A stretch of 64,000 nucleotides of DNA from the human T2T-CHM13v2.0 reference genome, Homo sapiens. The translations under genes were made by a program, and so were the position numbers. Below the pieces are notes generated by a model. It had not been told where the DNA came from and made no database searches. It worked only from the letters and a program-made list of their open reading frames with translations. The DNA lies in assembly GCF_009914755.1 (NCBI RefSeq), contig NC_060928.1. The stretch is one strand, 5' to 3'. Of this stretch, positions 1-64,000 are shown piece by piece (the first letter of the stretch is position 1; the number at the start of each line of letters is the position of its first letter).

Positions 1-467
1 TAAAATATGCGCAGATCTTACTCAATGACAGAGGCCTAATCTCCAGGAGGAAAAAAAAAGTCTTATCCCAATTGGGGATGGGCTGTCACTCCACTCTAGC
101 CCACTCTAGCTTTCCTATCCTTCCTAACAGGGGAGGAGTGGGGCAGAAATACAGAGAAAACAGGAGTCAATACATTAAGAAGATAGATTGGAAACACTGT
201 ATTCAGGAAAGGGAGTAGGAGAGAGAAAAATACACACACACACACATATATGTATATAAACACAGATATATGTATACACACACACAGAGATATAACACTA
301 TATACATAGCTTGAAAAAGGTTTGTAAACTTCATAGTTCCAAAATACAGTCTCATTAATAGTTAAGAGACTGAGATTTCATTGGAACATAATAAACCCAA
401 ATCTTACCATCATATGAATAGGGCTTCAGTATATTAAATTAGATTGTGGATGAAAGTACTGCAATAT

Positions 468-765
<298 letters not shown>

Positions 766-799
766 AAAGTACTGCAATATATAGATGCTTTAAAAGGAA

Positions 800-1237
800 G
801 AGTTAGTAGTGAAGCCCAGTGTCAAGGGAAGAGGCAGAAACAAACAAAGGAAACAAAGGACATTAGAGGATCTTGAAGGCTTTGGTACTCATAGCTAAAA
901 CACAAATTAAGCACAGTACAACTCTTAGCCAAATTAACAAAATCCCCACACCAAAGGTCTGCCTCAGTCATATAATCTAATAGAAAATGTCTTGATTTCA
1001 ACAAAACAAAAAAATTAAAAAGGACAGAAAGCTCAAAAAATAACAACAGCCTGAAGAGGCAAAGCATCATCAGGACTAGACTCGGCTATGATACTGATAC
1101 TGAATCATTAGATAGAGAATTTAAACATACTATGACTAGTATTTAAAGGTCTGTAATGAAACAGTGGAGGACATGTAAGAAATTGTAATAAATCAAAGCA
1201 GAGAAATGGAAACTCTAGGAAGGACTCAAAATGAAAG
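800..1237 (+). mobile_element. Old L1M 5'UTR/ORF1-start fragment
   Basis: A-rich sequence resembling L1M ORF1 start (…CAGGACTAGACTCGGCTATGATACTGATACTGAATCATTAGATAGAGAATTTAAA…AGAGAAATGGAAACTCTAGGAAGG). Confidence 0.6.
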
Positions 1238-2200
<963 letters not shown>

Positions 2201-2996
2201 GTAGTGTCTTAAAAAACTATATGTAGTCCTAATATTATATCAAGGTAATGTAGTATGATCCAAATTATATAAGAATATATGTGCATACACACAATTACTA
2301 AAAAACGTCCTGAGGGAAATACCCAAAAATTTAACAGCGACTTAGCTGAGTAGAAGAAAAGTGGTTGATTGTGCTTTCCTTATTTATGTTTTTTCCTATG
2401 TTCAAAAACATCTAAGGACAATTATTATGTTCCTAATCAGAAAATTAATGAAGAAAATTAATGTCATCCTATTTCTTCATTTGTGAATTTGACTGTATTT
2501 GAATTTTTGATTTAAAATCATAAAGTAAATAAGGGCATTCTATAAGCTTATTTTGATTTATTTTAATGCACTCATTATATTTTTATAAAATTACTTGCTT
2601 CCCACAAAATATATATCAATGATCCTGATATATGCATAATGGTTATTTTGTGCATAAGGAATATGTCATGCCACTGACATGCCACAATTTTAAGAGTCAT
2701 TAATAAATAACTTTACACACAAGTATATGTCAATAAACCAGAATTCTATATTCAAAATGAAAAAATGCTCTAGTTTAATATACATTTTAGCCCATCTCTT
2801 AAACCCTCTTTTGCATTTTTCTTCTGCCCTAAATTTTCTTTAGGCCAAGAAAATCGTGCTAAAACATGAGTTCAGTTCATAGCAATGAAACTTGTGATTC
2901 TGAGTTCATTGTGAAAACCATGTTTGGAAATGGCCATCATGAAAGCGTTGAAAGGCTGGGCATGCAAAGAATTGAATTGCAAACATATACCACAAA

Positions 2997-2997
<1 letters not shown>

Positions 2998-3030
<33 letters not shown>

Positions 3031-3037
3031 ACACACA
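2998..3037. repeat. (CA)n microsatellite
   Basis: CACACA… run with one TT interruption. Confidence 0.95.
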
Positions 3038-6000
3038 ATGAGTTGAGAGAAAATGTTTAGGTAATAATAGTAAAATAAGAAGGTAAATTTGAATTCCAGG
3101 AGAGACTGTAATAATCTCTATGGCGTATCAGCTTCTTTAATAGATAAGAGTCACATATTATCATTATTAATTTTAAATAATAATTTTATCCTGAATACTC
3201 ATATGAAACATGTTCGATCAGACACAGATTTCTTATTAATACCTCACAGTCAATATCAAGTGTGAAGTGTGTAACTCCCCTCCCCTTACCCTAGTTACGC
3301 ACTGATGACTTGGCCCTTTGGCCAAGTCAATGACCCTACAGGAGTAGCCAGCTACTCTTTAAGAGTAAGAAATAAAATATCTTTTCTTTGCTTATAAAAA
3401 GGATAGAAGTAATTCTTCCTTTTCTTGTCTGAAAGGGTTTCCTCCTTACTGTAGTTCTTTGATTTGCTAATATCTCTTCAGGAGCACCTTGGGAGCTTAA
3501 TCTAGAGACTTTGTCTGGCACTGTAACCAATTTGCCCTCTCAAAGAGATAAGAGGAGTTTTATTATTCTTTAGGATCTGAGCAATTATCTGAAGCAATGA
3601 CTACAGACCTAATTCTGGTGGTTATGTGAAGAATCTCAGGAGGCTGAGACTTTTACCTGAGCCTTGAAAAATCCGAGACCTTTAATTTCTTACAATTATA
3701 TTACTTATATCTATCTCATTTAATTCACAGCAATCATCTCTTTCAAATTCACTGCTTTTGAACTTTTGCAGCAATTTGGGTCATTTGTCCACTTCAAAGT
3801 CATGTTATCTGAATTTGTCTCTTTGCTTCATTGATACTTCATATAGTCCTCATACTTCCCCTGAATAAAAGTGAGCTCTAGGGTATTGACAAGTTTTAGG
3901 TACAATGATGTTGCCAAAAATACCCAGCTGGGATTGTGCTGCTTGTTTCACTTCAAAGAGCCCAAACCTTTCTTCTTATTTTTTATGATTTTAAGATTGA
4001 TCAGTGTGCTCAGGTGGTGACAGTGAATGGATTCAACCATGAATAATCATTGTCTGAGTCAAGTATTCATTAGAGGTTGCAGCTGGTTACTTGACTAATT
4101 ATGTTGTTTCTTCCACAGTTATCAGCTATACACACAAACATATAGGTATACATAAAATGAAAAAGTTTCTAAGGTCATTTGTTTCCTCAGAAATTCATGG
4201 CAATATTTGTGAGTGCCCTGGTTACTGCTCTGAGTGTCTGCAATAGCATCTGGGAGTGGTAGTAGGTGTGAGGCAGCACTGTTGAAGACCCAGAGAAAAC
4301 AAGCAGAATTCACATGGTCTTTCTAGTGTTTTCTCCTTGTGCTGCCAGTGACTCCTTTCCCATTCTGCTGCCCTTAGCCTTCAACGATCAATGAAAGACA
4401 AGTCTCCATACTTTTTTGTTTTATTTTCATAGTTTCCTCTGCTGTTTCTTGTATGCCATGATGTGTCCTTCTATAGAACTTTCAGAATTGACCTTTTTGA
4501 AGAAAGGCATAAACTTGTGCTGAGTCTCTTAGAAATAACAAATTTCAAATAACATAAGAAAATAAATTACTTAGATTACACAGCCACTAATGTTTGGGAA
4601 AGTCAAATCAGACTGATGGATGGAACATCTGATAGATATTCTAAGACAGAAAATAGACTTAACAGTCAAGATTTAATTATTTGTGTTTTTGACACTTGAC
4701 TGTGACAGGTATGTATAAAAATGTAAATTTTTTTTAATTTTTTAAATATAGGAATGGGAATGATATATGCAATCGATCATAATTGAAGCTGATTCCACAA
4801 GAGTAGGGATGCATAAACAGAGGAGAGAAAAAATGAGTGAAGAGCACAATCTCTGGTTGCCCTTATATCAGGGAGGAGGAAATGAAGCCGAGAGGGAATA
4901 ATCATGAGGCAGGAAAATGTGAGGACACGTAAAAACTGCTGGTATGTTGTTGCAGTTGTGACACAGATTAAGAAGTAATGATATTCTGAATAACATTCAA
5001 GTTAGATTATATCCTTAATTACATAAACAGATTTGAAATTAATTTACTTGGAAACAACTAACAACAATAAACTATTATAATCAAATTTACAAAATACTAT
5101 TAAATAGCTAATCATGTAGGCATAGTTATCTAAACATGTAGCACATTTTCAGTACAAAATTAACAACTCGAGGAAATGCTCTTCAATGATAATATAGCGT
5201 AGTGTTTCAAAGCCTTCAAGTATACTCAGTTTGAAAGTATGGATAACTACATTCACTAAGAACTACTGTTAGATTTTACTAATTAGCAAGTATTGTGACA
5301 GGTATTATGCTACCAACTGTTTTGGGACACTCTTTGCTTTATGCTCCAGAAATTCTATTTAGCATGATGAATTCAAATAGTACCCTGAACTTGCATATTT
5401 TTTTTTCCCTTTAAAGTTCATCTCATGAAATAAAAGCAGTGGGTATATTGTACAATCTAATTCGTTTTAAGTTTCTTGTCAGCTTTGTTTTTCTAGAAGT
5501 GGTGAGAAAATGTACTACATATAGTTAATATACTTCTCTTCAAGTTTTGTAAAAAACATTATAAAACTCCTAGTATTTAAGCTCAGTATTTTTAAAAGTA
5601 CATTGACTCTTTTAAGTCATTAGGGGAACATTTAGTGCAGTAGAGCAGTAATTCACTGAATTTCAGGCACTAGTGACTTAATGTAGTTAGTACAATGTAA
5701 TTTACACTCAGGGAGTAGTTTGTACACCTGGAAGGATCTAAGCCATTGCCTACTTAATTGACATGATTTTTTAAAGAGAGATGGAGCACCCTAATATTTA
5801 CATGAAAAGAAAATTTGGATTAAATTACCTCTTCAAGGTCAGAGAAAAAATTAATTACTGAAGTAAGACTTGGAATTTTGTGCTCATTCTCAACATTCTA
5901 CTTAGAAAAAATCCTGGTAGTATCATTATTGTGATGTGAACCTATTTGAGTATAACTATGGACTGCATTTAGGAGGTACTTTCAAAGGACACAGGTTAAT

Positions 6001-6659
6001 GTTATATACAACCCTAAAGTTACACAGTGTGTTTGCCATCTATGTAAGGGTCAAATGATAAAGTCAGCAAGTTATGCAAATATCACAGTCAAGGTAACCT
6101 TGAGCAAAGTCTTTGAGACCTGCCACTAAAGATGTGCCTGTAGTATGATTCCTCTCAGGAATCCAACATAGTCATTTAGTTTTTCATATTAAAATATGTT
6201 TTTCTTCTCTTGAACACAATCTCTGGTACACTCATGAGATGTAACATCAATCTCTTTAGTGGCACCCCTCAAAGAGATTATGCAATACCAGGTGAAAAAC
6301 TGGGCTTAATTTTAGGAACTGTGAAAACACTAGCATCATCCTCAGTGTGGTATGTTCCAACTTTGAGATTCAAGGAGAACTACAATCAACTGAGGGTAAA
6401 GAGGTTTCAGATATCTTATTTAATATGCATAAAATGTAATCACCCATTTAAATTCATCTCTATCTTTGTGTCTTGACACATACACACGTGCACACACAAA
6501 TATGCATACATACATACATTCCTAAGATAAATAGATTAAGCACATAATTAATTCCACATATAATTAACTCCACTATGATACTACATGACAATATAATTCA
6601 GGATGCAAAATTGAGTACAACATAATTATTGAAAATAAGACTAACACAAAACTTTAAAA

Positions 6660-9575
6660 CCCCAAACAACAAACAAAACTATAAATTCTGCTTTAACTTA
6701 AGATATAAAAAAACCATGAGAATGTCAGTCCTTCTACAACAAAGAGAAAAAGACAGAAATATCTTCAAAATAATAATATTTTCTGAGCCAAAGGATGATG
6801 ATTGCAAGGATATCAATTGAACTAAATTTCAAGATCTGACAAGCCCCTCCAAGCACACATGGGCCAAATACAATGTCTCACTTTTGCCAGAGTGGTACCA
6901 AGCTTTGCTGCAAAAACTAAAAAGAAAACAGCTGAAGTTTTCCATATTCTTAAAATCTGAGCAGCCAGGCATGGTGGCTCAGGCCTATCATTCCAGCACT
7001 TTGGAAGGCTGAGCCGGGCATTTTATTTGAGGCCAGGAGTTTTAAACCAGCCTGGGCAACATGGTGAAAACCCATTTCTCAAAAAAAAAAAAATTAGCTG
7101 GATGTGGTGGCAGACGTACATTTGTAGTAACAGTTATTCAGGAGGCTGAGATGGGAGATCAGTTGAGCCCAGGAGGTTGAGGCTGCAGTGAGCTGAGATT
7201 GTGCCACTCTACTCCAGCTGGGGTGGCAGAGTTGGACCCTGTATCAAAAACACACACAAAAACATCAAACAAATAAAAATCTGAGCATGAGTTGTAGAGA
7301 CAGTATGGAATGCCCAGTGGTCACAGGCACACCTGGAGCCCACACTCACTCAGTTTCTCTTTCCTACAGGTCTTGATGATGGACTACCAAAAAAGGCCAA
7401 GAACAAAGCAGGCAGCCTGAGAAAGCCACCTCTTGTGGTACACTGAAGCAAAACTGTCTGCTCCTCAGGCTCTTCTCATACAGTGGTAAAACTGAAAGCC
7501 ACTTTGAGAGAAACATAAAATATGAATGTTCTGGATCTCTGACAAAGATACACAGCTGCTTAGGGAAAGGTAGTGGAAAAGCCACCTGCTCCTAAAGGTG
7601 GGGAAGAAAACACCCCTGCTCCACCACAAGCATTTCAACAAATAACAGCAAGTAAGCTACTTCCCATGGAAGAAGGGACAGAAAACCGTATTCCCAAGCA
7701 AACGTTCATTGGGGGAGAATTTAAAGCAAAAGCTACCTGATCCAATGAAAGATGCAGTGAAATTAATCAGACCCAGGTTCCTGCTCTGATGTAAATCAGA
7801 AGTCCTTTATCTCTAGAGGAAGGGCAGGACATTCAGTCCCACAGAAGATGCTCATAAACACTAAGAAATATAATACCCCAGGGTTCTGGAGAATGTACAG
7901 GATCATTGACAAAGTCCCAGTCTCAACATCAGGCACAGAGAACTTTCCAGAACCTGAGCTGGAGAAGGCAAATCAGAACATTAATTCACTCAACAACAAG
8001 CTTTATGCTATATAACAAGAAATAGCAGTGTTCTACTGAGGAAAAGAAAAATGCATAAGAACACAGGGGTAAATCTCCTTGATTTTCAGACCCCCACAGA
8101 GATTATAAAATAGCACCAGAAATTACCCAGATGTTAGATCTATCAGAAAGGCATTGTTGTTTATGTAGGTATGATGAAGATGTTAAAGGATCTAGTGAAA
8201 AACTTGGAAACAGATTTGGACAGATGGGAAATTTCAGTGAGACATTGGAAACTCTAACAAAAAAGGGCTAAATATGAAATCTGGATAATATACTCTATTA
8301 TACAAAAAATGTTATCTAGAGGATATCACAGAAAAATAATTCCTTCAAAGAGTTTATAAACAGACTAAAATCCACAACTAAAATAATAAATCAATAGAAA
8401 TTAATAGGTCAATAATAATGATATAAACTCAAAAACAAAGATGCAGAAGAATGAAGAAAAGAGAAAAGAAAATCTAGGACCTTTGGGAACATATTGCATA
8501 TATTTGGAATGCCCAACAGAGAAGAAAGGGAAAGAAGTATAGAATAATTATTTGAAGAAATAATGACTATATATTTTTTCAAATTTAATATGAGACAGCA
8601 AAGCGCAAATGAAAAAGGTCCAACGAACACCAAGAAAAGAATATTTTTTAAAAATTACATCTTAGTTGAGTTGCTGAAAACTAAATATGAGGAAAATATC
8701 TTAAAAGCAATTGAAAGGAAAAAGGAAACTTTACATATAGAGAAACAGATATAAGAATATGACAGATTTTTCCTGTAAAGTTTTGGAAGCCAGAAGTAAC
8801 TTTCTTCTTTAATGTATTGAAGAATTTCTTTAACATACTGAAAGTAAAAATTTTGAATCTAGAATTCTATATTTATCTAAAATATCTTTTTCAAAAGACA
8901 TAGAAAAATATGGGCTTTATTCAGAGAACAAAAGCTGAGAGATTCCATTGTCAGCAGACCTGCAATGCAAAGTGACTTAAACAATGTGGTTTAGGCCAAA
9001 GAAAAAAATGATACGTGACGAAAATGTGGACCTATGCAAAGAAATGAAGAAAGCTACGTCTGAGGTCAAAATAAGGGAAGATATAAAATACCATTTATTG
9101 TATTTCTTGTATCTTTAAGTGATAATACACTGTCTGAAGTATAATAGTAGTGACATATTGTGGGGTTAAAAAACATTTTAATAACGTACTTTGGGAATTA
9201 TAACATGTGAAAGCAAACCGTATGATAATAATGTCACAAAGAATGAAGGGTGGAAATGGTAGTACAATGTTTTATACTATACTTCAAATGGCATAATATT
9301 ATTTTTAGATAGGCTGTGATATGTTACAGAGATGTAACACAGAGCAAACACTTAAAAAATAAAATAAATTGATTTAAATACTAATTCACTAGTGGAGATA
9401 AAATATAGCAATTAAACCAAAAATATGCAGAAGAGAAAAAAAAGAACAGGTAGTATATTTAATCTCAATAATATTGATAATTAAATTAAATGTTCATGGA
9501 TTAAAGACCACTTTTAAGAGGCAAAAGTTGTCAAGTTAGATTAGGCAAACAAACAAAAAAAGACCCAGTCCTCAG
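6660..9575 (+). mobile_element. Ancient L1M (L1MC/ME-type) 5'UTR, ORF1, inter-ORF region and start of ORF2, interrupted by AluJ
   Basis: ORF1-like translation (YILVELLKTKYEENILKAIERKK); ORF1-end motif AAAGCTGAGAGATTCCATTGTCAGCAGACCTGCAATGCAA; ORF2 start-like TTAAATGTTCATGGATTAAA…AAAAGACCCA; boundaries approximate. Confidence 0.7.
6964..7275 (+). mobile_element. AluJ with TSD
   Basis: Diverged dimeric Alu with J-type GGGAGATCAGTTGAGCCCAGGAGGTTGAGGCTGCAG; TSD AAAATCTGAGCA at 6952-6963 and 7276-7287. Confidence 0.9.
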
Positions 9576-9704
9576 GAAAACCTTTTTAAATTATTTCGTG
9601 TGTGTATTTTTTATGTATATATTTTCTTTTTTGTCTTGTCTGCCAAAAATTACCAGAAACTAGCCTTCATCATTATTAAGTTCATATATGTAACTACGTA
9701 CATT

Positions 9705-9947
9705 TAACTCTTTTTAAGTTATACATTCAGGGGGGTACATGTACAGGTTTGTAACATGAATACAGTTTGTATTGGTGAGGTTTGGGCTTCTAGTATGTTC
9801 ATCATCCTAACATTAAACAGTGTATCCAATAGGTAATTTTTTAACACGACCCCACTTCCTACCCTTTCTCCTCCCCCCTTGTATATTATTTCCATCTTTA
9901 CAGTCCATGTGTACTCATTGTTGAGCTCCCATTTACAAGGGAGAATT
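9705..9947 (-). mobile_element. L1PB-type 3' end fragment
   Basis: GGGGGTACATGTACAGGTTTGTAACATG…GGTGAGGTTTGGGCTTCTAGT…AGCTCCCATTTACAAG matches antisense L1PB 3'UTR. Confidence 0.8.
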
Positions 9948-10544
9948 TTGGTAAAAGCAACAAGTTGGAATGTATCTGTTATTATGATTATTTTTCCTAG
10001 GAACCGTATCCTTCACTATTATCACTGTGTACCAAATCATAAATAATTTGTTAAAGTGCTTATGAAATTAAGAATAAGTCCTTCTGCATTTTTTGTCAGT
10101 TAACGTAGACCAAACTCCCTTGAACATAGTAGCTGTTCAAAAATGGCTATTATACATTATTAGTCTTGGTTTACATTCAAGGAAACTAAAGTTTAATACT
10201 TACATAATACCTAAGGTCAAACAATAAAGATGGTATGACTCTGAACTTCTCTTTTTATTAGACCAAAATGTTACTTCACTTGGGTGGAAGGCCAGGTACA
10301 GTACAGATTTTAAAATAGAGGCATGATAAAGGTTACAATTTCTAATTTTTTAAAAAGAATGTCTTTCTTAGGACAAGACGAACATTTTTACAAGTGCCAA
10401 TTGTTTGTCTTATGCCCGTAAATTACTAGAGTTGAACTTAAACAGAGTCATGAAAGTTTTTCTGAAAAGTTAACATTTATAAGTAGTAAATAGTATGAAG
10501 TATGATACAGAACATCAAAAATAGGGCAGAATATTCTTCCCAGG

Positions 10545-11185
10545 TGTGATGGTTAATTTTAAATGTCAACTTGACTGGATTAAGGAGTACTTAGAGAACT
10601 GGTAAAGCATTGATTCTGGGTGTGTCTGTGAGAGTGTTTCTAAGGGAGATTGGCATGTGAATCAGTGGATGGATTGGAGACGATCCACCTCCAATGTGGG
10701 TGGGCACCATTCAATAGACTAGGGGCCCAGCTAGAAAAAAAAAAAAAAAAAAAAGCAAAGGAAAGGATTTTTTCTCCTTGAGCTGGAACACACTCTTCTT
10801 CTCCTGCCCTTGCATATCATGAACCCAGGCTCTTCAGCCTTGAGACTCCAGGAATTACAATAGAACCACTCTCCATGTTCACTCCCACCCCCTGTGGTTT
10901 TTAGGCCTTTAGCTTTGGACTGAGTGTTGTACCATTGGTTACCCTTGTTCTAAGGCTTTCTGACTTGGACTGAGCCAAACCACCAGCATCCCAGAGTCTC
11001 CAGCTTGGTGATGGCCTGTTTTGGGACTTCTCTGCCACCACGATCATGTGACCCAATTTCCCTAACAAATCCCCTCTCATCTATCTCTGTCTCTATCTAT
11101 CTCTGTCTCTATCTATCTATCTACCTATCAATCATCTATGTATCCTATTGGTTCTTTGTATGTGAGAAACCCTGACTAATATACA
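10545..11185 (+). mobile_element. MLT2B-type solo LTR (ERVL)
   Basis: Starts TGTGATGGTTAATTTT…TGTCAACTTGACTGG; ends CCCTGACTAATATACA; internal poly(A) and (TCTA)n tract typical of MLT2. Confidence 0.9.
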
Positions 11186-11589
11186 AAAAAAAGTGTCTTT
11201 ATAAGTTCTATATTAAATTACTATACTGATTTACCTCTCTCAATAACCCTCTGCCATTGTTTTGAGAAATAATTTCTTTTACACACTTTTCTATTAATGA
11301 TAATCTTGCAGCTACTAAATAAATTTAACAGTAGTAATATTTGACTCTTTTCTACTGAATTAGGCTTCACATAGACTCTTTATCCTTTAAAGTATTCTAT
11401 TTCCAGGATTTCCAATTAGACATTCCAGCCTATGACCACAGCTTTCAATTGTCTTATGTCCCCTCCCATCTCCCCAACACCTAGTGACCTAATGCTGTAC
11501 CTAAAATGATCTCTGCTTCAAATATCCTGCTTAACAGAATCTAAAACCATTTATTTGATTCTGATACACTCTGAAAATAAACTCTCTTA

Positions 11590-11760
11590 ATTCATTATAA
11601 AACCACTTAAAATGTCATTCTCCACATTCTTTCTTCTATTTATCAACTACTTTGCAATTTTCAACTCATTACATTCTAGTTTCCACTTCGCTACATTATT
11701 GAAATTAACTTTCTGAGGGTACTCATTTATTTCTTAATTATTTCTACATTGTCCATTCTC
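11590..11760 (+). mobile_element. Possible L2 fragment
   Basis: Weak similarity to L2 (CAACTCATTACATTCTAGTTTCCAC…TTGAAATTAACTTTCTGAGGGTAC). Confidence 0.35.
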
Positions 11761-12175
11761 AAGGCATTGTGAAAAAAAAGAATGTGATGTCACCAATTAA
11801 TATAGATCTAAATATTGGGGTTCTGAAGATAGATGGGGAATCTCTTATAAAAAATACTTTTTTTAAAAATGGTGTTTCCAAATGAGTCACTATATAAATA
11901 AAATTTTAATTACTATTGAACTAAATGTTTTTTATTACTTATAAGGGGAGAAAAAATAGGTGGTAGTGCAGATTCAATTATCTTTGAGAAGATTCAGAAT
12001 CAAATGTGTTAAATTTAATTAAAAGGTTAAATAATACATGAATTAAACAAATTCAAAGATACCTAGACATGGTTTAAGTGAATTAAATTTTACCTTGGAG
12101 AAATATTTGCCAACAGAGGAGCTAAGGAATATACAAGTAATTGCCTCAAATGTGCAAATGAATAGATAGATTATA

Positions 12176-12329
12176 CAGTCATCCCTCAGTACACATGGAG
12201 TATTGGTTCCAGGACCCCCACATATGCCAAACCTATGCCTACTCAATTCCTAGAGGAAGCCCTGATAAACCTGCATATAAGAAAAGTCTGCCCTCCGTGT
12301 CTGTGGGTTTGACATCCCACAAATACTGT
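12176..12329. mobile_element. MER8 (TcMar-Tigger MITE), partial
   Basis: TA + CAGTCATCCCTCAGTA…TTGGTTCCAGGACCCC…GAAAAGTCTGCCCTCCGT…CATCCCACAAATACTGT. Confidence 0.8.
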
Positions 12330-13699
12330 TATCACATAAGGTAAATAATACCAAATTTAGGTATGGCAACCAGCAAAAAGAGTAGTCCCTAAGTGTAGTT
12401 GTATGCCCTCAGGGGTGAAAAAGATGATCCAATGGAGAAGTGAAAACATTTATTAGAAATTCTATGCTTTTATGTATAAATTTAAAAGAAAATAAGTCCA
12501 GCATCCTACATTACAAGTATTAGCAATACAAGATACTTAACAGATACACACATCTGTACCTATCTATACCTATATGTACTGATATCCATATTTATCCAGC
12601 AACTATCTTTCTATAAATATAACTTTAGTTTCTTACTAGATAGTGGTTGTCAATATCGTCTTTATTTTCTCATAAACATCAGAGTTTTCTAAAAAATTGC
12701 AATTTATCTGTGACTGACACATAGTTATATAATGTTATTATATTATTTGTATATTAGCTTAAAATGATTTCAAAAAATAATTACTAAGAAAATTAAGAAT
12801 GAAAACCCATTAAGCAAATGAAGACCCCTGCTTCTATAATTTATATACATTCTTTCTGTTAGATCATGGCAGGGGAAAAAATTGTGATTATATATTTGAA
12901 ATAGAGCAATCAAAATTTAATATTAGAAGAGAGATTATTTTAAACATTTTCATTCTTTGTAATAATTATGGACCTCTCTTCTGGTATATATAGTGTTGAA
13001 GTATTTGAGGACATGAAAATCTCATTACTTATTATTGTTATTTTGTGTATGGTTTTAAAGATACATGAAATTTTGCCATAATAACACAGGCATATTAGTT
13101 ACAAGTGTTTCATATATGTTACTAATGCGGAAAACATTACAAAAATAATATAAAGTGATATAAAAATAGGGGGATCTTTTTGTTTAAAATTATTATTATT
13201 GACAAATATATAAGGTTTATTGAGACACACAAAGGCAATAGATAAGAAGGTCAATGAAAGTTTAGCCTCATTCTTCACTGTTGAAAGAACTTGGAACCAG
13301 TGAGTAATATAATTACCCATATTGTAGATTTAATTAGCCAACTATATGTTTATATATTATGGAGACTTTCTGGCACTGAAAAGAATGTTTAAATAACTTA
13401 ATTCAAATTGAATGCCTGTTGTCCTAAATGTATAGCCTGTCATTTATAATGCATGCCAAGCTGAAGGATGGACAATTCAAAAATATCCTGTGTCTATAAT
13501 AAGAGATTCAACATGAATCCTCTGAATTACAGAGTGGTGAGGCTCACATATTAGGCAAACGGCTGTAATCTATAAGTGAGAGAAGACCCATGTAGTCAAA
13601 AGGAAGCATTCATTAAAAGATAAGGAAATGGGGTTATTGAAAGAAAATCATGTCTAGTATTTTTAGCAAGCTCGTAGATTTGTTAGCAAGAATTAGAGC

Positions 13700-14267
13700 A
13701 TAGCATGGCAATTCTTATCCAATATCCGCTGCCTTTTCTTCCAATCCTTTCTAGGGCATTAATGTGTCTAGCCAGATAATGATTTACCCAGGCTCCTTGC
13801 AGCTAAGCATGGCTATTCTGTTTTAACCAGTGAGATGTAAGTGGAATGATGCTACATAATTTTGGGAAGGCATTTGTATGATAAGTTAGGGCTGGGACAA
13901 CACTGATTGTTCTAAACCAAAGGCAGGGGAGAATAAAATAAGAATACTTTACCAATAACCATGTTGTATAAAAGGTTATATTTGGGTCTATTGCTGTTCT
14001 TATGTTGTTTTTTTTCTGTCTTTTCTTAGAATTAGAATGTATAGCAGTAGCAGACATCAGTATATTCACAAAACAACACAAATGAGAAAGAAAGTCAACA
14101 TGCTAAGATTGCTGGAGTAGAAAGACAGAAATTGGTTTATTAAAAGAATTTGTGATAGCAACTGATTCCAGCCTCTGTATAAGTATAGCTTATAAAATAA
14201 ACTATCTGTTTAGCCCAGTAAAAGTTTTGTTTCCATTACTTGCAACTGTTTATATTCTTGTATATAA
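13700..14267 (+). mobile_element. Old MLT1 (J/K-like) MaLR LTR
   Basis: CCCAGGCTCCTTGCAGCTAAGCATGGC…CCAGTGAGATGTAAGTGGAA and 3' AAATAAACTATCTGTTTAGCC…TTACTTGCAACTG. Confidence 0.65.
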
Positions 14268-14839
14268 TTAAAGATTGGTTTGGGAAACATTAATATATTC
14301 AAGGAATATTTAATCTGGTTCCAGACTTACAATTTCTATATATTCTTATAAAACATGTGCACTGGTAACACCAAATTGTTTTTCTCTTGTCACTTAATAT
14401 CTTATTTATCATTTAAGATATAGAATAAATGTCATATTCAATATAAATTGTTTTTTTATGTTATGTTCCAAGGCACAAAACATTTTTATTTTTGGCTATT
14501 CATTGATCACATTTTTTGTTTCATGTTTGTCATATTATGTTCCAGTTTATTCTTTTCTCCTAGAAATTTCTAACAGAGAATATATTGTATTTACATAAAA
14601 TTTTATTACATGCTCATAGTATTAAGAAAACATTAAATTAATAAAGGAATAACATTCCATAACTTTTATAACAAGGAGAGCTTTCAGTTAAATTTTCCTT
14701 AACTGTGAATGTATTTAATTGAAAGTAAGAGTTAGAAAAGCATCCAGAAAAAATGTGAGATCGAAAGGACAAAGAAAAAAATCAACTACTCAAAGGCTCC
14801 TATATAATTGATAAATTTTTGTTCAGCCAACTTTTCCAT

Positions 14840-14970
14840 AGCAATAGTACACAGGTACTTTCTCAGAGCATTACAAATATTAATGTATTGAATTATTATA
14901 ATACGCTTGTGATATACATACTAATATCACCAATTTTCAGAAGTCAGGATGAAGGAATGAGAAGGGAGAG
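14840..14970 (-). mobile_element. MIR fragment
   Basis: Antisense MIR core-like AGGTACTTTCTCAGAGCATTACAAATATTAATGTATTGAAT…ATATCACCAATTTTCAGA. Confidence 0.45.
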
Positions 14971-15059
14971 ATATAATTTTTGATGTGGCCACTTTATCAG
15001 CATGAGTCCACCTATCAGAAATGCTGACTCAATATGTTATTTGTAAGAGTTTAGTTGAC

Positions 15060-15900
15060 TAAAACATGGACTCTATAATGGAATTCTCTAGAGAAGCTAG
15101 GGTATCAAAAATTACCTCTTTTAATGTAGATAAATGAATAAAATGATTTAGGGATACAGGAATGTTGGATGGGATTTATAATATGATCCTCTTATTCACT
15201 GTTAAACATATCCCCAAAGATGACCTGGCTCATGCTACTGAGAAAGTTTATGAGGGAAGCACTAGCATCCTTGAAAAGCATTGCACTTTCTATCTCCTAA
15301 CAGATGGAATCATGTAAGAGAGACTCCATCGATATTCCCTCCTTGATTTTAATGGAAATAATGCATTATCAGACTTGAAGAAGCCAAATAGAAACCTATA
15401 ATCTCCAGAGATAAATTAGACCTCAGGTTAAATAACATTTATGTCTGTGATTCAATAATACTGAAGTCCCTGTAACTAAATTATTCATGTAGCTCACTAA
15501 GGGACCACTTTATAAAGTAACTAGAGGTTTTTCAAGCAGAGATATATAGTTTGAATGCTATGAAGATCAACAGCCCCTCTTTCAATTTGCAACTATGAAT
15601 AAGTTTACAGATCCAGCACTTCTTAAATGGGAGGGAATTTATGTTATTTCCAGAAAAAATTTCCAATCATACCACAAAAAATGCACTTCTTGTAAGTCTT
15701 ATTCCTAACCGTTCCCTAAAGGACGAAGAGAATGTACCAGGGTAACAGGACTCTAAGGAGAAGGAAGTGAATCAGTCTTAGAACTTTTCATACACTGCTC
15801 TGATATAATAATTTTTCCTCAGAATACATGGTGCCATTGAGGTCTATTGGTTAGTTTAGAGATCCTGGGGATCAGGCAATAAGTGCAATTTATCCAAAGA
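15060..15900 (+). mobile_element. ERVL-class internal relic (gag end to protease)
   Basis: Similar to ERVL gag TTAGGGATACAGGAATGTTGGATGGGATTT…GAGGGAAGCACTAGCATCCTTGAAAAGC and protease-region TACCAGGGTAAC…ACACTGCTCTGA. Confidence 0.7.
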
Positions 15901-15914
15901 ATGCCTTTTCCCCC

Positions 15915-18420
15915 AATTTTATTGAGGTATGCTTGATGAGTACAAATCACTTATATTTAAGATGCACAACTTGCTGTTTTGATCTGTGCATATATTATGA
16001 AATGATTACTGCAACCGAACTAACATATCTATCACCATATCTAGTTATTTTTGCGTGATTGTGTGGTCAGGATGCTTGAGTTCTACCTCTGTGCAAACTT
16101 TAAGTATAGAGTTATTACTAACTACAGTCATCATGCTGCACATTAGTTCTCTAGAACTAATTCACCTTATAACTGAAAGTCTGTACACCTTGACCAACAT
16201 TTCCACATTTCCTCTACCTCCCAACCCATGCTAACCATGGGTTTCTACCAGTTCAACATTTTTAGATTCCATATACAAGTATACAAGTGAAATTAGATAG
16301 TATTTGTCTTTCTGTGTCTGGCTTATTTTACTTAGCATAATGTCCTTTAGGTTCATACATGTTGTTGCAAAAGGCAACTTCCTTTTTAAGCTGAATCATA
16401 TCCTATTGTATATTATACCACATTTTCTGTATGCATTCATCCACTGATGGGCACTTACATTGTTTCCATATCTTGGGTATCGTGAGCAATGCTGCAGTGA
16501 ACATGGGAGTGCAGATACCTTTTCAAGATAGTAAGTTTATTTTCATTACATATATAGCCAGAAGTAGGATTGCTGGATCATATGGTAGTTCTACTTATTT
16601 TTTTTAAAGAAGCTTCATGCTGTTTTTCATAATGGCTGTACTAACATATATTCCCATTGACAGTGTGCAAAGGGTCTCTTTTCTCTACATCCTTGCCAAC
16701 ACTTGTTATTTTTTTGACTTTTTGGAAATAGCCATCCTAACAGGTATAAGGTGATGGCTCATTGTGGTTTTGATTTGCATTTTGCTGACAATTAATGGTG
16801 TTGAGCACCTTTTAATATACCTGTTGGCCATCTGTATGTTCTCCTTACAAGTGTCTGTTCAGGTCCTTTGCCATTTTTTATCCATTGGATTTATTTTTCT
16901 TTGTTAAGGTGCATGAGTTCCTTATATATTTTGAATATTATTCTCTTATTAGATATTTGGTTTGAAAACTTTTTTGCTTAGTCCATAGGTTGCTTTTTAA
17001 TGTTGTTGATTGTTTTCACTGCTGTGCAGAAATGTCTTTGTTGTTCCACTTTATTTTTGCTTTTGCTTCCTATGCTTTTGGTGTCATATCCAAAACTGAG
17101 ATCTCCAAGTCTAATGTTACGGAGCTTTTCCTCCATATTTTCTTTTAGCAGTTTTACAGTTTTAGGTCTTACGTTTAAGTCTGTAATCAATTATGTGTTA
17201 ATGTTGTTTACAGTATAAGATAAGGGTTCAATTTCATTCTTTGGTACTTGAAAGTTGGTTTTCCTAACTCCATTTATTGAAGAGACTACCTTCTTTCATT
17301 GTGTATTCTTGGCACCATATTAGTTGAACTTACATGTGTGGGTTTATTTACGGATTCTCTGGTTGCACTGTTCTATGCTCCTGTATTTATGCCAGTACCA
17401 TAATGTCTTAATTACTAGATCTTTATAATATAATTGGAAACCAGGAAGTGTGATACCTCCAGTTTTCTTCTTCTTGCTCAACATTGTTTTAGCTATCTGG
17501 AATCTTTTGTGGTGTCATATAAATTATAGGATTTTTTTATATTGTCAAAAATGTCATTGGAATTGTGATGGGTGTTGAATTGAATCTGCAAATTGCTTTG
17601 GGTAGTATGGACATTTTACAATATTAATTTTTTCCAAACCATTAAAATGGGATGGCTCTTTATTTGTTTGTGTCATCTTCAATTTCTTTCATCAGTATTT
17701 TATAGCTTTCACTATCAGATCTTTCATCTCCTAGGTTGAATTTATTCAGAAATATTTTATTTTTTTAATCTTACTGTAAATCAAATTTTTTAAAGTTGCT
17801 TTTCAGATAGTTAATTGTCAGTGTGGAGAAATGTAACTGATTCTGTGTGTTGATATTATATTCTTCAAATTTACTGAATTTGTTTATGAGTTCTAACAGT
17901 TTTTTGAGGGGTAAAGTCTAGGATTTTTTATATAATATTGTTATCTGCCAACAGAGACAGTTCTATTTCTAACTTTTTAGTTTGGATGCCTTTAATTTAT
18001 TTCTCTTGTTTAAGCACTCTGGTTATGACTTCCAGGTTATGGTGAATAGAGTGGGTATCCTTGACTTTTTCCTGACCGTATAGGAGTGACGTTGATATTT
18101 TTACCATTGAGTTTGATGTTAGCTGTGAGCTTGTCTTATATAGACAGCCTTTATTATGTTGAGGTAATTTCCTTTTAATACAAGTGTGTTGAGAATTTTT
18201 ATCATGAAAGGGTTTTGAATTTTGTCAACTGATTTTTCTGCATCTATTGGTATGATCATGTTGATATTTGTCTTTATTCTGTTAATGTGACATATCACAT
18301 TTATTGATTTCCATAAGTTGAAACATACTTTCATCCCAGGGATACATTTCACCCTATAATGATGTATAATCTTTTTAATGAACTATTGAATTCAGTTTGC
18401 TAGTATTTTGTACAGAATTT
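15915..18420 (-). mobile_element. 5'-truncated L1MA (MA8-10-like): 3'UTR plus 3' half of ORF2
   Basis: Antisense 3' end TTTTATTGAGGTAT…CATTAGTTCTCTAGAACTAATTCACCTTATAACTGAAAG; ORFs give DLNVRPKTVKLLKEN and [17 protein letters not shown]…IDAEK. Confidence 0.92.
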
Positions 18421-18599
18421 TATCCAACCACATATGAGATTAACAATATTGTTATTTTTTGGTCCAACTGAGGCATTTAATTCTGAGTTAAGCCACTGTG
18501 TATCAAAGTTTTTTAAACCAAAAAATGAATAGACTCTGAAGTACTTGCCAGGATGTTTAAAGCTAGTACACACAGATAATTATCATGCTAATAAAATTG

Positions 18600-18800
18600 A
18601 GACAGTGTTAGAGTCAGATGATTCAGGCTTCAATATCAGAGTTAGCACGTACTAACATTGTAAGCTTTATTAAATCTCTATGAGCCCCAATTCCTAATTG
18701 CATAGTCAGAAAAATATCACAGTTGAAATATTTATAAGCAGCAAATAGGATAATGTATATAAAAAATCAACAGAGTGGCCAGCTTATCATAACCATCTAG
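18600..18800 (+). mobile_element. MIR fragment
   Basis: AGAGTCAGATGATTCAGGCTTCAAT…TTAAATCTCTATGAGCCCCAATTCCTAATT…AAATAGGATAATGTATATAAA. Confidence 0.55.
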
Positions 18801-19957
18801 TGATCATTTCTTGTCTTATATGTCCCAACTCCAGGCACTGAATTGGAAGATAACACTTGTAATTCAACTAAATTGCATGGTAAATACTTTCAATGTGCTA
18901 GATTACACAATATGATGGCACACCTTCCGTATCATGTTTAAACATGGATCTTAGGATAATATATCAGACTTTTTGAAACACTTTTTAAACCGAGGATTAT
19001 TTTGCTAATAAGGTTGAGTCACAGATTCTTCTTATCCTAATGCTTTTGCCAGTATTTGTATTGAAAATTATAAATAGTTTGATAACTTGATAACTGTGGT
19101 GATGCAAAATTATTCCACCCTAATGCTAATGCAGAGGTAATGTTAAAAAAGTAATCACCTTACATACCTCTTGCCCATAATACCACTACTGTGTACCCAT
19201 AAAGAAGGAATTAGTTATATTTATATATGTGTATATATACACATATATATGTTTTTGTCAGAAACTCTGTTCTTTATCAAAATAGTCATTTTATATCATG
19301 TGCCAACTGTAAAGCTTCATGTAATTTTTTAGAAAAAATGGTAAAACTGGCTAGGTCTTCCCAAAAGTTGAATCTTTTCTATGTGAAATGACTGGATGGT
19401 TATTTGGGAAAAAAACCTCAGGGCCAAATGCCATCTATTACATTCAAGTGACATGATGTTTGCAAAAATTTCCAGCTTTGGAGATATACAATTTTGATTT
19501 AATCAATAGTCACCTGCAGAGTAAAATGTAAGAATACTGTAAACAAAATAGAAGAATACTGTACTTAGTTAAAGATCTGCACAATAAATAGATAAGATAG
19601 AAGCATTTATATGAATGTGGAAATATTTTCCCCATAACTTAAGCCAATACCATAATATGCAATGGACTTCACCCTGCAGATGTACTTCTGCACTGTGAAG
19701 ATATATTTTATGTGAAGTAGTATTTGTAATGATAATTGCAATTACCCAACATTCTCTACATTACATAAATGATCGTATAGTTAATTATCAAATAGAGCTC
19801 TTTTTTTCCTGTGAGGCATTTTCAAAAATGCTCTTTTGAATAGTGTAGAGTTTCCAAAGAGTGGATAATAAATCATAAAATGATGATATAACAAATTAAA
19901 GTCTTAGAAGAATGCAGAAATAAACCAGAGATGTTATTACATTGTTTCAAATACCAT

Positions 19958-20060
19958 TTCATCATTTGTTCATTCACAAAACATATATTTTGGCATTTAT
20001 TTGCAGGGTAGATAGTCTATAATGTCAGAGATGTAAAAATACATGAACACTTTTTATTTT
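19958..20060 (-). mobile_element. L2 3' end fragment
   Basis: CATTTGTTCATTCACAAAACATATATTTTGGCATTTATT resembles antisense L2 tail. Confidence 0.45.
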
Positions 20061-21209
20061 AAAATAGGAGGAAAAATCTCCACTAAATAAAACATATTTT
20101 CATAGTAGAATAATACACTAGGCTACACTTTAAGCAGTTTCAAATAAAGGAAATAAAATGTCGTAGCACAGGAACTGAGCATATTGAAACTAGTCTAAAA
20201 TTTAAGATACTACTTTACATTAGTTCCTATGAGTGTGGCACAATACTCTGGTTATTTTCTCCACTTGTGTGATTCTTGAAGTTGTAAGCAGTTTTTCAAT
20301 ATTGCTAATTACTAATGTTATTATTTCAGTAATTGTATTTTATTTATTAGGTTCTGTTACTAGTTAACATGAAAATGTTTTCCTTTTTATTGGCATTTTG
20401 GCAGCTTACTTTAGTAGGACTACTCATCATGACAAAAGCATAAATGTCAGCTCTGCAGCTCTCTGCTACAGTTTGCTTCAACAAGAATGTCAGAAGTGAC
20501 AAGGCAGAAAGTGATTCTGAGTGATGACATTCTTGTTGGTAATAGATTGGCTCCCGTGTATGCTGCTTCAGCTTTGATCTCTGAAACCTTTCATTTCTTA
20601 AAAAAAAATTTGAGATGTCTACTAGCCTGTGGAAATTTCAATTTTCTACCAAACATTGTCAGAATTATCTTTAAATGATTTAAATGTCAAGCTCACTCTA
20701 TTTGTTGGATCGTTTTGCAATAAAAGACCAGAGATTAACTACCATCTATACAATTGAGAACCACTGTCATCATTTATTTCTAAATATATTTTGGGGTGTG
20801 TAAATAGTAAGTATTCATGAGTAGTATGGTATTTTGAACTAAAATGTCACGAAGAAAGGAGATAAACATTTCCTGAATATGCCACAGATTTTTTTATACA
20901 TCGTAGTCTTAGATTTCTTGTTCATGTGAGAACACTCAGCACTACCTATTTGCAAAGAAACCTGTATTCATTGGTTTTCGTCATGAACTTTAAAAGAAAG
21001 TAAAGACTGCCACTTACGGCATAAAGATATCTCTTTGTCTGTTCTCTCAACATATTCTTTATTTAATTTAATCAAATAAATAATTTTAAAAAAACAACAA
21101 TATTAACTAACTCTTTCAAATTCTAATATTAAAGCCAATCTCTGTAATCTATAATGCTGAAAATATTTTCATGTATCCTGAAAATAAAAAATTACTTAAG
21201 AATAAAAAA

Positions 21210-21498
21210 GGTTGGGCACGGTGGTTCACGCCTGTAATCCCAGCACTTTGGGAGGCTGAGGCGGGCGGATCACGAGGTCAGGAGATCAAGACCATCCTAG
21301 CTAACATGGTGAAACCCTGTCTCTACTAAAAATGCAAAAAAATTAGCCAGGCGTGGTGGCGGGCGCCTGTAGTCCCAGCTACTCCGGAGGCTGAGGCAGG
21401 AGAATGGCGTGAAACCGGGAGGCAGAGCAGTGAGCCAAGATCGTGCCACTGCACTCCAGCCTGGGCAACGGAGCGAGATTCCGTCTCAAAAAAAAAAA
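21210..21498 (+). mobile_element. AluY with chimeric 5' end (left inversion breakpoint)
   Basis: AluY diagnostics GATCACGAGGTCAGGAGATCAAGACCATCCTAGCTAAC and GAGAATGGCGTGAA; flanks do not form a TSD (5' AAGAATAAAAAA vs 3' ATTCTTCAA). Confidence 0.95.
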
Positions 21499-21507
21499 AT
21501 TCTTCAA

Positions 21508-21806
21508 GACCGGGAGCGGTGGCTTACGCCTGCAATCCCAGCACTTTGGGAGGCTGAGGCAAGTGGATCAAGAGGTCAGTAGTGCAAGACCAGCCTGACC
21601 AACATGGTGAAACCCCGTCTCTACCAAAAATACAAAAATTAGCCAGGCGTAGTGGCACGCACCTGTTATCCCAGCTACTCAGGAGGCTGAGGCAGAAGAA
21701 TCACTTGAAACTGGGAGGCGGAAGTTGCAGTGAGCCGAGGTCGCACCACTGCACTCCAGCATGGGTGACAGAGCGAGACTCTGTCTCAAAAAAAAAAAGA
21801 AAAAAA
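21508..21806 (+). mobile_element. AluS (Sg-like) in tandem with the AluY, inserted at the 3' end of L1 ORF1
   Basis: GATCAAGAGGTCAG-type 2-nt deletion with GACCAGCCTGACCAACATGG; flanked by CTTCAA on both sides. Confidence 0.92.
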
Positions 21807-24800
21807 GACTTCAAGAATGAAGGAGAAATGAAGAACATGCCAGACAAACAAAAGCTGAGGAATTTCATCAACACCAGACCTGTCCTACATGAAATGCTAA
21901 AGGGAGTTCTTCAATCTGAAAAAAGAGAATGTTACCGAGCAAAAAAAATCATCTAGATGTACAGAACTCACGGGTAATCGTAAGCATACTGGAAAAATAC
22001 AGAATATAATAACATTGTAATTGCGGTTTATAAAATGTTCTTAAGTAGAAAGACTAGGTGATGAATCAATCAAATGCAATAACTAAAACAACTTTCTAGG
22101 ACATAGTAGAATAAGACATAAAGAGAAAGAACAGAAAGTTAAAAATCAGCAGGATGAAGTTAAAGTGTAGATTTTTTATTAGTTTTCTTTTTGCATGTTT
22201 GTTTATGCAATGTGTTAAGTTATCCTCAGTTTAAACTAATGGGTTATAAGATAGATGGTATTTGCAAGCCTCATGGTAATATCAAATTGAAAAACATACA
22301 ATAGAAACAGAAAAAATAAAAAGGAAGAAATTACATTGTACTACCAGAGAAAATCACCTTCACTAAAAAGAAGACAGGAAGGAAAAAATGAAGAAAAGAC
22401 CACAACACAACCAAGAAACAAATAACAAAACAGCAGTAGTAAGTCCCTACTTATCAGTAAGAGCATTGGATGTACATGGACTAAACTCACTAATAAAAAC
22501 ACATAGAGTGTCTGAATGGATGAAAAAAAACTAGTTTTAATTATCTGCTGCCTACAAGAAACACACTTCACTTATTAAGATACACATGGACTGAAAATAG
22601 AATAATGAAAAAAGATAGTTTGCAGGGACATGGATGGAGCTGGAAGCCATTATTCTCAGCAAACTAACACAGGAAGAGAAAACCATGTTCCCACTTATAA
22701 GTGGGAGTTGAACAGTAAGAACACATGGACACAGAAAGGGTAACAACACACACTGGGGCCTGTTGGGGGCAGAAGGGGGAGGGAGAGCGTCAGGATAAAT
22801 AGCTAAAGCATGTGGGGCTTAGTATCTAGGCGATGGGCTGATAGGTGCAGGTAACCACCATGGCACATGTTTACCTGTATAACAAACCTGCATGTCCTGC
22901 ACATGTATCCCAGAACTTAAAATAAAATTAAAAATTAAAAAAAGTAATATTATCTTGAAATATATAACATTAAAAAATATAAATCATGAAGATAAAAGTG
23001 GCAAGGAAAGAGAAAGTAACGAAAAAAAAAAGATATTTTATGCCAATGGAAACCAAAAAGAACAGGCATAGATTTCATGCCGGACTAAATTGGTTTCAAG
23101 ACAAAAATTGTAAGAAGAGACAAAGACAATCATTTATTCATTTATAATGGTAAAGGGGTCAATTCAGCAAGAGTATATAATGATTTTAAATATGTATGTG
23201 CTCAACACTGGAGAACCAGATATACAAAGTAAACATTAGAGGTAAAGAAATAGACCTCAATGCAATAATAGCTACAGACTTCAACACCCCACTTTCAGCA
23301 TTGAAAAAATTTCCCACACAGAAAATCCAGAAAGAAACATGAGACTTAATATGCAATATAGATCAAATGGAAATAATAGATATTTTCAGAATATTTTATT
23401 CAATGGCTACAGAATACACATTCTTCTCCTCAGCACATGGATCATGTTCAAGGATATATTAGGTAACAAAACAAGTCTTAAAAGATTCAAAAATTGAAGT
23501 AATATGAAGCATGTTCTCTGACCACAAAGAAATAAAACTAGAAATTAATAACAAGAGGAATTTGGAAAACTACAAACACATGGAAATCCAACAATATGCT
23601 CCAGAATGACCAGTGGATCAATGAATAAATCAAGAAGGAAATTGAAAAATATCTTGAAACAAATGATAATGGATAAACAACATACCAAAACCTATAGGAC
23701 ACAGCAAAAGCAATACTAAGAAGGAAACCTATAGCTGAAAGTGCCTATGTCAGAAACGAAGAATTTTAAATAAATACTCTAACAATGCATCTTAAAGAAT
23801 TAGAAAAGCAAGAGCAATCCAAACTCAAAATTAGTAGAAGAAAATAAAAAATAAATATCAGAGCAGGATTAAATGAATTTGAAATGAAGAAAAAAATACA
23901 AAAGATCTATTAAACAAAAAGTTGTCTTTTTTTTGAAAAGATAAATAAAATTTCCAAACCTTTTGCCAGACTAATGAAGAAAAAAAAGACAGACGAACCC
24001 AAAATAAACAAAATCAGGGATGAAAAGCAGACATTACAACTGACATTCAGTTGTAATGTTTTTGAACAGAAATTCAAAGGATCAGTTATGTCTACTATGA
24101 GCAACTATATGCCAATAACTTGGAAAATCTAGAAGAAATGGATAAATTCATAGACACATACAATCCACCAAGATCAAATTATGAAAAAAAACAAAACCAG
24201 AAGTAATGAGATTGAAGCTGTAACAAAAATTCTCCCAGTAAAGAAAAGCCCAGAACCCAAAGATTTCACTGCTGAATTATACTAAACATTCAAACAACTA
24301 ATAACAACCCTGCTCAAACTGTTCCAAAAAAAAATAGAGGAAGAGGGAATCCTTTCAAACTCATTCTACAAGGCCAGTATTACCCTGATACAAAAACCAG
24401 GCAAAGACACATCAAAAAAAGAAAACTACAAGCCAATATCTCTGATGACTATTGATGTAAAAATCCTCAGCAGAATACTAGAAACTGAATTTGGCAATAC
24501 ATTAAAAAGATCATTCATTATGACTAAGTGAGATTTATCACAGGGCTGTAAGGGTGGTTCAATATATGTAAATCAATCAATGTGATACACCATATCAATA
24601 GAATGGAGGACAAAAATCATGATCATTTTGATTGATGCTGAAAAAGCATTAGATAAAATTCAACATCCCTTCATGATAAAAACCCTCAAAACACTGGGTA
24701 TAGAGGGAACATACCTCAACATAATATAAGCCATGTATGACAGACCCACAGCTATTATCATACTGAATAGGGAAAAACTGAAAACCTTGCCACTAAGATC

Positions 24801-26205
24801 TGGAACATGACAAGGATGTCCACTGTCACCACTGTTATTTACATAATGCTGGAAGTCCGAGCTAGAGCAATCAGACAAGAGGAAGAAATAAAGGGCATCC
24901 AAATTGGAAAGGAGGAAGTCAAATTATTCTTATTTGCAGATGATATGATCTTATATTTGGAAAAGCCTAAGACTCCAAAAAACTATTAGAACTGATAAAC
25001 AATTTCAGTAAAGTTACAGAATATGAAATCAACTTACAAAAATCAGTAGCATTTCTATATGCCATCAGTGAACAATCTGAAAAAGAAATAAAAATATAAT
25101 TGCATTTACAATAACCACACATAAAATTAAATATCTAGATATTGACTTAACCAAGAATTGAAAGATCTTTACAGAGAAAACCATGAAATGCTGTTGAAAA
25201 AAATTGAAGAGGACACAGAAATTGGAAAGATAATCCATGTTCATGGGTTGAAAGGATCAGTATGGTTAAGATGTCCTTACAACCTAAAGCAATCTACAGC
25301 TTCAATGAAATTCCTATCAAACTTCCAATGACATTCCTCACAGGAATTAAAAAAAAAAAAACTATCCTAAAATTCATACGGAACTACACAAGACCCAGAA
25401 TAGCCAAAGTTATTTTGAACAAAATTAACAAAACTGGAGAAATCACATCACTTGACTTCAAAACTGCAGAGCTAGAATAACCAAAAAAAAAGCATGGCAC
25501 TGGCATAAAAACGGACACAGACCCAAAAGAAAGGAAATAAGTATAGTGAAGAGTTATCTGTACTCCTATGTTTGTTGCAGCACTGCTCATAATAGCCAAG
25601 CTTTGGAAGTAACCTCAGTGTCCATCAACATATAAATGCATTAAAAAATGTGGTACCTATACACAATGGAGTACTATTCAGACATAAGAAAAAAATAAAA
25701 TCCTGTCATGTGCAACAACATGGGTAGAACTAGAGGTCATTATATTAAGTGAAATAAGCCAAGTATAGAAAGACAAATATAGTATGTTCTCACTTACTTG
25801 TGGGATCTAAAAATCAAAACAATTGATTTCACATAGGTAGAGAGTACAAACAGTTATCAGAGACTGGGAAGAGTATTGAGAGTCAGAGGTGGTGGGGGGA
25901 GGTGGAGATAGTTAATGGGTATAAAAATAAATAAAATTTGATAGCACAACAGGGCGACCATAGTCAATAATAATTAATAATTTAATTGTACATTTAACAA
26001 TAACCAATAGAGTATAATTTGCTTGTTTGTAACACAGAGAAAAAATGCTTGAGGGAATAGACATCCCATTTTCCATGTTGTGATTATTACACATTGCATA
26101 CTTATATCAAAATATCTCATGTTCTTGATAAATATATACACCTAGCATATTATTTAATCAACTGAGTCATTACATTACATCCACAAAAATTAAACATTAA
26201 AAAAA
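21807..26205 (+). mobile_element. 3' part of an L1MA2-type element (end of ORF1, inter-ORF, decayed ORF2, 3'UTR)
   Basis: ORF1 end [37 protein letters not shown]; RT motif [14 protein letters not shown] (about 24930); 3'UTR GATAGCACAACAGGGCGACCATAGTCAATAATAA; internal deletion near 25520. Confidence 0.93.
22618..22943 (+). mobile_element. 5'-truncated L1PA (about PA11-13) 3' end nested in L1MA2 ORF2
   Basis: TTTGCAGGGACATGGATGGAGCTGGAAGCCATTATTCTCAGCAAACTAACACAGG…CACATGTATCCCAGAACTTAAAATAAAA; TSD AAAAAAGATA at 22608-22617 and 23026-23035. Confidence 0.9.
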
Positions 26206-29040
26206 ATTAGTGATATGGGCACAAGCACTTTTAGGTAGCTTTTTAAATTAGGAGTAATGATAGGAAATGTCACCATTGAGATGGGGTTTTCTTTTTTCAA
26301 CAGGAATGATGGCATACTGGAGTGGCAGAGATCAGGTAACTGTGTTAAATAGCAGAAGCAACATAGGTGAAATTATTATTACTTGGTGGCATGGATGAAA
26401 TGTTAAACATTGACACTAAGTGATCTGTAGTTGCTAGTTGTCCATAGCACCTTTAAATGTGAAATAGGTGGTAGTCTAATAAAACATTATCTTAAAATAA
26501 TACTTTATTTATTGAAGAATTGGACTGGTGCATAGATGCTTGATATGAATTGCTCTCATAGGAAGTCATGGCCACTAAACTATTTCCTACATTAAACCAA
26601 TAAACCAACCCACATCCACATAAGGAAGAACTTCCACATCTCCATGTGTAAATGCTGTAAATTTTCTGCAAGCCTTCTGCAAGGGGACCTGGAGACATAC
26701 ACCATGGTGACTACTCCAGTGACCAAGAATTATCAGGAATAAATAACTCCACATAGATTCTAAGCCCTGAGTATAGAGAATATTGTGTTTGTTTTATTAG
26801 TCGGAGTAAATGTTGGTAGAGTCTAAATGATAAATAAAGTTTTGACCCATGTAATAGAGATTCTCAGGATGGGACGATGAGACTGCAGTATTTGCGCAGA
26901 TCTAATTATGCACAGATCTAATGTTTTTGTGCCAGACACTTGCAGAATCCCTGCATTTGGCTCCTGGACAGCTATGATATATTATGGTAAAAAAAGGAAG
27001 AGTTAAGTAAAAGACCCTCAGAATTTTCCTTTAACTATTCCTAAAAAAAAAAAGTAAATTATAATCAATACTTCATTCATTCCCAGAGGAATTGAATAAA
27101 TTAGTGGTAATATATAAGATATGAGTAATACAAGCATTTCCATTTAACTGACATTTTTGGCTGGTGCAAATGCCACATGGATTTTGCTATTTCAAATTTA
27201 AGCAGGTAATGACTAAATCCAGCTACTGTTTTACATGTTGTTCTTTAACTAGATTAACTCAATCCCTAGTGAGTGCTGGCAATTATATATTTCTCCAAAA
27301 CAATGAACAGGGATGAAGAGATGCAATTTACTTTCATCAGGTAGGAACAAAGGTAAACCTACCCTTTCTCTCCCCAGGACTGTGTCAGCTCTCATAGTCT
27401 CTATAGTAAACTAGTTGTAATGGAATAAATCATCTAAATATTCTACTGAATATCATGCTGTTCCATTACTGATAACACCAAATGATGGGATCTGGTGAGC
27501 AGAAGTAGCTACTAATCAGATACCCTAGTAAAATACTTGCTTGCTAATTGTAAGAGATAAACCTACTGAGAATTCTAGGTCCTAACACAAAACTAAAGTT
27601 TCTAGAGGCCCAACAATTTTAAACAGGTTGGGAAATTCCCTCTATAGTGAGAGACACTGCACTAACACACACTAAAATAAAGAAGCAAAATTAATTTTGG
27701 GCCTTTTCAGGTTTTAGAGGCAAAATAAACCAAATTGGGTTACCTGTTCTGACCCATTACCAATTAACTCATGAAGCTGCAAATTTTTGAATAGAGCTCA
27801 GAGCAAAATTAGTCTCTGTAGCAGGTTCAGACTAAAGTGAAAGTTTCCTGCAAACTGGGCATCATTAACCAGTAGATAAAATGGTGCTCATAGTGCCATT
27901 CATAAATAAGTGATGTTTGATGGATTCCTCTGGTTAAGCCCACTACAATAATCAGAGTGCAGATTGTGAAGAAGATTTTGCAACAATGTAATGCCCTCCT
28001 CTAGTGACAAGTACAGGTATGTGTTGCTTAATGACAGAGATATGTTCTGATAAATATGTCACCTGGCAATTTCCTCATGCGAACCTTATAAAGTATACTT
28101 ACATTATCTAGATGGTATAGCCTACTACACACTTAGGCTATATGGTACAGCTTATTGCTTCTAGGCTACAAACCTGCACAGCATGTTACTGTAGTGAATC
28201 CTGTAGGCAATTGTAACACAGTAAGTACTTGTATATCTAAACATATCTAAACACATAAAAGGAGTACTAAAATTGCAGGATTATAATCTTATGGGTCCAC
28301 TATCTTATATGCGGTCTGTTGCTGAGCAAAACATTGTCATGAAGCACTTGACTATGTTCTCTTTTTGAAGAGCAATATCTGTCTTTCTACTGAGACTTTA
28401 CAGAGGGGTTATGACCGAACTTGTACCCCATGACTATGATAGGTGAACTGACATCTTGAATGAGTGAAATTTGATAAACTGAGCCATTACAATTGATTTA
28501 CAGCTTTCCTTTTCTGCTACAAATTTAGAACAGGAAAAAATATATTTGGAAAATGTAACATTCTGTGGGATGTCTCTTACTACTTTCCTCACCAAGTTTA
28601 ATGAAGGCATACAAAAGCCAAATAAATCCAGGATCACTGAGTACTCAGATTCTTCAAAATGAAAGTTTGGATCACCTCACCAGGTAAAGAAACCTGATTA
28701 GATGCTGGCTGTGTGCAAGGTGATAGAAGAAAACCCAATAAATGCTAACCACAGCCTCAGAGTCAGCACAGATATGAGAACTATAGCAGCTAGGTATACT
28801 TTTGTTACTTGTATGTTAACTAGCATTTTATTTTTGCTCTTTCTCTCCCTTGACGTAGTATGCTAAGCTATACAATTTAGATCTGATGGAGGAAAAGTGG
28901 AGTTTGAACGACATATTGGTTTGGATATGATAAATGACTAAGTAGAGTTTGGATTTACTCTTCTTGGAGAAAAGATGACATCATTTGTAAATGATAGGTA
29001 TTTGCCTAAAGTTAAGCATAAAAGGCTAAACAAAGATTTG
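26206..29040 (+). mobile_element. ERVL-class internal relic (gag end, pro, RT/RNaseH, 3' internal end), interrupted by Tigger3a
   Basis: Degenerate matches to ERVL: TGGAGTGGCAGAGATCAGGTAAC (gag), CAATTTACTTTCATC and CTGTTCCATTACTGATAACA (RT), TTTTGAAGAGCAATATCTG (RNaseH), AATGAAAGTTTGGATCACCTCACCAGGTAAAGAA (3' end). Confidence 0.75.
28014..28354 (-). mobile_element. Tigger3a/MER7A non-autonomous DNA transposon
   Basis: CAGGTATGTGTTGCTTAATGACAG…CTAGATGGTATAGCCTACTACACAC…ATTATAATCTTATGGGTCCAC…CACTTGACT. Confidence 0.88.
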
Positions 29041-29422
29041 TATAACATAGTCACAATTCCTGAACCTCACCTCATTTTTGAGTGTCACTCCTTAGTGTGT
29101 GAGGTTATTTGACTATGGGAGTAGTATCTGTTTGTTATCTGTTGATTATTAACAGTAAGTTTCTTGGTGACACAAACTCTGTCTTGTTCACTATTAGAGG
29201 TATCTCAGTGCAATTCTACATGATTTTAGATTTTAAATCTCATTTCTCTTGTTGGTAGGCTGTTGACGTAAAGATCCTCTTCATATATTATAGTCCATTT
29301 ATTGTAAATATTTTTAGTTTTATCTTTCTAAATTATACATATTCTGGATTTCTCATAAACATAATGAATATATAGGTTTGTCAAAACCTGTAACATATAA
29401 TAAAACCTAGCTACCAACATTT

Positions 29423-29458
29423 TGCTGGGATTACAGGCGTGAACCACCGCGCCTGGCC
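29423..29458 (-). mobile_element. 36-nt Alu 5' head only (right inversion breakpoint)
   Basis: Reverse complement GGCCAGGCGCGGTGGTTCACGCCTGTAATCCCAGCA, then abrupt switch to non-Alu sequence. Confidence 0.93.
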
Positions 29459-32256
29459 TTGAAGAATATTTTTACTGAATATACTATACTAGGGTAGAGT
29501 ATTTTTTTTCCCTCAGCACTTTATGTATGTCATGTCACTCTCTCTTGACCTGTAGGGTTTTCATTGAAAAGTCTGCTGTCAGATTTATTAGCGCTCCATT
29601 GTATGTTATTTGTTTCTTTTCTCTTGCTGCTTTTATCCTTTCTTCATCCTTGACTTTTGGGTGTTTGATTATCAAATGCCTTGAGGTAATCTTATTTGGG
29701 TTAATTCTGCTTTGTGTTCTATAATCTTCTTGTATTTGAATGTTGATATCTTACTCTAGGTTTGGGAAGTTCTCTGTTATTATCCCTTTGAATAAACTTT
29801 CCACCCCTATTTTTTTTTCTCGACCTCCCCTTTAAGGCAAGTAACTATTGGATTTGTTCTTTTGAAGCTATTTTTTAGATCTTGTAGTCATGCTTCATAG
29901 TTTTTCGCTGCTTTTTTTTTATAATTTTATCTCCTCTGACTGTGTATTTTCAGGTAGCCTGTCTTCAAGCTCACTAATTCTTCCTTCTGTTTGATCAATT
30001 CTGCTATTAAGGGACTCTGATGCATTCTTCAGTATGTCAGTTAGTTACGTTTTTAGCTCCAGAATTTCTGCTTGAGTCTTTTTAATTATTTCTATCTCTT
30101 TGTTAAATTTATCTGATAGAATTCTGAATTTCCTCTCTGTGTTTTCTTGAATTTGAGTTTCCTCAAAACAGCTATTTTGAATTAGCTGTCTGAAAGGTCA
30201 TATATCTGTTTCTCCAGAATTGTTCCCTGGTGCCAGTTTATTTAGTGAGGTCATGTTTTTCTTGATGATCTTGATGCTTGTAGATGTTCATCAGTGTCTA
30301 GGTCTTGAAGAGTAAGGTATTTATCATAGTCTTCACAGTCTGGACATGTTTTTTTTTTTTTTTTTTTCCCTTCTTGATAAGGCTTTCCAGGTAATCAAAG
30401 GGACTTGGGCCCGCACGCTCCAAAATGCTATGGTTTTTGCAGACTTGCAGAGATACCACCTTGGTGGTTTTGAACAATATCCAGAAGAATTCTCTCAATT
30501 ACCAGGCAGAGACTCATGTTCTTTTCCCTTACTTTCTCCCAAACAAATGGAATCTCTCTGTCTGTGCTGAGCCACTTGGAACTAGGGGTGCGGTGATGCC
30601 AGCACCCCTGTGGCCACCACCACTGGAACTGCACTGGGTTTTGCCCAAGGCCCATTATAGTCACTACCTGGTTACCACCTACGTTCACTCAAGGCCCTAC
30701 GGCTCTACAACCAGCAAGTGGTGAAGTCAACCAGCTTTGTGTTCTTCCCTTAAGGACAGCAAGTTTCCTCACTCCCTGGGAGGGTCTAGGGGTACTATTT
30801 GGGAACCAGGAATTGGAGTCAAAAACCTTAGAATTTATCTGGTGTTCTAAGTGGCTAACCTGGTACTTGGCCCACAATACAAAGTCCTTCCCATTCTTCC
30901 CTCCCCTTTCCACAGGAAGAGGCACCTCTCCCTATGACCACCACCACCAGCAGCCAATGGAGGACTGTGCCAGGACACTTCCAATGTTCACTTAAAGCCT
31001 AAGGGCCCTTTCACCAGCTTGTAGTATATGCTGCTAGACCTGGGACTCACTCTTCAGGGTAGTAGACTCTCCTCTGGCCCAGGAAAGATCTAGAAATGCG
31101 GGACTCAGGGACCCCCTAGAGCCTTCTTGTTGCTTTTCTCCACTGTGGCCAAGCTGATATCTAAGGTGCAAGACAAGGTCCCCTTTACTTTTCTCTCTGT
31201 TTTTCTCAAACACAAGAAGTCTCTCCCTGTAGCCACCATTGCTGGGAATGTGCTGGATCACATGTGAAGCCAGCATATCTCAGAGCCCAAGGCCCATAGC
31301 ATACTACCTAGGTACTACTTCTGTTTATTTAGAGCCCAAGGATTCTTTAGTCGGCAGGTGATGAATACTGCCAGGACTGGGTCCTTCCCTTCAAGGCAGC
31401 AGGATCTCTTGTGGCCCAGGGTTGATCTAGAACTATCTGTGAGTTAGGGCCTAGAATGGTGGCCTCATGACTCTGCCTGGTGCTCTATCCTACTGTGGTT
31501 GAGCTGTTATTCAACATGCAAGACGAAGTCATTTTTACTCTTTGTTCTTCTTCCCTTAAGCAGAAGGAAGGAGTCACTTTTATTTCTGTGAGATGCACTG
31601 CCTGGGTTTGGGGGACAGGAGGTGCAAGCACTCCATTAACCACCATGGCTGGTATCTGCCTAGATCATGTTCCACCCTAGTCCACTGGCTCTTAGCCTAG
31701 CCCAGCACTAATTGCTTTCCAGGAATTTCAGTCCTTGCGTCCTGGACTGCCTTTCAAGTTTACTGAGGACCCCAGAGTACTTTGGCCTGTGGTGGCATGT
31801 CTTGTTGAGAAACTCAAGTTCTAACTGCTAGGATGGGCGATTTCCCTCTGACTAGGTCTGGTCTAATGCTCCCTCCATGTGTGTACTGGCTGAGTCCAGC
31901 GTGGCTGTGCTCTGCACTGCAACAAGGCAGCACTGAGTTCAACGTAAAGTCCCCCAGTCTCTGTGCTCTGCCTCTCTAAGTGCACAGATTCTCTCTCCAC
32001 GTAGCACAGACACTGACAGGGGAAAAAGAAGACATGGCATCAGCAATTCAAGACTATCTCTCCTCCACTCTTCAATAACTCCTTTAGTGATATGAAGTTA
32101 AAACTGAATACTGTGATTGCTTACCTAATTTTTGGTTCTTGTGATGATGCTTTTCAGTGTGTATATAGCTGTTAGCATTTGGTGTTTCTGTGGGCATTGG
32201 GGGTGGAGGGAACAAACTGTGTAGGCTTCTTTTTTGTCATTTTGCTCCTTCCCCTT
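29459..32256 (-). mobile_element. 5' part (5'UTR plus most of ORF1) of the same L1MA2-type element
   Basis: Minus strand starts GGGGAAGGAGCAAAATGAC (L1 5' terminus-like), runs through a GC-richer 5'UTR and A-rich ORF1, and stops at CTAGTATAGTATATTCAGTAAAAATATTCTTCAA, exactly where the + strand piece at 21807 resumes. Confidence 0.9.
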
Positions 32257-32730
32257 CTAATATGTATTTTTTGCAATGTTTTGTAGGAAGGAGTATCCTC
32301 TGGCCCTTTCTGTGAACACCTATGGGTGAAAGGCAAATTAGTTTTACATAATAAATTGAATACACTAATTGCATCTCCATATTTTTTTCTCTATATTAGA
32401 CTGAGTTCTGGCCTCTTACATCATTTAATGTAAATTGCACTCTTAAATCCTGACTTCATTTATTGAACCAGGCAAAGTGTTAAAGTTACTTCCATCTGCC
32501 TGAGCTAGTACATTACATTGCTAAATATAATTAACTGCCTTTGTATAGATAATTTTACTCAAATTCAGCCTCATCCTCCAGCCTATCTCTCCTAAAGTAT
32601 ATTCCCTCACAAACTCACACCGTTTTTGCTATTAAGACTTAGCAATTTCTTCCTGGACAAGACTGTATATAATTCTCCTCTAGGAATCAGACTTATTTTA
32701 CAGGCTCGGAGGTCATAAAGATGAGTGATT
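32257..32730 (-). mobile_element. ERVL-class gag relic, upstream partner of the 26206 piece
   Basis: Minus strand reads …TAATGTACTAGCTCAGGCAGATGGAAGTAACTTTAACACTTTGCCTGGTT…GGGCCAGAGGATACTCCTTCC…AAATACATATTAG, similar to ERVL gag. Confidence 0.7.
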
Positions 32731-33491
32731 TGTGTTTCAAAGATCTTCTACTCATCTTATTTACATTAATGTCTGCAAATCAAGCCTATGTTACCCCCAC
32801 TTACTCCATAGTGCCAAAATCTTAGCTTAATAAATTTGGCAGTTTTATGTATTATATTTGAATTTTAATTCAGCAATTACCACAATCAAATTGGAGCATG
32901 AGTCTCAAGTATGTATGCCTTGAATATATAGAAAGTAAGAAGTTGTTTTAAAATCTGCATAAAGTGTTCTGTATTTCCATTACTCTTTTAAGCAGAGAAT
33001 TTAAAGCCCTAGGCTTATTTAATTTCTTAAAATTCTGTAATGTAAGCCCATTCTACAGCCTTTGTAGTCACAATTTCTGCTGCATCAGTTTTATGCAGCA
33101 GTTATTAGTTGTATGTAGCAGTTTTACTTGATTTTCCTAAACCTTTTCTTCATCTACGATGTCACCTGTGCAACAATATGTAATAATCATACTCACATAC
33201 AGATTTTTTCTGTCATATTATCCACAAGGAAGTCATTACTTGCTAATGCTCAGAGTGGAGTAACCTAGTCCCAGAATTCTGTGTTATGGTTTGTTTTCTG
33301 GGACTACTCATGGTAAAAAGAAGTGCATTAGTAACGTCAATTCTGCAGAACAAAAGCCACTGTAAGTATTTAATACAGGTTGAACAGATAACGTAAGGTG
33401 CAGTCTTACTACACTCAGGACGTGGGTCATTTAGTGGAAAGTAAAACAACAGCAAGTCTTTCTGATGGGAGTTAAAGAACACAGAGGAAGA

Positions 33492-33844
33492 TAGGGGTCC
33501 TCAAGCCCCAGCTGTGGACCTGTACCAGTCCATGGCCTGTTAGGAGCCAACCCACGGAGTAGCAGGTGAGCAGCCGGCAAGCGAGCATTACCGCCTGATC
33601 TCCGCCTCCTGTCAGATCAGTGGAGGCAACAGAATCTCATAGGAGCTTGAAACCTATTGTGAACTGCACATGCGAGGGACGTAGGTTGTGCACTCCTTGT
33701 GAGAATCTAGCTAATACCTGATTATCTGGGGTGAAATGGTCCCATCCCAAAGCCATGCACCCCCTTCCACCCTCAACCCTAACCCATGGAAAAATTGTCT
33801 TCCATGAAGCCAGTCCCTGGTGCCACAAAGGTTGAGGACCTCTC
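33492..33844 (+). mobile_element. MER1B (hAT-Charlie) DNA transposon
   Basis: AGGGGTCCTCAAGCCCC…CCATGGCCTGTTAGGA…TCCGCCTCCTGTCAGATCAG…CCCTGGTGCCACAAAGGTTGAGGACC. Confidence 0.92.
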
Positions 33845-34489
33845 CTCTAATAGTCAACCACTATTCGATTCCAGATAGGAGCCAGCTTACACAGGGGCTC
33901 GTGTAATTGATAATCCTGAGTCAGAGTAAGTTAGGAGAATGAAAATTGAATAGAGCCAAATGGTACATAATTAAAATGTATATTTTAAAGAGAACCATCA
34001 GAAAATATTCTATCCCTATTATGGACAAAAAGCAGTAAAATAATATGGAGGGTTTTTTTTAGTAAATCAGAGTCTATGTGAATAGCTAAATAAAATATTA
34101 ATTTTATAAATATTTAGATTGCACACTTTTATTACATGCTACAAAATACATGTAAAGTAAGACTTTATTTAAATTTCATTTTTAACCTTGGAGTTATCCT
34201 ACTTAAGATAAGAAACTTGTGCATTCGCTAACTTCCTACAAGTTCTATTATTTTAACTATAATCGATGTCTGACCTTAAACATTGTTTTTCTCTTAAAAG
34301 AAATGTCATATTTCTACTATAAGCAAAATGAAGTAACAGGGAATAAATTCATCTTTCTTCATTCAACAAACAAATGGACAATGATTATGAATAAACTCCA
34401 CAAAAAGGGAGGATCTGCAATGATCCCTGAAAGATGGTACATAATGTATGCAATTTCCATGATTGTATCAACATCCTGCTGAAGTTACC

Positions 34490-36198
34490 AATTCTCTCAC
34501 ATCATTCTTATTCATTACAAGTTCTAGCCAAAGTAAAAAGCCAAGAAAAATAAATAAAATCATGTAGATTGTAAAGAAGGGCCTAAAGCTATCCTTATTT
34601 TCAAATGACATGATTGATTTTGTAAGACTCCAAAGAACCTACAAAACAACTCTTAGAAAAATAAGTCAGTTTAGCAATGTTTTAATACAAAATATCAATT
34701 AAAAATGTCAATTATATTTTATATTTTAGCAATGAAACAATGAAATATGAAATTAATAATTAATTTATATTACTATGCACACATACACATACATATGCAC
34801 ACTGCCCACAAACATAGTACTTATGTTTAAATCAAAAACATATATGTAAGATCTCTATGCTGAAAAACAGAAATCACTGATGAACAAACCAAAAAAATAA
34901 ATTACATATTTACATATTTATATAATTTATATATATGATGCTCTTGAATTGCAAAACAATATTGTTTAGGTGTCAGTCTCCCCCAAATAGATTTAAAACA
35001 TTAATATTCAAATCTCAGCAAGTGTATTTGTAGATGTCAACAAGCTAATTCTAAAGACTAGGCAGAAAGGCAAAGGGACTCCAATAGTCAAATCCATTCA
35101 GAAAAAGAATGAAGCTTGTTGAACCCACACAACCCAATATCAAGACTTACTAGGCAACTACTTTAATGAACAAAATAATAGTGTTAATCAAGGCTAGACA
35201 CAGATTAATGAATCACAATAGATACTCTATAAATAGACCAATGTAAATATAACCAACTAATTCTTGACAAAAGTGTAAAGGCAATTCGAGGGATCAGTGG
35301 TAATCTTTTCAGCAAATGGTTCTCAGAGAACTGAATTTCCGTATGCAAACAATAAATACCTTAGTATACCCCACATGTTACACAAAAATCAAGGATTATA
35401 AACCCAATGTAAAAGGCAATACCATAGGAGTTCTAGAAGAAAATATTGAGTATGAAGATGAGATTTCACATATAACCATAAGCACAATCAACCAAATAAT
35501 AATGTACTAATTGGATTTTGATAAAATAAAAATACTTAGCTCTTTGAAACACACTGTTAAAATCATGGAAAGTTATATCACAGACAGAGAAATTATGTAT
35601 GAGTTGCATACATATATGCTAAAGGAAGTTTATCTGGAATACATACAGATTAAAAAAAAGTTATAATTCAATAATAAAGAAACAGCAAGACCAATAAATA
35701 TTGGGTTAAAGGGAATCTGAAAAGATACTTTACCAAAAAAGGATATGTGAAAAGGGAGTAATTGAATAAAATTTTGTTCAACATTAGTAGTTATTAGTTA
35801 AAAAATAAAAGAAATAGTGCCATGGAACACACTGTGTATCTATCAAAATGTGAAATAGGAACAATAATTCCTTGCTAAAGGGAATGCAAAATGTCATTGC
35901 CACTTTGGAAGACAGTTTGCAGCTTATAATATTAACTAGAACCATAAGACCCAGAAATACGATTCCTAGGTATTCATTCAACTGAATTAAATACTTATTT
36001 TCACAGTAAACTGTACAAGAATGTTTACAGTACATTTATTCATAATTACTCAAACTTTAAATAACCAAGTTTGCCCTGAACTGATGAACAGGCAAACAAA
36101 CTGTGGTGTATCCACATAGTAGAATATCACTCACCAATAAAAAGGAAGGAGCTACTGATTTTGGCAACAAAATGGATGAATATCAAATGAATTTTGCA
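34490..36198 (+). mobile_element. L1MC/MD-type 3' half of ORF2 and start of 3'UTR
   Basis: TTATTTTCAAATGACATGATTG (decayed FADD motif); CCACTTTGGAAGACAGTTTGCAG; ATAAAAAGGAAGGAGCTACTGAT…ATGGATGAATATCAAA. Confidence 0.8.
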
Positions 36199-36624
36199 GG
36201 ATCTGAGGCTTGCTCCTAACCAACAGGAATATGGCTAAGGTTATGGTAGGTTAAGATTTCTGAGCTGATGTTACATAATTACGGCTTTCATTCTATTAGA
36301 TCATTCCCTCCCAAGCAAGTTGCCAGACTGGGGAGGATTATGTGGAACTGAACTGAGGATGACCTCCCACCATCAAAAAGTCCAACAATCCAAAAGACTA
36401 AGTCAAAATCCATGTATGTGGTGTGGAAGCAGGTCCTTCCCCCAGTCAGACTCTCAGACAAAGTGTTGGTCCTGGCCAACCCCTTGATTAAGCCCCATGA
36501 GAGAGACCCTGAAGCAGCAGAGTCGCCAATCAATGCCCAAATTCCTGAACCATACGTATATACATGTTGCTAAGCTACTAAAATTGTAGTAATTTGTTAC
36601 GCTGTTAGAGATAAGTAGTATAGA
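36199..36624 (+). mobile_element. MLT1E-like MaLR LTR (partial)
   Basis: TTGCTCCTAACCAACAGGAATATGGCTAAGGT…GGAAGCAGGTCCTTCCCCAGTCA…AAGCTACTAAAATTGTAGTAATTTGTTAC. Confidence 0.75.
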
Positions 36625-38375
36625 TTGTAATTATATAAGTGTTTCCTTTCAGGCATCTAAGATGATGTTTTAAATGACACTTAAACATGATCAGGATGCC
36701 AACAGCATTTGACAGCTTCATTGTCCCCTTAACATTTCCGGTCACTAATTTTCTCAGTTCAATGATGTATGTTGCTAAGCTAAGACACCTTCACCAAATG
36801 TTCAAATAAAGGGGAGAAACTATGATTTTACAACTTTGTATTTAGTGCAGGGTATTATTTTGCAACTTATTAATAAGATTATCATGAACAAGTTACCATT
36901 CAGAACCACCAAGTCCACTTCAGAATTGCTAAGAGAGATTTCACTCCACAGCTTCAAGTAGAACTCATCAGAATAGTTACTACTTCTAGCATTCTGGTAT
37001 CTAAGAATAAATAAATGAAATGTGGATCATGTGCAACATAACATCTTTAACCATCATGAAATATAAATTGTATGCTCAGAATAAACAATGTGGTTTAAGA
37101 AATGATTAAAATAAAGCAATTGTGCCTCCCAAGAAACCAACAATGACAGCAGACGTGGCCACACAGGACTACATTCCTTAAGTTCACTATAGTTTCTAGG
37201 ATTCCAAAAGTATTTAATGCACGAGCAAGAGAAACTGGCTGCTTTGTGATTTATTTTTCTTCTCTGATTCATGTGCACATTTGCATCAGTGACTCTGTTG
37301 CATCAGTCTAGACAATCTAAAAATATTTTAAGGCTTGGGCATTTTTGACATAATTTTGAAATGTATTTTATAATTTTTAATTACAAAGGCAAGTCACTGA
37401 TTTTGAAAACCACATAGTACAAAAAAAGTAAATTGTAAAATGGACTCTCTATTCTCACTAGAATATTCCGAATCTATATGTCTGTCTGTCTATCTATCTA
37501 CATACATATAATACAAATTCCTCCACACACACAGCCATGTTTCCTAGCGTCTTGGAAAAAGACTCTGTATTATCATATATAGGTCTTCTTCATAATTATG
37601 TATATAATTTTAAAATAATTTACTGTATTTTTATAAAAACAGTTATCGCTCCTAAATTTTTCCCATTTTCTAGCCATTCTTTTTCAATATTTTAGATTCT
37701 TGAACAAACTCCTGGGGCTTATTTATAAAACATTTTGTTAAATGTTTTATTATAACATTGATATATAATGTTTACAATACAGTGGCAGCAGATGTTTGGC
37801 TTATAGGACTGAAAGGAGTAAGATGAGAAGATTAAAGTCTTCTAAAAGACTTTTTGTCTCTTGCCAACTATCAGGAAATTGTCCAACAACAGTATGGACA
37901 AATGACTTGCTCACATAGGTCATTCAGCTTCTGTCATTTAGGTCATTCCAATCTTTGTGCAATGGCCCTTTGAAAATGGCAGCTATTGAAGCAGAGACAG
38001 AGTAGGGCATGAACCCGACTCTGTGCTACATCTTCTTCTAAACCTATTTAAGATCTATTTTAAAAATCTTTGGTGAATTCCCACTCAATGAGCAGCCAAG
38101 ACTAATGCTGTGTCTTTGATGTGATACAATTCATCTACTTGGTAACAAGTTAATTGTTTTTACGTTCCTTATATCCTAGAGAAAACACAATCCATCCCTA
38201 CTATTAATATATTTAATGTTTATTCAAGGTATGACTTTGACTTTCCTGACTCTAGTGTCTCAGCAAACAACAGTATCTAAAAGTATATGAAGTATCTGGT
38301 ATATGGTTATGGCATCATACCTAGCATTGCCTTAGACCAAGAGGCCCATTTAATAGTTAAAAAAAAAATGCTAGA

Positions 38376-38672
38376 GGCGAGGGGACTTGGGTCATACCTG
38401 TAATCTCAGCTTTTTGGGAGGCTCAGGTAGGGGGATTGCTTGAGGTTAGGAGTACAAGACCAGCCTGGGCCTCATAGAGAGATCTTATCTGTACCAAAAA
38501 TAATTTTAAAATATAGCTCGACATGATCGCCAGCACCTGTAGGCCTAGTTACTGAGGAGGCTGAGGAGGGATGATTGCTTGATTCCAGGAGTTGAAGGTT
38601 ACTACAGTGATCTAAGATCATGCCAGTGTACTCTAGCCTTGGTGAAATAAACAAAACAAAACAAAACAAAAA
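38376..38672 (+). mobile_element. Highly diverged AluJ
   Basis: Dimeric Alu with J-type GATTGCTTGAGGTTAGGAG and (CAAAA)n tail. Confidence 0.85.
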
Positions 38673-38954
38673 CCCGGTCACAGTGACTTATATCTGTAAT
38701 CCAGCACTTTGGAAGGCCAAGGCAGGTAGATAACTTGAGCCTAGGAGTTTGAGACCAGTTCCAGCAACATGGCAAAACTGATCTCTACAAAAAAAAAATT
38801 ACCCAGGGGTGGTTGCAGCACCTGTCATCCCAGCTACTCAGGAGGCTGAGATGGAGGATCACCTTAACCCAGGGGGTGGAGGCTGCAGTGAGCCTATGAT
38901 TGCACCACTGCCCTCCAGCCTGGGTGACAGAGCAAGGCCCTGTCTCAAAAAATG

Positions 38955-38986
<32 letters not shown>

Positions 38987-39008
38987 GAAAAAGAAAAAAG
39001 AAAAAAGA
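38673..39008 (+). mobile_element. AluJb-like element in tandem, with long A/GAAAA tail
   Basis: Complete Alu directly after the first; outer TSD remnant TGCTAGA at 38369-38375 and 39011-39017 brackets both. Confidence 0.88.
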
Positions 39009-39984
39009 ATTGCTAGAATTGACATATAAACATGGAATTGCTTGATACTACCATTTATTTCTGGGTGCTACTGATTTATTAGAATGTTAGAATGGCTTTT
39101 GAAGATGCCACTAATATGCCAATTTGTGAATGATATTCTGTAGACTTGAGTGCTCTTCTTCAAGATGTGACATATGTTTTGAACCAAAAGACTTTAAGCA
39201 TAGCTGCATTCCTCCTTGCTAAATATATGGATCTGGAAAGCAATGAGCACTAGTAGAATTGGCCCAGTTACCATCATTTCTAGAACCCATTTGGGAAATG
39301 TTGCTTCCTACATCTACAACTTTAACCTCTATCAGCCTAGAGACTGCAGTTACTGTGGAAGGATACTTCTAGCAAATGACCTGGCCTAATTTCTAATAAA
39401 CCTAAAGCTGTAACAGCTTTCTAGCCATCTTGACACCTCATGATAATAAAGCAGCTGTAAAAAAAAATTCCTACTACCAGGTTTAATGTATACTGTTTAT
39501 CATAAGGAGAAGAGGAGTACTACTAAATAATTAAGACACAGAAGACCTTGTTGAAGCTTGAAGGGACTTACTGAAGTGATTTTTGGTGCTCATATGCTTC
39601 GTGGTATCTGTGAGTGAACATTTGCAGCAAATAGTTTCTGATAAGGGCACAGGAATCAGGGGCTCACCTTTCCAGTTTGAATATCTGGATCACACCAATG
39701 GACAAGTTAACTATACCAGCAGAATTGCTGACTGGTGGGGCAAGGAAATGTGAAATGTGTTGTGCAGGGGAAAAAATGTACAGTATCAGTTAGGATCCTC
39801 AGACCAATTTTATTAACACTTCCTCTAATCTCCCTCTTCCATGTAATTTTAAAGTTTATTATTATTATTGTAGAAAGTACAAATAGCCACCATCTTGAAG
39901 AGTGATTCATGAACTTGAGTGGAATTAATATGAAACAGTTTTCAGATGAGTGTATCTGAGTGTTAAAAGTTGTTTACTGTTGTT

Positions 39985-40824
39985 GACAGTAGAATTCTCT
40001 GCTCATATCATCCAAACACTCACCTATACAAAATTAAGATTGCTTTTATGATTACTTGCATCTCTCTGCCTGAGGATTTTTTCCGGTCATTATATTACAC
40101 TTGGTCTAGGTGCATAACAAGCCAAAGTTGTCACATATTTAAAGTCCCTGAAGTCAGCCCTTAACCAATGATGAGCAGAAGGTTGTTAGACATAACCTAT
40201 CTACCTTACTTCTCAGTTGACATAATTCTGAGGCACAATTTTACCCTTTCCCAGAGTCTCCTAGCCTGGCTTGGATTTTGGAAAAGTTTAGTTGCTAAAT
40301 AGTACATATGTTAATACCTTCCTTTTTTTTTTTTTTTTTTTTGAGACAGAGTCTCACTCTGTCACCTAGGCTGGAGTGCAGTGGCACTACCATGGCTCAC
40401 TGACACCTTGACCTCCCAGGTTCAAGCAATCCTCTCACCTCAACATTCTGAGTAGCTTGGACTACAGGCGTGCACCACCATTCCCAGTCAATTTTTGTAA
40501 TTTTTGTAGATAATAAATATATTTATTTCATAGGGAATAAATATATTTATGTATAGAGTAAATCTATACATAGATTTCGCTGTTTGCCCAGCAAAACCTT
40601 GTCCCTATAAAAATACAAAATTATTTTTTGAACTCCTGGGCTCAAGTGATTTACCTGCCTTGGCCTCTCAAAGTGCTGGGATTACAGGCATGAGCCACTG
40701 CACCCAGCCATTATCTTACTTCCATATTCCCTGCTGGTGTTTATTGAAAGCCTTTCCAAAACAAGTTCCTTGCACATGTGTTCTTTTTTCAGGCCATGTT
40801 CCTGGGTAAACTTCAATTATGACA
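39985..40824 (+). mobile_element. LTR16-like ERVL LTR, interrupted by AluJ
   Basis: GCATCTCTCTGCCTGAGG, CAGCCCTTAACCAATGA, ATAATTCTGAGGCAC…TTCCCAGAGT and 3' end CTGGGTAAACTTCAATTATGACA. Confidence 0.65.
40323..40710 (-). mobile_element. AluJ with rearranged interior
   Basis: Antisense Alu with poly(T); about 60-nt AT-rich insert and an opposite-strand Alu segment in the left arm. Confidence 0.9.
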
Positions 40825-40869
40825 TATGTGGTTATGTATAATACTGGGCAAGCAGTAGGAACAATGAAT

Positions 40870-42100
40870 ATTTTTGGTATGAAAGTTCCTTCGATTATGA
40901 GAAATGTGCTAGAATAATTTATCTGATAGTTCTTCCTCTCAATTTTATCTCTTCTCTTCCTGTAACTCACTTTATTCTTACATTGAGTCTCTTGGCTGAT
41001 CTATTTTTTAATCTATTTTATATCTTTCTCTTGTTTTTTCTATATTCTGGGATAGTTCCACAAACTTACCTTTTGAACATTTCTGTTGTATTTTTGTCTC
41101 TGAAAGTATATTTTTAATACATAAGAGGTTATATTTTGTTTTCATAATATTCCTTTCATATACATTTATGTCCCTTTTTGATAGACCCATTATTTCCTCT
41201 TAATACTCAGAGGATATTAATATTAATAACAGTGTTTAAAGTTGCCATCTCTCTAAAAATCCATGTTTCTTCCAGTTTTTAAATGTGTTTCAGTCTTTCC
41301 TATCAAGGGTTTAATTCAGATGTCTAATGATTCCATTTTTTCTGTTAATACTTGAGAATGAGATTCCAAGTATTGATTAGATTTCGTGAGTATGGATGAT
41401 GCTTGTTTACTAACAGCTTCTGCTAGAATAAGATATATAGACTCTTTCACTGGGAAATCTCGAAGCCAATTTTTAATTCGGATCTTTTTTATCCTCCTTG
41501 GGGCAGTAAGTAAGATCTCCAGAAAAATACATTTTTATCTTCTATACGTTTTCTAGTATTACATTGCCTGGAAGTCTTACATTTCATTGTGAACACTCTT
41601 GCTAAACATCTTGTTTTCAGCAAATGTTTCATATCCCTCAATTCTACCACTTTAATATACTTTCTTATACCTTTCTTAAGAATAGCCCTATATAATTGTA
41701 CCAAGGTGGGATGAAATGTTTACTGGCTATTTAGGGTTACGTAGAGGATCTGCTGTCCTATCTCCTTCTTAAACAGATTTTCATCCAATACTTCCAATTT
41801 AATTCCCCCCTTCACCCTCAATTTGAAGGTCTTTGGATTTCTTTGAGGTTCTGTAGTTCAAATCAATTTGCTTCCAGGGTTTCTCATTGCTGGTTTAATA
41901 CACAGTTTTTTCAGAACTTAGAAAATCAATGCTGTTCTTTATTCTGTTTTCCAGTTTCTATTGTTTTGCAATATACTGTCCTCTTTGAACTTACAGATGC
42001 ATGCCATGTTTGAAAGATAGTTTTATAGTTATCTTAGTGACATTAGAAGAAGGAGGACAGACACATCAATGTTTTCAATTTATCCTCATTTACTAGAACA
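40870..42100 (-). mobile_element. HAL1/L1ME-like 5' region
   Basis: T-rich antisense ORF1-like sequence ending GTTTTCAATTTATCCTCATTTACTAGAAC, resembling the HAL1 5' terminus. Confidence 0.5.
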
Positions 42101-43569
42101 AATATCAAGTATTTCTTTTACTTAAGAGTCAAATAATACAAAAAGTTAAAAGTTATCCCTACGTGCATGCCTTTGCGGTTTTAAAAATTGATTTTGTTCA
42201 GTGACTACATATCATATTGTATAAATTTGATATGTTTTCTGGTTAATATACAGCAACTTAGTTTATCTTTTCAATAACAATAAAAAATTGTTCTTGACTA
42301 AACTGTTTCTGTTATGATAAATATTCACTGCTTAAAGAAAAAGATACAAAAATGAGTGCTTGAAAAATTCCATCTTTGAGTTACTATGTTTACTTTCAGT
42401 TATACTATCCAGCTCTTGATCTTGGCTATTTTTCTTGCTCTTGTAAAAGCCTACAACTCATCTCTTATTCAGTTTAAATCAGAAGACAGTTATTCCATTT
42501 AAATTTGATATTATTAGATAAGTTAGAATGCTACAGTTTGTTTAAAAGTGATGAGCAAAAGATACTGACTGAATAAATAAACTCACTGAAGATACTATTA
42601 AGTATTCTAAGATTAAAGAGTATATCAAATTGAAGTGATAAGAAACTTCTAAGAAAACCTTAAAAAATTATTTGACCCAACTTTAAAAGGAAAAAAACAA
42701 ATATTATATTTTGTGATTTAAGTACAAAACTAAGGTTCTTTCTTATAAGATTACTTTATTTTGAAATTTGGAGTAGGGGACTTAGATTCGGTTATGGATG
42801 TGTATTGAGTTAACATACAACCATTTTTAAATTGTTGGTCTCATTCAAATGTATTTATGTAAAGAGAACAAGGTGAGAGGGGAAAGGTTATTGATACACT
42901 ATTGATACAATGAATCAACATTGGTACAAGGAATGTGAACTAAATAATAAAACACTCCGGATGTTTCAATCCACTGAGTCTATATGACAACAAATGGACA
43001 TCATAGTCTTTAAATTTAATTCACTTTTTAAACAGTTCAGACATGTCAACTTTCATATGTCTTAATATTTTCTTATATATAAATAAGAATTTGAAATATT
43101 GAGGCAGATTACTTAAGAAGTGTTTTCCATTTCATAGTGTGAGTTGTAATCTTACCGTTTGTATTATGACCAATATTACCACAAATATTAACAAATTATA
43201 TTCAATTCTTTATAAATAGAAATAAAGAAAGTACATGGATAAATGAATAGAAAGGTATAAAAATATGATGAATAATATCAAATGCAAGACATAACCTTTA
43301 ATTATACTTAAAAGATTATGGTTAGTACTAAATTCAGTTAATTTTATTCAACATAATGTATTGAGAAATGAAATATTAACTACCTTTTAAATTTATATAC
43401 TTAACACAAACTGCTACCATAGCTAACATCCATATAATACAACTTCTGTTAAATAATTAATAATTAAGTGCATTTCATAACTTTAATAGTTTCAGTATTA
43501 TCCAAGTTATTTCCCTCTATCACACAGGCATATATTTGTTTAAAGAGCCGTATGTCTTGAATATGTGTT

Positions 43570-43958
43570 TGTATTAGTCTGTTCTCACACTGCTATGAAG
43601 AAATACCTGAGACTGGGTAATTTATAAAAAAAAAAAAAAAAAAAGAGGTTTAATTGACTCACAGTTCCACATGGCTAGGGAGACCTCAGGAAACATAGAA
43701 TCATAGTGGAAGGCACCTCTTCACAGAGTGGCAGGAGTGAGAATGACTGACAGCAGGGGAAATGCCAGGTGCTTATAAAACCATCAAATCTCGTGAGAAT
43801 TCACTCACTATGACAAGAACAGCATGGAGAAAACTGCGCCATGATTCAATTCCCTCCCACCTGGTCCTTCCCACATGTGGGGATTATGGGATTCAAGATG
43901 ATATTTGAATACAATTAAAAATGATCTTTGGATTGGGAAACAAAGCCAAACCATATCA
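43570..43958 (-). mobile_element. THE1C-type solo LTR (MaLR) with 5-bp TSD
   Basis: TGTATTAGTCTGTTCTCACACTGCT…GGCACCTCTTCACAG…GCCAAACCATATCA; TSD GTGTT at 43565-43569 and 43959-43963. Confidence 0.94.
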
Positions 43959-45172
43959 GTGTTCAAAGTAAAGGAACAATTTTAATAATTACTTTAGTAG
44001 AAGGAAGAATTTAATTAATAACAATATATAAAATTAAAAATCCTTTCTCTTCACTGGTACTTAGTTACATGTTGAATATATAATATTGAATTTTAAAATA
44101 AATCAAAATATTTTCCACAGAAAAAAAAAGACAATAATTTTTTGAAAGGCAGGTTAATCACTTTCTCTTAATATTTTCTGGTCAAAGTAATGAGATTAAC
44201 TATTTATTGGCATTATCTCTTTTATTTTTTAATTTATTAGCTTTAGAGTTCTAAGAAATGGCTAAGATTTCCATCAAGAAATAATTACATTTGAAGCCTA
44301 ATTTATAAAAATATATTATCTAGGTTAGTATTCACAGTATAGACTTTTTAAATTTTGTTTTCCAACACTCATAAATATTTACTAATCTGTCTGAGAAAGG
44401 AAGAATTTCTGATTAAAACAAAGTTTCCTATAACTTTATTGATAATTAGGTCTAATTGAAAATTTTGCAAAGGAAAACCTATATGGTTGTCATATTATTG
44501 TTCTCCTTTAAATAAAAGAATACAGTAACATATCTACCAATTTTTTTATATAGACCACATCCATTGTGCATAAACCCTGGTAGTAAATTGATTTCATCAC
44601 TGAATTTCATTTTTAAAATCCTTTTCTCAGATCTCTTACCTTGAATCAATACACCAGCCTTTGCTGTCAAAACATCAGAATGTCAATCAAATAAAGTTAT
44701 ATTTTATCAACTAAGAGAAAATAATTGTTAATTTATATCATCAAATAGAAGTCAAATAAGAGAACAGTATGAGATTGAAAGTTGTACTGTCACTTTTATA
44801 CAATAAAATCTGATATTGATTTCCTTACTGCAATATCTGATTCACAACTTGTTAAATAGATTTTCATATGAGTTTTATTCATCACTGCATATGAATGAAG
44901 GACAGTTCTGAAATAATGAAAGTACATTTCACTATTCACTAAAAGGACATTTAGTCACTTTGATTTGTGATGTGAGACTGTGTGTGTTTGCTTATATATG
45001 AACAAAATGTTAGCAGTTAGCTTGTCTTAGGTTCAGCTATTAGAATCAATAATCAGAATTGCTTTCCTGATGCCAAAACTGCAATAAATTATATAGACAA
45101 AAATCAATATGTAGACAAATGTTGTTTTTCATAATTTCTGACTCTGGGAATTATCCTGAAAAGCCAGATACC

Positions 45173-46256
45173 TTTTTTTTTTTTTTTTTTTTACTTTCTA
45201 CTTTTATTTTCAATTCAGGGGTACATTTGCAGCTTTGTTACATGGCTGTATTGTGTAATACTGAGACTTGGGATAGGAATGATCTTGTCACACAGATAGT
45301 GAACATAGTACTCAATAGGAAGTTTTGCAGCCATTCCATCCCTTATCCCCGCACCGCTGTAGTAGTCCCGTGTCTATTGTTCCCAACTTTATGTCTATGT
45401 GCACCCAATGTTCAGCTCCCACTCATAAAATGAGAACATGAGATGTTTGGTTTTCTGTTCCTGCATCAATTTGCTTAGGATAATGGCCTCTAATTACATA
45501 TATGTTGCTGCAAAGGACATGATTTTGTTCTTTTTTATGACTGCATAGTTTTTCATGGTGTATATTTTCTTTATTCAATCCACCATTGATGGGAAACTAG
45601 GTTGACTCCATGTCTTTGTTATTGTCAATAGTGCTATGATGAACATGCAGGGTGTATGTGTCCGTTTGGTAGAACAATTTTTTTTCCTTTGGTAGTTCTG
45701 TTTTAAGTTATTTGAGAAATCTCTAAACTGCTTTCCACAGTGGCTGAACTAATTTACATTTCCACCAACAGTGTATAAGTATCCTCTTTTCTCTGCAGCC
45801 TCTTCAGCATCTGTTATTTTTTGACTTTTTAAAAACGGCCATTCTGACTGGCATGAGATAGCATCTCAATGTGGGTTTCATTTGCATTTCTCTGATAATT
45901 GATGATGTTGAAGACCTTTTAAAATATTTGTTGGCTGCTTGTATGTCTTCTTTTGAGAAGTTTCCATTCATGTCCTTTGCATACTTTTTAATGGGGTGTT
46001 TGTTTTTTGCTTGTTGGATTAAGTTTCTTATAAATTCTGGATATTAGACCTTTTTCAGATGCATAGCTTGTGAAAATTTTTCTCCCATTCTGCTGGTTGT
46101 CTGTTTACTCTGTTGATTGTTTATTTTGCTGTGCGGAGCTCTTCAGTTTAACTAAGTCCCACTTTTCATTTTTGTTTTTCTTGCAATTGTCTTTGAGGAC
46201 TTAACTATAAATTCTTTGCCAAGGTCAATGTCCAGAATGGTATTACTTAGGTCTTC
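45173..46256 (-). mobile_element. 5'-truncated L1PA15/16-type element
   Basis: Poly(T), then CAGGGGTACATTTGCAG…GAACATAGTACTCAATAGG…GTGGCTGAACTAATTTACATTTCCACCAACAGTGTATAAG. Confidence 0.9.
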
Positions 46257-46329
46257 AAAATATCTTTCACATATCAATTCAATTCAACTGAACAATATAA
46301 AATAGTCACATCCGATAAATAATTTTTTT

Positions 46330-46830
46330 CCTTTTGAAAAAATTTTATATTATTTCATATACCTACAGAAAAGTTGTAAAATAGTACAAAATAATGATAG
46401 ATAAACATTCATATATAATTTTCTAAACTGTTAAAGAATAAACTGCACATCTGATAACCATTTAAAAGTAAATATTTTGGTTTCTATTTGCTATAAATGA
46501 AGTACACGGTGACATGTCCATAAACACATGTATTTATATACCCGTATGCCAATTACACTAATGCAGAAAAAATATTTTATCTAATTTACAGCCTTTTTGA
46601 GATTCTATAAATTGTTTTGATAATATTATTGATAGTCCTATAAAATTCAATATTATTTATTGTATTATTTGTCGCATCTCTTTTTTCTTTTTTTTAATCT
46701 GGAAGAATTTCTGTGTCCCTCTTTTGTATATATGACCTTGATATTTTTGACAGGATGTTTACCTTGTAGAATGTCCCATCTTGTGATGTACCCTTTGATT
46801 CTTGATGTGAGTAATTCAGGTTTTACTGTT
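46330..46830 (-). mobile_element. L1MC4/5-like 3' end fragment
   Basis: CCTACAGAAAAGTTGTAAAATAGTACA and ATGACCTTGATATTTTTGA…TTGTAGAATGTCCC. Confidence 0.55.
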
Positions 46831-46849
46831 TTTGTTTATCAATGTCCAG

Positions 46850-49480
46850 TTTTGCCAGATTTTTGTTGATTTAATGGTCTTTCCACAAAGCCAACTATTG
46901 GTCTTACTTATTGTGTTCTGCATTTGATTTTCATTTCAATGATTTCTACTATTTCCTTACTGTTTTTTCTACTTTACTTAGGATTAATTTGCTCTTTCTC
47001 TTTCACACAATTACAGATTTAATTTTATCTTATTTGTATTAATTGATCATTGGCTTTATTGTATTTTATCTAGTCATCTAGCATCAGAAAAAATAATGTT
47101 TTTGTTTATAGGCTTCTTCTATGGCCCATCATATTTTTTTTGATGTGGTATTCAATAAATATAAATTAGTTCAAGTTTATTGACTGGGCTTTTCAAATCA
47201 TCTAATTTCTTTGAGAATCAGTTCAAATAATTTTTCTATTCCAACAATTACAGCAATGTTTTAATACAACCATATTCTAGTACAACAGTGTTACTGAGAA
47301 AGGTTTGTTAACATCTGTGGTAAGAGATAAAATGTCGACGCATGATAAAATAACACATAATATTTTTCATTTTAGTTTTGCTCTATGTATTTATGAGATA
47401 GGTTTAGTTTTTCTCTATGTATTCATGTTATAGGTTTATTGATATGTACATTTAAAATGTAGACTTTGTATATCTACTTGATGAAGTTAATGTTTTCAGT
47501 CCACTGACACTTTATCTTACATTGTACTTTTCAGGATTTGCTATAGCCTTACCACTCTATTTGTTTTTTGTTTATTTAATACATCTTTTATATACTTTAC
47601 CTTTCAACATTTTTCGTTACATTTAAAATGTGTATTTTATACATTTCATATAACTATGATTTATGTTATTTCTGGTTGCCAAACTTTATTTAGAGCATTT
47701 AGTCTAAAGTAAGGTTTTAGTTTATATATACCACATTACTTGTTTATTTTATTTGCTGTATCAATTTTATGCTCCATTTCTCTTCTTTCTTGCTGCATTT
47801 TGAGTTGTCAACATTTTTAAAGTTATAATTTACTGATTACTACATAAAATATTGAAACATAAGTGTTCACTATAAATGAGTAATTTTACATATTCCCATA
47901 CAGTGTAAACAACATGGAAAATTTTAATTCTATTAACTTATCCTGCAATAAACCATTTTGTCATGCATTATAACATTTTGCACTTAACATTTCTTAAAAA
48001 CTATTATTATTGTTATATGTAGTTGATGTTAATTCAGATTTCCTTCAAATTTAGTCATTCTTGTGGTCTTGATTTTAATTTTTTTCTATCTGTATCTCTG
48101 AGATTCTAGCTAGGACCACTTTTCTTTAGGAAAAACAATTATTTAAAATATTTTCCTTGGTTAAGTAGTGCTGACAAATCGGAAATTTTGATTCTCTGAA
48201 AAATATTCAGTATGCCTTCATTTGTATTTGTAATTAATTCATGTATTTCCTTTTAAGATAGGTTTTCACTCTTCATAGAATTCCACTTAGTCAATAATTT
48301 TTAGAACTTTGATCACATTATTCCATTTTATCTTCCATTATTTCTGTGTAGATGCCAGCCATAAGTTTAGGTCTTTTGACAAATTTCTGTATCCTTTATA
48401 TACATCCTGCTTGGGATTTTTAATAATCTTTTAATCGGTGGTTTAATTTCTTTTACTAGTTTTGGAAACATTATACGTATTATGTCTATATATTGCTCCT
48501 TCATATTATTTTCTCTGTGACATTTAAATTGTGCATGTATTAAATAAATGTAGAATATTTATTTATTTATTTCATTACTGTTCTTTTTATTTCTAATTTT
48601 TTTGCCTTTGTTCTGAAAATTTTCTTTTGAGTAATAATTCAGTTCACTATTTCTCTTTCATTTGTGACTAATATACTGCCAATCTCATTTAGCTGATTTC
48701 TAATTTTATATAATGTGGTTTTATTTTTTAGTTTTAGAATTTTTATTGGTGTTATTTTTATATTTTACAGTTCTGTGCCAAAAGTATACTTTTTTCCCTT
48801 TATTTTACGATTTAATCATATATATTTAAAATATGGTGCTTCATATCTTCTAATATTTGGATAATTTTTTAGTTTTTTTATTTGACATGTTTTCAATGGG
48901 TTATAAATAACATCTTATTTCTATTTCTAGCTATATTTCATCAAATGCTTGGTATTATAAATATAGCTTGTGTAAACTGTTTGTTTCTACTAATAATATT
49001 TTTCTCCAAAACAATTTTTTGCAAGTTTTAGTTTAAAAGCAAATAGATTCATGTGGGGGTAGGGATAATTTAATGTTCAGCCCTAATTTGAAGGTTGGTC
49101 TTTCTTTGTTCAGTGATAATTTTTAGGGTTTAGACCTTCTAGATTCAAACAAACAAACAAACAAACCAAAAAGCAAATTGCTTAAGCAATGGAGGGATGA
49201 AAGAAGGTTCTTGAGATTCAGAGCTTATTGAGTATATTTTCTCAGTATCAAATCTGCAGAAACGTCCTTTCAATTTTCTAACATTTCTTTCCCTAATTTT
49301 GCAACTAGTAATTGTTCATTGGAAAATATTTTAATTTTTGCTGCTTTCCTTTTCTTAACTTCTAAAATCTCATTAACTCTCTAGCTCTCTGATGTTTTCA
49401 ATCCAATTTTCAACATATTTTGTATAATTTTTATATGTGTTCATATTGGGAAGACTACCTAGCAATAGTAAATAGCACAT
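46850..49480 (-). mobile_element. Ancient L1ME-like ORF2-start/ORF1/5' fragments
   Basis: Strongly T-rich; GGTCTTTCCACAAAGCCAACT…TTAATTTGCTCTTTC (ORF2) and CTGACAAATCGG…TGCCTTCAT…CATAGAATTCCAC (ORF1 end); boundaries approximate. Confidence 0.6.
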
Positions 49481-50215
49481 TGGAATAAACAATCTAGCAA
49501 TAGTAAAACTTTGGAAAGTAAAACTTTCATCAAGTGTTTGTAATGTACAGTTTTTATCTATATTTTATAATCACAATGTATAATATGTAGATATTATAAT
49601 GTCATATATAACACATGGAAACCCTAAAGTAGAAACTTTATAAGTACCTTTACTTCTTTCAATGCAATTTCTAGATGAAACATAAAACTTTGATCAATTT
49701 TATTGTGACAAATAATTTTGAATAACAGCACCATGTGCCAGAAATAAGCTTACAAATGATTTAAATATGCAATATACATATTTTTCTTTTTTCACTATGA
49801 ACTCTACATTCTGCTTTTTCTCACAAGACTTCTAAAGATAATCATTATTCAAAATATGTATTAATTACAATTTTAAGTATAAAATATTCTATTTGAAATT
49901 ACCAACCTAACATAATACAACTGAAAATTGATACATATTGTTAAAGGTCAAAGTACATTTAGTTTACAATAATTTCGTTGACATGCATAATCCATAATCT
50001 GAAAAAAGATAATAGGCTATTATAACTCTTCTTTAATGAAGCTACTAAAGCAAAGAGAGTTTTATGTTCGAACTCTTCAAACATGCATCACTCATAAGCA
50101 TATGCCTTTTCCCAGATGTGCAATTCATGCTGAAGAGCAGTTCTTGGAATGCTTTTGCAATAAGGTCCTTCAACTTCACAAAGAATCATTCAAATAAATA
50201 CTCTGGGATTATTTT

Positions 50216-50410
50216 ATTTATTTTTTTTAATTATACTTTAAGTTCTAGGGTACATGTGCACAATGTGCAGGTTTGTTACATATGTATACATATGCCATGT
50301 TGGTGTGCTGCACCCATTAACTCGTCATTTACATTAGGTATATCTCCTAATGCTATCCCTTCTCCCTCCCCCCACCCCACTACAGGCCCCAGTGTTTGAT
50401 GTTCCCCACA
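50216..50410 (-). mobile_element. Short young L1PA (about PA4) 3' end with 14-bp TSD
   Basis: TTATACTTTAAGTTCTAGGGTACATGTGCACAATGTGCAGG…TTTACATTAGGTATATCTCCTAATGC; TSD TCTGGGATTATTTT at 50202-50215 and 50411-50424. Confidence 0.95.
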
Positions 50411-50424
50411 TCTGGGATTATTTT

Positions 50425-50470
50425 TGTGTGTGCGTGCGTGCGTGCGTGCATGCATGTGTGTGTGTGTGCG
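50425..50470. repeat. (TG)n/(TGCG)n alternating purine-pyrimidine microsatellite
   Basis: TGTGTGTGCGTGCGTGCGTGCGTGCATGCATGTGTGTGTGTGTGCG. Confidence 0.9.
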
Positions 50471-52329
50471 TTTCTTCCCAAAATGGTATCTATTCATTCT
50501 AATTATTTGCTTTTACATGAACAGTTTTTAAAATAGATACATCACTGCAGATAACTAAAAATGTGGATGTGTAAATGTCAGATGCTCCACCTAAGTACAA
50601 TTTTATGATTAATTTTATGTTGATATTATTTTTATCAATTACATAAAAATATGTTATGCTTTTGATATGAAAATATGGTTTTATTTTCAGTGACATGAAA
50701 TCTGGAAGTCAACAAAGAATCATTATTTTAATGATGCAATTTTTTTAGTTTATTTTACTATTTTCTTTCATTCTTGTTTTCATTATCAAAAATAGGAGAT
50801 ATATAAATGAACTTTAAACACAGATTAGCGTAAAAATCAGCATCTTAATATGTATTTGAATTATTTTCTCATTTTTAAATCCCCACACGTTTTTGTACCT
50901 TTTGTCATTTCCATTGTATATGTTTCTATTTATAAAACACTTAAGTGGAGAAAATAATGCTACTTGTTTATCTGAAAACTGTCTTTCTACATAAAATAAA
51001 GGTCAAGGTAAATTTAACCAAAAAACTGTAAAAGCATCTATATTTTTTAAGTTGTAAAATTTTGCTTTTGTCTCCTTCCCAATAACAATAATCTCTAACA
51101 ATACTATTCTGAGAGTTGTTTATCAAAATGGGTAAATTATTATAGAGAAAAACAGAGCATGCACAGTTCAACTAAACAACATAAAATGAAACTATATAAT
51201 AAAAATGTATATGAATGACAACTGTACCGAGTCATCAATAAGGACAAAACGTATTCTTCCATGACAGATGCAACTGGTATCATTTAATCAGTATTCATGG
51301 GTAAATATGAGACAAATATTATTGTGATCAAACATTTTCTAAATAAAGTTTAATGTTTCATATTATTAAAAAGTTCCTCATTCTGATTTGTTATTAAATT
51401 TTGTGTACTCAATACCAAACTCAATATCTTGAATATAGTAGACACAGCTGCATGCTTCAGATATTTTATTCCATTGTATTTTGTTCCATCATATTTAATT
51501 ATATTTACTTTCCGAGATAAAGGGATCAGAAATATTATTAAATGTTAAGTATAGATGCCCATTTTTTAATAACAATAGAAAGACTTCTAGGTAAGCATAG
51601 AAACATGAACACATTTTTTTCTTCGATGAAACCTCAATAAAATAACTGTAAGGGGATTTTTTTGATGATGCACTAACCTACAAAGAATAAAGTTGTGGAT
51701 GAGCAAATTTAAGCATTAGAGATACATAATGAAAAGAGCTACAAACATAAAATTTATATGGGTATGTGTTAACTGCCATTTTGGACCTGAGAAACCAAAA
51801 CATAAATGCCTAATAGGAGAAAGAAGTAAAGAGTCTAGAAATAAACTGTATCACACAATGGAACTCTGAATGGTTTCAGCAGTTTTGGTCACTATACCCA
51901 TTTAAAAGTGCGGTTAAAAGTGTATCTGAAAACATTTAAATCCTACAAAGAAAATTACTAGGTGCCTTTTCTCTACCTGCTAGAACTTTGGAGTCTTGCT
52001 CTTTGCAGGTGTTCAAACAGCAATACAGTACATTAAGGGCATGGAACTTGGTGAAGACAGAGATGTTATATAGGAAATACAGGGAATCATGTGAAAGTCT
52101 GGGTGATCAATTTCTCCAATTTATTTCCCTTGGCTACAGTAAACACACAATCAGATTACTCCTGGTTCGCTGATACTCCACCCTCACCTCCACTCCTACT
52201 ACTACCAGTAACTAGACAAAGATACCTCTCTGTTACAACCAAGGAGAACAATAAACCAATGATTGCACTCATCAAGTGAAATGACTGAGTGCCTACCTAG
52301 TAACTTAAACTTAAGTCCTCTAGTCTATA

Positions 52330-55300
52330 AGCCCCAGCAATGCTCACAGATTCCCTGAAAACTTTTAATATCTTTCTATTAAATATTTTTAAAAATGCCA
52401 AATGTAACCAGATGTGTGCAGAAATCCTCTAATATGAAAAACAAACCCAAGCATGCATCAGGTAATGAAGAACCAATAAAACACAAAACAAACAAACATA
52501 AATTTAAAGGAACCAGAGATACAAAATAGTGCATGTACCAGGAAAGAAAAATGACAACAAATCTGATCATTGATATCCTAAATAAAGGTAAGTAAACGAA
52601 GATACAACTTTCGTGAAAAACAGAGCACTATACTATACAAACGTACGTTTAGAAAGCATAGAATGGTCTTAAGATACATATTTCAGAAAGCGTCACAGGA
52701 TCCTTAGGTTGTCACTTGACCAGCCAGAAATATCTGTGGCCAGCAGTGCCTCTGCTTGGGTTTTGCTTGTGCCTGCTGGGCTGATTTTGCCCACTCGGCC
52801 TGGCAGACTACACTCCACTAGTGCTACTGGCCTGGATCCCATGCCTGCCAAGGGCGATCCAGGTGCAGAGTGAGGAGGGGTGTGTGAGTGAGCGAGCATG
52901 GGGTCTGGTCACTGCACACAGCCAGGCATGCTAACTGCAGCCGGGTGGGCAGCTCTCAATGCCAGCACGGGCGCCGGCTTCATGCGAGGCTGCAGCTCAG
53001 CCAGAAGGTTTCTAATGTGGGCACCAGCATAAGGACAAGGGGAATGCAGTGGCACCTGAAAGCTTGGAGACACCAAAAACCTAAAGAGGGTGTTACAGTG
53101 TGTCACAGCCCTGGCTCAGGGAGCACCTAGGGCTCCAAAAAGCACAGCAGCTCTTCACTCCTTTTTATCACCTGCAACATGGCAAGCAGGGGGAATGTTT
53201 CAGCCCTGTTTGTTACAACTCTTTCAGTCTTGCCATTGGGCGGGTACCCAGTTCATGTCCCACAACCAGGAAGAATTAGGTACTTGGACAACTGGAGAGT
53301 GAGCAAGGAAGAAAGGAGCTTTATTGAGTGAAAGAACAGATTTCATGAGGCCAGAAGTGAAAGTGAGTAGCTCCTTTCCACAGGTATGTGGTTCTGACGA
53401 GTGTACAGTTCCTCAGGGGAGAGGCAATGCAGAGTGTGTAGGTTCTTTCTGCAGGGAGGTTGTCCTGGTGAGTGGAGGAGACCCAAAGTGGGTTCTCCTT
53501 CCCTCAAGCAGTAGTCCCAAGGTCTAAGTCTCACTGAGTCTGGGATTTTATGGGCTCAGAAGAGAATAAGCCATGCTGATTGGTCCATGGATGGCAATGG
53601 AAGGGCCCGGAAAAAGCACCATCTGAGTGGCCGAAAAGTCATCAATGAAGTTTTCACTCCAGGCTGTGGACTTTGCCTGGAACTGGCAGCCTGGCCCCCA
53701 GGCTTCAGGCCATTCCTAGCTTGAAGGTGGAGTTTCACTGGGGATCTGACCATTTCCACCCAGGAACCTGTCTGCCTTCCATCATCAACATGCCAACTAT
53801 GGCACCCAGACTGTTTGTGGTGAGGGGCGCCTGTAGGATCCCATCGAGCTGCCCTCATTGCCCCCTGGTCTCCCTCCCATGCCCGTTGGTGCCCAAAGTC
53901 TGTAGGGGTCCGAGGTGTTAGAGGACTGACATGTAAGTGCCACCCCAAGCGTGTGCACACCCAGCTGGGTCGCAACAGCAGCTGGGCTCGGCCACAGCTT
54001 TGCTCCGCACAGGATTGGGTGCTGGGATCAGGAAGAGGCCAGGGAGAAGGAACAGCCACTTCTGAGCCTGCAGGGGCAGGGTGAGGCTTCCTGAGCCCCC
54101 GAGAGCTCAGGATTACCTAGGTCCAGAGCCGTCGCTGGGCGGCTGCAACTGTGGTATGAGAGCGCAGAGCTCTTGCCCTGCTAACTATGTAGGACTGGGG
54201 CTCCCACCTGTTCTCAGCTCCTGCGGGCTCCATGGAGCTCTTAGCCTTAGCCATGCCTCCCCCACTGCAGCTGGCATCACTGCAGCAGCTGCTCCAGACA
54301 GGCCATTGCCGCCAGCAAAAGTAAAACACAGAATAATATCGTTAGAAAATAAAACTGAAAAGGATTTAAAAATTTAGAAAAATATACTATTTAAAAATAC
54401 AGAATCCTACAGTAGAGGAAATGGACGGAGAAAATGATCAAGGAGCTAACACAAGAATATTTCCCAGAAATAAAGAACATAGGTATGAAAATAGAAGTAT
54501 CTTAAAAAATGGATAAAAAGAAGGTTCATGCCAATACATTATTATTGCATTTTTTGAACGGAGAAAAATGAAAGATGTGTGAAGAGAAAGAGTGTGTATA
54601 GAAGGATCAGGAATGGCATAGGACCTACATATCTAGAAGTTCTTCATGCTTCACAGAGAAAATACTTTTTAATCTAGATAGCTGTATCCAACAAATCATC
54701 ATTTGAGGGTCAAAGTAAACCAAAAACATCTTCAGAAGGGCCCTTTTAAAATATTTACTTTTCTAGTTACAGAAAGTAACTATATCAAGAAAAATAATAA
54801 GGTACAAAAAGATGAAGAGGGACATGGGAGAAAGAAAGAAGAGGTTGACCTTCGAAGAGGGGGGTGAGAATTTCCAGGGTCAAGAGAAAGGCTATAACTT
54901 TTTAAAGCTGGAAAGTAGGTTTTGAGCGAAAGTAGGTTCCAGATGAGGGTCAGAGGACTGAGCAGGTCAGGGAGGTATAGTCATTTAAAAAGTAAAATAC
55001 ACATTTTTCAATACTTGTTAATTATTAAAAGTATAATTACGATTTTATCCTAGAATTTAAGTTTGAATCTATGTTAATTATGGAAAATGTAAGAGAATGT
55101 TATGAACTCCTGGATCAAACATGATTGAACTAGAAAGGAAATATATTGCATACTTTTGGTTTGGGGAAAAATGTACCATTCGTAAACACTGAATACTGAT
55201 TTAATCTAAAGTTATATGATAGCAATGGGGACATGATGGAAAGAGAAGAACGTTGACATACGTTTATGTTGAGTTATGACAGATGTACACCTGCTGTAAG

Positions 55301-55560
55301 AGAGCTACATCTTTAAAATCTGTGATAGAAAATAAATTGATAGTATGTAGAACTTTTAAAAAAGTGTTATTAATATAAAGATGTCATTAAAATATGTAGA
55401 AAAAAGCAGAATAAGCTACTGAATGAGTTTAAAATGTTTACTTCTCTAAGAAGGAAACAGGAGAGGTGAGATGTGGAAAGCGAATATTAGCTTTTGGTTT
55501 GAGCCCTGTAAAACTAACTGACTTTTATATGTATGTAGTGGTGTCATAAAATTTAAATTA
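52330..55560 (+). mobile_element. HAL1-like element interrupted by MER52A
   Basis: A-rich ORF1-like sequence on both sides of the LTR (ACACAAGAATATTTCCCAGAAATAAAG; AAGGATCAGGAATGGCATAGGAC; AAAATACTTTTTAATCTAGA). Confidence 0.6.
52691..54317 (-). mobile_element. MER52A-type solo LTR (ERV1), 1.6 kb, GC-rich, 4-bp TSD
   Basis: Minus strand starts TGCTGGCGGCAATGGCCTGTCTGGAGCAGCTGCTGC and ends CCTAAGGATCCTGTGAC; TSD AAAG at 52687-52690 and 54318-54321. Confidence 0.9.
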
Positions 55561-57397
55561 AATGAACATAAAGTATATTATTCTATACTTGAGTCTCATG
55601 ATGTCTCATACTACAAATGCAAACACTTATTTAGAAAAAAAACCACAAAAATTACATGCCAAAGTAAAAAAATATTTGGTGACATTCATGTGAATAATAC
55701 ATTTTATTTGGGTTAAGCTTCTTTATAAGACTGATTTTATACATTTATTTTATGTCACAACTTCATTGCTATGATATATTCCTCTTAATAGGTTTATTTT
55801 GGTATATATTTATTGTATCTCCTTTCTTCCTGGTGTAAAATAAATTAGGATTGATAAATACGGAATCACTTGCTTTGATCCAAATATATATAAATAACAA
55901 TTTTAAGCATTTTTGGTATAATTAGGAGGAAAAAGGGAGTTTGATTGCTACATTTGACTGAATATTTCATGAAATATTTTTCTTGATTATTGTTTACATA
56001 TTAAATATAACAATATGATTAGTCCTGTGATCTCTGCACTTCTTGCTAAAATATGATGAAAATATTTCTCCAGTCTCCTCAGGAGCCGGGGAGAAAAAAA
56101 AATCTACCAAGCTTGGAATTATGCCACTGATATTTTATTAAAATGATATCTATGTTTTTAACCCAATTACCATTGAATGAGCATCTACTGTAAGAGTTTT
56201 AGGCGCTCCTCTGGGCAAAGAAGACAGAGATTTTTAAGTCATAATCTTGTCTAACAGAGCCTAAGGCATTTCAATTGTGTCAGGAATTCAAATGTAATGA
56301 AGACATCTGTTGTTGGCAGAAAGCAAGTGAGACTTTGTAAAGGAGGGGTCTGAGGTTTAGAAATATATCATGAGACTGCTTCATGTTTGATTTTTCATTA
56401 GCAGATGAGGATTTCCTAGAGAGAAAATATGACATCCTGAAAGAAGATATATTATATATATCATTTATTATTCTTGTAAAGGGAGATACTTAGCAGAAAA
56501 GATGGTTTTATTCTTACTCAATCTGTATTTTCATCAAATACTTTGTATTTCACTAGTTTTAATCATGCATTTGCATTTGTGTGTATATATAAATGTGTTC
56601 ATGTGTGAATGCTGCCAGATCTGTTAATTTTTTATTTTCTTTGAAGTCAAGGAGAACTCTAATCTTTTCCTCTGCTTCTTTTTCACTTATATGTCATTTG
56701 TCTTACATTCTTCATCAACTCTTTTTTTACCTTATCTTTCTCTTCTAATAGCTGTCATAGTTTTATCTTTGTTCTGTTAACATACAATGGGTCCAAGCAG
56801 CTTACTACTAATAATTTTAGTACTACATAGAAAATAGGATTTAATTGGAGTAACCAAAGGCTTCAAATGCTTTACACCCTCTTAAAAAAACTTTATATTT
56901 TTTTTTCCAGAGGCACTTTTCAGTTCAAGTTTTTAATGCAAAGGAGAGTTTGATTAAAAATGAAGCATTTTAAGACACAATTTCTTGGTGGTGTAATTTG
57001 GTAATCATTGCTTTTCATTTCTTCACTTCGACAGTCTTGTTTTCATCAAAGACTGATTTATAGAAAATAAGAGCCACATGTTAATCTGCTTTCTATCCTT
57101 CATGTGTTCATTTTGTGCCCTTCTAACTTTAGAATTGGAAGACTGAGTAAACAGTCTTCATTTCTTCTATGGCTACCCACAGACCTAGGACCTTATCACA
57201 TAAAGCAGAGAATCAGAGTGGGCTGTTGAGTAACACTTTATTTTACATAACTTTTTATTTATTTCCAAAGTCTGAAAAAGTTTACTTCAAACTGCGGCAA
57301 TCATCTTTATTTCGGTTTAAATTATGTTGAATATGAGAGATGATCTCCACACTTTCGGAGTTGAAGTTGTAATTTTCTTTACTTTATTGCTGCAATT

Positions 57398-57469
57398 GCA
57401 GAACCTAGCATGTTCCTTGCATACACTAGCATTCAATAAATATGTGTTAAATGGATGAATTAATGAATC
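57398..57469 (+). mobile_element. L2 3' end
   Basis: GAACCTAGCATGTTCCTTGCATACACTAGCATTCAATAAATATGTGTTAAATGGATGAAT. Confidence 0.7.
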
Positions 57470-59355
57470 TATATTCTTTAAATTACCAAGAAAAATTAAT
57501 AAAATAACAGTTGCCACATAAAATGCTAAACTATATCAAATACTGTGGGTTTTTTTTTTGTGGTGACACATACATTATTTAAAGCATCTTAGCAATAATA
57601 TTTCCACTGAAAATACCAGAAACAAAATTCAAAGATAAAGATGTAGAATAATTTTGTTTCTTTTTCTTCCACTTAGTTTTGCTTGACTGTACCGTTATGT
57701 TTAGTAAGGAAAAAAGGCCAATGAATAGCCTGAGTGTTTCCAGCCAGAAAAGAGATAGCATTAGGCAACAAGAGGAAAGACACATGCTTGAGTCATGTGT
57801 CCAACTGAGTATATGCCATCATGTTCAGATAAAATGGTACTACTATTACACACGCCTGTATCAAGGGACTATCCCTGAGACCAATATACCATTGACCAAT
57901 ATACCATTACTCTTTTTTGTATTTTATTACTGTTTACATACAGATAATAAATATTTAACATTTGGAATTTTGTGTGGTTCATTGAAAAAGGGATTAATCT
58001 CTTCAAGTTTAATGATTGAATGATATGTTGACTTTATGCATGTGAACGCATTTTTAGAACTCTCAAGCTGGAAACTACTATGTTTCTTTGTCAATCATCC
58101 CTTGTAGGATTCCTTTATTGATTGGGAGGTAGAAAGTTGAGTCAGACTCATTAGAGGCCCGAGAGTACTGTATTTTGCTGCTTATCTTGTATAATAGTTG
58201 AAAGGTGTGGCAGGAGAGGAATTTCTATAGGCTTCAATGCTGTCACTAACAGTGGGGAACAATGATAGCCTTGGAGAGAGACATTGTTAAAAAAGTTGTC
58301 AAAGAAAAACCTAACCAAACTTCATAGCATTAACAAGGAACCGTCTTTTTTGTTTACTCTGAGTTAAAGAAAAAAAAGGATATCCTACATTCAACGAATA
58401 TGTTATTTACTTTTATCTAAACAGATTTACATTAACCAACCTATATTAACTGGAGACAAATATTTCTAATAGGTGATTTTTTAAAAGCTAGATCACAATA
58501 TTTTAATTCAGAGATAATATAATAGACACCCAATACAGAGAACAAAATGTTTATTATTATCATGATACTTTAATTGCTTTCTGTCATAAAGTTAGTATCA
58601 CAAACTTTTTAAGAAGCAATCGGTAGGAAAAAGTGTTTTTTTTTGATAGATTGAATTTCATAAAACAAAAATCTGAAAAGAACTTCTGAAAAAAAAACTC
58701 TTCAATATAATACAAAACTTAGCCAAGAAAACAAGAAAATATGTACTTCCAAACTAGGCAGGAGATGTAAATATCTTCTTTCAAAAGATATATGTAACAG
58801 AATGTTTAATATGGATTTTTCAATTAACATTTGATCTTTTTGTTTGTTAGTCACTAAAATTAAACATTTAAGTATTATTAATAGCAGGAACCTTCTTTAC
58901 TATCACTTCCAGAAATCATATGGAAATTTTGGCATACTTTGAATGACTATATATAGATGAGACTTTTTTGCCTCAATTTTAAGGCAAACAGATCAAAGCC
59001 TATGAGGGTGTAATTACTACTGGTTGAGAACGTTTTTCTAAGTGTTAGCATAGGCATATTTTGCTACAGTTATACCAGCATCTGCTCTAACTCTTTAAAA
59101 ACACCCTAGGGCATGTGAAGAAACAGATCATATCAAAGGAGGATAACTGTTTTCAGATAACTGCTGTGACATAAATTTTCTTCCTAAGAATCATCAATGC
59201 TGGTTTTTAAAACTTGGCGTACTCCACTACCTCAATTTAAAACATGAGAGATGTGTCTTGTTAAAAGGTTTAGACATTAATGGTTAAAGATAGACAAAGA
59301 AGACTTACTCATAAACTACAAAATTAGAAGATTGTTGATTACACTCATTTCTCTT

Positions 59356-59655
59356 AACTTTAGTGAGGCATATATTGCATAATATTAAAATTCAAACATT
59401 TTAAGTGCACACTTTTATATACTCACTGATGTAACCACTACTCTAATGAGTTACAGAACCTGTGTATCAATCCCCTAAGCCAGCTTCCTGGTTCCCTTTT
59501 GCAGTCAGTCTCTCCTACTGTGGCACCAGGAAACCATGGATGTGGTTTCTAACAACAGAGTAGTATTACCAATTCTAAAGCTCCGTGTATATGAAATATT
59601 ACAATGTGTACTCTTTTACTTTTTTCAATATTTTTTGAGATCTATTTATGTCAGT
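59356..59655 (-). mobile_element. L1MD/ME 3' end fragment
   Basis: AACTTTAGTGAGGCATA…CATTTTAAGTGCAC…ATGTAACCACTAC…CCCTTTTGCAGTCA. Confidence 0.7.
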
Positions 59656-59752
59656 CTGTCTTTTGATTACTTCATTTCCTTTAATTTGTTGATCTTATTT
59701 TCCATTAGTAATATGAGTACATTCAAACTTAATGTTTTAAGTCTTTGTTTTC

Positions 59753-60040
59753 TTGTTTTTGTTTGTTTGTTTGTTTTTGAGAAGAAGTCTTGCTCTGTTG
59801 CTCAGGTTGGAGTACAGTGGCACGATCTCTACTCACTGCAACCTCCCCCTCAGCCTCCTGAGTAGCTGGTGGATTACAGGTGCCCGCCACCACACTCAGG
59901 TAATTTTCTGTATTTTTGTTAGAGATGAGGTTTCACCATGTTGGCCAGGCTGGTCTCGAACTCTTGAATTCAAATTATCCACCCCCAACTCGGCCTCTTG
60001 AAGTACTGGGATTATGTTTGTGAGCCACTGCACCTGGTCC
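59753..60040 (-). mobile_element. AluS with internal right-arm deletion and 19-bp TSD
   Basis: TSD GTTTTAAGTCTTTGTTTTC at 59734-59752 and 60041-60059; GCAACCTCC joined directly to CCTCAGCCTCC. Confidence 0.93.
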
Positions 60041-60059
60041 GTTTTAAGTCTTTGTTTTC

Positions 60060-60990
60060 AATATCCAAGATCAGGGTCATTGGGTTTAGGTCTGTATTAT
60101 CAATTTTTTAATTTCTTGAGAAAGTGTATTTTTTGTTTGTGTTTTCCTGCATTTCATAGTTTTTGTTTTGGACAATAATGTTGTTGTTGATACATTGAAA
60201 ACCCTTTGAATTGTTATATTATTTAAAGAGCATTATTTTTCAACATCTATTAAAAGCTGCCTGAGCACAGGCATATCTATCTGTAAAAAATCTAAGGGGG
60301 TCTTCCAAGTCCCTTGAACACAATAGGACTTAACCTTCAGTTTTCTCCATCCTGAGGATTTTGCAGGAGACTTAATCTCAAAATAGGTTTAGAGTAATCC
60401 AAGACCTAAGGCGTCGTTGTTATTTCTAAGTTATAGCCTTTCTTTTGGGGCAGTTGAATGCTAGGGGTGGTAATAAGATCTGTACATTATGACAGTTCTG
60501 GAGATCCTACATTTCCCCAGCAATTATTGATGTCTGGTGTTTCTGTTCTGTTTTCAATCTCATGGCAACTTCTCTCTGGTAAGTCTCATGTGATGTTGGT
60601 CTGAGCATGTATTGCCCAGCTCTTGACCAAGAAATCCCAGAGAACCCCCCTACTCAAGCTTCTAGGGTTCCCCTCTGGGAAATACCCTTTTCCCTAGTGC
60701 TTTACTCTGCTCAGATCAGCTGCTTAATCTGCTCTGAACTCTAATCTTGGCCTCAGCTCAGCAAGATCATAACACTCCACTTAAATTAGAGCTTGCCCTG
60801 CAGTCAGGAGAGATGGAATGTTTTGGGGGCTTGCATCATTTGTTTCCTGCCTTTCTGAAATTGCAGTCTTGCATTACTGAATGCTGAAAAGCATTTGTCG
60901 TGTATATTTTGTCTCACATATGTTGCTCGGATTTGCATTATTTTAAATAATTAAGAATAATCTGATGTTATTCTTTCAATATCAGAGCAG
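60060..60990 (-). mobile_element. Old L1M 5'-region fragment
   Basis: Resembles antisense L1M 5' end (TGAAATTGCAGTCTTGCATT…TGCTGAAAAGCATTTGTCGTGTATATTTTGTC). Confidence 0.45.
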
Positions 60991-61939
60991 AAGTTCATTC
61001 AAATATTTTAATCATATTATTTCCCACAACTTGCACAAAATTAGGATATGATTCATTAAGAAAGATGATCGCATTTGCTCATGTCTTTTCCTTCAAGTAG
61101 AGTTTTGAATTTTGTTGTGTTTGGGGTTTTTAATCATCATCTTAAATAATTTCATTCTTCAAGTATACAGAATGTGTTGGGATCAGAGAAAGATTGTTAT
61201 TGTTTATTTAAAAAACAAATAATGACACCCCACACATCAATTTTTACCACATTGACAATTACATGAAAGTCCCAAATGTCCCCCACAAAAAAATTCTATG
61301 ATATGAAGAATAGAGAAAAATAAATTGTATATGATTACATACATTAGAGATGCAGCTGTCATCTTTTTCCCCACTTTAAGGTGATTGAAAACCCTTTCTA
61401 TTTGGATACAAGATGGAAAGAATTCTGAGTTCACTTACTCAAATGTTGAAATGTAGATAGATGTCTCCAAGGACCAGATACAACCTGGTGGCTCAGGGTT
61501 ATCCAACATATTGATGTCTCCATGGTCTTGGTTTTCATTTTTCACTGTAACACACACATGCACACACATCGTCTGAGTTAATTCCTCTGAAGTTCTCCAC
61601 AGATAGATAGATAGGTATAAATAAACTTCCTAAGACTTGTTCTTAACCCGGAATCCCAAGTTCTTAACAAAATTAATGCAGGAAGTCCCTGTTCTGCAGA
61701 AACACACAGATATTTTCACACCCTCATAATATGCCACAAAAATAAAAATTAAGAGGAAATACGGAACCATTGCAGTAGAGAAGATTTTCTAAGAATTTTA
61801 CACTATGAGACATTGTTCATTTAAAACAAACAAACAAACAAAAACAGTTATAAGATATTTTTGATATTTTATTGGAAGCAAATTATTATTAATAGACCTC
61901 TAACATATACACTAATGTATAGCTCAATCTGCACTATGA

Positions 61940-62057
61940 AGACACTTCTTGGGTAATGAGACTATTTTAAAATTGATTGCAAACATGCAAATTCACACAA
62001 ATGTACAGTTAAAATGGGGTAATTTTTATTATATGTAAATTACAGCTCAGTAAAGAA
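61940..62057 (+). mobile_element. L1M 3' end fragment
   Basis: AATGTACAGTTAAAATGGGGTAATTTTTATTATATGTAAATTACAGCTCAGTAAAG. Confidence 0.7.
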
Positions 62058-62481
62058 ATATGAACTTCATGATAAAAACATTTGTTGCACTTTAAGATTT
62101 TTTTGCCAACTAATCCCTCTGTTGTGTTATCATTAAACAGTATCTATAATGGCAATCATTTGAAATCACAGAGTGTAATATAAATGCTCTTTAGAATATC
62201 TATTTGTTAATTATTAAGTAATTTCAAAGTAGTAACAATAGTTATGAGTAGCACCCCCCAAAATTGATGGAACTATTAAGTAACCGAAAGAATAAAAACA
62301 GTGCCTAAGAATTTGTAGTTAATACTTGCTTACTGACAATTCTAAAATTATTTTAGGATAAGGAGTAATTATTCTCCACTAAAGATTAATCTCATCCTTT
62401 AAAGATTAGCCAGATCATATTTTAGTTATAAATATAAATTGTAAACATTCTATTTATAATGGCATAAATGAAATAGCAGAA

Positions 62482-62773
<292 letters not shown>

Positions 62774-63735
62774 AAGTAACAGAGGTATGTATTATGGTTT
62801 TTTTGGGGGTTTTTTTGGCAAAAAAAAAAAAATACGAGGAGTGTGATCCACCTTTCCTTAAGGAGCTAAATGAGAATTAATGTTTGTATTTAAAGACAAA
62901 TAATTTTTGACCATTTGCTTTGACTTTATTAAAGGTCTGAAACCACAATCTCTAGATATTTGTCATTTATACTGATATATAAACTCTGCATTATATATCA
63001 GCTATGGTAAAACTTTGATCCTTTCCAGTTCCTGGATCTTCTTTTGATTAATCAAACTTGATTGACTAATACATTGTCATTATGTGAAGATTGAGTTATA
63101 CCATTCACATAAAGATCCATTATTAAAGACTTATTTTTGTGTGTTGTACAATATAAAGAGGCAATTTTATGTCTTTTTAAACTTGGATTTAAAAAAATCT
63201 AACATCAGCTATTAAAAAATACAGATTTTCCCAATAAATATTTTTCTACCTCTAACATACGTGTGTCCATATATATGTGAGGGTCTTTCTTATGATCTCT
63301 TGTCCACTTGTCTATCACCAATATTACTGTTTTAATTACTATAATTTGAATTAATCTTATGCCTGATATAACTAGACCATAAGGAAGCATATCTGGATCT
63401 GATGAAGAGGACTTTGTGTCATCACTATGGAATATATTTTCAAATGGATGAAGTGATTAGACAGTTTTTTGTGGTTATAATTTTTGGTGAGTTTGTGTGA
63501 TAGCTGCACATGGATAATGTACATGGACACATGAATAAAGTGGGAGAATGTTCTAGAAACTTTATTTTCCCACAATATTTCCCTCCTCCCACCCTATCTC
63601 TCTCATTCTATCTCTTGCACTTTATCTGTAGTATTGAGACTCCTGATCTTCATCAGGATACACAACCACCTAGAAACAATTATACATTTCCCAATTATCC
63701 ATAATGTTAGTTGTGAGCATGTTTATATTTCGTAG

Positions 63736-64000
<265 letters not shown>

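What the first reader, a model, noticed from the sequence alone, without database searches (positions are those of the whole stretch)
21210..29458. Cryptic ~8.2-kb inversion that splits one AluY and one full-length L1MA2 into opposite-strand halves
Seen in the sequence: the L1 5'UTR+ORF1 lies on the minus strand (32256 to 29459). It stops at …AAAAATATTCTTCAA and is followed by only the first 36 nt of an Alu (29458 to 29423). The rest lies on the plus strand: AluY body, tail, then ATTCTTCAA (21499-21507), an AluSg-like element, then CTTCAAGAATGAAGGAG, the next bases of L1 ORF1. The two copies of the AluY target-site duplication are therefore 8 kb apart on opposite strands. Established: retrotransposon TSDs are direct repeats immediately flanking the insert. 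Inference: flipping about 21246-29422 restores a contiguous AluY with its TSD inside a contiguous L1. The inversion is younger than the AluY, so it may be lineage-specific or still polymorphic.
Basis: partly seen in the sequence, partly recalled or inferred. Interest (0 to 1): 0.8.

Follow-up and report, generated by a model that had tools for sequence, protein, structure and literature searches.

The report
Old 8-kb inversion tied to Alu insertion
An 8.2-kb piece of a human chromosome 4 gene desert really is flipped, splitting an old L1 element and a younger Alu; the first 36 bases of that Alu sit at both ends of the flipped piece, which suggests the flip may have happened while the Alu was inserting.

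Summary
The L1 5' part (minus strand, about 32257 to 29459) and the L1 remainder (plus strand, 21809 to about 26206) abut exactly in reference L1 copies from the same genome, sharing only the 6-nt CTTCAA of the target-site duplications. Pfam places neighbouring parts of L1 ORF1p on opposite strands, and the reading frame runs across the join. Flipping 21246-29422 in silico makes every long L1 match colinear on one strand.

The plus-strand Alu at 21210-21498 is complete, so Alu bases 1-36 occur twice: 21210-21245 (+) and 29423-29458 (-). This is a 36-38-nt inverted duplication bounding the inverted segment. The two copies differ at 4 of 36 sites, three of them CpG decays. They share a rare T at Alu position 16. 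So the event is millions of years old, about as old as the Alu, and not a recent polymorphism.

Because the duplication starts at Alu base 1, I favour (about 0.5) an inversion made during AluY integration, a known but sparsely documented class. The main rival (about 0.38) is a later two-break inversion with a staggered cut. Recombination between inverted Alus and twin priming fail their defining tests. No outgroup or pangenome data could be reached. Interest is modest: intergenic, no gene affected.

The parts
21183..21209 (+). Left outer flank X. It is A/T-rich and ends ...CTTAAGAATAAAAAA. This is the presumed distal breakpoint side, unique in the genome.
   Evidence: sequence; 20700-21209 matches only itself in the genome; resembles the Alu target site in inverted orientation (score 15; 26 of 2000 shuffles reach it).
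21210..21245 (+). Copy 'a' of Alu nt 1-36, the left arm of the inverted duplication. It is continuous with the rest of the Alu.
   Evidence: I2 arms 21208-21245 and 29423-29460.
21246..21499 (+). AluY-like body (Alu nt 37 to end) and A12 tail (21488-21499).
   Evidence: 90-93% identity to the listed full-length Alu matches among the 40 candidates scored; 16 events in 246 nt against the majority of the 20 nearest copies.
21500..21507 (+). TTCTTCAA: L1-derived target-site duplication copy after the AluY tail, now on the opposite strand from its partner at 29459-29473.
   Evidence: I1.
21508..21808 (+). Second, older AluS-like element with an interrupted A tail, inserted at the same L1 site.
   Evidence: 83.8% to the AluY; alignment of its 5' end.
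21809..26206 (+). L1 remainder: end of ORF1 (C-terminal dsRBD-like domain positions 37-64), ORF2, 3' UTR and A8 tail. It carries a nested ~330-nt repeat at about 22619-22950.
26207..29422 (+). Segment F: former 3' flank of the L1, carried along in the inversion. Its last 523 nt are unique in the genome. It ends ...CAACATTT(T).
29423..29458 (-). Copy a' of Alu nt 1-36, the right arm of the inverted duplication. It is joined at nt 1 to the L1 target site and at nt 36 to non-Alu DNA.
29459..29473 (-). AAAAATATTCTTCAA: target-site copy at the Alu 5' junction. On the complementary strand TTTTT|AC fits an L1 endonuclease nick site.
   Evidence: The endonuclease preference (TTTT/AA) is recalled knowledge.
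29459..32257 (-). L1 5' UTR and most of ORF1 (RRM-like domain to its end, plus the first part of the C-terminal domain).

Best explanation
This is a real, ancient and probably fixed inversion of about 8.2 kb, not an assembly artefact or a coincidence of two L1s.

Original state: one full-length L1MA-type element lay on the minus strand. An AluS-like element, and later an AluY-like element, inserted at the same endonuclease site in ORF1 (target AAAAATATTCTTCAA).

What is inverted: the AluY body and tail, the target-site copy, the older Alu, the L1 remainder and 3.2 kb of former 3' flank. The segment is bounded by a 36-38-nt inverted duplication of the AluY 5' end.

Favoured mechanism (inferred): the inversion was made during AluY target-primed reverse transcription.
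1. After both strands were nicked, the upstream end (...TTCAA-3'OH) began second-strand synthesis on the Alu cDNA and copied 36 nt.
2. The two ends then came apart.
3. The end carrying the full cDNA was resected or folded back over about 8 kb and rejoined in reverse, with the cDNA 3' end (Alu base 1) joined to flank X.
4. The upstream end, carrying its 36-nt Alu stub, was joined to the freed end F by end joining (1-nt microhomology).

This explains why both Alu copies begin exactly at Alu base 1 and why the target-site duplication survives in inverted orientation.

Shown: the anatomy, L1 and Alu contiguity, the duplication, and its age. Inferred: the order of steps and the coupling to insertion.
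For: Inversion real:
- 5 of 7 reference L1 copies show an exact 6-nt overlap of the two halves.
- All 7 references align gap-free across the join.
- Adjacent ORF1p domain segments lie on opposite strands and the frame is continuous.
- After the in-silico flip, all HSPs of 400 nt or more are colinear on one strand against L009, L010 and L011.

Duplication:
- 21210-21245 against 29423-29458, 32 of 36 identical.
- Both copies carry T at Alu position 16. It is found in 0 of 23 other Alu 5' ends in 177 kb of window plus unselected loci, and in 3 of 20 similarity-selected copies.

Age:
- 4 changes in 72 nt since duplication (5.6% per copy).
- The Alu body shows 16 events in 246 nt (6.5%) against the majority of its 20 nearest copies.
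- No CpG decay is shared by the two copies.

Coupling to insertion:
- The duplication edge falls at Alu base 1, within 2 nt (I2).
- The target-site copy is retained, and TTTTT|AC lies at the first-strand nick.
- The distal break lies in an A/T run.
- The distal site resembles the target site in the inverted orientation needed for fold-back annealing: score 15, reached by 26 of 2000 shuffles and 6 of 681 AT-matched window 50-mers (post hoc).

Precedent:
- L1 insertions with local genomic inversion on the primary-RT or reciprocal end, with the target-site duplication kept and kb-scale size (bioRxiv 10.1101/2024.12.14.628481; passages read).
- 5 Alu- and 1 L1-insertion-mediated germline inversions in 20 genomes (PMC8219666; passages read).
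Against: - No outgroup or pangenome sequence was available, so the ancestral adjacency of X and F, and the absence of an 'AluY present, not inverted' state, are untested.
- The clock comparison only mildly prefers simultaneity (a Bayes factor of roughly 2 by my own Poisson reckoning). It rests on 4 substitutions.
- The shared T16 could be a mutation that arose after insertion and before inversion, which would favour the rival.
- There is no microhomology at the X|Alu junction beyond a possible AA.
- The 8-kb fold-back is inferred, not seen.
- The homeology test was made after noticing the pattern (p about 0.01, uncorrected).
- The L1's own target-site duplication, which should also be inverted, is too decayed to score.
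Confidence: 0.5

Rival explanations
1. Post-insertion inversion. The AluY inserted normally. Later, two double-strand breaks occurred, one of them staggered by about 36 nt inside the Alu 5' end, or there were two replicative template switches (FoSTeS/MMBIR type). Fill-in and non-homologous end joining followed. The segment was flipped and the staggered stretch was left at both ends as an inverted duplication.
For: - Inverted duplications at inversion breakpoints are the expected product of staggered breaks (established model, recalled).
- The junctions show 0-2 nt of microhomology.
- The shared derived T16 is easily explained if time passed between insertion and inversion.
- The divergence data allow an inversion any time in roughly the first three quarters of the Alu's life (my reckoning).
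Against: - It needs a coincidence: one edge of the duplicated stretch falls on Alu base 1, within 2 nt.
- No CpG decay is shared by the two copies, although the Alu body has 9 CpG-site changes among its 16 events. This argues for little elapsed time before duplication.
Confidence: 0.38
2. Insertion-coupled inversion with a 51-nt target-site duplication. The 36-nt stub at 29423-29458 is not AluY but a copy of the older Alu's 5' end, duplicated together with AAAAATATTCTTCAA because the second-strand nick fell 51 nt downstream.
For: the repeat finder I1: 21493-21543 and 29423-29473, 51 nt, 86% complementary. This needs no extra duplication step. 7 of 51 differences fit twice the Alu's per-site divergence.
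Against: - The stub differs from the older Alu at 6 of 36 sites, five of which are not CpG transitions, and shares none of that Alu's four private changes.
- It differs from the AluY copy at only 4 of 36 sites (3 CpG) and shares its rare T16.
- Target-site duplications of 51 nt are uncommon (recalled).
Confidence: 0.05
3. Non-allelic homologous recombination between the AluY and an inverted Alu at 21210 (retrotransposon recombination-mediated inversion).
For: Alu sequence is present at both breakpoints in inverted orientation. This class is well documented between human and chimpanzee (PMC2603318; passages read).
Against: - The right-hand Alu piece stops at nt 36 and is followed by unique non-Alu DNA. 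Recombination between two Alus should leave two full chimeric Alus.
- Homology is only 36-38 nt.
Confidence: 0.03
4. Assembly error in the reference, or two unrelated L1 fragments lying close together by chance.
For: None found. No read-level data were available to exclude misassembly directly.
Against: - The base-exact abutment of the L1 halves with the shared target-site copy, frame continuity and the matching Alu pieces argue against two unrelated fragments.
- The two 36-nt arms have diverged at 4 sites, which an assembly flip of one sequence would not produce.
Confidence: 0.02

Closest known systems
TE-insertion-mediated inversion, also called L1-induced local inversion at TPRT double-strand-break ends (bioRxiv 10.1101/2024.12.14.628481; xTea paper PMC8219666)
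   Same: - A polyadenylated retroelement lies at one inversion junction.
- An endonuclease-type target and a target-site duplication are retained across the two junctions.
- A kb-scale stretch of adjacent genomic DNA is inverted together with the insertion ('primary RT end' type).
- Non-homologous junctions.
   Different: - This case is old, germline and present in the reference genome rather than somatic or polymorphic.
- The inserted element is an Alu.
- A 36-nt sense-oriented stub of the same Alu sits at the other junction, a feature I did not see in the passages I read.
- Coupling is inferred, not demonstrated.
Inversions with inverted duplications at the breakpoints from staggered breaks (model recalled from Drosophila and human inversion literature)
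   Same: A short inverted duplication bounds the inverted segment. There is no long homology at the breakpoints.
   Different: The duplicated stretch here begins exactly at a retroelement's first base and adjoins its target-site duplication.
Retrotransposon recombination-mediated inversion (Alu-Alu or L1-L1; PMC2603318)
   Same: Alu sequence at both breakpoints in inverted orientation. The size range is similar.
   Different: One 'Alu' is only 36 nt. There are no two chimeric full elements. The two pieces derive from one element (shared T16).
Twin priming (5'-inverted L1 or Alu insertions)
   Same: Two pieces of one retroelement in opposite orientation associated with one target site.
   Different: The pieces are separated by 7.9 kb of genomic DNA that is itself inverted. 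The short piece is in sense orientation relative to its adjoining target-site copy, the opposite of what twin priming on the reciprocal end predicts.

Membership tests
Simple chromosomal inversion splitting pre-existing repeats | The two halves of a split element have contiguous, non-overlapping element coordinates and opposite strands | tested here: met
   The halves abut with only the 6-nt target-site copy shared. Colinear after the flip against 3 references.
Simple chromosomal inversion splitting pre-existing repeats | Both halves belong to one element (same family, similar divergence, continuous reading frame) | tested here: met
   Identity to the same reference copies is 73-80%. ORF1 domains and frame are continuous.
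Simple chromosomal inversion splitting pre-existing repeats | The uninverted arrangement exists in an outgroup or other haplotype | not testable with these tools
   No primate or pangenome sequence is held. The supplements searched gave nothing usable.
TE-insertion-mediated (TPRT-coupled) inversion | Poly(A) end of the insert joined to a target with an L1 endonuclease-type nick site | tested here: met
   An A12 tail is followed by TTCTTCAA. The complementary strand reads TTTTT|AC at the edge of the 15-nt target.
TE-insertion-mediated (TPRT-coupled) inversion | Target-site duplication preserved but distributed over the two inversion junctions | tested here: met
   The copies lie at 29459-29473 (-) and 21493-21507 (+).
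TE-insertion-mediated (TPRT-coupled) inversion | The 5' end of the insert (cDNA 3' end) joined directly to distal genomic DNA | tested here: met
   Alu base 1 at 21210 abuts the unique flank X.
TE-insertion-mediated (TPRT-coupled) inversion | Insertion and inversion always co-occur (no insert-only allele) | not testable with these tools
   Needs orthologous loci. Only indirect clock evidence is available.
Retrotransposon recombination-mediated inversion (NAHR between inverted Alus) | Two substantial inverted homologous elements at the breakpoints, left as chimeric full elements | tested here: not met
   The right arm is 36-38 nt only, followed by unique DNA.
Twin priming | An inverted 5' segment directly adjoining the 3' segment inside one insertion flanked by direct target-site duplications | tested here: not met
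   There are 7.9 kb of genomic DNA between the pieces. The short piece is sense-oriented relative to its target-site copy. The target-site copies are inverted, not direct.
L1 ORF1p (Pfam Transposase_22 / Tnp_22_dsRBD) | Matches above the Pfam gathering score | tested here: met
   41.7 bits (cut-off 22.4) and 31.2 bits (cut-off 22.2).

The most novel reading that the evidence does not exclude
The locus is a fixed germline 'fossil' of a derailed Alu integration. Second-strand synthesis had already started from the upstream target end (36 nt copied) when the two endonuclease-made ends separated. The cDNA-bearing end was then flipped with 8 kb of flanking DNA. If so, reference genomes hold datable, sequence-resolved intermediates of target-primed reverse transcription, and a share of small evolutionary inversions in primates were made by Alu or L1 integration itself rather than by later breakage or recombination.
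Probability: 0.45. Interest if true: 0.5.

Novelty: new member of a known kind. Interest (0 to 1): 0.35.

Why it matters
The region is a gene desert and no gene or annotated element is disrupted, so functional impact is probably nil. The value is mechanistic.

The breakpoints are resolved to the base. They show an inverted duplication that begins at the first base of a retroelement, next to its target-site duplication. That signature can be searched genome-wide to ask how many small primate inversions were by-products of Alu or L1 integration. This class has so far been described mainly in tumours, induced cell clones and a handful of polymorphic human variants.

The case also shows that split repeats with inverted target-site copies are a reliable way to detect old inversions from a single genome.

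Tried and rejected
1. NAHR between inverted Alus: rejected. One arm is only 36-38 nt and is followed by unique DNA.
2. Twin priming: rejected on geometry.
3. 51-nt target-site-duplication model (stub derived from the older Alu): considered after repeat finder I1. Disfavoured by the substitution pattern and the shared T16.
4. The L1's own target-site duplication as an independent test of inversion: inconclusive. Only a weak A-rich ...TTAG resemblance exists between the 5' flank (minus strand) and the 3' flank (plus strand).
5. Testing whether X and F were once contiguous through a shared older repeat: both flanks match only themselves in the genome, so no test was possible.
6. Catalogue look-ups.
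   - Supplementary table file of PMC12350158, searched for T2T and approximate GRCh38 coordinates. The only chr4 hits were two Alu rows: a deletion at chr4:16,433,199, unrelated to the locus, and a 340-bp Alu insertion at chr4:160,997,046 (GRCh38). That insertion lies inside my estimated GRCh38 range for the window, and I did not check it against the locus. The word 'inversion' had 0 occurrences. The file was cut when stored, so this is not evidence of absence.
   - Supplements of PMC12058530 and PMC10028934 were unreadable or absent.
8. Pfam on long six-frame stretches failed because of stop codons. Redone with stop-free segments. 3 of the 5 segments gave no L1 family hit: 2 had no family at all and 1 had only weak, sub-threshold unrelated hits.
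9. Subfamily naming (L1MA2, AluY, AluSg) could not be verified, because no Dfam or RepeatMasker library is available. The names rest on recalled diagnostic motifs.
Full report
**What is in the sequence**

On the plus strand:
- A complete Alu starts at 21210 (GGTTGGGCACGG...). Its body runs to 21487 and an A12 tail follows at 21488-21499.
- Next comes TTCTTCAA (21500-21507).
- Then a second Alu with an interrupted A tail (21508-21808).
- From 21809 the sequence reads CTTCAAGAATGAAGGAG...

On the minus strand:
- L1 sequence ends ...AAAAATATTCTTCAA at 29459.
- It is followed by Alu bases 1-36 (29458 down to 29423).
- Then comes DNA with no Alu similarity. In one search, only 29423-29453 of that neighbourhood matches an Alu.

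**The L1 halves are one element**

I used the window's own genome as a source of intact reference copies. I queried it with the last 442 nt of the minus-strand piece. Of the 40 candidates scored, 39 were non-self matches at 81-85% identity. Seven were kept with flanks (L002-L008).

- In 5 of 7 references, the minus-strand piece ends exactly 6 nt after the position where the plus-strand piece begins. The coordinate pairs are 1928/1923, 1937/1932, 1501/1506, 1945/1940 and 1501/1506.
- In the other 2 of 7, the local alignment of the plus-strand piece begins 15 or 36 nt in, at roughly colinear positions (3-8 nt off, indels).
- A multiple alignment shows all 7 references running without a gap through ...AAAATAT(T/C)CTTCAA|(A/G)(C/T)ATGAAGGAG... 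The two window pieces overlap by CTTCAA only.
- The ORF1 frame is continuous. The minus piece leaves two bases, the plus piece supplies one, and the translation reads ...[27 protein letters not shown]....
- Pfam places 29538-29750 (-) on Transposase_22 positions 39-98 of 98 (E 1.5e-10). It places 21816-21953 (+) on Tnp_22_dsRBD positions 37-64 of 65 (E 2.4e-7). The roughly 37 codons between these segments account for dsRBD positions 1-36. The other 3 of the 5 stop-free segments tested gave no L1 hit.
- I reverse-complemented 21246-29422 in a script. After that, every match of 400 nt or more to three longer reference loci (L009, L010, L011) lies on one strand and in monotonic order.

Other L1 details:
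- The 3' end is at about 26206 (...CCACAAAAATTAAACATTA8, as in reference 3' ends).
- The 5' end is at about 32257.
- The element is about 6.8 kb long. That length excludes the ~429-nt stretch at 22600-23028 absent from reference L009, which holds a nested ~330-nt repeat.
- Two independent L1 insertions cannot give a 3'-truncated copy abutting a 5'-truncated copy to the base. The inversion reading stands.

The plus-strand Alu is not the remainder of a cut Alu. It begins at Alu base 1. Bases 1-36 therefore occur twice, at 21210-21245 (+) and 29423-29458 (-).
- The two copies are 32 of 36 identical.
- The repeat finder extends the pair to 38 nt by an AA/TT at the outer edges (I2).
- The inverted segment is thus bounded by a short inverted duplication. 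The breakpoints cannot be a clean two-cut flip.

**Whose 36 nt are they?**

The repeat finder also pairs 29423-29473 with 21493-21543 (51 nt, 86%, I1). That second arm is the target-site copy plus the 5' end of the older Alu. This raised the possibility that the stub is part of a 51-nt target-site duplication.

The substitution pattern argues against it:
- The stub differs from the older Alu at 6 of 36 sites. Five of these are not CpG transitions. It shares none of that Alu's four private changes.
- It differs from the AluY copy at 4 of 36 sites. Three are CpG decays, and one CpG decayed independently on opposite strands.
- It shares the AluY copy's T at Alu position 16.

Among the Alu 5' ends matching a loose pattern in 177 kb of window plus unselected loci, 23 have C and only these two have T. 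Among the 20 copies selected for similarity to this Alu, 3 have T. I take the stub to be AluY-derived.

**Age**

Against the majority base of its 20 nearest genomic copies, the Alu body (nt 37 to end) shows 16 events in 246 nt, or 6.5%. Nine are at CpG sites. The panel was chosen by similarity, so this may be an underestimate.

Since duplication, the two 36-nt copies have accumulated 3 and 1 changes, or 5.6% per copy. They share no CpG decay. By my own Poisson reckoning:
- An inversion at the time of insertion fits best.
- One in the last quarter of the Alu's lifetime is about 8-fold less likely.
- One in the last tenth is more than 100-fold less likely.

With recalled substitution rates for Alu CpG and non-CpG sites, this puts the event on the order of 10-20 million years ago, with a very wide interval. 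A still-segregating human polymorphism is therefore unlikely.

**Mechanism**

Recombination between inverted Alus fails. The right arm is 36-38 nt and adjoins unique DNA, whereas that mechanism leaves two chimeric full Alus (PMC2603318; passages read).

Twin priming fails on geometry. 7.9 kb of inverted genomic DNA separates the pieces, and the stub is in sense orientation relative to its target-site copy.

Two readings remain.

(a) A later non-homologous inversion in which one break was staggered by about 36 nt.

(b) An inversion made during AluY integration.

I favour (b), at about 0.5 against 0.38, for four reasons:
- The duplicated stretch starts at Alu base 1, within 2 nt. In (b) this is automatic. 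The cDNA ends at the RNA 5' end, and second-strand synthesis from the upstream target end starts there. In (a) it is a coincidence.
- All hallmarks of target-primed reverse transcription are retained: an A tail, a 15-nt target copy, and TTTTT|AC at the first nick.
- The distal break lies in an A/T run. The distal site resembles the target site in the inverted orientation that fold-back annealing of a resected 3' tail needs. The score was 15, reached by 26 of 2000 shuffles and by 6 of 681 AT-matched 50-mers of the window. This test was made post hoc and is uncorrected.
- The class exists. L1 insertions with kb-scale inversion of adjacent DNA on the primary-RT or reciprocal end, with the target-site duplication preserved, are described in induced clones and tumours. 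They are explained there by remodelling of untethered endonuclease-made ends (bioRxiv 10.1101/2024.12.14.628481; passages read). In addition, 5 Alu- and 1 L1-insertion-mediated germline inversions were called in 20 long-read genomes (PMC8219666; passages read).

Against (b):
- The shared T16 could mark time elapsed between insertion and inversion.
- The clock evidence rests on four substitutions.
- No outgroup could be examined.

**What could not be done**

- No primate or pangenome sequence is held.
- The supplementary table file of PMC12350158 was cut when stored, and the part held has no occurrence of the word 'inversion'. Its only row in my estimated GRCh38 range was a 340-bp Alu insertion at chr4:160,997,046, which I did not check against the locus.
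- The supplements of PMC12058530 and PMC10028934 were unreadable or absent. These may bear on lineage specificity.
- Both outer flanks are unique in the genome, so their former adjacency cannot be tested internally.
- The L1's own target-site duplication is too decayed to use.
- Dfam and RepeatMasker were not available, so the subfamily names are unverified.

**Verdict**

The inversion is real and old. Its mechanism is most likely an Alu-integration-coupled inversion, which would make it a new (fixed, germline) member of a known kind. Interest is modest, because no gene is touched and both candidate mechanisms are already described.

Noticed in passing
window 21488-21814 and 29459-29473: Two Alus of different age appear to have used the same L1 endonuclease nick. 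The L1 target is AAAAATATTCTTCAA(GA). It recurs after the AluY tail (A12 then TTCTTCAA). It recurs again, degraded, after the older Alu's tail (AAAAAAAGACTTCAAGA, 14 of 17 by eye). CTTCAA is therefore present three times.
   Followed up: partly
window 21183-21209 joined with 29393-29422 (reverse complement), compared with the target site at 29459-29483 (-) and 21815-21839 (+): The presumed ancestral distal junction (TAAAAAATTACTTAAGAATAAAAAA|AAAATG) resembles the Alu target region of the L1 in inverted orientation. Both contain a near-palindrome, ATTCTT(C)AAGAAT. The local score is 15, reached by 26 of 2000 shuffles and 6 of 681 AT-matched window 50-mers. The test was made after noticing the pattern.
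   Followed up: partly
window 22619-22950: A ~330-nt high-copy repeat is nested inside the L1 ORF2 region. It matches many genomic copies at 84-87% (5503 first-look candidates) and is absent from reference L1 copies at that position. One frame reads ...GTWMELEAIILSKLTQEEKT..., which from memory looks like the C-terminal/3' part of a younger L1. It was not identified with a library.
   Followed up: partly
window 26145-26180: About 36 nt (GCATATTATTTAATCAACTGAGTCATTACATTACAT) lie between the conserved ...AAATATATACACCTA and the terminal CCACAAAAATTAAA... of the L1 3' end. They have no counterpart in the 9 reference 3' ends printed. The origin is unknown.
   Followed up: no
window 17449-18421 (-), 16258-16525 (-), 1262-1873 (-), 50208-50407 (-): Other L1 ORF2-region fragments in the window match 24460-25814 of the inverted L1 at 68-71%. 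They are separate, older insertions.
   Followed up: no
window 32258-32290 (-) and 26207-26225 (+): The L1's own target-site duplication should now be an inverted pair. Only a weak resemblance is left: ...AAAAAATACATATTA before the 5' end, against A8 then TTAGTGATATGG after the 3' end.
   Followed up: partly
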